The notes beneath the pieces were generated by a model. The model was not told where the DNA came from. It saw nothing but the letters and a program-made list of their open reading frames with translations, and searched no databases. A stretch of 32,000 nucleotides of DNA. It comes from Schaalia odontolytica (GTDB lineage Bacteria > Actinomycetota > Actinomycetes > Actinomycetales > Actinomycetaceae). The DNA is taken from the NCBI RefSeq assembly GCF_005696695.1, contig NZ_CP040006.1, positions 1,590,001 through 1,622,000 of the forward strand, written 5' to 3'. This document shows, piece after piece, positions 1-32,000 of this stretch. A program made the translations under genes and the position numbers. How positions within the stretch are numbered: position 1 is the first letter of the stretch; each line of letters opens with the position of its first letter.

Positions 1-1127
1 GCATCACCTTCCGCGAATTCAACGCGGATTCCGTCAAGCTCGCAGACGCGGCATTCGCGGCGAACGGCGCGCACCACCTGGAGCTCGGCGACTACGGGCG
101 CATGCTGGACAACGAGTTCTTCGTGAACTCTGGGCGCTCCATGTCCGCTGACCTCCAGACGTGGATGAAGAACTACTACAACATCTCCACCGCCTACGAG
201 AACCTGCTCTTCGGTGACAACCTGACGCGCAAGGAACGCCAGGTCGAGGTCTCGACGAATGGCGTGGGCCTGCCGACCTCGACGGACGGTGCCGCGAACA
301 CGATCTGGGCGAACACGATGACGTCCAAAGCGGGCACGGCCCTGCACCTGATCAACCTGCGCACCAACGACAACGAGGGCAACGACGAGTACTGGCGCAA
401 TGCCGCCAAGCCGATCCTCGCCTTCGATAACACGTCCGTCACCTACCACTTGGAGGACGGCGAGGCGATCCCCGGTTCGATCTTCGCCGTCAGCCCGGAC
501 GTTGACGGTGGCCGCCCGACGCCCCTCGACTTCACGACGGGCACGGATGATCAGGGCCGCACGACGATCACCTTCAACGTGGGCCGCCTGGCCTCGTGGG
601 ACATGGTGGTCTTCTCCCCCGCCACCTACGCGGACCGCGCAGCTGCTGCACCTCAGGCAGTGGACACGTCCGACAACGCCGCCACAACTGACGCGGACGA
701 CGCGGGCCTCGTGCCCGCGACGATCGTCGGCCAGCTGCGCAACGGCCTCGGCCAGTGCCTGACCTCCCAGGATCCGAAGGGATCCAACGGCACCCCCGTG
801 GCGAACAGCAAGTGCGCCGGGAACAGCGCCGCGCAGACGGTCATCTACGAGGGCGACGGGCACATCCGCATCGGCGACCGCTGCGTCGACGTCCTGGGCG
901 GCTACACCGAGGAGGGCACGGTCGCGCACATGTGGACCTGCTACCCGGCTTTGGAATCCCAGAAGTGGGATCTCAACGAGAACGGCCAGCTCGAAAACCG
1001 CGCGTCCGGCCTGTGCCTGACGATCCCGGGCGACACGACGCGCGACGCCACGCAGGCGGTCATCTCGCAGTGCTCCGACTCCTCCAAGTCGCAGCGCTGG
1101 ACGCTCACAGACACCTCCGGACAGTAA
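1..1127 (+). CDS. Glycoside hydrolase family 66-like (dextranase/CITase type) C-terminal region fused to a ricin-type beta-trefoil lectin domain; the 5' end lies outside the window
   Basis: Frame 3 is open from base 3 (ITFREFNADSVKLADAAFAANGAHHLELGDYGRMLD...) and runs into the listed ORF 102..1127. The last ~130 aa have paired Cys and QxW-type repeats (SQKWDL, SQRWTL), typical of ricin-B/CBM13. The upstream part matches my recollection of the GH66 C-terminal region. Stop TAA at 1125-1127 is followed by GC-rich hairpins. Confidence 0.7.
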   Translation, partial: ITFREFNADSVKLADAAFAANGAHHLELGDYGRMLDNEFFVNSGRSMSADLQTWMKNYYNISTAYENLLFGDNLTRKERQVEVSTNGVGLPTSTDGAANTIWANTMTSKAGTALHLINLRTNDNEGNDEYWRNAAKPILAFDNTSVTYHLEDGEAIPGSIFAVSPDVDGGRPTPLDFTTGTDDQGRTTITFNVGRLASWDMVVFSPATYADRAAAAPQAVDTSDNAATTDADDAGLVPATIVGQLRNGLGQCLTSQDPKGSNGTPVANSKCAGNSAAQTVIYEGDGHIRIGDRCVDVLGGYTEEGTVAHMWTCYPALESQKWDLNENGQLENRASGLCLTIPGDTTRDATQAVISQCSDSSKSQRWTLTDTSGQ

Positions 1128-1191
1128 CGTCCCCCTCCCCGGCACGGGCACGGCCGGGGAGGGACGCAGTGCCCGCGCGCTGCACACAAGA

Positions 1192-1233
1192 CTCGGCCCC
1201 GGCCTCGTCACTATGAACGAGGCCGGGGCCGAG
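1192..1233. terminator. Bidirectional GC-rich hairpin between convergent genes (17-bp perfect stem, 8-nt loop)
   Basis: CTCGGCCCCGGCCTCGT (1192-1208) pairs with ACGAGGCCGGGGCCGAG (1217-1233). It sits between the stop of the + strand glycosidase (1127) and the stop of the - strand ORF (1252). The stem carries the dispersed motif GCCCCGGCCTCGT. Confidence 0.6.
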
Positions 1234-1251
1234 CCTGACGCTCGCGGGCCG

Positions 1252-1602
1252 TCAGGAGCGAGCGACCTCCACAGCGGTGGTCTGCGCGAGGTTGGACAGA
1301 GCGGTCACGAACTGCGCGATCAGCTTGCGGTTACGGCTGTCCTGCATGAGGTTGGGCAGGCCCTTGGTCGTGCAGGTGACCTCAACGACGGTGCCGGCCT
1401 CGGAGGGAATAAAACCGACGACGATGTTCTCGCCCCAGGACATCATGCCCATCGGGGTATCGAAGGTGACAACCTGACGGTTGGGGTCGGCGAGCGTCAC
1501 GGTCGCCTTCGGAACGGACTGCGCGGCCGGGATAGCGAGCTGGAACAGCTGCTCGAACGGCACGTCGAACTGGAATGCCTGGGTCGTGGAACGCATACCC
1601 AT
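1252..1602 (-). CDS. Small conserved-looking cytosolic protein, function unknown (116 aa)
   Basis: ORF with AAGGAG 7 nt upstream of the ATG (minus strand reads gatccttAAGGAGacactccATGggt). GC-rich third positions match the neighbouring genes. I do not recognise a family. Confidence 0.65.
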   Translation of the reverse strand: MGMRSTTQAFQFDVPFEQLFQLAIPAAQSVPKATVTLADPNRQVVTFDTPMGMMSWGENIVVGFIPSEAGTVVEVTCTTKGLPNLMQDSRNRKLIAQFVTALSNLAQTTAVEVARS

Positions 1603-1832
1603 GGGAGTGTCTCCTTAAGGATCTCAGTGTGCACAGTCGGCGCGCACGGGTGACGCGTCAACCGGTGAAGAAGGGGCCACGCGCACGATCGCGGACACCT
1701 CGGTGTGGCGCTGCGGATGCGCGACTTCTTCCAGCTGGTTCAGCGTAGCAGCACGCGCACAAATCTCCTATTCCGTCCCCAGAAATGACCGCAACCTTCG
1801 TTGAGAAAGCAGATGCCGGGCCCATAGACGCA

Positions 1833-1869
1833 GGCGGGCGGCGAGACGTCATCCGTCTCGCCGCCCGCC
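1833..1869 (-). terminator. Perfect 16-bp stem hairpin downstream of the lipoprotein gene
   Basis: GGCGGGCGGCGAGACG (1833-1848), loop tcatc, CGTCTCGCCGCCCGCC (1854-1869). It lies 28 nt beyond the stop of the - strand ORF ending at 1897. There is no clear U-tail. Confidence 0.5.
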
Positions 1870-1896
1870 CTGTTCACAGAAGTGACAGCGCCTTAC

Positions 1897-2529
1897 TCAG
1901 GACCGCGGCTCAAAGGGGCTGACCGACACCGAGGGCATCTCCTGGCACACGCGCAAGGTCAGCTGCAGGCTCGTCGCGCCGGTGCCAGCCTCGGGCATGA
2001 TGTCGACCAGCTCCGAATCAGCGGGGTTGCAGCCTTCGACGCCGTCCGTCGATTCTGCCGTCAGGGTCACGCCCAGGCGGCCTCCCTGAGCGATCGTGTA
2101 GACGTTTCCGGGATCCTCGCCGTCGCGCACGGCGGTGGAGATGACGGAGCCGCCGCCGGAGAAGATGATCTGCGGGAAGCCGTCAATCCAGCACGAGGGC
2201 CCCTCGTTTATGAAGCCGATTTCCACGTACGTGGTGCCGCCCGCCTCCTGCTGAGAGTCGATGGAAGGCTGCAGGTTCGTTAGGTCGCAACGCTGGTCGT
2301 TGTCGGCAACGTTCACCTCGGGGGCCTGGTTACCCTCGTCGGGCACGCCGCTCTGGGGGCCAGCGCCGCTCTGGGCGGGCATGTCGTTCTGCGAGGCAGA
2401 AGCGCTCGGGGAAGCGGACGAGGCCGTCGACCCCGACTGGGGCTGCGTGCCCTGCGGGGAACAGGCGGCGATACCCAGGGCCAGGGCGGACAGGGAGGTC
2501 ACGGCAAGAATGCGTCGCGTGTTGATCAT
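1897..2529 (-). CDS. Secreted lipoprotein, DUF4232-like
   Basis: N-terminal signal with lipobox (LALGIAAC). A low-complexity S/A/Q linker follows. The C-terminal domain has the Cys pattern and the GGTTYVEIGFINEGPSCWIDGFP segment I associate with DUF4232 actinobacterial lipoproteins. Confidence 0.7.
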   Translation of the reverse strand: MINTRRILAVTSLSALALGIAACSPQGTQPQSGSTASSASPSASASQNDMPAQSGAGPQSGVPDEGNQAPEVNVADNDQRCDLTNLQPSIDSQQEAGGTTYVEIGFINEGPSCWIDGFPQIIFSGGGSVISTAVRDGEDPGNVYTIAQGGRLGVTLTAESTDGVEGCNPADSELVDIMPEAGTGATSLQLTLRVCQEMPSVSVSPFEPRS

Positions 2530-2644
2530 GGCCCCATCCTATGAAGTGCCACGCCACTCACGCACAGCCACGCCGGGCAGAGCCCAGGGGTGACAAGGGG
2601 CGCACCGGGCGTTAACTGCCCACCCGGCCCCGGCCTCGTCCCCT

Positions 2645-4147
2645 CTATCGAGTGACCGGCTCAATCTCCACGGGCGCCACGTCCATCTCAGCCAGAGGCA
2701 CCACCCGATCCTTGCGCGCGACGTGGTAGCCCCACCAGACCGCGCCGAACAGCGGCAGGCCGATGTAGGAGGAGGCGACCTCCCAGACCTGGCCATGAAG
2801 CACGGCTTCATAGTTCTGTCCCGCCATGACCACCAGGCACATGACGAAAGCGATGATCGGGCCCGCCGGGAAGAACGGCGATCGATACGGCAGGTCCTCG
2901 AGGCGATATCCCTGCAGCAGGTACGCGCGGCGGAAACGAATATGACTGACCGCGATACCCAGCCACATGATGATGCCGGAAATACCGACGATGTTCACCA
3001 GCCAGATGTACGCGTCGTTGAAGACCAGCTGCGTGAGGAAGCCGAGCGCCGCGGTCACCGTCGTCACCGCCATCGCGTACGCCGGCACGCCGCCCTTGGT
3101 GACGCGGGCGAAGATCGCGGGCGCCTGGCGCTTGAGGGCCATCGAGTGCAGCATGCGCGAGGCCGCGTACAGGCCCGAGTTACCCGCGGACAGGATCGAG
3201 GTCAGGATGACCGCGTTCATGACAGCGGCCGCCGCGCCAATCCCCATGCGCGCGAACACGAGCGTGAAGGGCGACTGGGCGATGTTGTTCGCCGAGTCAT
3301 CGGCCGCGCTCAGCAGACTCGGATCCGTGTACGGCAGCAGCGTGCCGATCACGGCGATCGCGCCAATGTAGAAGAACATGATGCGCCAGAACACCGTGCG
3401 GATCGAGCGCGGCACGTCCCTGCGCGGATTCTCAGACTCGCCCGCTGCAACGCCCACCAGCTCGGTGCCCTGGAAGGAGAATCCGGCGATCATGAAGACC
3501 GCGATAACGCCCACGAAGCCGTTATGGAAGGGCGCGTCCCCGGTCGTCCAATTCGACAGACCCGGAGAGTTTTCGCCCATCACGCCGGCGATCATGAAGA
3601 CGCCCGACAGGACAAAGACGATGACAATGACGACCTTGATGGCGGCCAACCAGAATTCGGCCTCACCGTAGACTCTCGCCGAGAGCGCATTGAGCCCAAC
3701 GACGATCACGAGGAAGCCCACCGCCCATATCCACGAAGGAACGGACGGGAACCAATAGGCCATAACCAAGCCCGATGCCACAAGGTCCGCGGCGACCGTC
3801 ACCGCCCAGTTGAACCAGTAGTTCCACCCCATCGCGAAGCCGAAAGACGGGGAAATGAACTTCGTGGCGAAGGTCTGGAAGGACCCCGCAACGGGCTGGT
3901 GCGCGCTCATCTCACCTAGGGACTGCATGAGCAGCAGCACCATCAGGCCAATCGCCGCGTAGGCGAGAAGGGCACCGCCCGGACCGGCGTTCGCGACTGT
4001 CGCACCGGAGGCCAGGAAGAGGCCCGTGCCGATCGCGCCGCCGATGGCGATCATCTGCATATGACGCGACGCCAGGCCGCGCTTGAGCGCCGTGTTGGAG
4101 CGCTCGCGCACATCGCTGGCGATGTCGTCGGGAGTGGGGGTAGCCAT
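2645..4147 (-). CDS. Amino acid permease (APC superfamily, AroP/LysP-like)
   Basis: Contains the classical signature HMQMIAIGGAIGTGLFLASG and about 12 hydrophobic segments. I chose the start at ATG 4147 (MATPTPDD...) because GAGGAA lies 7 nt upstream. The listed ORF extends to 4231 without a convincing RBS. Confidence 0.85.
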   Translation of the reverse strand: MATPTPDDIASDVRERSNTALKRGLASRHMQMIAIGGAIGTGLFLASGATVANAGPGGALLAYAAIGLMVLLLMQSLGEMSAHQPVAGSFQTFATKFISPSFGFAMGWNYWFNWAVTVAADLVASGLVMAYWFPSVPSWIWAVGFLVIVVGLNALSARVYGEAEFWLAAIKVVIVIVFVLSGVFMIAGVMGENSPGLSNWTTGDAPFHNGFVGVIAVFMIAGFSFQGTELVGVAAGESENPRRDVPRSIRTVFWRIMFFYIGAIAVIGTLLPYTDPSLLSAADDSANNIAQSPFTLVFARMGIGAAAAVMNAVILTSILSAGNSGLYAASRMLHSMALKRQAPAIFARVTKGGVPAYAMAVTTVTAALGFLTQLVFNDAYIWLVNIVGISGIIMWLGIAVSHIRFRRAYLLQGYRLEDLPYRSPFFPAGPIIAFVMCLVVMAGQNYEAVLHGQVWEVASSYIGLPLFGAVWWGYHVARKDRVVPLAEMDVAPVEIEPVTR

Positions 4148-4364
4148 GAGTCGGTTCCTCATCTGTTGATCGTCGAGTCCCATCTTAGTCCCACAATCGC
4201 TTGTGTCGACGTTTGCAGATTCTTTTCTCATTCTTTAACGAGGCCGGGGCTCTCCTTCCGCTTTTGTCACCCCGTTGCCTACCACGGCCTCGGCCGCACC
4301 AAACGAGCCACACACACGCTGGGCAGTTACACTAAACCCACCCACGCCACCGCAGGAGGTTCCT

Positions 4365-5057
4365 ATGACGCAATCCCTTATGAGCATCGGTTGGATGCTC
4401 CTCGCCCTCGTCCTCTCTGCATCCATCGGCCTCGAACGCCAGATCCGAGGCAAGAGCGCGGGCATTCGAACGCAGGCCATCGTCGGCCTCACCGCCTGCC
4501 TCATGATGCTGATCTCCAAATACGGCTTCTCCGACATCCTCGTCGACGGGATCACTCGCTACGACCCCTCTCGCGTCGCCTCACAGATCGTCTCGGGCAT
4601 CGGCTTCCTCGGCGCGGGCATCATCCTCACCCGCCACGGTGCGATTCGAGGCCTCACGACCGCGGCCACCATCTGGGAGACCGCGGCGATCGGCATGGCG
4701 TGTGGGGCGGGCCTGTGGTGGCTTGCCGTGGCCGGCACGGTTTTACATTTCATCGTCATCGCCCTCCTGACGCCCCTCGTTCAGTTCATCCTCATGCGTA
4801 CCCATGGCCACAAGGTAACGCTCACTATCCATTACACGCCGGGGCACGGCGTCCTCTCCACGATTCTGAGCCAGGTCTCTTCCCTGGGCTGGACGGTCTC
4901 GGCGGTATCGACCCACACGGATTCAAGTGACCGCGCAACCACCGCGCGATTCACTGCTGCGACGCGCCAGGACCTCTCACGCTCCCTGCTGGTGACCACC
5001 CTGGCCGACCTCGATGGCGTCGCGGGCGTCGACATCAGCGAAGACGACGACGAATAA
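4365..5057 (+). CDS. mgtC: MgtC/SapB family membrane protein
   Basis: SIGLERQIRGKSAGIRTQAIVGLTACLMMLISKYGF is the MgtC N-terminal signature. There are 4-5 TM segments followed by a soluble C-terminal domain. ATG at 4365 is preceded by AGGAGG (4354-4359). The listed ORF begins earlier at a non-ATG codon (4275). Confidence 0.85.
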   Translation: MTQSLMSIGWMLLALVLSASIGLERQIRGKSAGIRTQAIVGLTACLMMLISKYGFSDILVDGITRYDPSRVASQIVSGIGFLGAGIILTRHGAIRGLTTAATIWETAAIGMACGAGLWWLAVAGTVLHFIVIALLTPLVQFILMRTHGHKVTLTIHYTPGHGVLSTILSQVSSLGWTVSAVSTHTDSSDRATTARFTAATRQDLSRSLLVTTLADLDGVAGVDISEDDDE

Positions 5058-5129
5058 AGTCCACAGCGTAGACGAGGGGCCCGCGGATCACCGCAGGCCC
5101 CTCGTTCATGCCATCAGGCTCTCAGCGCA

Positions 5130-6899
5130 TCACGCCTGAGGACCGAAAGGATTGTAGGGCTTGTCCCCCAGCTGGGGCTGCTGGCCCTGCTGCTGGCCAA
5201 ACTGAGCCTGCTGGCCGAACTGAGGCTGACCGCCCTGCGGAGCCTGGAAACCGCCCTGCTGCTGGCCGAACTGAGGCTGACCGCCCTGCGGAGCCTGGAA
5301 GCCACCCTGCTGCTGGCCGAACTGAGGCTGACCGCCCTGCGGAGCCTGGAAGCCACCCTGCTGCTGGCCGAACTGGCCCTGCTGCTGCCCCATCTGCACA
5401 CCGGCGAACGCGCCACCAAAGGCATTCGGGTTGTTGATCGGTGCGACCGCACCGGTCTTCAGCTCCATGAGCAGGAAGCCGCCCGCAGCGCCGAGCGCGA
5501 CGGAGAACAACCCCAGCATGAACGCGCCAAAGCTGGCATCGAAGTAATCACTACTAACCGCGTCGATGAACTGAATAACACCTAGCAATGCCATCACAAG
5601 CGCGCCGATGCCAGCCGACAGGTACGCCCACTTCTGGTTCGTGAACCAGTAGGCGGCACCCAGGCCGACGACAGCCATCAGCATGACGAGGTGGAATGCC
5701 GAGTATCCACGGTTCGCGGTGAACATCGACATGCTGCCATAGCTAGTACTGAAGTAAGGCAGGAACATCGAGACGAGGATCAGCACCGCCGACGCGGCGA
5801 TACCGATGAGCGAGTAGGTCGCGCGAACAGAACGACCGCTCACCTTACCCGTTTCGGCCACGACGGCCGTCTGGAACTGGTTGAACGCCGAGTTCGCGGC
5901 AGCACCGAACTGCTGGGCGGCAGCACCGAACTGCTGACCCGCCGACGGACCCGCCGGAGCGTAACCCGGCTGACCGTACTGCTGCTGGCCGGGCTGGCCG
6001 AAGGGAGCCTGCTGACCCTGCTGCGGCTGGCCACCAAACTGCTGCTGGCCCTGCTGGCCGGACTGGCCAAAGGGGGCCTGCTGGCCCTGCTGCGGCTGGC
6101 CACCAAACTGCTGCTGGCCCTGCTGGCCGGGCTGGCCGAAGGGAGCCTGCTGACCCTGCTGCGGCTGGCCACCAAACTGCTGCTGGCCCTGCTGACCGGG
6201 CTGACCAAAGGGAGCCTGCTGGCCCTGCTGCGGCTGGCCACCAAACTGCTGCTGGCCCTGCGCAGGGGCTGTGCCGTACTGGGGCTGGCCGAAGGGGGCC
6301 TGCTGGCCCTGCGGCTGAGCATCCACCTGCGGCTCACCCTGCGGCTGAGCATCTGCCTGCGGCGGGTTGCTGAAGGGAGACTGCGCGATCTGTTCTTCGG
6401 TCGACAGGGCGGGAGCGGCCTCGTCGCCCGCAGGGGCCTCGGACTGCGCCGTGCCCTCGAGGATCGCCTTTTCAAGGTTGTCGTCGGAGGCCTCGGCCAC
6501 GGGAGCCTCGGGCTCGACGTGGGAAATCTCAGGTTCTGCGGGAGCCTCAACATGCGGCTCTTCGACCGCGGGCTGCTCGACGGGGGCCTCAGTCGGTGCG
6601 GCGTCGGCCTCGGGCTGCGCTTCCTCGTGGCCACCAGCAAAAGGCTCGGCCTGCTCGCTGGTTTCCTCCGCGGGGGCCTCGGACTCGGAGACCGCAGGTT
6701 CCTCAGCAGCCGGGGGCTGCGCGGGAACGACACCCTGGTCCGCTAGCCACTGCCCGAGGGCAGGGTACAGCGACGGGTGCGTTGCGACGTAGGGACGCAG
6801 GTCCGGGCGAGCGGCAGTGATATCCGCGAGATCCTGGGCCGAAAGCGCCGGATTGCTCAAGTCGGCAGCGGTGAGCTGCGACGGATCGATAGTGCTCAT
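5130..6899 (-). CDS. Q/G-rich tandem-repeat membrane protein (4 predicted TM helices flanked on both sides by Gln/Gly repeat arrays)
   Basis: Start chosen at ATG 6899 (MSTIDPSQL...), with GAGAGGAA upstream. The layout is: an N-terminal DLADITAARPDLRPYVATHPSLYPALGQWL motif, an acidic E/P/A-rich region, about 4 copies of a 23-aa unit QQQFGGQPQQGQQAPFGQPGQQG, four hydrophobic helices, then three copies of a 17-aa unit FGQQQGGFQAPQGGQPQ. Confidence 0.7.
   Translation of the reverse strand: MSTIDPSQLTAADLSNPALSAQDLADITAARPDLRPYVATHPSLYPALGQWLADQGVVPAQPPAAEEPAVSESEAPAEETSEQAEPFAGGHEEAQPEADAAPTEAPVEQPAVEEPHVEAPAEPEISHVEPEAPVAEASDDNLEKAILEGTAQSEAPAGDEAAPALSTEEQIAQSPFSNPPQADAQPQGEPQVDAQPQGQQAPFGQPQYGTAPAQGQQQFGGQPQQGQQAPFGQPGQQGQQQFGGQPQQGQQAPFGQPGQQGQQQFGGQPQQGQQAPFGQSGQQGQQQFGGQPQQGQQAPFGQPGQQQYGQPGYAPAGPSAGQQFGAAAQQFGAAANSAFNQFQTAVVAETGKVSGRSVRATYSLIGIAASAVLILVSMFLPYFSTSYGSMSMFTANRGYSAFHLVMLMAVVGLGAAYWFTNQKWAYLSAGIGALVMALLGVIQFIDAVSSDYFDASFGAFMLGLFSVALGAAGGFLLMELKTGAVAPINNPNAFGGAFAGVQMGQQQGQFGQQQGGFQAPQGGQPQFGQQQGGFQAPQGGQPQFGQQQGGFQAPQGGQPQFGQQAQFGQQQGQQPQLGDKPYNPFGPQA
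5208..5373. repeat. Tandem repeat, 51-bp unit x about 3.2, in frame (17 aa)
   Basis: The unit ctgctggccgaactgaggctgaccgccctgcggagcctggaaRccRccctg starts at 5208, 5259 and 5310, with a partial copy at 5361. Copies are near-identical at the DNA level. Confidence 0.9.
5976..6262. repeat. Tandem repeat, 69-bp unit x about 4, in frame (23 aa)
   Basis: Units begin at 5991, 6060, 6129 and 6198 (gggctggccgaagggagcctgctgaccctgctgcggctggccaccaaactgctgctggccctgctggcc). Only a few substitutions separate the copies. Confidence 0.9.
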
Positions 6900-7007
6900 C
6901 TGTATTCCTCTCGCACCCGTAGGTGCAGTTCCTGATGGCGAACAGCCAATACTATCGCGCCGAGGGTTGTATACGTCAAGACGTTCACACCATGAAACAT
7001 CGGCGTG

Positions 7008-7042
7008 AAACAAAAGACCCGGCCCCTCACGGGACCGGGTCT
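7008..7042 (-). terminator. Rho-independent terminator downstream of tRNA-fMet
   Basis: The minus strand reads AGACCCGG-tcccgtgagggg-CCGGGTCT followed by TTTTGTTT. It starts 5 nt after the tRNA 3' end. Confidence 0.7.
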
Positions 7043-7046
7043 GTGG

Positions 7047-7123
7047 TGGTAGCGGGGACAGGATTTGAACCTGCGACCTCCGGGTTATGAGCCCGGCGAG
7101 CTACCGAACTGCTCCACCCCGCG
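7047..7123 (-). tRNA. Initiator tRNA-Met (anticodon CAU), 77 nt with encoded CCA
   Basis: Minus-strand sequence: CGCGGGGTGGAGCAGTTCGGTAGCTCGCCGGGCTCATAACCCGGAGGTCGCAGGTTCAAATCCTGTCCCCGCTACCA. It folds as a cloverleaf with loop CTCATAA. Three consecutive G-C pairs close the anticodon stem, and there is a C1/U72 mismatch at the top of the acceptor stem. Both are initiator hallmarks, and it closely resembles E. coli tRNA-fMet. Confidence 0.95.
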
Positions 7124-7135
7124 TCGGCTCTAGAT

Positions 7136-7164
7136 ACTCTAGCGCATCGACCGGGAGGGCACAA
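7136..7164 (-). promoter_or_regulatory. Candidate promoter for tRNA-fMet (-35 TTGTGC, 17-bp spacer, -10 TAGAGT)
   Basis: On the minus strand, TAGAGT (7141-7136) lies about 12 nt upstream of the mature tRNA 5' end, and TTGTGC (7164-7159) lies 17 bp further upstream. This is a pattern match only. Confidence 0.35.
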
Positions 7165-7237
7165 ACCGTGCGCGGTGATTTACGTCCCAGCGGTCAGTAT
7201 CTGTCAGCCGGGACACATCCACACATATCCAATGCGT

Positions 7238-8005
7238 TCACTGGGGCGCGGCGAACCCTGACACGTTCGTCGCCTGAGCGGACGAGGCCTCGGGCGCCGC
7301 CTCGGACGAAGCACCCTCGGGCGCCATCGACGGCGACGCGACGTGGCCGACCGGAGCCGCTCCTGGGGCAGGGACGGGAACGCTCATCGCATAGGGCGAG
7401 GGCGTCGACTTGAAGTCCGGGATCGCGAGCAGGATCGCGGCGATGACACAGATCCAAGCAATCGCCCGCATCAGGAGCAAGCGCGCACCCAAGAGTCCGA
7501 GCTCATAAATCCCGGGCTCAGGCACGAACGCGTGGTACCAGACAGAATCATTAGCAACGAACATGACCGGTGTGACGATGAAGAACAGCACCAAAATGAT
7601 GGACGCGGCGACGTAGCGCGCAATGACAGCGCCCTTGCGGATGTAGAGCACCGCAAGCGTGATGACAACGATGTCAATCAGACGCCACAGCCAGAACAAC
7701 GGGTTCGAGAACTGGCTTACGTAGTCGTCGAGATGATCGAAGTGATAGGGAATGAATCCATTCACCAGGGAGATCCCCTGGAGGATAATGATCATCCACG
7801 CGGCGATGCGTCCGCGCATGGATAGCGACGAACGAGCCGTATTCGATGGACCAGCATACAGGGGCGCCGCGCCATAAGGATCGGCGACCGGCGCCACCAT
7901 CACGGGAGCACTCATCGGTGCAGGCAGCGAGGAAGTACCCGCCGGAGCCTCGCTCGGCTGAGGCACGCCCGAAGGCGCAGAGAAGGGGTTGTTGGGGAGA
8001 GTCAT
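7238..8005 (-). CDS. Integral membrane protein with Pro/Ala-rich N- and C-terminal tails, function unknown
   Basis: Start chosen at ATG 8005 (MTLPNNPF...), preceded by GGAAGGAAG. There are 4-5 hydrophobic helices (IAAWMIIILQGISLVNGF, LWRLIDIVVITLAVLYI, YVAASIILVLFFIVTPVMFV, AIAWICVIAAILLAIP). I do not recognise a family. Confidence 0.65.
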   Translation of the reverse strand: MTLPNNPFSAPSGVPQPSEAPAGTSSLPAPMSAPVMVAPVADPYGAAPLYAGPSNTARSSLSMRGRIAAWMIIILQGISLVNGFIPYHFDHLDDYVSQFSNPLFWLWRLIDIVVITLAVLYIRKGAVIARYVAASIILVLFFIVTPVMFVANDSVWYHAFVPEPGIYELGLLGARLLLMRAIAWICVIAAILLAIPDFKSTPSPYAMSVPVPAPGAAPVGHVASPSMAPEGASSEAAPEASSAQATNVSGFAAPQ

Positions 8006-8130
8006 CGTCTTCCTTCCACGATGTCGATGGGTCCCAGGGACAGATGCCCTCACCATAGCAACGACGCACCGGGGCATGCCGGTCGACAACTCACGCAGGG
8101 AAAGCGCCCCTCACGATGCTCCCCCGAACG

Positions 8131-8183
8131 GCCGCGCGCCCGGCCCCCTCACGACGTGTAATCGGCGGGACCGGGCGCGCGGC
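8131..8183 (-). terminator. Long-loop GC hairpin downstream of the UPF0182 gene
   Basis: GCCGCGCGCCCGG (8131-8143) pairs perfectly with CCGGGCGCGCGGC (8171-8183). The loop is 27 nt. It lies 16 nt after the stop at 8199. Confidence 0.4.
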
Positions 8184-8198
8184 GGCTTCCGTCAGCAG

Positions 8199-11100
8199 TT
8201 ATGAGCCGCTTTGGGCACCACTCGTGGCAGATGGGCTCGGGCTGGGCGTCGGTGTGGGCGTCGCCGCACCGAGCTCCTGCTGGGCAGCCTCGGCGCGGGC
8301 CAGGGCGTCGCGCAGACGAGTCTGAGCCTGGCCGAAGGCGGTCCAATCGGACTTGCTCATCGCCGAATCGGCGTCACGCATGGCCTGAGCGGCATCGTTG
8401 ATGGCCTGCGTCAGGCGGGCGTTCGCGTCGCCCGAGGCGGCCGGCGGGGTCGCACCCGACTGGCTGCCGTCGTCGCTCGCTGGCGGCGTCTGCGGCGTCG
8501 TCGCACTACCATCGTCGGCGACGAGCTGGCGCAGCGATTCCTCAAGGGTGGGCGCGAAGCCGACCTTGTCACCGAAGGCGGTCAGAACCGAGCGGAGCAC
8601 GGGGTAGGACGCGGAGCCGGTGCCCTGCACGTAGACGGGCTGGACGTAGAGGAGGCCGCCGCCGACCGGCAGTGTCAGGAGGTTACCTCGGATCACCGTC
8701 GAGTCGGCCTGGTTCAGCAGGTTGAGCTGGGTAGCGATCTTCTCGTCGGAGTCGTACTTGTTCTGTACCTGGCCGGGGCCGGGCACGGTCGTCGACGAGG
8801 GCAGGGCGAGCAGGCGGAGCTTGCCGTATCCCTCACGCACCTGGCCGGGGGTGTTACCGGTCTCAGAGTCGACGGCGAGGAAGCCCGCCATGGCCTCGCG
8901 CCGGCCCTCGCCGCCACCACCGGGCACGAAGACCGAGGTCAGGGAGAACTCAGCACTGTCCTGGCCGGGCATCTGCATGGTCAGGTAGTACGGCGGCTGC
9001 AGAGCGGTCGGAGCGGGCACGGGGTTGCCCGCCGCGTCCACGCGCGTGGAGGAGTCGGAGCTGGAGGCTGCGCCGTGGGTGGAGGTCTCCTCGGCCAGGC
9101 GCCAACGGTCACCGCCGGAGTAGAAGCCGGCAGCGTCGGTCACGTGGTACGTGGCGAGCAGGTTGCGTTGGACCTTGAACATGTCCTCCGGGTAGCGCAG
9201 GTGGCTCATGAGATCGCCCGAGATCGCCGAGACGGGCTCGACGCTGCCGGGGTAGATCTTTTCCCAGGTGCGCAGGATCGGATCCTGGTCATCCCAGCGG
9301 AACAGGCGCACGGAGCCGTCGTAGGCGTCGACAATGGCCTTGACGGAGTTACGCATGTAGTTGATCTTGTTGGCCTGGACGTACTGGCCAACCTCAGTAG
9401 AGCGAGAGTCAACGGTCGCATTCGAGAGGGTCTCGTGCTGCGCGTACGGGTAGTTGTTCGTAGTCGTGTACGCGTCGACGACCCACACGAGGCGCTTGGG
9501 GGTCGAGGCATCACCATCCATGTCGACGACCGCCGGGTAGGCGGACTGTTCGAGCGTCAGGTAGGGCGCGACCTTCGCGACGCGCTGGAGGGGATCGCGA
9601 TTGTAGAGGATCTGCGAGGCCTCGTTCGTCTGCGAGGAGAAGAACAGGTCCGTGGATCCGAACTTGATCGCGTACAGGAGCTTGTTCCACACGTTGCCCA
9701 CGGAGGGGCCACCGTTGCCGACGAATGTCGTGGAGACCTGGCCGCCGACCGCGGTGTCGTCCGGGTAGTCGAGCTCCTGAGGCTCGGAACCCTCGGGGGC
9801 GCCGACGATCGAGTAGTCGGGCGAGCCGGGGCTGAAGTAGACACGCTCCTCGTAGTCACCCATCTCGCCGACGGAGGGCACGGACTGCTCCCAGTAGGAG
9901 GGCAGGCCGTCACTGGTCAGCTGGTTGCCGTATGCGGCAACCGCGCCGTAGCCGTGAGTGTAGACGGTGTGCTGGTTCACCCAGGTCTGCTGCTCGGCGG
10001 ACAGGCCCGAGAGGTTGAGCTCACGCACAGAGATCACGGTGTCGCGGCGCTCCCCGCCCACGTTGTAGCGGTCGACCTTCATGCCCGAGTTGAAGCCGTA
10101 GTACAGGCGAGACTGCTGGAGCTGCTGAACGGTCTTTGTGATGACCTGCGGGTCGAGCAGACGCACCTGGGAGGTGAGGGACTCGGTGTCAAACTGACCG
10201 GCCGAGGCCGTGGTGGCCGCGTCGTAGTTCGTCTGATAGTCGACGTCCTGCAGGCCGTAGGCGGCCAGCGTGGCGTCGATGTTGCGCTGAATGTACGGAG
10301 ATTCAAGGCTGCGCTGGTTGGGGCGCACGCGGAACTGTTCGACGAGGGCCGGGTAGGCGCCGGCCAGGACGAGGGCCGCGATCACCGTGACCGCGACGCC
10401 GGTCACCGGCAGGCGCCACGTGCCCTTGAAGGCCGCGACGACGAAGAGGACCGCGACGAGTCCGGAGATGACCGCCAGGATGGAGTGCGCGGGCAGCGTC
10501 GCGTTGATATCGGAGTACATGGCGCCATGAATGGAGCCGGAGTCCGAGGTGAGCAGCTCGTAGCGGCCCAGCCAGTAGTTCACGGCGATGAAGAGCGACA
10601 GGCAGGCGGCCATCAAACCGGACTGCAGGCGCGCCTGCTTCGAGGCGTGGGGGCGCGGCGCCAGGCGGATCGTTCCGTACAGGTAGGACACGATGAGGGC
10701 CGCAATGAGGGCGATGGCGGTGACGGTCAGCAGGAAGGACACGAGGACCTTCAGCGCGGGCAGGACGAACACGAAGAACGAGATGTCCAGACCGAATTGG
10801 GGATCAACCTGATCGAAGGAGGAGCGGTTGAGGAACTGGAGCAGCGTCTGCCACTCCGTGGCCAGGCGAGCACCGTTCGTGAAACCGAAGAACAGAGCAA
10901 CGCCCCAGAACGCGAATCGGCGCACGGGCTCGAGAGCCTTCTGGTAGGCGCGCAGGGAGGCCGACGCCTGCCCGCGCGTCGAGGAGGCGCGATGCCGGTA
11001 CGCGTAGGACATCGAGAAGAAAATGAGGGCCGTGGCCACGACGAATCCGACGACGAACAGGCCGATGTGCGCTCCCCACTGGGTGAGGATGACGCGGGTG

Positions 11101-11297
11101 GCGCTCATCTGGCGGAACCACAGGATCTCGGTCCACACGATCGACGCAGCGTAGATGATCGCGCCGATCGCGATCAGGACGCCCAGAGTGATCGCTCCGG
11201 GGCCGGGCTTATGCATCTTCAGCTCGACGGGTCGACTATCGGGGTCTCGGGGCGCACGCGCTCCCCCCGGGGGGAAGACCGAAAAATTGAAGCTCAC
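8199..11297 (-). CDS. UPF0182 family large membrane protein (COG1615; mycobacterial Rv3193c-like)
   Basis: About 1000 aa, with an N-terminal block of about 7 TM helices that starts with the TEILWFRQM-type motif, then a large soluble region and a low-complexity tail. I prefer GTG 11297 as the start (GAGAGGA 5 nt upstream). ATG 11216 (MHKPGPG...) is an alternative, and the listed ORF reaches 11354. Confidence 0.9.
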   Translation of the reverse strand: MSFNFSVFPPGGARAPRDPDSRPVELKMHKPGPGAITLGVLIAIGAIIYAASIVWTEILWFRQMSATRVILTQWGAHIGLFVVGFVVATALIFFSMSYAYRHRASSTRGQASASLRAYQKALEPVRRFAFWGVALFFGFTNGARLATEWQTLLQFLNRSSFDQVDPQFGLDISFFVFVLPALKVLVSFLLTVTAIALIAALIVSYLYGTIRLAPRPHASKQARLQSGLMAACLSLFIAVNYWLGRYELLTSDSGSIHGAMYSDINATLPAHSILAVISGLVAVLFVVAAFKGTWRLPVTGVAVTVIAALVLAGAYPALVEQFRVRPNQRSLESPYIQRNIDATLAAYGLQDVDYQTNYDAATTASAGQFDTESLTSQVRLLDPQVITKTVQQLQQSRLYYGFNSGMKVDRYNVGGERRDTVISVRELNLSGLSAEQQTWVNQHTVYTHGYGAVAAYGNQLTSDGLPSYWEQSVPSVGEMGDYEERVYFSPGSPDYSIVGAPEGSEPQELDYPDDTAVGGQVSTTFVGNGGPSVGNVWNKLLYAIKFGSTDLFFSSQTNEASQILYNRDPLQRVAKVAPYLTLEQSAYPAVVDMDGDASTPKRLVWVVDAYTTTNNYPYAQHETLSNATVDSRSTEVGQYVQANKINYMRNSVKAIVDAYDGSVRLFRWDDQDPILRTWEKIYPGSVEPVSAISGDLMSHLRYPEDMFKVQRNLLATYHVTDAAGFYSGGDRWRLAEETSTHGAASSSDSSTRVDAAGNPVPAPTALQPPYYLTMQMPGQDSAEFSLTSVFVPGGGGEGRREAMAGFLAVDSETGNTPGQVREGYGKLRLLALPSSTTVPGPGQVQNKYDSDEKIATQLNLLNQADSTVIRGNLLTLPVGGGLLYVQPVYVQGTGSASYPVLRSVLTAFGDKVGFAPTLEESLRQLVADDGSATTPQTPPASDDGSQSGATPPAASGDANARLTQAINDAAQAMRDADSAMSKSDWTAFGQAQTRLRDALARAEAAQQELGAATPTPTPSPSPSATSGAQSGS

Positions 11298-11398
11298 GGC
11301 AGTCCTCTCTGTAAAACCGTTCGGCTCCGATCCAGTGTAGCCGCGCACATGCACTTCTTCGTCTCTGTCTTATTCGCTCTCCGTGAGATTATGGGGGC

Positions 11399-11968
11399 AT
11401 GACTGTTGAAATGATGCCGAGCGCGCGCGAGATCGCGCTGGCCAACGTGGTTGTCGATATCGAGAAGGGCGCGGCCCGCGTGGGCTGGGATCACGCCCCG
11501 TCCATCTACGCGCTGGTGCCCACTGCGATGCTGCTGGCCGACCCGAATCTGCCTGCTGACATTGCCGAGCAGCTGCGCGCGGGCTGGGATGGGACCGAAG
11601 ACCACCTGAGCGCGATCATCCAGGAGGACCTGGCTGACGACGACATCGAGCAGGTTCTGGCGCATCTGGCCTGGCCCGAGACCGTTCCGGGCGCCGCACT
11701 GACCGTCGAGCGCATCGTCGTTCCGCCGGAGGTCGAGGACGAGGCCCCCGAGGACCCCGACGAAGCCCTGGCCTTCATCTCGAATCACCCCCTGCGCACG
11801 GACGTGCGTCTGGCCGTTGGCGTGATGCGTACGGGCGAATCGTGGTGCGCGCTGCGCACCCGCGCCTTCGACTCTGACGACAAGGTCGGGCAGGGCTCGG
11901 CGCTCGTCCCCGCGCTAGTGGACGCCCTGCGCGCGTCTCTCGAGCCGGTGACGGACGAGCAAGCCTGA
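11399..11968 (+). CDS. PPA1309-family-like conserved actinobacterial protein
   Basis: A 189-aa acidic protein divergent from UPF0182. The sequence (REIALANVVVDIEKGAARVGWD...PSIYALVPT...) and its position match my recollection of the PPA1309 family, but I cannot confirm this by search. Confidence 0.7.
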   Translation: MTVEMMPSAREIALANVVVDIEKGAARVGWDHAPSIYALVPTAMLLADPNLPADIAEQLRAGWDGTEDHLSAIIQEDLADDDIEQVLAHLAWPETVPGAALTVERIVVPPEVEDEAPEDPDEALAFISNHPLRTDVRLAVGVMRTGESWCALRTRAFDSDDKVGQGSALVPALVDALRASLEPVTDEQA

Positions 11969-11979
11969 CAGCGTTGAGA

Positions 11980-12020
11980 GGCCCCGGCCTCGTCCGGACC
12001 AGATGGACGAGGCCGGGGCC
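11980..12020. terminator. Bidirectional GC-rich hairpin (16-bp perfect stem) between convergent genes
   Basis: GGCCCCGGCCTCGTCC (11980-11995), loop ggaccagat, GGACGAGGCCGGGGCC (12005-12020). It uses the same core motif as the hairpins at 1192-1233 and 28990-29019. Confidence 0.6.
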
Positions 12021-12073
12021 CTTTGTCGCCCACCTGACGAAAGTCGGTGGGCGGGCTTGAGAGCGCCCCCGCG

Positions 12074-13321
12074 CTACTGGCAGGTCGGCAGGGCGTCCCC
12101 GGTGCCGTCGGCGATGGAACGCACGGCGTTCACTGCCTCGTCGAGGGTGGACACCGAGACGACGCGCAGCCCATCGGGGACGTGTCCGACGACCTCGTTA
12201 CAGTTTTCGGAAGGGGCGAGGAACCACTGGGCCCCGTCGCGGTGCGCGCCCCACAGCTTCTGCTGGATGCCGCCGATGCCTCCGACTTGCCCGTCGTAGG
12301 ACATGGTTCCGGTGCCCGCGATAACGTTGCCGCCGGTCATGTCACCGGGGGTCAGGCGATCGATGATGCTGAGTGAGAACATCATGCCGGCGCTGGGGCC
12401 ACCCACGCCGTCGATGTTGACGGTGATGTCGACGGGCAGGGCGGGGTCGACGGAGAGGTAGACGCCGAGCTTGGAGCCGCTCTCGGTGGCGGACGCGGCG
12501 ACGGATGCGAAGGAGACGTCCTGCGTGGCGCCTTCTCGCTCGATCGTCAGCGTCATCGTGGAGCCGGCCGGCACCGAGCGCATGAGCGCGAAAGGAGTTG
12601 CGGCGCTGGTGATCTCGTGGCGTACGCCGTCGGGGGTCATGATCGCGCGGAGGATGTCTCCCTGTTGGACGACCCCTTCCGCGTTGGTTCCCTCGACCGC
12701 ACCCTCAATCGTGACCGTCGCGGGGACCTCCCACCCGAGGTACTCGAGGGCGGCGACCTGCGAGGTCGTCTGCGAGTTGCGCATCATGGCCAGCTGAGCC
12801 GCGCTCGACCGTTCCTGCGTCAATCCCTTGGGATACACCGACTCGTAGTCCACGATCTTGCTGTGCGGGTCAAAGTACGCGGCGATGAGCTGCGCGAAGT
12901 TCAGGCGAGACTTGGGGTTTCCCGATTCGGAGACCGTCACCATGCGCAGCTGCCCCTGCCCCGGCTTCGCGGGTGCCTTGTACGAGGTGGACTGAGGCTC
13001 GTCCTGCTGGATCGGTTCCCCCGTTGCGGGGTCGGTTCCCTCGATCTGAAGCATGGGAACTCCGTTGTCGGATCCCAGCACATTGAAGGTCGGGCCGGGG
13101 CTGTTGACCACGAAGGGAACGGGGATCCAGAAGAGGATCGCCACCATGGCGAGCGCGGCGAGGACCGCCGTGACGATCCGCCAGCTGACGATGGGGATAC
13201 GCCGGGCGGAGTCGTCCTCCTGCAGGGGCACCAGCTCGATATTCTCCGAGGTCATCTGCGCATCGTTCACCGTGTCATTGTGTCCCACCCGCTCCCCCTG
13301 CGCACGCGCGCCGCGCGCCAC
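12074..13321 (-). CDS. PDZ domain-containing Lon-like (S16) serine protease, YlbL/Rv3194c-like
   Basis: Contains an N-terminal TM helix, a PDZ-like middle region and a C-terminal Lon protease domain. The catalytic Ser motif is GVGGPSAGMMFSL and the downstream Lys motif is GGIQQKLWGA. The start is uncertain: GTG 13321, an in-frame GTG 36 nt downstream, or ATG 13255. Confidence 0.85.
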   Translation of the reverse strand: MARGARAQGERVGHNDTVNDAQMTSENIELVPLQEDDSARRIPIVSWRIVTAVLAALAMVAILFWIPVPFVVNSPGPTFNVLGSDNGVPMLQIEGTDPATGEPIQQDEPQSTSYKAPAKPGQGQLRMVTVSESGNPKSRLNFAQLIAAYFDPHSKIVDYESVYPKGLTQERSSAAQLAMMRNSQTTSQVAALEYLGWEVPATVTIEGAVEGTNAEGVVQQGDILRAIMTPDGVRHEITSAATPFALMRSVPAGSTMTLTIEREGATQDVSFASVAASATESGSKLGVYLSVDPALPVDITVNIDGVGGPSAGMMFSLSIIDRLTPGDMTGGNVIAGTGTMSYDGQVGGIGGIQQKLWGAHRDGAQWFLAPSENCNEVVGHVPDGLRVVSVSTLDEAVNAVRSIADGTGDALPTCQ

Positions 13322-13391
13322 CCCTTCAGCTCTCAGCGTTTTTACAGAAGATTGTCAGCCCTCGCGAACAACGGGCGGCTAGTCTGTGGTC

Positions 13392-14858
13392 ATGAACGAG
13401 TTTGACTCCGGCACCCCGTTTGAGGACTTCCTGCGCTCGATCCTGGGCGAGGAGGCGGCAGCTGAGGCCGCACGCGCCCTGCAGGCTCAGGGTTTCGATC
13501 CCGCGAATCTTCCCCCGGAGTTTTCCGATCCCGCGCGTATGCGCGCGGCGATGGGTCAGTTCCAGTTCCTCATGAACACGACGGCCGGCCCCGTCAACTG
13601 GCGCATGGTGGAGGACAGTGCAAAGCAGGCGGCGTACGCGAGCGGCGATCCCTCCCCCACAGCCACGGAGGCCGAGGCCGCGCGTCAGGCAATGACGGTC
13701 GCGGACCTGTGGCTCGATGCGGTCACCGATTTCGCCTCCGGCCCGGTCACCCGCGACGTGTGGAGCAAAGTCGCGTGGGTCGAGCACACGATTCCGACGT
13801 GGAAGCGTATCTGCGAGCCCGTCGCACTCAACGTGTCGCGCGCCCTGTCCGCCGCCCTCTCGGAGCAGTTCGGTCCCGAGGGCCTGGGGGACGCAGCCTC
13901 CCTGCCGGACGGCATGGCTGCAATGCTCGGCAAGACACAGGAAATGATGCCGCGCCTGTCGGCGATGATGTTCTCCGCGCAGATCGCACGCGCGCTGGCT
14001 GCCCTGGCCGGTGAGTCGTTCGGCACCTTCGACACGGGCATCCCCCTGTCGGACACGTCGCACGCCGCCCTGCTGCCGCACAACGTCGCGCAGTTCTCCG
14101 AGGGGCTCGACATCCCCTTCGATGAGGTCCGTCAGTTCCTCGCCGTGCGCGAGGCGGCGCATCGCCGACTCTTCGCCTCGGTCCCGTGGCTGGAGGGCGA
14201 TCTGGTGCGCGCGGTCGAGCGCTACGCGTCCCAGATCGCGATCGACACGGAGGCGATTTCCGAGGCTGCGCGCTCGGTGGATCCCTCTGACCCGTCGTCC
14301 GTCGAATCGGCGCTCAGCGGCGGCGTGTTCGCACTGTCGACGACGCCCGATCAGCGTCGTGCACTCACACGCCTGGAGACGATGTTGGCCCTCATCGAGG
14401 GCTGGGTCGAGGTCGTGACGGCCCGCGCTACCCTGCCCTACCTGCCCCACGCGGATGCGCTGCGCGAAATGATGCGTCGCCGCCGCGCGTCGGGCGGCCC
14501 CGCGGAGGAGATCCTCGGGACACTCATGGGTCTGCAGATGCGCCCGCGTCAGGCGCGCGGCGCCGCGTCGATCTTTGCGCTGGTGGAGGCCGACGGCGGG
14601 CGCGACGCTCGCGAGGCCCTGTGGTCACACCCGGATATGGTTCCCTCCGAGACGGAGCTGGCCACGCCGGACACCTTCCTGACGCTGCGCCGGGCTGCGG
14701 CCGAGGAGGACGCGGATATCGACGCCGCACTCAACTCGCTCCTGGATGGAACGCTTGGCTGGGCGGATGGCCTGGAACCCGGGGACGAGGCCTCGGCCGG
14801 CTCGGATGACGCACCCGAGGACCCCGAAGCATCCACCCCCAAGGACGCGACAGACTGA
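13392..14858 (+). CDS. DUF2342 / zinc-dependent-metalloprotease-like protein (Rv3195-like)
   Basis: Length, acidic C-terminal tail, the segment FLAVREAAHRRLFASVPWL and the position divergent from the PDZ-Lon gene all match the actinobacterial DUF2342 family as I recall it. An alternative GTG start lies at 13386. Confidence 0.75.
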   Translation: MNEFDSGTPFEDFLRSILGEEAAAEAARALQAQGFDPANLPPEFSDPARMRAAMGQFQFLMNTTAGPVNWRMVEDSAKQAAYASGDPSPTATEAEAARQAMTVADLWLDAVTDFASGPVTRDVWSKVAWVEHTIPTWKRICEPVALNVSRALSAALSEQFGPEGLGDAASLPDGMAAMLGKTQEMMPRLSAMMFSAQIARALAALAGESFGTFDTGIPLSDTSHAALLPHNVAQFSEGLDIPFDEVRQFLAVREAAHRRLFASVPWLEGDLVRAVERYASQIAIDTEAISEAARSVDPSDPSSVESALSGGVFALSTTPDQRRALTRLETMLALIEGWVEVVTARATLPYLPHADALREMMRRRRASGGPAEEILGTLMGLQMRPRQARGAASIFALVEADGGRDAREALWSHPDMVPSETELATPDTFLTLRRAAAEEDADIDAALNSLLDGTLGWADGLEPGDEASAGSDDAPEDPEASTPKDATD

Positions 14859-14968
14859 TACATACGGGAACGATCTGACAAGTTATCCACAGATTTTCCA
14901 AAACACCACGCGGGCGACACACATAGGTTCATCATGTCTCTAACAGTCACAAACTGAAGGAGACCATC

Positions 14969-15847
14969 ATGAACCTGATGCATCACACGGCGATCCTGTG
15001 GCGCGGCCCGGGCAGCGTCCAAATCGGTGGTGACCGCGCCCGACACGTGCGCCTCGACGACCTGCACGCAAGCGACCAGCTCTGGCTCGCCAGCCAGGCC
15101 AGGCCCGTTCACGCGTCGGACTCTCCCAAGGCTTCCCCCAGCCTCCTCGCTGCGCTGGCCGCGGCAGACCTCGTGGAGCATCCCGACCGACGCCCACTCC
15201 TGTCCGTAGGCGTTCTCGGCGCGGTACCAGCCGCTATCCTCGCGCTCCGTTCGCTGGTCGACACCCTCGCACTGCGGCTCCGTATCGACGCGCCCACCCT
15301 GGTGGACGGCGACTGGGATCACGTGTTCGGCGGCGCCTACACGGGTACGCCGCGCTCGCGTGCGGTGCGCCGAGAACTCTCCTCACTGATCCCGCTGCCC
15401 GACCTGCACGCCCAGGACGCGCCGGACGTCGCCCTCGTGTCGGCGGATCGGGCGCAGGATCCCGGCATCCCCTTCGAACTGATGGCCGCAGACACACCCC
15501 ACCTGCTCATCACGCGCGGAGAGCACTCATACGAGATTGGGCCGTTCGTGATTCCCGGCTCCACGCCATGCTTCCACTGCATCGAGCACGCGCGCGCCGA
15601 GCAGGACCCCTACCACCTCACCCACCTGCGAGAACTCGCCCAGTGGCCACTCGGACCGCTCCCCCAGCTGGCACACTTCGCGGCCGCCCTGCGGATTGCC
15701 CGCCTGCTGCGCGACTTCGCCTCAGGGGCACTCACCCCGCACCTGTGCGCCGAGATCGCCACGGTCGACGAGGACGGAACCATCACCGTCGAACGTGCGA
15801 TCGGCGCCCACGAATGCGTCTGCGGCATCGACGGCGTCGCCTGCTAG
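14969..15847 (+). CDS. E1/ThiF-like protein of the TOMM cyclodehydratase-docking type (TIGR03882-like), orphan
   Basis: GAAGGAG lies 7 nt before the ATG. The C-terminal half carries IGPFVIPGSTPCFHCIEHARAEQDP, which matches the GP(L/F)VxPGxxxCxxCxxxxRxxxDP signature I associate with the bacteriocin-biosynthesis cyclodehydratase domain. The glycine-rich nucleotide loop looks degenerate (VGVLGAVPAA). Confidence 0.6.
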   Translation: MNLMHHTAILWRGPGSVQIGGDRARHVRLDDLHASDQLWLASQARPVHASDSPKASPSLLAALAAADLVEHPDRRPLLSVGVLGAVPAAILALRSLVDTLALRLRIDAPTLVDGDWDHVFGGAYTGTPRSRAVRRELSSLIPLPDLHAQDAPDVALVSADRAQDPGIPFELMAADTPHLLITRGEHSYEIGPFVIPGSTPCFHCIEHARAEQDPYHLTHLRELAQWPLGPLPQLAHFAAALRIARLLRDFASGALTPHLCAEIATVDEDGTITVERAIGAHECVCGIDGVAC

Positions 15848-15848
15848 C

Positions 15849-17888
15849 TCAGGCCCCTTCGTCGACGATGACCTCTTCGCCGCGTACCAATGCGAGCACC
15901 GGGGCGGCAAAGCGTTGCACCTTCACGTCACCGATGCCACGGATAACGCGCAGCTGCGTCGTGTTCTTTGGCATGGCCTGGGCGATATCACGCAGGGTCT
16001 GATCGGTAAACACGGCGAAAGGCGGCACGCCCGCCTGGCGCGAGACCTCGAGACGCCACGCCTTGAGGCGCCCGAAGAGCTCGATCGCCTGGGGTGAGGC
16101 CTCCTCCTCGAAGGCCTGGTTGAGGGCGCGCGTGGAGGCACGCGCCTTCTTCTTCGGCGCGCCCACGCCCACTTCCTCGGGCCAGATACCGTCGAGCAGG
16201 CGACTGCGCTTGCGTTTGCCGCGCCCATCCGCGCCCCGCGAGCGCGCCCACGACAGGGTCAGCAGGTCGCGGGCACGGGTGACGGCCACGTACAGCAGGC
16301 GACGCTCTTCCTCGCGTGCGGCGGCGGTCTTTGCGTACGAGATCGGCAGGAGGCCTTCGGCGACGCCGACGAGGAAGACGGCGTCCCATTCGAGGCCCTT
16401 CGCCGCGTGGATCGTGGCCAGCTCGACACCAGCCTTGTCCGGTTCGACCTGGTAGGCGACGCGTTCGTCGAGCTCCGCCACAAAGGCGGCGAGCGTCTCC
16501 GCCTCGCTGTCGTCCGCCCAGCCGACGATCGCGTTCATGTTGGACCAGCGCTCTGATCCCGCCTGGCCGGAGGGTGCCTCGGGTGCCCAGCCGACGCCCG
16601 AGAGGACGTCGCGCACGATCTCGCCCACGCTCCCGTCGTCGGTGGCGGCCGCCGCCGCGGCCCGCAGGCGCGAGATGGCGGTACGCACGTCGTCACGCGC
16701 AAAGAAGGGCTTTCCCCCGGCGACGGCGACGGGAATACCGCGCGCTCCCAGGGCCTCTTCGAAGGCCTGTGACTGGCCGTTGGTGCGCATGAGGACTGCG
16801 ATCGAATGGGGTGCCATCCCGCCCGCGATGAGGTCTGCGATCGAGGCTGCGACGCCCTCGGCCTCGGCTCGATCGTCGTCGTAGGTGCGGTAGGTGACCT
16901 GGGCGCCGCCGTCGCGCTGGCTGGACAGGCGCACCGTGCCCTCACGCTGGGTCGAGCGGGCCAAGACGTCGTTCGCCAAGCTCACGATCTGCGGGGTCGA
17001 ACGATAGTCGCGGGTCAGCTCGACGATGCGTGCGCCCGGATGCTTGCGTCCGAAACCGGTCAGGTAGTCCGGGGACGCGCCCGTAAAGGAGTAGATGGTC
17101 TGCGCGACGTCGCCGACGACGCACACGTCGTGGCGCCCACCCAGCCACAGGTCGAGCAGGCGAGCCTGCAGAAGGTTGACGTCCTGGAACTCATCGACCA
17201 CGAAGGAGCGGTACTGCTTGCGCACGATCGAGGCGACGTCGGTGCGTTCCTGCAGCATGCCGCACAGGTAGATGAGGATGTCCTCAAAGTCGATGACGCC
17301 GCGTTCGTTCTTCGCGTCCTCGTACACGTCGAGGAGGCGCGCCATGTCGCCCGCATCCAGCCCGGCGGGCACGTCGCGGCGCAGGCGAGCCACGCGCGAA
17401 GCGTAGTGGGCGGCGTCGATCATCGAGACCTTCGCCCATTCGACCTCGGCCGCGATATCGCGCACGCTCGTGCGGTCGATCGTGATCCCCAGGCGCGCAG
17501 CGGAAGCCGCGACGAGGGAGGCCTTGTGCGGGATGACGTCCGGCAGCGGGCCACCCACGACGGTGGGCCAAAAATGGCGCAGCTGGCGCAGCGCGGCGGA
17601 GTGGAAGGTGCGCGCCTGAGCCTTTGGAACACCCAGCTGGGCCAGGCGGTGGCGCATTTCGAAGGCTGCGCGCTGCGTGAAGGTCACGGCGAGCACGTTG
17701 GACGGGTCGAAGGCGCCAACGGCCGCCCCGTACGCGATGCGGTACGTGATCGCGCGGGTCTTGCCGGTGCCCGCACCCGCCAGGACGGCGAGCGGGCCAG
17801 CGACCTGCGTGGCGACGGCGCGCTGATCGGGGTCCAGGGCCTCCAGCAGTTCCTCGGGGTTCATGGTCCCCATTGTTCCATCGCCCAT
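15849..17888 (-). CDS. uvrD2: ATP-dependent DNA helicase UvrD2 type (UvrD/PcrA core plus C-terminal HRDC domain)
   Basis: Walker A AGAGTGKT, motif II VVDEFQDVN, and a C-terminal HRDC domain (LFGRLKAWRLEVSRQAGVPPFAVFTDQTLRDIA...IRGIGDVKVQRF). Candidate starts are ATG 17888, 17873 and 17864. ATG 17888 lies 2 nt after the nudC stop. Confidence 0.9.
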   Translation of the reverse strand: MGDGTMGTMNPEELLEALDPDQRAVATQVAGPLAVLAGAGTGKTRAITYRIAYGAAVGAFDPSNVLAVTFTQRAAFEMRHRLAQLGVPKAQARTFHSAALRQLRHFWPTVVGGPLPDVIPHKASLVAASAARLGITIDRTSVRDIAAEVEWAKVSMIDAAHYASRVARLRRDVPAGLDAGDMARLLDVYEDAKNERGVIDFEDILIYLCGMLQERTDVASIVRKQYRSFVVDEFQDVNLLQARLLDLWLGGRHDVCVVGDVAQTIYSFTGASPDYLTGFGRKHPGARIVELTRDYRSTPQIVSLANDVLARSTQREGTVRLSSQRDGGAQVTYRTYDDDRAEAEGVAASIADLIAGGMAPHSIAVLMRTNGQSQAFEEALGARGIPVAVAGGKPFFARDDVRTAISRLRAAAAAATDDGSVGEIVRDVLSGVGWAPEAPSGQAGSERWSNMNAIVGWADDSEAETLAAFVAELDERVAYQVEPDKAGVELATIHAAKGLEWDAVFLVGVAEGLLPISYAKTAAAREEERRLLYVAVTRARDLLTLSWARSRGADGRGKRKRSRLLDGIWPEEVGVGAPKKKARASTRALNQAFEEEASPQAIELFGRLKAWRLEVSRQAGVPPFAVFTDQTLRDIAQAMPKNTTQLRVIRGIGDVKVQRFAAPVLALVRGEEVIVDEGA

Positions 17889-17890
17889 GC

Positions 17891-18826
17891 TCAGTTGCGT
17901 CCCGCGCCGTCCGGGCCGCTCGGCAGCTCCTCGCCGTACCATTCCCGCAGCAGCGCGTAGGCGATCGAGGCACGACCGGGGGCACTAATCTCTCCGGATT
18001 CCAGCGCGTGGGTCAGCTCGTCGCGGCTGTAGAAGCGCGCCCACTCGATCTCCACGCCGTCCGCCTGCGGGGTGGGGCGCGGCGAGGCGGTGCGAGCCCG
18101 GTATCCCATCATCTGCGAACGCCCGAAGGGCCACGGCTGCGTCGCGACGTAGGTAGGCGTCTCGATCTCGACGCCCACCTCCTCGGCGACCTCGCGGGCA
18201 ACCGTGACGTCCGGGGACTCCCCGGCCTCGACGTAGCCGGCGATGATCGACACGAAGCCGGGCCGCCACAGCGCGTTGTGCGCCAGGAGAACGCGCCCGT
18301 CATGATCCTCGACGAGGACGATGATCGCCGGGTCCTGGCGCGGGTATTCCAGCCGATCACACGTCTCGCATCGCGCGGCCCACCCGCCGGACACCAGCTG
18401 CACCGGAGCCCCACAGCGCGGGCAGAAGCGGTAGTTGGCGTGCCAGCCCGCGAGCGCGAGCGCGGTCAGCGCCAGGGCCGCGTCGTCACCGTCGAGCTGC
18501 CACCCGACCGCGCGCAGATGCTCCCAGCGACCCCGGGCCTCGTCCCGGCTCGTCTCGATCGCGACGACGGAGCGTCCCCGCGCGACCCCGATGAACGAGG
18601 CCGTGGCCCCCTCGAGCGCATGCACGGCCTCGTCCCCACTCAGGCGCCGCAGGACAGGGACTCCCAAGGGGGATGCCTCGGCCTCGTCGAGGAGAACGAA
18701 GCCGGCGCCGTCCACGAGGATGACATCGGCCTCACCGGCACGTACCAGGGCAACGGGAGCCACGGATTCGCGCAGGGCGACAGCCGGGTCGACGTGACCA
18801 CGGACGAGAGGTAGATCAAGACTCAT
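17891..18826 (-). CDS. nudC: NAD+ diphosphatase NudC (zinc ribbon plus Nudix)
   Basis: [29 protein letters not shown] is a C4 zinc ribbon. It is followed by the Nudix box [23 protein letters not shown]. Confidence 0.9.
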
Positions 18827-18849
18827 AACTCCACGGTAACGCGGTGGGC

Positions 18850-18856
18850 TACCCTA
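18850..18856. promoter_or_regulatory. Overlapping back-to-back -10-like hexamers (TACCCT on +, TAGGGT on -) in the 36-bp nudC/rph divergent spacer
   Basis: TACCCT (18850-18855) ends 7 nt before the rph ATG, and rph has no SD, which suggests a leaderless mRNA. The complement TAGGGT (18856-18851) lies 24 nt upstream of the nudC ATG, which does have GGAG. This is a pattern match only. Confidence 0.3.
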
Positions 18857-18862
18857 GGCACT

Positions 18863-19630
18863 ATGACAAATACTCCCCTGCGCGCCGATGGGCGCACCCC
18901 CTCCCAGCTCCGCCCCGTCTCTATTACCCGCGGCTGGTCGGGTACCGGTGAGGGTTCCGTCCTCATCGAGTTCGGTAACACCCGCGTCCTGTGTGTCGCC
19001 TCTTTCACTGAGGGCGTGCCGCGTTGGAAGCGCGACTCCGGCGAAGGCTGGGTCACCGGCGAGTACTCGATGCTCCCGCGTGCGACTGAGCAGCGCTCCT
19101 CCCGAGAGTCCGTCAAGGGCAAGGTGGGCGGCCGCACCCAGGAAATCTCGCGCCTCATTGGCCGCTCCCTGCGCGGCATCGTCGACGTTTCCGCGCTCGG
19201 CGAGAACACGATCGTCCTGGACTGCGACGTTCTGCGCGCCGACGGCGGCACCCGCACCGCGGCGATCACGGGCGCTTACGTGGCCCTCGCCGACGCCGTG
19301 AGCTGGGCGAAGGAGCAGGGCATCCTCAAACCCTCCGCCAAGGTCCTCACCGACTCGATCTCCGCGATCTCCGTGGGCATCATCGACGGCACCCCCATGC
19401 TGGACCTGCCCTACGTCGAGGACGTGCGCGCCGAAACCGACATGAACGTCGTCCAGACGGGCGACGGCCGCTTCATCGAGGTGCAGGGCACCGCCGAGCA
19501 CGCCCCCTTCAACCGCGATGAACTCAACGAGCTGCTGGACCTGGCGACGCTGGGTAACGCCCGACTCGCGGAGGCGCAGAAGCTCGCGCTTGAGGCTCCC
19601 CTCATGGAGCGCGTCGAGGTGCGCCCGTGA
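18863..19630 (+). CDS. rph: Ribonuclease PH
   Basis: [42 protein letters not shown] is the canonical RNase PH N-terminus, and the protein is full length at 255 aa. Confidence 0.95.
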
Positions 19631-20241
19631 GCGCGCGCCTGGTCTTCGCAACCTCCAACGCGCACAAGGTCAGCGAGCTCGAGGCCATCCTGGCCCCCGC
19701 GTGGGAGGGCTTCGAGGCCGGCTGCGTGGCGCGCATGAGCGATTTCGACGTGGCTTCCCCGGTCGAGGACGGTGTGACCTTCGAGGAGAACTCCCTCATC
19801 AAAGCCCGCGCGCTGGCTCGCGCCACCGGCCTGGCTGCCATCGCCGACGACTCCGGCATCACGGTGGACGTGCTGGGCGGAGCGCCCGGTATCTTCTCCG
19901 CGCGCTGGGCCGGCTCCCACGGGGACGATGCGGCGAATCTGCGTTTGCTCATCGATCAGCTCTCCGACGTTCCCGACGCCCACCGTGGTGCGGCCTTCGT
20001 GTCGGCTGCTGTCCTCGTCACCCCGGACGGTCGCGAGTTCGTCGAGCGCGGCGAGGTGCGCGGCACCCTGACGCGTTCCCCTCGCGGCGAGGGCGGGTTC
20101 GGCTACGACCCGATCTTTGTCCCCGAGGGCTTCGAGGTCACGACCGCTCAGATGAGCGCGGAACAGAAGAACGCGATCAGCCACCGCGGCATCGCCTTCC
20201 GCGCCCTCATGCCCCACATCGTGGAGTACCTGCGCGGCTGA
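19627..20241 (+). CDS. rdgB: Non-canonical purine NTP pyrophosphatase RdgB/HAM1
   Basis: Motifs [14 protein letters not shown] and [11 protein letters not shown]. The GTG start overlaps the rph stop (GTGA at 19627-19630). Confidence 0.9.
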
Positions 20242-20253
20242 GAAGCACCGCAG

Positions 20254-20295
20254 ACACAAATGTGCCGGGCACCCGAGGGTGTCCGGCACTTGTGT
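20254..20295. terminator. Imperfect long hairpin after rdgB, also downstream of the small - strand ORF
   Basis: ACACAAATGTGCCGGGCACC (20254-20273), loop cgag, GGTGTCCGGCACTTGTGT (20278-20295). About 16 pairs form, with one wobble and small bulges. Confidence 0.55.
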
Positions 20296-20316
20296 GTTGC
20301 GCCCGCAGGCGCGCCA

Positions 20317-20439
20317 TCAACGGGCGACGAGGTTGCCGAAGATGGGGCGGTCCATCGAGAACTGCAGGGGGTTGCGCTGTTGGCGCCACCTGCGGTGATG
20401 GGCGAGGCGATGAAGGAGTGATGCGACGAAACGAGACAT
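20317..20439 (-). CDS. Candidate small basic protein, 40 aa (MSRFVASLLHRLAHHRRWRQQRNPLQFSMDRPIFGNLVAR), below the ORF-track cutoff
   Basis: Hand translation of the minus strand. AAAGAGGAG lies 6 nt upstream of ATG (20439-20437) and the stop TGA is at 20319-20317. 31 of 40 codons end in G/C, like real genes in this window. The hairpin at 20254-20295 lies just downstream. I do not recognise a family. Confidence 0.4.
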   Translation of the reverse strand: MSRFVASLLHRLAHHRRWRQQRNPLQFSMDRPIFGNLVAR

Positions 20440-20637
20440 TGTGTGCTCCTCTTTGAGTACAGTGCGATGGATCTGTCACCGCGTCGTACTGCCATAGTGC
20501 GCCTGATTGTCCATGTTTTCCATCGATATTTTCTTATTTTTCTATGAAGCGTTTCTTACGGACTTTTCCTTGGTGCAGCTTGGAAAATTCTTGACTGAAG
20601 AGGGTCACTTCTCTTAATTAATCAGCCGGTGGATACA

Positions 20638-20670
20638 GTGAGGGGGCAGGCCCACGGCCTGCCCCCTCAC
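20638..20670 (-). terminator. Perfect 15-bp stem, 3-nt loop hairpin downstream of the small membrane protein gene
   Basis: GTGAGGGGGCAGGCC cac GGCCTGCCCCCTCAC. It lies 20 nt after the stop at 20691. On the minus strand it is followed by tgtatcc, a weak U-tract. Confidence 0.6.
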
Positions 20671-20690
20671 CACCCCAATTCAGCGAAGAG

Positions 20691-21023
20691 TCAGCGAGCG
20701 CGCGCCAGGCGCGCACGACGCGGCAGGAAGCGGCGCACGTCGAAGAAGCGAACGACCTGCATGATGCGGCGCGCGAGGCGGTCACGCACGCGCCAGATCA
20801 TGGTGCAGCCGACACCGATGAAGATGGCGTTCGTCAGGAAGGACGGCCACGCGCCGGTGGATGCACATGCGAGGGCCAGCAGAATGCAGCTGGAGACATT
20901 GAGAGAGTGGTAGCGCAGGGAGTCGGGAGCGAAGCGCTTGGAGGAAACCAGGTAGTAGGCGGCGATAGAGGCGCCCGCACCCAGCCAACCGAGGACCGGA
21001 ATTACAAGAGATGAGATCGTCAT
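20691..21023 (-). CDS. Small 3-TM membrane protein with an Arg-rich C-terminal tail (possibly CBU_0592-family-like)
   Basis: Three hydrophobic helices (SLVIPVLGWLGAGASIAAYYLV, LNVSSCILLALACAS, SFLTNAIFIGVGCTMIW) followed by a basic tail. It is divergent from a LysR regulator. The family name is from memory only. Confidence 0.6.
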   Translation of the reverse strand: MTISSLVIPVLGWLGAGASIAAYYLVSSKRFAPDSLRYHSLNVSSCILLALACASTGAWPSFLTNAIFIGVGCTMIWRVRDRLARRIMQVVRFFDVRRFLPRRARLARAR

Positions 21024-21109
21024 GACTCATATGATGCACCTTCCGCTAGTCAAGCACAATTGAATGGTTCTATAGTTATCTTACAGTTTCACTTAACGAA
21101 GGAGTTCGC

Positions 21110-22027
21110 GTGGATATTGACCCCCGCCGCCTGCCTTTCCTTCTGTCCGTCGCGCGCGAAGGCGGCATCGTTGCCGCCGCCGACATCCTCATGGTCTCGC
21201 CCTCGGCAGTGTCCCAGCAGATCCAGAAACTTGAGGAGGAAGTCGGCCTCAAACTCGTCGAACGCACCACGTCCGGCGCGATTCTCACCCCGGCGGGCAC
21301 GATCGTCGCCGAGGCAGGCGAGCGCATCAACGCCGACATCGAGGAAGCCCTCAAGGCGCTACGCCCCCTCACCGGCCAGGTGACGGGAACGGTCACCATT
21401 GGGGCGTTCCTGACAATTTGCCGCTCCACCCTCATCCCCGCACTCCCCGACCTCGCGGAAGCCCTGCCCGGCGTCGACCTGCGCATCGAGGAAACAGAAG
21501 AGACCCCGGGCATGGCCGCGCTGCGCACCGGCCAGTACGACATCCTCGTCATCGAACGAGACGAGGACCCGGGCCTGGCCCCTCGCGGGTACACGGACGT
21601 TCCCTTCCTCGACGAACCCTGGATGCTCGTCACCCCGGACTCCGCTCCCCCGATCGGCTCGATCGAAGACCTCGCGGACCTCACCTGGCTGCGCGTCAAT
21701 CCGGGCACCAGCGGCGACCACGTCATGCGCCGTATTACGAAGGCCTTCCCGGACACACGCTGGGCGCCCCACCTGTACACGACCTACGAGGCCGCCCGAG
21801 CCCTCGTGCGCGCCCGCACGGGTTCGACGATCCTTCCAGCCATGGCGTTGGCCGGGGCCCACACGGAGGGCATGCGCATCACGCCGCTGCCGTCGCTGGG
21901 CACTCGTAAGATCCTGCTGCGCCACAAGAATCACGGATGGTCCGAGGCGTCAGGCCCGGCTCGCGTGGCCACATACTTGGCGGAGTGGAAGCGCCACAAC
22001 GCCTCGTACTCGACGTCTAGCGACTGA
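21110..22027 (+). CDS. LysR family transcriptional regulator
   Basis: The N-terminal wHTH FLLSVAREGGIVAAADILMVSPSAVSQQIQKLEEEVGLKLVER is followed by a LysR substrate-binding-type domain. The GTG start at 21110 has GAAGGAG (21098-21104) upstream. Confidence 0.9.
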   Translation: MDIDPRRLPFLLSVAREGGIVAAADILMVSPSAVSQQIQKLEEEVGLKLVERTTSGAILTPAGTIVAEAGERINADIEEALKALRPLTGQVTGTVTIGAFLTICRSTLIPALPDLAEALPGVDLRIEETEETPGMAALRTGQYDILVIERDEDPGLAPRGYTDVPFLDEPWMLVTPDSAPPIGSIEDLADLTWLRVNPGTSGDHVMRRITKAFPDTRWAPHLYTTYEAARALVRARTGSTILPAMALAGAHTEGMRITPLPSLGTRKILLRHKNHGWSEASGPARVATYLAEWKRHNASYSTSSD

Positions 22028-22071
22028 CCGAGGAGCGCCTCGCCTCACCCATCGACGGGGCGAGGGTCGGC

Positions 22072-22869
22072 TCAGAGGCTGACCTGCATCCCGGAGGTCG
22101 CGAAGTCGAGGGGACCAGACCAGGTCTGTCGCACTTCGGAGGCCACCCGATCGCGAGGCGTCCACGGCTGGATGTGGGTCGCGATCATTCGGCCCACTCC
22201 GGCTCGCGCGGCAACCTCGCCCGCGCGCACGCCATCCATGTGCATGTCGGGCTCGGTCTCGTCGCTCGTGAAGCCGACCTCGCTGAGGAGCACGTCGACA
22301 CCGCGCGCGCCCTCGATGATCGTGTCACACAGGTCGGTGTCCCCCGTGTAGAACAGCGACACCAGGCGCTCCGGATCCTCCTCGGAGGGGCCCTCGATGC
22401 GCAGGCCAAAGGCCTCGACCGGGTGCAGGGCACGGTAGGGGCGGATCGTCATGGGGCCCACCTGGTAGGCCTCGCCCAACTGCATGTGGGTGAAGGCGAA
22501 TTCAACCTCGTATGCCTCGTCGTCCGGCGCGTCTTCGATCTGGCGCACGCGACGCATCGTCTCGGCGGGCCCGTACAGGGGCAGCGCGGATGCGGCCGCT
22601 CCCGGGCCCCACTTGCGGTAGACCTGCAGGGAGATGATGTCGCCCATGTGGTCGGCGTGGCAATGGGACAGCGCGAGGGCGTCGAGCTCGCACGGGCACA
22701 CGTGCGCCCACAGCGCCCCGAAGGAACCGGGACCCAAGTCGCACACGAGCGAGAAGGTCCGCTCCTCCCCCGTTCGAGGGTCCAGGCCTCGGGCCTGAAC
22801 AAGGTAGGACGAGGCCGGCGACTCCGGGCCAGACATCGAACCGGTAGCGCCGATGACAGTCAACTTCAC
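22072..22869 (-). CDS. MBL-fold metallo-hydrolase (position and size resemble the mycobacterial Rv1339-type atypical cNMP phosphodiesterase)
   Basis: HxHxDH motif SHCHADHMGD. The GTG start overlaps the murI stop (GTGA at 22869-22866). The link to Rv1339 rests on recalled synteny (murI-MBL-rph-rdgB). Confidence 0.8.
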   Translation of the reverse strand: MKLTVIGATGSMSGPESPASSYLVQARGLDPRTGEERTFSLVCDLGPGSFGALWAHVCPCELDALALSHCHADHMGDIISLQVYRKWGPGAAASALPLYGPAETMRRVRQIEDAPDDEAYEVEFAFTHMQLGEAYQVGPMTIRPYRALHPVEAFGLRIEGPSEEDPERLVSLFYTGDTDLCDTIIEGARGVDVLLSEVGFTSDETEPDMHMDGVRAGEVAARAGVGRMIATHIQPWTPRDRVASEVRQTWSGPLDFATSGMQVSL

Positions 22870-23696
22870 GCGATACCACCGCCGGTGTTCACGCGAGCGA
22901 CGGAACCCACCTCGGGGCCAAGGAAACGGCGCGCCAGGCGCGGGAACGCGTCGGAAGCGCCCGTTGCCAGGAACTGATGCTGCGGCCCCTCACCCGCGGG
23001 CCACGGATCGTGAAGGAGCCCGCTGTCCACGAGCTCGTTATAGGTGACGTTCGCGGTCGCCTCCGAGGAGGTCACGAGCGTAACCCCCTCGCCCATAATG
23101 CGGCCGATAACACCGGTGAGCAGCGGGTAGTGCGTGCACCCCAGGATCAGCGTATCCACGCCCGCTTCCTTCAGCGGGGTCAGATACTCGCGCGCCACGG
23201 CCTCGATCTCCTCGCCCGTGGTCACCCCGGCCTCGACGAAGTCAACGAAAGCGGGGCAGGCCTGCTGGCTGACCGTCAGCCCGGGGACGGCTGCGAGCGC
23301 ACGCAGGTACGCCTCGGACTGGATGGTGGCCTTCGTACCGATGACGCCCACATGGTGGTTACGCGTGGCGATAACGCTCTGGCGTGCCGCCGGGGTGATG
23401 ACCTCGATGACGGGGATCCCGGCATCGATCCAGTAGCGTTCCCGAGCGTCCGCGAGCGCGGCGGCCGTCGCCGTGTTGCAGGCGATGACGAGAGCCTTCA
23501 CGCCGCGCGAGGCCAGCTCGTCGAGAGCGGAGAGCGTCAGCGAGCGAACCTGCGCGATAGCTCGCGGACCGTAAGGCGTGTGCTCGGTGTCGCCCAGGTA
23601 GATGATTTCTTCGTCGGGCAGCTTGTCGATGACTGCGCGAGCCACCGTCAGCCCACCTAGGCCCGAGTCGAAAATTCCGATCGGGGCGTTGTTCAT
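22866..23696 (-). CDS. murI: Glutamate racemase
   Basis: Motifs IGIFDSGLGGLTV, ACNTATAAAL and LGCTHYPLL, including the two catalytic Cys motifs. Confidence 0.95.
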   Translation of the reverse strand: MNNAPIGIFDSGLGGLTVARAVIDKLPDEEIIYLGDTEHTPYGPRAIAQVRSLTLSALDELASRGVKALVIACNTATAAALADARERYWIDAGIPVIEVITPAARQSVIATRNHHVGVIGTKATIQSEAYLRALAAVPGLTVSQQACPAFVDFVEAGVTTGEEIEAVAREYLTPLKEAGVDTLILGCTHYPLLTGVIGRIMGEGVTLVTSSEATANVTYNELVDSGLLHDPWPAGEGPQHQFLATGASDAFPRLARRFLGPEVGSVARVNTGGGIA

Positions 23697-23712
23697 GTAT
23701 CGACCTTATGCG

Positions 23713-24285
23713 TTACTGGGAATTATTGACGGCTTCTAGGAGTGAGTCCTGCCACCATGTGATGAGCATATAGATGGCGGCGACGGTTTGCGAGCGCTCC
23801 CCCGTCGGCTCACTGAGCGCCAATTCTTCGATGCGCTGAGCGTCGTGTTGATCCGATAGGTCCAGCTCACCGGCTAAGCCGAGCCTAATGTCGTTGAGCG
23901 CACCCAGCCAGGACCACACGGCCTCGGGCTGGATCCTCAGGGTGTCGCTCTCGCCGTGGACGATGTGGTCAAGATCGCTGACGATCGAACGCAAACGAAC
24001 GGACTTGTCGGTGCGCAGAGAATCCTCGGTGAGGGCGCGCAGGCGGCCAGCATCTTCATCGTCCTCGCTCATCGAGGGCAGCAGCATACGCAGAGTGCGT
24101 TCACGGGGTTCGTCTCGGCGCTGCTCGGTCTCGGTGGCGGCATTCACCATGGACGAGGTCGCGGCGTACTCACCGGGATCATCCAGGACGACGAGAACCT
24201 CCGTCGCCAACTGGCGCAGGAGGAGCGCCTCGCCGTCGCTCATCGACGAGGCGTAGACACCGTCTCGAAGAGCGAAGCCTTCCAT
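23713..24285 (-). CDS. DUF2017 domain protein (ClpS-associated)
   Basis: A 190-aa acidic protein that starts 4 nt downstream of clpS. The family call comes from this conserved actinobacterial pairing and general sequence character, and I could not verify it. Confidence 0.7.
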   Translation of the reverse strand: MEGFALRDGVYASSMSDGEALLLRQLATEVLVVLDDPGEYAATSSMVNAATETEQRRDEPRERTLRMLLPSMSEDDEDAGRLRALTEDSLRTDKSVRLRSIVSDLDHIVHGESDTLRIQPEAVWSWLGALNDIRLGLAGELDLSDQHDAQRIEELALSEPTGERSQTVAAIYMLITWWQDSLLEAVNNSQ

Positions 24286-24289
24286 TTCC

Positions 24290-24577
24290 TCAGTCCCGGT
24301 CCTCTTCGATGGTGGCGCGCAGACCGTACGAGTGCATGGCCATGACGTCCGCCTCGATGCGTTCGCGCACGCCCGTGGAAACGGTGGCGCGCCCGCGCGT
24401 ATGAACGGCCATCATAAGTTCCTCAGCGCGGGCGCTGGAATAGCCGAAATACTGGCGAAACACGGCGCTCACGTAGCTCATGAGGTTGACAGGATCGTCC
24501 CACACGACGGCACGCCAACGCGGCACCGCGGTGGGTGCCTCGTGCGTGCGGGACGCGGGTTGGAAGATCGTTGTCAT
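24290..24577 (-). CDS. clpS: ATP-dependent Clp protease adaptor ClpS
   Basis: WRAVVWDDPVNLMSYVSAVFRQYFGYSSARAEELMMAVHTRGRATV is the ClpS core. Confidence 0.9.
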   Translation of the reverse strand: MTTIFQPASRTHEAPTAVPRWRAVVWDDPVNLMSYVSAVFRQYFGYSSARAEELMMAVHTRGRATVSTGVRERIEADVMAMHSYGLRATIEEDRD

Positions 24578-24658
24578 ACGTCAACACTAAGGCGTATTTG
24601 GGTATCAGGGAAGGAAATTCGCACCCCGGTGACACGCTTCTCAGGGTAGGCTCACAGT

Positions 24659-26002
24659 ATGCCTGCATCAACATCTACTTCATTGCTGACTGATATGTAC
24701 GAGCTCACGATGCTCGACGCCGCCCTGAAGGATGGCACCGCGCATCGTCGCTGCACGTTTGAGCTGTTTGGGCGCCGCCTGCCCGCCACGCGACGCTTCG
24801 GCGTTGTCGCCGGCACCGGTCGCATTCTCGAGGCCCTGGAACGCTTCGAGTTCGACGCTGAACAGATCGATTGGTTGCGCGACCAGGGGATCATCTCCGA
24901 GGAGGCCGCGCAGTTCCTGGCTTCGTGGCGTTTCACGGGCGACATCTGGGGCTACGCCGAGGGCGAGTGCTACTTCCCCGGCTCTCCCCTGCTGACCGTT
25001 GAGGGCACGTTCGCGGACTGCACGCTCCTGGAGACGCTGCTCCTGTCGATCCTCAACCACGATTGCGCGGTGGCTTCCGCCGCCTCGCGTATGACGATCG
25101 CCGCCCACGGCCGTCCCTGCATGGACATGGGTGCTCGCCGTGCCCACGAACGCGCCGCGGTCTCCGCCGCCCGCGCCGCCATCATCGGCGGTTTCCAGGG
25201 CACCTCCGACCTCGAGGCAGCCAAGCGCTACGGGATCCGCTGCATCGGCACGGCCGCCCACGCGTTCACGCTCCTGCACGACAGCGAACGCGACGCCTTC
25301 GACTCTCAGGTCGCCAAGCTGGGCGCGGGCACGACCCTGCTCGTGGACACCTACGACATCAGGCAGGGCGTCATCAACGCGGTCGAGGCTGCGCGCGCTG
25401 CCGGCGGCGAGCTGGGCGCGGTGCGCCTGGACTCCGGCGACCTGGTCGCTGAAGCGTTCAAGGTGCGCGGACAGCTCGACGCGATGGGCGCGACCACCAC
25501 GAAGATCACGGTGACCTCCGACCTGGACGAGTACGCGATCGCCGCCCTCGGCGCGGCCCCCGTGGACTCCTACGGCGTGGGCACCAAGCTCGTGACGGGT
25601 TCGGGCGTCCCGACGGCCGCCCTGGTCTACAAGGTTGTCCAGCGCGAGGATAGCAACGGCCAGATCGTGTCTGTGGCCAAGAAGGCCGAGTCAAAGTCCA
25701 CGGTCGGCGGACGCAAGGTTGCCGGCCGCGTCATGGGCGAGGACGGCTACGCGACCGAGGAGCTCCTGCTCGTCGGCACGTCCTTCGAGGAGGGCCAGGC
25801 TCTGCTGGCCGAGCGCGGCGCCCGCCCGCTGCAGGTCCAGCTGGTCCGCGGCGGCCAGATCGACGCCGAAGCCTGGGGCCCCGAGGCGCTGTCCCGCGCC
25901 CAGGAGCGCCACCTGCGCGCCCGCAACGAGCTGCCCTACCAGGCGTGGCGCCTGTCCGAGGGCGAGGTCGCAATCCCCACGCGCTACGAGCAGGTCGACT
26001 GA
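24659..26002 (+). CDS. pncB: Nicotinate phosphoribosyltransferase
   Basis: N-terminal LLTDMYELTMLDAAL, then GTAAHAF and LLVDTYD motifs. 447 aa. Confidence 0.9.
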   Translation: MPASTSTSLLTDMYELTMLDAALKDGTAHRRCTFELFGRRLPATRRFGVVAGTGRILEALERFEFDAEQIDWLRDQGIISEEAAQFLASWRFTGDIWGYAEGECYFPGSPLLTVEGTFADCTLLETLLLSILNHDCAVASAASRMTIAAHGRPCMDMGARRAHERAAVSAARAAIIGGFQGTSDLEAAKRYGIRCIGTAAHAFTLLHDSERDAFDSQVAKLGAGTTLLVDTYDIRQGVINAVEAARAAGGELGAVRLDSGDLVAEAFKVRGQLDAMGATTTKITVTSDLDEYAIAALGAAPVDSYGVGTKLVTGSGVPTAALVYKVVQREDSNGQIVSVAKKAESKSTVGGRKVAGRVMGEDGYATEELLLVGTSFEEGQALLAERGARPLQVQLVRGGQIDAEAWGPEALSRAQERHLRARNELPYQAWRLSEGEVAIPTRYEQVD

Positions 26003-26182
26003 CCCTCAGCTCTCACTGAACGAAGCCCCGGCCTCGTCCTTCACTGAACTGCCTCCCGTTTCTTGGACATCGACATTGAAGTCCAGGGAATGGGAGGCTT
26101 TTCATGCCCGCAAATCCGCGCAGAACGCATGGCCCTGTACTGCAAGCCTGAGCCCTCGTCGACTGCTGAATCTACAAAGAAA

Positions 26183-26278
26183 CTTGTTACCCGATGGGGT
26201 GTAACACCTGATCGGGAAGATTCAACCCCTTCTGATCGGGTTGAATGCTCCCGATCAGGTTGAATCCTGACGATCGTG
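26183..26278 (+). repeat. Module A1 (about 95 bp), direct repeat of A2 at roughly 88% identity
   Basis: cttgttacccgatggggtgtaacacctgatcgggaagattcaaccccttctgatcgggttgaatgctcccgatcaggttgaatcctgacgatcg aligns by eye with 26688-26780. Hairpin 1 is at 26190-26216 and hairpin 2 at 26220-26246. A 19-nt tandem duplication spans 26234-26252 and 26253-26269. Confidence 0.85.
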
Positions 26279-26370
26279 TCTTTCGTATTCAGCGTCGGCC
26301 CGATGCAGGTCGGGAGGATCAGGCTCACCACGTCACCAATGACGAACTCACACATGTCCCCGCAGTGCGG

Positions 26371-26477
26371 CTTGTTGCTAAGCGGTGTTACACCACTTAG
26401 CAGGGTATTGCACCAGCTCGGAAGTGGTGTACTGCTCCCTAACTGGTGTAATGCTCCCTAAACGGCACAGTACTGCC
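26371..26477 (+). repeat. Module B1
   Basis: Hairpin 1: GCTAAGcGGTG-tta-CACCaCTTAGC (26377-26401). Hairpin 2: imperfect, about 26404-26436, with an 11-nt loop agctcggaagt. Tandem 19/20-nt units tggtgtaMtgctccctaa(a)c lie at 26425-26443 and 26444-26463. The palindrome CAGTACTG lies within 26464-26477. Confidence 0.75.
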
Positions 26478-26485
26478 TGCCGCAG

Positions 26486-26520
26486 CTTGGTTGACAGCAA
26501 TGTAACGACACATTGGGGCT
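26486..26520 (+). repeat. Module C (short; lead plus hairpin 1 only)
   Basis: cttggttgacag followed by CAATGT-aacgac-ACATTG (26498-26515). It shares the TGTAAC core with the hairpin-1 loop of A1. Confidence 0.5.
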
Positions 26521-26538
26521 TCCCCTGCCGCACGTGAG

Positions 26539-26646
26539 CTTGTAGCTAAGCAGCAGTGGACTACTTGGCGCAGCATTGCACTAGATAGAAGGCAGTGCAA
26601 TGCCCTCCTAACTAGTGCATTGCTGCTGCATCTAGTGCAGCACTAG
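26539..26646 (+). repeat. Module B2
   Basis: Hairpin 1: GCTAAGcAG-cagtgga-CTaCTTGGC (26545-26569). Hairpin 2: perfect 10-bp GCATTGCACT / AGTGCAATGC (26573-26603) with an 11-nt loop agatagaaggc. Further hairpin: CTAGTGCA...TGCAtCTAG (26612-26635). A 15-bp palindrome CTAGTGCaGCACTAG lies at 26632-26646. Confidence 0.75.
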
Positions 26647-26650
26647 GCTT

Positions 26651-26676
26651 GCCGGAGCGTCTCTCGGGCCGGTTTT
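26651..26676 (+). terminator. Weak candidate intrinsic terminator on the + strand after module B2
   Basis: GCCGGAG-cgtct-CTCGGGC (7-bp stem with one mismatch) followed by cggTTTTcc. This is the only T-run next to a hairpin in the island. Confidence 0.25.
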
Positions 26677-26687
26677 CCACGACAGGG

Positions 26688-26780
26688 CTTATTACCGATG
26701 GGGTCTGACACCCGATCAGCAAGATTCAACCCCTTCTGATCGGGTTGAATACTCCCGATCGGGTTGAATCCTGTCAATCG
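26688..26780 (+). repeat. Module A2, direct repeat of A1
   Basis: cttattaccgatggggtctgacacccgatcagcaagattcaaccccttctgatcgggttgaatactcccgatcgggttgaatcctgtcaatcg. Hairpin 1 is at 26697-26717 and hairpin 2 (ATTCAACCC/GGGTTGAAT) at 26724-26750. Confidence 0.85.
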
Positions 26781-26835
26781 CGCATTCGCTATCTAGTGGC
26801 AGATTGACGCGGAGCGGATGCTGTGGAACCGAAGG

Positions 26836-28578
26836 TCAGTGGCGGCCGACGAACCACTCGCGCAGCAGGGCGATGCGGGCCTCGATCTGCTCGGTCGTGG
26901 CCTGGGCGACCTCGGGGCCGCCGCAGCGCGAACGCAGGCGCGAGTGAATCGTCGCGTGGGTCTCGCCGGAGCGGCGCGACCATGTAGAAACCAGGTGCTG
27001 AAGCTCCTTGCGCTTGGCGGCACGCAGCTTGTGGGCGGGGATTCCGGCGTTTTCTTCACGCATCTTCTGCGCGGCGCGGGTCTTCTTCTGGGCGGCAACC
27101 TGGTCGGCCTGGCGGGCGCGCAGCAGGGTCGTCACCTGATCGGCGTCCAGCAGGCCGGGAATACCCAGATATTCCTGCTCTTCCTCGGAGCCGACCTCCG
27201 CGCCCGCGCCCCACGCGGCACCGTCGAAGAGGACACCGTCAAACTCGGCGTCCGCCCCCAGGACCTCGAACTGCGAGAGCAGGTCGGAGGAAGCTTTCTC
27301 CTCGCGGTTCGCGGCCGCGACGAGGGCATCCTCGGGATTCCACATGTCGTCTTCGCTGGCCTCGTCACGCTTGGGCCGGTCCAGCGCATGGTCGCGCTCG
27401 ACCTCCATGCCGCCGGCGAGCGTCAGCAGGGGCACGACGGAGGGGATGAAGACGGTGGCCGTCTCACCGCGGCGACGGGCTCGCACGTAGCGGCCGATGG
27501 CCTGGGCAAAGAACAGCGGCGTGGAGGCATTCGTCGCGTAGACGCCGACCGCGAGGCGGGGCACGTCGACGCCCTCGGACACCATGCGCACGGCGACCAT
27601 CCACTTGTCGGTGGAGTCGGCGAACTCGGAGATGCGGTCGGAGGCGTCCGCGTCGTCGGACAGGACGATCGTGGGGGCCTTGCCGGTGATCAGGCGCAGG
27701 TGGCGGGCGTAGGCGCGCGCGTGCTCCTGGTTGGAGGCGATGACGAGACCTCCCGCGTCGGGCACGGCGCGGCGCACCTCTTCGAGGCGCATATCGGCGG
27801 CACGCAGGACGGCGGGAATCCACTCGCCCTTCGGGTCCAGCGCGGTGCGCCAGGCCTGCTTCATCATGTCCTTGGTGAGGGGCTCACCCAGGCGGGCGCT
27901 GACCTCGTCGCCCGCGCTGGTGCGCCAGGCCATCTGCCCCGAGTAGGACATGAACAGGACGGGACGAACGACGCCGTCCTTGAGGGCATCGCCGTAGCCG
28001 TAGGTGTAGTCGGCGCGCGAGCGTCGGATGCCTTCCTCGTCCTCCTCGTAGGTGACGAAGGGAATCGGAGAGGTATCGGAGCGGAAGGGCGTGCCCGTCA
28101 GCGCCAGGCGCCGCGTCGCGTCCGTGAAGGCCTCGCGCACGCCGTCGCCCCACGACAGGGAGTCGCCGGCGTGGTGGATTTCGTCGAGGATGACGAGGGT
28201 ACGGTAGGCGCGGGTGCGCGCCGCATGAACGGCCGGGTTGGAGCCAATCTGCGCGTAGGTGACGGCCACGCCGTCGAAGTGGGAGCCGGCAACGCCCTGC
28301 GAGTTCGTAAAGTCGGGGTCGATGTGGATGCCGAAGCGCGCCGCGCTCGAGGCCCACTGTCCCTTGAGGTGCTCGGTGGGGCACACGACGGTGAGCTTGT
28401 CAACGATGCCGCGGGCGATCAGTTCGGTCGCAAGCGTCAGGGCGAAGGTCGTCTTACCTGCGCCCGGCGTTGCGACCGCCAGGAAGTCGCGCGGGGAGGT
28501 CGCCATGTAGCGATCCAGGGCAGCGGCCTGCCAGGCGCGCAACCTGCCAACGGGTGCGCGCCGGGTCGTCTCGCTCAC
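26836..28578 (-). CDS. Superfamily 2 DEAD/DEAH-box helicase (DNA/RNA helicase, ResIII-like N-terminal domain)
   Basis: Walker A ATPGAGKTTFAL, DEAH-type box LVILDEIHHAGD, and a helicase C domain. The GTG start overlaps the stop of the upstream DUF3039 gene (GTGA at 28578-28575). Confidence 0.85.
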   Translation of the reverse strand: MSETTRRAPVGRLRAWQAAALDRYMATSPRDFLAVATPGAGKTTFALTLATELIARGIVDKLTVVCPTEHLKGQWASSAARFGIHIDPDFTNSQGVAGSHFDGVAVTYAQIGSNPAVHAARTRAYRTLVILDEIHHAGDSLSWGDGVREAFTDATRRLALTGTPFRSDTSPIPFVTYEEDEEGIRRSRADYTYGYGDALKDGVVRPVLFMSYSGQMAWRTSAGDEVSARLGEPLTKDMMKQAWRTALDPKGEWIPAVLRAADMRLEEVRRAVPDAGGLVIASNQEHARAYARHLRLITGKAPTIVLSDDADASDRISEFADSTDKWMVAVRMVSEGVDVPRLAVGVYATNASTPLFFAQAIGRYVRARRRGETATVFIPSVVPLLTLAGGMEVERDHALDRPKRDEASEDDMWNPEDALVAAANREEKASSDLLSQFEVLGADAEFDGVLFDGAAWGAGAEVGSEEEQEYLGIPGLLDADQVTTLLRARQADQVAAQKKTRAAQKMREENAGIPAHKLRAAKRKELQHLVSTWSRRSGETHATIHSRLRSRCGGPEVAQATTEQIEARIALLREWFVGRH

Positions 28579-28916
28579 TTGTCGGAGCCCTTTCCGCCGT
28601 CGGAGAAGGGCCAGTTACGCCCGTTCTTTCCCATCGAGTCGCGCAGCTCCTTGCAGGTGGGGCACACCGGGTACTGCGAGGCGTCGCGGGTGGGGATCCA
28701 CACCTTGCCGCACAGGGCGACGACGGGCTGTCCCGTCACCATGGACGAGTTTGCCTTGTCCTTGCGCACGAAGTGGGCGAAGCGGTCGCCGTCCCCGCCG
28801 GTGCGCTCCTTGCGGGTCTCGGTACGCTCCAGCAGACCGGTCGAGGACGCGGTGGAGGGACCGGAGGGCGCGGAGGGGCCGGTGGGTTCGTCGAGGGCAT
28901 TACGCATGGGGTCCAT
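28575..28916 (-). CDS. DUF3039 domain protein (small zinc-ribbon-like actinobacterial protein)
   Basis: DRFAHFVRKDKANSSMVTGQPVVALCGKVWIPTRDASQYPVCPTCKEL matches the DUF3039 core as I remember it. Confidence 0.8.
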   Translation of the reverse strand: MDPMRNALDEPTGPSAPSGPSTASSTGLLERTETRKERTGGDGDRFAHFVRKDKANSSMVTGQPVVALCGKVWIPTRDASQYPVCPTCKELRDSMGKNGRNWPFSDGGKGSDK

Positions 28917-28989
28917 TGTACGTGCCTGGGGGTCCTTCCAACGGGTGGCACGCGTGCGCCGGGAGCGAAGAAGCGACGCTCACAATAAG

Positions 28990-29019
28990 GCCCCGGCCTC
29001 GCATTGACGAGGCCGGGGC
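28990..29019 (-). terminator. GC-rich hairpin downstream of nagB (12-bp stem, 6-nt loop), same motif family
   Basis: GCCCCGGCCTCG cattga CGAGGCCGGGGC. It lies 22 nt after the nagB stop at 29042. Confidence 0.6.
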
Positions 29020-29041
29020 GAAGTCGGGTGGGGAACCTATC

Positions 29042-29815
29042 TCACAGGTGTTCCTTCTCCCAGACCTCCTTGTAGAAGTCTGCGAGCTCGAGCTTGGAGG
29101 CGGCAGCCTCGTCGAGGAGCACAGTGACGTCGGGGTGGTGCTGGAGGATGGACGCGGGCCAGCGCTGGGTGACGCCGCCCTCGATCATAGCCTTGACAGC
29201 GTCGGCCTTGCCTTCACCCGTGGCGATGAAGATGTGGGCGCGCGAGTCCATGATCGTGCCCAGGCCCTGGGTCACGCAGTGCGTGGGAACCTGGTCGATG
29301 TCGCCATCGAAGAAGCGGGCGTTGTCGCGGCGGGTCTGCTCGGTCAGGACGCCCACGTGGGTGCGCGACGCGAGGGTGCCGCCGGGCTCGTTGAAGCCGA
29401 TGTGGCCGTCAGAGCCAATGCCGAGGACCTGGATGTCGATACCGCCGTCGGCCTTGATGGCCTCGTCGTAGGCGGCAGCGCCGGCCTCGAGGTCATCGCA
29501 CCAGCCGTCGGGGCCGTGTGCCGCACCCTCGGGCATGTCGACGAGGTCGACGAGGTTGCGGTGGATGAAGTTCGCGTAGCCCTCGTAGTGGTCGCGGGGC
29601 AGGCCCACGTACTCGTCGAGGTTGTAGGAACGAACCTGGGCAAAGGAGATCTGACCGGCCTCGTAGCGGCGCACGAGCTCTGCGTAGAGCTTCAGCGGCG
29701 AGGAGCCGGTGGCCAGGCCGAGCACGAAGTTCGGCTTAGCGCGGTACACCTCGAGGATGCGGTCCGCTGCGAGGGATGCGATCTGATCTTCGTCGTTGAA
29801 AATTCCAATTCTCAT
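29042..29815 (-). CDS. nagB: Glucosamine-6-phosphate deaminase
   Basis: Motifs FVLGLATGSSPL and LGIGSDGHIGFNEPG. 257 aa. Confidence 0.95.
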   Translation of the reverse strand: MRIGIFNDEDQIASLAADRILEVYRAKPNFVLGLATGSSPLKLYAELVRRYEAGQISFAQVRSYNLDEYVGLPRDHYEGYANFIHRNLVDLVDMPEGAAHGPDGWCDDLEAGAAAYDEAIKADGGIDIQVLGIGSDGHIGFNEPGGTLASRTHVGVLTEQTRRDNARFFDGDIDQVPTHCVTQGLGTIMDSRAHIFIATGEGKADAVKAMIEGGVTQRWPASILQHHPDVTVLLDEAAASKLELADFYKEVWEKEHL

Positions 29816-29822
29816 GTGTTTA

Positions 29823-29860
29823 ACCTTACACTGCTGACGTCGATTTGTCAGACGAATCGA
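29823..29860 (-). promoter_or_regulatory. Candidate nagB promoter/operator: -10-like TAAGGT 7 nt before the ATG, plus the inverted repeat TCGATT-N9-AATCGA
   Basis: On the minus strand, TAAGGT (29828-29823) is followed by taaacac and then ATG. The palindrome lies at 29840-29860 in an AT-rich 75-bp spacer between cutC and nagB. AAGG could instead be a distant SD. Confidence 0.3.
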
Positions 29861-29890
29861 TGAAGATTTTTTGAAAACGTGTGATCTGGG

Positions 29891-30571
29891 TTATCCGTGC
29901 AGGGCAGCGACGATTCGCTCGACCTCCGCCCGATCGGTTCCCGAGGTTCCGGGGGCTCGCATGTGGACCTCTCGCGCTCCCGAGGCAGCCACGACCTCGG
30001 CGACGTTATGAGCGCGCAGGCCACCCGACACCAGGATGATGATGTCGTCTCCCCCGCGCTCGACGAGGCGGGCGAGGGCGTCCGGCTGCGCGACGGCCGG
30101 ATCCCCACCCGTCGTCAGCACGCGGTCGTACCCGAGTTCCATGAGAACGTCGAGACCGCGATCCTGATCCACGACCTGGTCGAATCCACGGTGGAAGGTC
30201 AGCGGTGCGTCCTCGGCTGTGTCCCGCAGGCGCGCGGCCGCGTTCACGTCGATCTGCCCGTCGCGAGTGATGACGCCAACGACGAAGCCGAGGCGCACGT
30301 CCGATCCACGACCGATCGACGACAGGGTCACGATATCGGAGGCGATGCGGTCGACCTCTTCCCGCGTATGGACGAAGTCCCCGGGGCGCGGGCGCACGAG
30401 CACCTGAACTCCCCCAGCGGGCGCCACCTCGAGGGCAGCGGCCACCTCGTCGAATGCGGGGGTCAGGCCGCCGCACGACAGGTCGGTGCAGATCTCAATG
30501 CGATCCGCTCCCCCGTCGCGCGCACGGCGCACGCCCACGGCATCTTCCACGCAAATCTCTACAGTCGTCAC
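29891..30571 (-). CDS. cutC: CutC family protein (TIM-barrel, annotated as copper homeostasis)
   Basis: VEICVEDAVGVRRARDGGADRIEICTDLSCGGLTP is the CutC N-terminal signature. I prefer GTG 30571, which overlaps the ROK stop (GTGA) and has GAGAGGTGG upstream. The listed ORF starts at 30592. Confidence 0.85.
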   Translation of the reverse strand: MTTVEICVEDAVGVRRARDGGADRIEICTDLSCGGLTPAFDEVAAALEVAPAGGVQVLVRPRPGDFVHTREEVDRIASDIVTLSSIGRGSDVRLGFVVGVITRDGQIDVNAAARLRDTAEDAPLTFHRGFDQVVDQDRGLDVLMELGYDRVLTTGGDPAVAQPDALARLVERGGDDIIILVSGGLRAHNVAEVVAASGAREVHMRAPGTSGTDRAEVERIVAALHG

Positions 30572-31500
30572 GGCTGCCACCTCTCGTAGCACGTCGAGCC
30601 GCCCACGCGGGCAGCCAGGATCGCGGCACCCCAGCGGCCGCCCGCTCCCCCGAGGGAGGCGCGAACGATCTCGGGAGCGTCACGGAATGTCAGCATCGAA
30701 GCGAATTCCTCGCGCAGCGGCGCCAGCAGGTTCTCGCCCGCGTGCGACAGGCCGCCGCCGATGATGATGCGCTCGACGTCGACGGTGAGCGTCATGTGGG
30801 TGAGGGAGAGCGCGAGTGCGCGAACCGCGGTGTCCCACACCTCGGTCGCGACCGGGTCGGTACCGATGCCAGCCTCGACAGCCTTCGCACCGATATCCTC
30901 GCCGGTCGCCTGCTCGTAGCGCCTCGCGATGCCCTTCGCCGAGGCGTAGACCTCCAGGCACCCGCGCGACCCGCAGCGGCAGGACTCACCACCGGGGAAG
31001 ACGGGCGCGTGCCCAACTTCGCCGGCGCTAAACGTCGCGCCACTCCACAGGTTGTCCCCAAGCATGAGAGCCACGGAGATGCCGGTACCGATGGGCATCA
31101 TGAGGAAGGAGGAAGCCCCTCGGCCCGCGCCGAGGAGTCCCTCAGCCAGGCCGGCGGCGCGCCCGTCGTGCATGAGTGCGGCGGGCACGCCCGTGGCGTC
31201 CTCAACCGCGCGGGCCAGCTGGACGCCGCGCAGCTCGAGGTTCGCCGCGTACACGACGGTCCCGCTCTCCTCATCGACGAGGCCGGGGCAGATCAGGCCG
31301 AAACCGACCAATCCCGGATAGTCACTCGCGAGTCGCGCGCCGATTCGTCCCACCTGAGTGGCCACGGCCTCGCGGTTGGTCGGCTCGTTTCCCTGAGTGA
31401 GGATCGCGCCCGCCTCATCGACGATCATCCACTTGATGGATGTGCCGCCGATGTCGATGCCCGCAAATACCGGGCCCTCAGAATCCTTGACGGCGCTCAT
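30568..31500 (-). CDS. ROK family sugar kinase (probable N-acetylglucosamine/glucose kinase)
   Basis: FAGIDIGGTSIKWMIVD is the ATP-binding motif, and CRCGSRGCLEVYAS is the ROK zinc motif. The ATG overlaps the stop of the upstream gene (ATGA at 31500-31497). Confidence 0.85.
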   Translation of the reverse strand: MSAVKDSEGPVFAGIDIGGTSIKWMIVDEAGAILTQGNEPTNREAVATQVGRIGARLASDYPGLVGFGLICPGLVDEESGTVVYAANLELRGVQLARAVEDATGVPAALMHDGRAAGLAEGLLGAGRGASSFLMMPIGTGISVALMLGDNLWSGATFSAGEVGHAPVFPGGESCRCGSRGCLEVYASAKGIARRYEQATGEDIGAKAVEAGIGTDPVATEVWDTAVRALALSLTHMTLTVDVERIIIGGGLSHAGENLLAPLREEFASMLTFRDAPEIVRASLGGAGGRWGAAILAARVGGSTCYERWQP

Positions 31501-32000
31501 GGTACGACGACCTGAGCATGCAGATCGGGATCTGCCATATCGGGATCGAAGGGGAACATCGGGCGCTCAATCTTGTGGTGACCGAGGCGGATGAGGTCCT
31601 GATCGACGCCACCGGGGGTCAGCGCCATGAGCCAGCCCTTCTGGGTCTCGTACAGGTCGGGCTCCAGGTAACCGATCTTGACAACGATGACGTCGGCGGT
31701 GGTGATATCCACGCCGAGCAGCTCGAACTGGCTGTACATCGTGTACTGGTTGCGGTTCGTCGTGATGATGAAGCGCAGGCCGCCCGTGCGCAGCAGCGCG
31801 GTGTGGCCACCCATCGGGTCGTCAGCGAGGGCCTCGACCGTGGCGTGGACGTTCAGTGTTCCGGGCTCGCGGGTATCGATGTGTCCGCCGACCTCGAGGT
31901 CGACCTCGGCGCCGACGCCAGCCTCCCACGCAACGGCGGCCGCGGCGGGATCGATGATCGAGGCGTAGATGACGTCGAGCGTGGCCTCCTGGACGGGCTT
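31497..32000 (-). CDS. M81 family metallopeptidase / MlrC-like protein, C-terminal part (5' end outside the window)
   Basis: The frame stays open upstream of the listed Met to the window edge (KPVQEATLDVIYASIIDPAAAAVAWEAGVGAEVDLEVGGHID...). The C-terminal segment NRNQYTMYSQFELLGVDITTADVIVVKIGYLEPDLY resembles the MlrC C-terminal domain as I recall it. Confidence 0.7.
   Translation of the reverse strand, partial: KPVQEATLDVIYASIIDPAAAAVAWEAGVGAEVDLEVGGHIDTREPGTLNVHATVEALADDPMGGHTALLRTGGLRFIITTNRNQYTMYSQFELLGVDITTADVIVVKIGYLEPDLYETQKGWLMALTPGGVDQDLIRLGHHKIERPMFPFDPDMADPDLHAQVVVP

Follow-up and report, generated by a model that had tools for sequence, protein, structure and literature searches.

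A long low-GC spacer between pncB and a helicase gene in Schaalia odontolytica: probably an array of a new family of modular, hairpin-forming interspersed repeats

Schaalia odontolytica, a common commensal of the human mouth, is the model host of Saccharibacteria (TM7x). In the window analyzed here, that is, the whole 32,000-nt stretch of its DNA, the stop codon of pncB (encoding NAPRTase domains) at 26002 faces that of a − strand ResIII/DEAD helicase gene at 26836, which raises the question of what the 833 bp between them are. The GC content of this spacer (0.552) is lower than those of pncB (0.692) and the helicase gene (0.697), and the spacer is the lowest-GC 833-nt segment of the whole 32 kb. 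The longest spacer ORFs comprise only 104, 66, 61, 53, and 51 aa, and a Pfam search with the spacer ORFs gave no match. Furthermore, island-bearing strains differ in the spacer by 1-nt, 19-nt, and larger indels, with every frame broken; a coding role is therefore ruled out. The initial annotation had described an ORF-free, low-GC island that the flanking genes do not account for, composed of related hairpin modules that each open with a CTTGTT-like lead, and this description was borne out.

The island was also said to be packed with hairpins, and their density is indeed above chance: folded as DNA, the whole island reaches −183 kcal/mol, compared with −126 ± 6 kcal/mol in shuffled sequences (z = −9.5), and single modules show z values of −2.2 to −5.7 on both strands. 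Tandem Repeats Finder detected 19-nt tandem units in three modules (A1, B1, and A2). A covariance model of the module (R1) run on the window returned four matches—A1, B1, B2, and A2, at 71–89 bits—and nothing else. Four of the five modules proposed initially are thus retained, and the fifth, "C", is a linker merely starting with CTTGG. Extra module copies were not found beyond the spacer, either in the 32-kb window or in the 20-kb pncB neighborhoods of 80 genomes.

Read from pncB toward the helicase gene, the island begins with a remnant of native spacer (26003–26044) containing the 5′ arm (26025–26042, GCCCCGGCCTCGTCCTTC) of an ancestral bidirectional terminator, whose 3′ arm is gone. It is followed on the + strand by the left-end relic of an IS3-family element (26045–26110), 62 nt of which match, at 98% identity, the left end of an intact copy in a relative (L002). 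This relic comprises the terminal inverted repeat (TIR) TGAACTGCCTCCCGTTTCTTGGAC, hairpin arms at 26045–26071 and 26078–26104 (inverted repeat I4) followed by CTTTTC, and a degenerate orfA ATG at 26103; the IS-derived stretch from 26045 spans the leftmost ~65–130 nt of the island and is not a module. Next comes a pre-A linker (26111–26182, +), homologous to linkers that precede A modules elsewhere (L095, L115, L118, L146, and L163) and end in GACTGCYGRATCCRCRAYGAAR directly before CTTGTT. Module A1 (26183–26290, +; 83.3 bits, fold z = −4.5, repeat period 19) combines the lead CTTGTT with the palindrome CCCGATGGGGTGTAACACCTGATCGGG, a hairpin at 26206–26228/26238–26260 (arms of 23 nt, 91% complementary, I5), and 19-nt direct units of the type GATCrGGTTGAAT. 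The linker sp1 between A1 and B1 (26291–26370, +), a locus-specific pre-B1 linker, shows the lowest conservation of all island segments, with 78% identity to its counterparts in L006 and L013, compared with 88–95% for the modules.

In module B1 (26371–26480, +; 89.3 bits, fold z = −5.7; repeats D5, I15, I16, and I23), the lead and the palindrome GCTAAGCGGTGTTACACCACTTAGC are followed by the inverted unit ATTGCACCAG and by direct units CTGGTGTAAT spaced 19 nt apart. The linker formerly called C (26481–26538, +) is a pre-B2 mini-cassette (CTTGGTTGACAGC...CTGCCGCACGTGAG) that has no R1 match and clusters with linkers preceding B2 modules. In module B2 (26539–26650, +; 71.5 bits; inverted repeats I2, I3, and I24), the lead is CTTGTA, the first hairpin is weak, and the inverted unit GCATTGCACTAG precedes direct units CTAGTGCAwTGC at ~20-nt spacing. 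A further linker, sp2 (26651–26687, +), with 88–100% identity among island-bearing strains, leads to module A2 and its 3′ tail (26688–26808, +; 79.5 bits), which has the lead CTTATT and a tail inverted repeat GTCAATC...GATTGAC. A2 is a direct repeat of A1 at a distance of 504 nt (D1, 78% over 123 nt; 88% over 94 nt by blastn). The last segment (26809–26835), next to the helicase stop, is again native spacer, aligning with the last ~30 nt of spacers without an island (GCGG...GCGTCAGTG). An IS right end at this border was considered and rejected, the weak resemblance to GGCAGATTGAC being judged a chance one.

The history of the site can be followed in close relatives whose pncB genes are at least 96% identical. 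About 16 of them have a spacer of 106–115 bp, six have an island (585–897 bp or more), and one has an intact IS. In the empty sites (L003, L005, L008, L014, L046, L052, and others), the spacer holds one bidirectional terminator hairpin, GCCCCGGCCTCGTCCTTC-loop-GAGGGACGAGGCCGGGGC. At third codon positions, the pncB gene of the window is nearer to that of an empty-site relative (L003, 0.897) than to that of an island-bearing one (L004, 0.83). The intact IS3-family element in L002 occupies the loop of the same terminator hairpin, and the intact copies (L002 and L098) have inverted repeats starting TGAACTGC, HTH_Tnp_1 and rve ORFs, and 3-bp duplications (CGG and TTT). The features that define the IS3 family—TG...CA TIRs, an orfA with a helix-turn-helix, an orfB with an rve/DDE domain, and a 3–4-bp duplication—apply here to 26045–~26110 only, of which the window keeps the left-end relic alone. 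No module match was found in L002, that is, in the IS body.

These alignments show that the ancestral spacer measured ~110 bp and held one bidirectional terminator hairpin, and that an IS3-family element targeting the loops of terminator hairpins inserted at the pncB site, where it is still intact in one strain. In the island-bearing strains, the IS has left only its left end, followed by the module array, with loss of the 3′ arm of the terminator. The array itself may have arrived through an IS-associated rearrangement. Neither the IS relic nor the loss of the ancestral bidirectional terminator had been noticed in the initial annotation. At the same position, more distant Schaalia species have either a short spacer or a small gene that is SMR-like by translation, and the island is not conserved in them; in two of these species, a guanidine-II riboswitch precedes the SMR-like gene. 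The tandem repeats of L026 do not match the module covariance model.

Beyond this locus, a metagenome scan with the core of module A matched at least 120 stretches, and a census gave 327 modules at 127 loci, in arrays of 1–7 modules with a median period of 168 nt. None of the 127 loci is strand-mixed. Most arrays are found between unrelated genes, in 3′ intergenic regions of the convergent or tandem type, such as pncB/helicase, CAP-domain protein/aminopeptidase N, unknown protein/DEAD helicase, and rplL/MerR, as well as on both sides of a putative malic enzyme gene (by translation). Their downstream flanks form 16 clusters, a number to be taken as an upper guide because some flanks are themselves array sequence. 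In a genome whose pncB site is empty, one 1.48-Mb contig carries at least four module copies. Within the sequences sampled, the family appears restricted to the oral Schaalia odontolytica (Actinomyces odontolyticus) group. A BLASTN search in distant mode with the island found no match in plasmids and phages, nor did an exact-pattern scan of viral contigs, and no description of the module family was found in the literature on Actinomyces/Schaalia repeats, REP/RAYT systems, and the Actinomyces-1 motif.

At a single locus, module order and unit copy number vary between strains, the number of 19-nt units ranging from 2 to 8. Deletions with 5–7-nt microhomology are visible in the arrays, among them those of L007, L013, and L001, which are bounded by CGATCG or CCGAT repeats. 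Furthermore, the type of linker tracks the next module, and the breakpoints therefore lie at the shared terminal unit. On this ground, site-specific recombination at the lead was rejected, since breakpoints at the terminal unit are compatible with homologous recombination. No TIRs, target-site duplications, or defined ends were detected at module or array borders or in aligned solitary A copies, and no transposase belonging to the modules was found.

The module is a unit of ~100 nt in which a CTTGTT lead is followed by a palindrome, a 9–15-bp hairpin with a 9-nt loop, and then the 3′ arm of that hairpin repeated in tandem every 19 nt. Four classes (A, B1, B2, and D) proved homologous and collinear in a MAFFT alignment. 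They share one plan: the lead CTTGTT directly after a G, a GGTG..CACC palindrome, an inverted unit ATTnCACCn, the 9-nt loop, 2–8 direct units nGGTGnAAT with a 19-nt period, and the terminal unit GGTGCAGCGCTGC. The two arms of the main hairpin, units u3 and u4, covary, with 91% pairing and a covariation score of 0.45 that was reached by none of 500 shuffles; at the column pair 42/62, for instance, G-C occurs 13 times, C-G 10 times, and A-U 7 times. In class A, units u3–u6 have changed jointly while the first palindrome stays GGTGT/ACACC. Covariance across the aligned classes thereby shows the predicted hairpin arms to have diverged through compensatory changes. The lead, two loop positions, and the single-strand polarity of the arrays are conserved in all classes, which points to recognition by some putative factor. 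Between strains, identity amounts to 88–98% in modules, compared with 78% in linker sp1, which evolves at an approximately neutral rate, and with 82–86% at third codon positions of the flanking genes; this better conservation of modules could reflect function rather than homogenization.

These observations are best explained, we consider, if the island is taken as non-coding, repetitive DNA, which is probably one array—four modules and their linkers—of a new family of modular, hairpin-forming interspersed repeats. A family of this BIME/BOX-like kind would evolve by slippage and recombination. Arrays would grow, shrink, and be reshuffled by replication slippage between the 19-nt units on the one hand, and by homologous recombination, unequal or ectopic, at segments that modules share (the terminal unit and the lead) on the other; slippage would also keep the tandem copies of the 3′ arm identical to their hairpin partner. 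The hairpin itself may be kept for the sake of a structure-specific factor that copies or moves the element, or else as a transcript end or insulator. At the pncB locus, the element appears to have replaced a terminator common to pncB and the helicase gene, and any cellular role is putative.

The first of the competing explanations holds that the modules are transcribed as structured RNA, either as a multi-hairpin 3′-UTR extension (stabilizer, processing platform, or protein sponge) or as tandem small RNAs, with the hairpin selected at the RNA level. The maintenance of the main hairpin by compensatory changes in four classes, the two conserved loop positions, and the folding z values of the modules (−2.2 to −5.7) would all suit such a role, as would the one-strand polarity of the arrays, which appear co-oriented with tandem neighbor genes in about four loci, and two conserved G-T pairs that lengthen the stem of B1 on the + strand only. 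However, the two strands do not differ in how well they fold, and the commonest non-Watson-Crick pair in class A is A-C (21, against 4 G-T), which wobbles on the − strand only, opposite to B1; an attempt to deduce the folding strand from wobble pairs was abandoned on account of this contradiction between classes (+ in B1, − in A). The number of arrays with a co-oriented upstream gene was likewise set aside as a statistic, being trivial for convergent spacers and informative only for the ~4 tandem-context loci. In addition, u3 covaries with the non-partner unit u5 as strongly as with its partner, module number and order vary freely between strains, whole islands are dispensable, and the hairpin and CTTTTC of the IS relic sit between pncB and the modules at the pncB locus.

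A search of Rfam 15—with the island up to E = 10, with the whole window at gathering thresholds, and with one solitary-copy locus—matched no bacterial family, including Actinomyces-1 and the other Actinobacteria motifs, a comparison that the initial annotation had recommended; the best matches were animal miRNA models at up to 32.7 bits, below gathering, together with SRP and c-di-AMP noise. A consensus scan detected neither a sigma-70-like promoter nor an intrinsic terminator. The tandem array of small structured RNAs proposed initially has consequently gained no positive support from Rfam, the promoter and terminator scan, or the inconsistent strand bias of wobble pairs, and RNA-level selection in general is regarded as unlikely.

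Slightly less credible is a reading of each module as an array of protein-binding sites in double-stranded DNA, a possibility already raised in the initial annotation: six sites of ~13 bp in the orientations + − − + + +, comparable to iterons, arrays at transposon ends, or accessory sites used in resolution, would be bound by class-specific proteins or by one protein reading the shared GGTGnA core and forming a nucleoprotein complex in recombination, replication, partition, or silencing. The joint covariation of direct and inverted copies of one unit is what such sites would show, and the 19-nt spacing is fixed in every class; the GGTG..CACC palindrome is kept even where a hairpin is impossible (class D, GGTGCACC). 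An inverted pair with direct repeats would also resemble the layout of accessory sites of recombinases and transposases such as those of Tn4430 (IRS) and Tn402, and the low GC content could draw nucleoid proteins. On the other hand, each of the four classes would require a specificity of its own, and none of the loci examined has a candidate gene linked to its array. Class A, with its B1-type first palindrome kept while u3–u6 changed, suits pairing partners better than one six-site protein; moreover, successive sites at 19-bp spacing face different sides of the helix, and the number of sites (2–8) is under no apparent constraint.

Comparably improbable is a composite proposal that gives the hairpins an active role. 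The modules could be substrates of a candidate single-stranded DNA nuclease or recombinase, of the HUH type or other, that reads the lead at its junction with the preceding G together with the hairpin, class identity residing in the co-varying stems and the arrays forming an actively written and reshuffled cassette system; or else they could be a transcribed multi-hairpin platform with class-specific partners. CTTG is the nick or target site of pC194/phiX174/IS91-type enzymes, which the module lead recalls.

Finally, it is very improbable that the island is decaying junk, that is, a degraded pseudogene or the carcass of a mobile element that belongs to no repeat family. The left ~65–130 nt do represent the degraded left end of an IS3-family element, whose orfA start is ruined and which is the sole gene remnant present, and sp1 evolves about neutrally, but the other ~650 nt are modules of conserved architecture with hundreds of copies elsewhere, which largely refutes decay for 26183–26800, and a pseudogene is rejected given island ORFs without Pfam matches, indels in every frame, and modules dissimilar to the IS body.

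If the island belongs to a dispersed repeat family, as preferred here, that family accounts for unusually long, low-GC "empty" spacers. Near-identical strains gain, lose, and reshuffle its arrays, which offer high-resolution strain-typing loci, and at the present locus the bidirectional terminator of pncB and the helicase gene was removed. Short-read assemblies are likely to be broken by arrays, since many matches lie at contig ends. With four classes built on one plan and arm copies that track their partner, the modules form a clean natural system in which to study the maintenance and spread of hairpin repeats in a high-GC Gram-positive bacterium.

Among known systems, miniature inverted-repeat elements (MITEs) were rejected because TIRs and target-site duplications are lacking at module and array borders, the TIR at 26045 being that of the IS relic, with its partner absent. 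A CRISPR array, in which identical repeats of 23–50 nt alternate with unique spacers of similar length, was likewise rejected, as the 19-nt units adjoin one another directly, with nothing unique between them, and the ~168-nt period reflects homologous modules and linkers. Integron attC sites are similar in their shuffled arrays of imperfect palindromes, conserved in structure and variable in sequence, with a GTT motif at unit boundaries. Unlike in attC, however, the leads (GTTACCG, GTTGCTA, and GTTGTGG) depart from the GTTRRRY core, there is no R″/L″ organization, no intI or attI was seen beside the arrays examined, many loci exist per genome, and breakpoints fall at the terminal unit rather than the lead. 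The Tn402 19-bp repeats, the Tn4430 IRS, and plasmid iterons likewise place direct and inverted copies of a 12–19-bp motif within ~100 bp, with direct repeats ~19–22 bp apart. The Schaalia arrays, in contrast, have no adjacent rep, transposase, or recombinase gene, and their modules are chromosomal, dispersed, often in tandem, and of differing specificity.

With MIRU/VNTR loci of Mycobacterium, the arrays share an actinobacterial host, an intergenic tandem organization, and a copy number that varies with the strain at each locus. MIRUs, however, are units of 40–100 bp, often overlapping stop and start codons of genes within operons, and have neither a hairpin and sub-repeat architecture nor class shuffling. 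Similar in modular logic, on which the two were compared, is the BOX element of Streptococcus pneumoniae (boxA-boxB(n)-boxC), an intergenic modular repeat with a variable internal tandem sub-unit, a strong predicted secondary structure, no coding capacity, and a strain-dependent composition. BOX belongs to another phylum. The Schaalia modules also form long head-to-tail arrays with a ~168-nt period and occur in four co-varying classes whose sub-unit is the repeated 3′ arm of the hairpin.

Of the three candidates in the initial annotation, a REP/BIME-like cluster is the closest. As in REP/BIME, imperfect palindromes of 20–40 nt—here hairpins of 9–15 bp in at least 120 stretches—occur in many unrelated intergenic regions, predominantly at the 3′ ends of genes or in convergent spacers, as a dispersed multi-copy family that is gained and lost among near-identical strains, with composite arrays held together by characteristic linkers and several sequence classes per genome. 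The likeness does not extend to the GTAG or CGTC tag, neither of which is conserved at the foot of either hairpin, the invariant lead being CTTGTT after a G; nor to alternating orientation, with 0 of 127 loci mixed; nor to the module itself, which is ~100 nt long and contains 19-nt units in tandem. In a crude scan for the HUH...Y motif, covering 7661 ORFs (~2 Mb of sequence from the loci analyzed), there was no plausible RAYT/Y1 transposase, and no REP/RAYT-type system tied to the module family was found. IS1397 inserts in BIMEs, a habit with which that of the IS3-family element found here in hairpin loops may be compared.

The 833 bp that separate the pncB stop (26002) from the stop of a minus-strand ResIII/DEAD helicase gene (26836) hold an array belonging to a new family of modular hairpin repeats, lying beside an IS3-family relic in a former bidirectional terminator. 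The pncB product contains NAPRTase_N and NAPRTase domains. The GC content of the spacer is 0.552, versus 0.692 for pncB and 0.697 for the helicase gene, and is the lowest among all 833-nt windows across the 32 kb; none of the largest spacer ORFs (104, 66, 61, 53, and 51 aa) matched Pfam. As single-stranded DNA, the whole spacer folds at −183 kcal/mol, versus −126 ± 6 kcal/mol for dinucleotide shuffles (z = −9.5), and single modules give z = −2.2 to −5.7, whichever strand is folded. Repeat finders detected 19-nt tandem units, inverted repeats at high density, and a direct repeat formed by A1 and A2 at a distance of 504 nt. The lower GC, the absence of genes, and the density of palindromes described in the initial annotation are all upheld; the hairpin-module island is a real feature, and was correctly spotted. 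Elsewhere in the window, a second low-GC stretch (20200–21100; 0.57) is AT-rich intergenic/promoter DNA in which small ORFs lie between divergent genes, and contains no modules; the sole Rfam gathering-level match is a minus-strand tRNA gene (7050–7123).

Of the five modules originally proposed, A1, B1, B2, and A2 (starting at 26183, 26371, 26539, and 26688) share one plan, but "C" (26481–26538) is a linker and not a module. When 36 diverse modules drawn from many loci were aligned with MAFFT, there were almost no gaps across ~92 nt, and the modules fell into four homologous classes: A, B1, B2, and D, the last of which is absent from the window. In all classes, the module starts with a lead (G followed by CTTGTT), and continues with a palindrome region centered on GGTG(0–3 nt)CACC—which forms a long hairpin in A and B1 and a weaker one in B2, and is a bare 8-bp palindrome in D—then an inverted unit, u3 (ATTnCACCn), a 9-nt loop in which two positions are conserved, direct units (u4, u5, and so on; nGGTGnAAT) repeating every 19 nt, a terminal unit common to all classes (GGTGCAGCGCTGC), and a closing linker of ~60 nt. 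The class-specific unit is GGTTGAAT in A, GGTGTAAT in B1, AGTGCAAT in B2, and GGGTGCAT in D. Units u3 and u4 are paired in 91% of cells, and their covariation score (0.45) was reached by 0/500 shuffles, and pairing falls to 29–40% when the partner is slid by 1–3 columns; column pair 42/62, for example, is G-C in 13, C-G in 10, and A-U in 7. Covariation of u3 with the next direct unit, u5, is nearly equal (87%, 0.40). In class A, the first palindrome retains GGTGT/ACACC while u3–u6 have all switched to the class A type, indicating that change follows pairing partners and tandem copies, not all six units. The alignment thus favors a selected hairpin, the 3′ arm of which would have been tandemly duplicated and homogenized by slippage; one protein reading every unit would fit the covariation pattern less well.

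A pncB scan with one genome per species gave 80 loci, and the window places in the Schaalia odontolytica (formerly Actinomyces odontolyticus) group. Among close relatives, defined by pncB at least 96% identical, the spacer is 106–115 bp in 16, a long island-homologous spacer is found in six (loci L001, L004, L006, L007, L012, and L013), and one (L002) carries a 1.5-kb insertion. The short spacers consist of a single bidirectional terminator hairpin (GCCCCGGCCTCGTCCTTC-loop-GAGGGACGAGGCCGGGGC). The window retains its 5′ arm (26025–26042) and a remnant matching the last ~27 nt of the native spacer (26809–26835), with the 3′ arm absent. The island is thus a derived, strain-variable insertion. At third codon positions, the window's pncB is nearer to that of L003 (0.897), where the site is empty, than to that of L004 (0.83), which bears an island; island presence is therefore uncoupled from flanking-gene phylogeny. 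Three records titled Xylanimonas or Sanguibacter keddieii (L001, L003, and L013) have pncB and helicase genes 98–100% identical to those of Schaalia, and these assemblies are probably mislabelled or contaminated.

In several more distant Schaalia species, the spacer is occupied by a small gene that we take to be SMR-like from its translation, not from a Pfam check; in others, the spacer is short. Guanidine-II (mini-ykkC) riboswitches lie ahead of it on the minus strand at L028 (11702–11746) and L024 (11746–11790), the two matches scoring 39.4 and 33.1 bits, both above gathering; the L023 and L030 spacers also hold such a gene, again read from translation. At the same position in a Pauljensenia MAG (L026, 11327–11700), a 46%-GC spacer starts with CTGTTTGTCGATCAG and contains 16–17-nt tandem units (CGATCAGAAGTGTGGG); this repeat was not detected by the module model, and is possibly unrelated to the modules or very distant.

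The L002 insertion (11393–12860) has inverted repeats (TGAACTGC...), an HTH_Tnp_1 orfA, and an rve orfB, and thus belongs to the IS3 family. It lies exactly in the loop of the pncB terminator hairpin with a 3-bp duplication; a second intact copy (L098, 696–2165; duplication TTT) likewise lies in a terminator loop. That each copy occupies a GC-rich terminator-hairpin loop (GCCCCGGCC...) suggests that the element targets hairpin loops, a likeness to IS1397, which inserts at hairpin loops in BIMEs. In the window, a left-end relic (26045–26110; 62 nt at 98% identity to L002) keeps the IS hairpin and a degenerate orfA start; nothing is left of the IS body or of its right end. The same left-end relic precedes a solitary A module at a second locus, 3′ of a CAP-domain protein gene (L173, 7100–7145; also L121, L124, L140, L177, L195, and L200), where its hairpin has turned into an 18-bp palindrome without mismatches (CCTCCCGTTTCTTGGAGA/TCTCCAAGAAACGGGAGG), with CTTTTC or CTTTCC after it, and possibly now acts as the terminator of that gene. 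At both loci, the A module follows the relic and the terminator 3′ arm is missing, suggesting IS-associated rearrangement as one vehicle by which modules may reach new loci.

The module family is securely a dispersed repeat. The 25-nt module A core occurs twice in the window and in at least 120 stretches of metagenome contigs, and was absent from the plasmids, phages, and viral contigs searched; flanks of these stretches differ widely and, among the matches listed, homology regularly starts at CTTGTT. BLAST with representatives of the four classes gave 327 modules across 127 loci, in arrays of 1–7 modules whose starts are a median of 168 nt apart; within each of the 127, all modules lie on one strand. 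With a covariance model derived from the module alignment, the window gave no modules beyond the four of the island (71–89 bits, with minus-strand shadows at 25–50 bits), and the pncB neighbourhoods (1.48 Mb, 80 genomes) gave none beyond the six islands. The family is accordingly of moderate abundance and, within the sampling, confined to the S. odontolytica group.

Arrays occur, among other places, between pncB and the helicase gene, between genes for a CAP-domain surface-type protein and for aminopeptidase N, between those for an unknown protein and for a DEAD-box helicase, between rplL and a MerR regulator, and on either side of a gene presumed, from translation and not a Pfam check, to encode malic enzyme; on L082 and L182, this single gene stands between two like-oriented arrays, the upstream one having its last module truncated into the gene's upstream region. 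Most are between convergent genes or 3′ of tandem genes, seldom beside gene starts. In a convergent spacer, an array necessarily shares the orientation of its upstream gene, and this was discarded as a signal; at the ~4 informative tandem-context loci, array and genes are apparently co-oriented. At least four solitary A copies occur in one 1.48-Mb contig, from a genome with an empty pncB site. A larger repeat of ~280–330 nt encloses a solitary A-type module (L112, 4133–4465; L145, L083, L120, L149, and L151), with at least four copies in one 1.48-Mb contig, in non-coding regions of >1 kb; neither defined ends nor a known RNA was found for it.

Module order varies between strains at one locus (36 contigs sharing a downstream terminator), including B1-B2-A, B1-B2-D-A, D-A, B1-D-B2-D-A, and B2-A-B1-D-B2-A. 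The number of 19-nt units per module ranges from two to eight, the largest expansion being eight consecutive units (GGGTGCATCGCAACGTAAC) in a class D module of L115, 3′ of an unknown-protein gene; in the pncB islands, the B1 count is about five in L006 and three in L001, against two clear units in the window. Deletions in L007 and L013 (A1) and L001 (A2) lie at CGATCG or CCGAT microhomologies. Linker type tracks the following module (18/18 before D, 17/17 before B2), not the preceding one, which points to linker + lead + module as the recombining unit, with breakpoints at the all-class terminal unit. All of these patterns are as expected from slippage during replication and from homologous recombination, unequal or ectopic. 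Modules are 88–98% identical between strains, above the A1–B1 linker (78%) and flanking-gene third codon positions (82–86%), and thus appear mildly constrained or homogenized. How the family spreads, and any function that it may have, are matters that we infer.

A double-stranded binding-site array is possible, in that the GGTG..CACC palindrome is kept even where folding is impossible, but it would require several specificities, and a linked gene was not seen. For an RNA role, as in the small structured RNA array first suggested, the results are adverse or neutral, with no positive evidence for discrete RNAs: no Rfam family fits, Actinomyces motifs included; neither promoter-like nor intrinsic-terminator-like sites were found; both strands fold equally well; wobble pairs conflict, with B1 indicating the plus strand (two conserved G-T) and A the minus strand (21 A-C versus 4 G-T); and, at the pncB locus, the IS-relic hairpin and CTTTTC stand between pncB and the modules. 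The family would gain interest from the discovery of a dedicated structure-specific enzyme, or of a partner that is RNA or protein.

No description of the family was found in literature searches. By the membership tests, it is neither a MITE, a CRISPR array, nor an attC array, and no known RNA family; for the modules, a transposase, TIRs, and TSDs were looked for and not found. The closest systems in function and structure are REP/BIME clusters and pneumococcal BOX elements. The REP/BIME-like cluster proposed earlier is apt as regards a dispersed repeat, but the Schaalia modules lack the GTAG/CGTC tag and alternating orientation, and no RAYT was seen with them. With BOX elements, the family shares modularity, an internal sub-unit of variable number, intergenic position, and strain variation.

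Follow-up and report, generated by a model that had tools for sequence, protein, structure and literature searches.

Co-variation between the hairpin arms of a modular intergenic repeat of the Schaalia odontolytica group is not evidence of a selected RNA fold

The stretch of Schaalia odontolytica DNA analysed in this work (32,000 nucleotides, here called the window) contains an 834-bp gap, from position 26003 to 26836, that separates the convergent pncB and DEAD/ResIII helicase genes and has a GC content of 53-56%, against 65-76% in its flanks. An earlier note, made from the letters of this DNA, described in the gap several paralogous modules whose hairpin stems differ in sequence but remain complementary, and took this to point to selection on a folded RNA, single-stranded DNA or cruciform rather than on the primary sequence. 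The question raised by this locus is whether these compensating changes reveal a fold kept by selection, or whether they can appear for another reason; the answer depends on how the modules are built, how their copies vary, and where they are found in related genomes.

The array consists of four co-oriented modules (Table 1), and all the hairpin sequences that had been quoted are present where they were reported. A module of approximately 100 bp is formed by units of 19-21 nt: one direct unit, two inverted units, a loop of 7-9 nt, and one to four further direct units, a layout that can be drawn as → ← ← loop → → (1-4 copies of the last unit). Hairpin 1 forms where the first direct unit meets the first inverted one, and hairpin 2 where the second inverted unit meets the direct unit that follows it. 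In type A the dominant feature is a palindrome with 23-bp arms, which shares sequence with the 3' arm of hairpin 1 and competes with this hairpin. All the modules have a common head, CCRCR-N6-GCTTGT, and four unit types can be distinguished: type A (GATCRGGTTGAATNYTCCC, the unit of A1 and A2), type B (TAACTGGTGTAATGCTCCC, the unit of B1), type C (GTAACGGGTGCAGCGTCCC) and type D (TAWCTAGTGCAWTGCTG..); types C and D emerged from a profile search. The module that had been named B2 and read as a copy of the B kind carries the type D unit, which is a separate type; its name is kept here. All four types retain the layout → ← ← → →, hence the inverted arrangement itself may matter.

Table 1. Positions in the window of the repeat array, its modules and the neighbouring features
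Feature	Position	Strand	Remarks
pncB (nicotinate phosphoribosyltransferase)	24659-26002	+	stop codon borders the gap
Imperfect hairpin followed by TTTTCA	26045-26110	+	just 3' of the pncB stop codon; z -4.9
Whole array A-B-D-A with spacers	26164-26790	+	four co-oriented modules
Module A1 (type A)	26172-26290	+	nhmmer match 26172-26265
A1 head	26182-26187		ACTTGT
A1 hairpin 1	26190-26216
A1 palindrome	26206-26260		23-bp arms, 91% complementary; repeat finder
A1 hairpin 2	26220-26246		inner to the palindrome; ATTCAACCC-N9-GGGTTGAAT
A1 direct 19-nt units	26234-26252, 26253-26271		degenerate third unit 26272-26290
Module B1 (type B)	26356-26478	+	nhmmer match 26359-26452
B1 head	26360-26364, 26370-26375		CCGCA, GCTTGT
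B1 hairpin 1	26377-26401
B1 hairpin 2	26404-26436, within 26403-26438		imperfect
B1 direct units	26422-26440, 26441-26459		degenerate unit 26460-26478
Module B2 (type D)	26527-26646	+	unit ..TAGTGCAWTGC..; nhmmer match 26527-26618
B2 head	26528-26532, 26538-26543		CCGCA, GCTTGT
B2 hairpin 1	26545-26569
B2 hairpin 2	26573-26603
B2 further direct units	26607-26627, 26628-26646
Module A2 (type A)	26673-26776	+	78% identical to A1 over 123 nt; nhmmer match 26675-26769
A2 head	26677-26681, 26687-26692		CCACG, GCTTAT
A2 hairpin 1	26695-26719
A2 palindrome	26710-26764		inner hairpin 2 at 26724-26750, ATTCAACCC-N9-GGGTTGAAT
A2 direct units	26738-26756, 26757-26775
DEAD/ResIII helicase gene	26836-28578	-	stop codon borders the gap

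GATCGGGTTGAAT, with up to two mismatches allowed, occurs 7 times in the window, 6 of them within the gap, and the chance expectation is 0.53. Across positions 26183-26270 of A1 the copy depth climbs from 4 to about 180. The most invariant positions of the modules are primary-sequence motifs, i.e. TCCC, a GGT core and the loop of hairpin 2 (CTTCTGATC), and not pairing partners. Within each unit TCCC varies least, and it occurs two to five times per module. The hairpin just downstream of pncB is probably the terminator of this gene in the window allele, and lies outside the repeat family.

The change of the arms between types was evaluated in an alignment of 35 modules that included the four types and 15 upper-stem pairs. 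This alignment bore out that the modules are paralogous and have a single architecture, and it reproduced the complementary change that had been noticed in the window, where the count of 13 matching positions out of 16 between the 3' arms of hairpin 2 was also correct. Changes on both sides were observed between types in 9 of the 15 stem pairs, with a covariation score of 0.313 versus 0.146 after shuffling; none of 500 shuffles gave a score as high, and when the partners were slid the score did not exceed 0.150. The modules themselves provide a control for this result, given that the direct units d1 and d2, being located on one strand in one orientation, are unable to pair together. In 152 modules of types A and B, the agreement between d1 and d2 was 96% (86% when shuffled) and the agreement between arms was 92% (83% when shuffled). 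Likewise, the cells in which both members had changed were 52 for d1/d2, versus 16 in the shuffled data, and 42 for the arms of hairpin 2, versus 15. Since units that do not pair co-vary at least as much as the arms, the covariation between types is no evidence of a selected fold.

When the copies of a single type were compared, covariation was absent. Among 43 diverse copies of type A no pair had changed on both sides, and 308-340 of 500 shuffles reached a score as high as the observed one; considering the long palindrome of this type gave no better covariation. For type B (64 copies), 268 of 500 shuffles were as high, and the only two pairs with changes on both sides are located at the helix ends, where most copies are unpaired. 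In contrast to this scarcity of compensation, uncompensated breaks were common, and at three pairs of type A they were found in 15, 13 and 17 of the 43 copies. Transitions from Watson-Crick pairs gave G·U in 65 cases and A·C in 60, and 146 other mismatches and only 5 alternative Watson-Crick pairs were counted besides; given the balance between G·U and A·C, neither strand resembles a selected RNA. The earlier note had itself named an alignment of many homologues without covariation above background as the finding that would speak against its proposal, and this is what the copies of each type gave. The idea that selection acts on the fold rather than on the primary sequence is thus not sustained, and the modules are not a structured RNA supported by covariation. 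One detail of the stems holds only for the copies of the window: the c/a mismatch of hairpin 1 is present in B1 and B2, but the type B consensus has T-A at this pair in 58 of 64 copies. Type A does retain a 2x2 internal loop.

Compared with shuffled sequence, the modules of the window fold with z values of -5.8 (A1), -4.1 (A2), -3.6 (B1) and -2.2 (B2) as RNA, and of -6.5, -5.1, -1.9 and -2.2, respectively, as DNA. The opposite strand of the modules folds equally well; averaged over 213 copies, the stability of the + strand as RNA exceeds that of the - strand by 3.6 kcal/mol, and two fixed G·U pairs of type B account for most of this difference. Searches with Rfam 15, at the gathering threshold and at permissive ones, identified only a tRNA in the window, the gap giving sub-threshold chance matches to hairpins of the miRNA type, and in 15 further loci no match fell on modules, whichever of the four types they belong to. 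Neither a sigma-70-type promoter nor an intrinsic terminator was found, and solitary modules have nothing in common upstream of the head.

The extent of the family was explored with a degenerate pattern spanning two adjacent units, for which about one chance match is expected, by our estimate, in 596 Gb. The scan of genomes gave at least 120 matching stretches, and those listed all belong to assemblies of Schaalia, Actinomyces or Pauljensenia, or to assemblies with Schaalia-type genes; there are at least 7-8 loci per assembly, scattered along large contigs. A profile built from the module head, used on the window and on these loci (at least 120), yielded at least 218 full modules in approximately 25 assemblies. 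Among the matches listed, the repeat family is restricted to the Schaalia odontolytica group. The plasmid and phage collections that were searched showed no similarity to the modules, and a scan of viral contigs gave two matches: one (L148) matches a chromosomal locus of the host, and the other has only short stretches in common with other loci. No earlier description of the family was found in the searchable literature, and the modules apparently constitute a repeat family not described before, which has four unit types and forms ordered arrays. The same genomes also carry a genuine MITE with 17-nt terminal inverted repeats (TTTCGCACGTAATTCCC), which looks quite unlike the modules.

None of the modules listed lies inside a gene, and their distribution among intergenic regions is strongly uneven. 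Among the called intergenic gaps of the fetched loci, modules were present in 59 convergent gaps and absent from 49, whereas the corresponding numbers were 25 and 263 for tandem gaps, and 3 and 89 for divergent gaps. The enrichment in convergent gaps has an odds ratio of 15 and p = 3e-25, a p-value that is inflated because orthologues, which are not independent, were included. Of 37 families of neighbouring genes, 28 have their 3' end towards the array, and all 17 families with at least three members do so; the modules are therefore found almost only at the 3' ends of genes. These neighbours have ordinary housekeeping functions, and none of the modules in the loci examined is adjoined by a gene for a transposase, RAYT or integrase. 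Over roughly 0.9 Mb of module-rich DNA, modules flank a single gene, which encodes a malic enzyme, and no RAYT-like gene is in that situation. The sole transposase that was seen belongs to the IS3 family (L129); it is inserted into a B module, and its ends are unrelated to the repeat.

Within the arrays the modules follow a regular order. Co-orientation is complete in 61 of the 64 arrays with at least two modules among the loci listed, and the median distance from start to start is 168 nt. The successions A>B (22 cases), B>D (17) and D>A (21) are favoured, and the reversed ones are rare (B>A 5, D>B 2, A>D 0). Non-orthologous loci can be aligned with the window over 240-440 nt with 68-80% identity, and these alignments include the spacers; the array A-B-D-A of the window is thus one segment of a cyclic, higher-order repeat, and such a composite can pass on the co-orientation of its modules. 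A direction-dependent function could also underlie the order and the co-orientation, which is a counterpoint to the explanation preferred below. As regards a dependence on the replichore, the orientation of the modules matches the GC skew of their surroundings at no more than 65 of 118 loci; relative to the nearer gene, the orientation follows no pattern.

The region next to pncB is variable between strains. Three alleles of the gap, with four, one or no modules, accompany an identical PncB protein: the 834-bp array of the window; a gap of 330 bp (L008) whose one module, of type A, is recombinant between A1 and A2; and a gap of 106 bp without modules that has a plain GC-rich bidirectional hairpin. 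In module-free alleles this hairpin replaces the one located at 26045-26110 in the window. In relatives whose PncB protein is 91-98% identical to that of the window the gaps measure 23-121 bp, and collecting the pncB neighbours gave mostly short, module-free gaps, with few homologues for a covariation analysis; the array is thus an indel polymorphism. Orthologous arrays in five other assemblies differ by an extra unit, by deletions at short repeats or by the loss of whole modules. One of them (L046) has one extra 19-nt unit, and the deletion ends fall within short GATCG or CCGAT repeats, from which it follows that the arrays are altered by slippage and by recombination among the repeats that they contain. 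Most of the indels are of the latter kind, i.e. recombination between internal repeats. A comparison of L090 with L135 revealed one clean insertion of 166 nt with a 6-bp flanking repeat, TGCGGG. The termini of 13 independent solitary modules revealed no consistent terminal inverted repeat, and a match of this sort around A1 (GCTGAAT / ATTCAGC) was discarded given that it is not kept in orthologues. The identity of orthologous modules is 88-96%, compared with 82-87% at third codon positions of the flanking genes and 63-77% in two spacers. This conservation suggests that the modules are under constraint or subject to gene conversion, and are not purely junk. Together with the unit layout common to the four types and the greater average stability of the + strand, it is compatible with gene conversion among the copies, with recognition of the units by a protein, or with a role of the hairpins in single-stranded DNA, and it does not point to an RNA in particular.

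Taking these results together, we favour, with a probability of roughly 0.6, that the region of the window is a four-module fragment of a dispersed, non-coding, higher-order DNA repeat of the Schaalia odontolytica group that resembles REP, BIME and BOX elements. According to this explanation, the hairpins would arise because units lie head to head, and types A, B, C and D would differ because the sequence of the whole unit differs. All the copies of the unit in one module, inverted or direct, would for this reason carry the same substitutions, which mimics compensatory change, and the swapping of whole 19-base repeat units would produce the apparent compensating changes of the stems. The units may act as recognition sites of a putative trans-acting DNA-binding or recombination protein that would have seeded arrays in new convergent gaps, and the elements may persist in these gaps because insertions at the 3' ends of genes are tolerated. 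The potential to form hairpins would then be a by-product, or at most a feature acting at the level of DNA, and no selected RNA fold would be involved; the hairpins may still have some role in single-stranded DNA or as a cruciform, as in REPINs. Against this explanation stand the results that no transposase, RAYT or integrase adjoins the modules examined, that clear terminal inverted repeats are lacking and only one clean insertion was observed, that orthologous modules exceed the third codon positions of the flanking genes in identity, and that all the types have the same layout.

Repeats with several of these characteristics have been described in other bacteria. In REPINs, inverted pairs of REP sequences form hairpins in single-stranded DNA or mRNA and several sequence groups are present per genome; REPs can also form ordered tandem arrays composed of two groups, with a period of 184 bp and one orientation per array (PMC3116915). 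In these elements compensatory changes are common and there is a cognate RAYT (Bertels & Rainey 2011, PMC3116915). As the REP, BIME and REPIN sequences of Proteobacteria, the modules are extragenic, multi-copy, hairpin-forming inverted short repeats, with several sequence groups per genome under one architecture, single-orientation tandem arrays (with a period of 168 bp here) and vertical persistence at orthologous loci. In contrast, they have no sequence similarity to REP or REPIN, occur in another phylum (Actinomycetota), are based on a 19-21-nt unit with extra tandem direct copies, show no compensatory changes within a family nor, in the 0.9 Mb examined, a repeat-flanked RAYT, and amount to tens of copies per genome (a lower bound) instead of hundreds. 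The BOX element of Streptococcus pneumoniae is modular, with a variable number of boxB, length differences between strains and predicted stem-loops (Croucher et al. 2011, PMC3049150); its excess between convergent genes is significant, and this excess has been taken as the mark of a parasitic element tolerated downstream of genes (PMC3049150). The modules share with BOX the composite structure, the variable count of internal tandem sub-modules with the resulting length variation, the predicted stem-loops, the excess between convergent genes and the frequent clustering with other small repeats and IS elements. Nonetheless, the ends of BOX are distinct (boxA and boxC) and come with terminal inverted repeats and target-site duplications, neither of which could be demonstrated for the modules, and BOX forms no ordered multi-type array. 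The BOX sub-module is 45 nt long and the unit of the modules 19 nt.

Other known arrangements fit less well. MITEs are also small, non-coding and dispersed, present or absent depending on the strain and palindromic overall; however, the modules are devoid of clear terminal inverted repeats or of a consistent target-site duplication, no related autonomous IS was found, and co-oriented ordered arrays are atypical for MITEs. Integron attC sites and CALINs likewise form co-oriented arrays of imperfect palindromes whose structure is common and whose sequence differs, but the modules have no R''/R' core sites (RYYYAAC / GTTRRRY), the supposed cassettes are just 60-70 nt long and non-coding, and the stems derive from repeated units; with a head that reads GCTTGTT(A/G/C)C, no RYYYAAC...GTTRRRY pair and no integrase in the window or the neighbouring genes, an attC identity was rejected. 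A CRISPR array was also rejected, on the basis that adjacent modules differ in type and that the spacers recur at other loci. The anatomy of the modules led to the rejection of a type III antitoxin repeat, as well as of a reading as small ORFs, given that a period of 19 nt is not divisible by 3 and that 1-nt indels occur.

Among the explanations that do attribute a function to the fold, the modules could be REPIN-like, with an imperfect palindrome that folds in single-stranded DNA and is the substrate of a single-copy HUH/Y1 enzyme (RAYT or IS200-like) or of another transposase encoded elsewhere. The equal folding of both strands, the strong folding of type A as DNA, the retention of the palindromic layout across four sequence types and the better conservation of modules than of spacers would agree with this proposal, as would the heterotypic co-oriented arrays and the several groups per genome, which also occur in REP/REPIN systems (PMC3116915). 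We consider it unlikely; the compensatory changes described as common in REPINs (PMC3116915) are absent within types, frequent variants break the stem pairs of type A, types B and D of the window fold weakly as DNA, no module-flanked RAYT-like gene appeared in the module-rich DNA, and the modules are devoid of the conserved GTAG-type 5' tetranucleotide of REPs. The fold could instead act in RNA, if the modules were transcribed as 3' UTRs or as tandem "sibling" small RNAs working through their hairpins and C-rich UCCC or CCUCC (anti-Shine-Dalgarno-like) motifs, or if they stabilised or terminated the upstream mRNAs. The location directly after stop codons makes read-through transcription likely, and the invariance of TCCC, the fixed G·U pairs of the type B consensus on the + strand, the greater average stability of this strand and a conservation that exceeds that of synonymous sites could be accounted for in this way. 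An RNA element is nevertheless very unlikely in our opinion, considering that there is no Rfam family for any of the four types, no promoter-like or terminator-like site, no common sequence upstream of solitary modules and no covariation within types, that new G·U and A·C pairs are equally frequent, that orientation is independent of the nearer gene, and that direct units that do not pair co-vary as much as the arms.

Two further explanations place the function in the units. The 19-nt units might serve a dimeric or oligomeric host protein (acting, for instance, in topology or termination at convergent junctions) as its operators and be kept for the benefit of the host. Protein-binding arrays typically contain direct and inverted units repeated every two helical turns or so, and the conserved primary-sequence motifs, the convergent-junction enrichment and the conservation above synonymous sites point in the same direction; yet the arrays are dispensable, as they are absent from strains with an identical pncB and the gaps of close relatives are only 23-121 bp, four divergent unit types would require four specificities, copies decay through changes that break pairs and units, and IS elements insert into the modules, all of which makes this explanation highly improbable. 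A bolder form of the mobile-repeat explanation, which we regard as quite unlikely, would be that the arrays come from a new actinobacterial replicator: a cyclic unit, approximately 500 nt in length and of the order A→B→D (with C in some cases), that would be recognised at its 19-nt units by a putative unlinked protein, and that would insert in variable phase, always at convergent junctions, without the RAYT, terminal inverted repeat or target-site duplication hallmarks. If true, it would explain the conservation above synonymous sites, the strict co-orientation and the fixed order of types.

The dispersed DNA repeat that we favour has consequences beyond this gap. When paralogous modules are built from repeated units, the co-variation of their arms is no proof of a selected fold, and asking whether non-pairing direct copies co-vary equally is a control for analyses of this kind. 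For annotation, such gaps in the Schaalia odontolytica group should not be called ncRNA genes. The members of this group, which host Saccharibacteria, are important commensals of the mouth; in them, the arrays are strain-variable markers that can be used for strain typing, and they mark convergent junctions that are prone to recombination. A mobilising enzyme, if one exists, would extend REPIN-type biology to Actinomycetota.

Downstream of pncB, the array-bearing allele of the window carries an imperfect hairpin, whereas the hairpin of the module-free allele, represented by locus L003 from another assembly, is GC-rich, bidirectional and much stronger; its left arm is still present in the window at 26024-26040. 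Another gap between convergent genes in the window (20241-20691) is unusually long, 450 bp, and contains no module.

A second small repeat, unrelated to the modules, is a MITE of about 115 bp that is bounded by the terminal inverted repeats TTTCGCACGTAATTCCC...GGGAATTACGTGCGAAA and is often located in convergent gaps that also hold modules. About 20 copies of this element were found across loci L028-L147, and it is absent from the window. A further short repeat, (T/A)AACCTATCCGC, occurs in both orientations and forms arrays that adjoin solitary modules in some loci. In L129, a type-B module is interrupted by an insertion sequence of the IS3 family, the ends of which read TGTGGGCC... and ...CCCCACA. 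The tRNA-Met gene of the window and the TPP riboswitch of one related locus are unrelated to the modules.

Features in the window and in loci from other assemblies
Feature	Locus	Position	Strand	Remarks
Imperfect hairpin after pncB	window	26045-26110		array-bearing allele; followed by TTTTCA
GC-rich bidirectional hairpin	L003	4366-4408		module-free allele; folding z -9.5
MITE	L034	870-980		
MITE	L049	6988-7100		
(T/A)AACCTATCCGC array	L118	~ upstream of 488		
(T/A)AACCTATCCGC array	L064	flanks of 1993-2086		
IS3-family element	L129	~2313-3607		ORFs with HTH_Tnp_1 and rve
Malic-enzyme gene between arrays	L080	2325-5468		
Malic-enzyme gene between arrays	L146	2328-5465		
tRNA-Met gene	window	7047-7123	-	
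TPP riboswitch	L044	3154-3254	-	

Loci of the Schaalia type, including L032, L062, L119, L146 and others, were also found in two assemblies, one titled Xylanimonas cellulosilytica 352_XCEL and the other Sanguibacter keddieii 250_SKED. At the first and second codon positions, the pncB gene of 250_SKED (L119) shows 98% identity to that of the window, and both assemblies are probably mislabelled.

Co-oriented module arrays were observed on both sides of a malic-enzyme gene. In L081 the corresponding slot (3446-6197) is occupied by different ORFs, one of them with ankyrin repeats, and is neighboured by an SLFN/AlbA_2 gene on one side and a DEAD helicase gene on the other. The module arrays appear to flank a slot of variable gene content, which is filled by the malic-enzyme gene in L080 and L146 and by other ORFs in L081.
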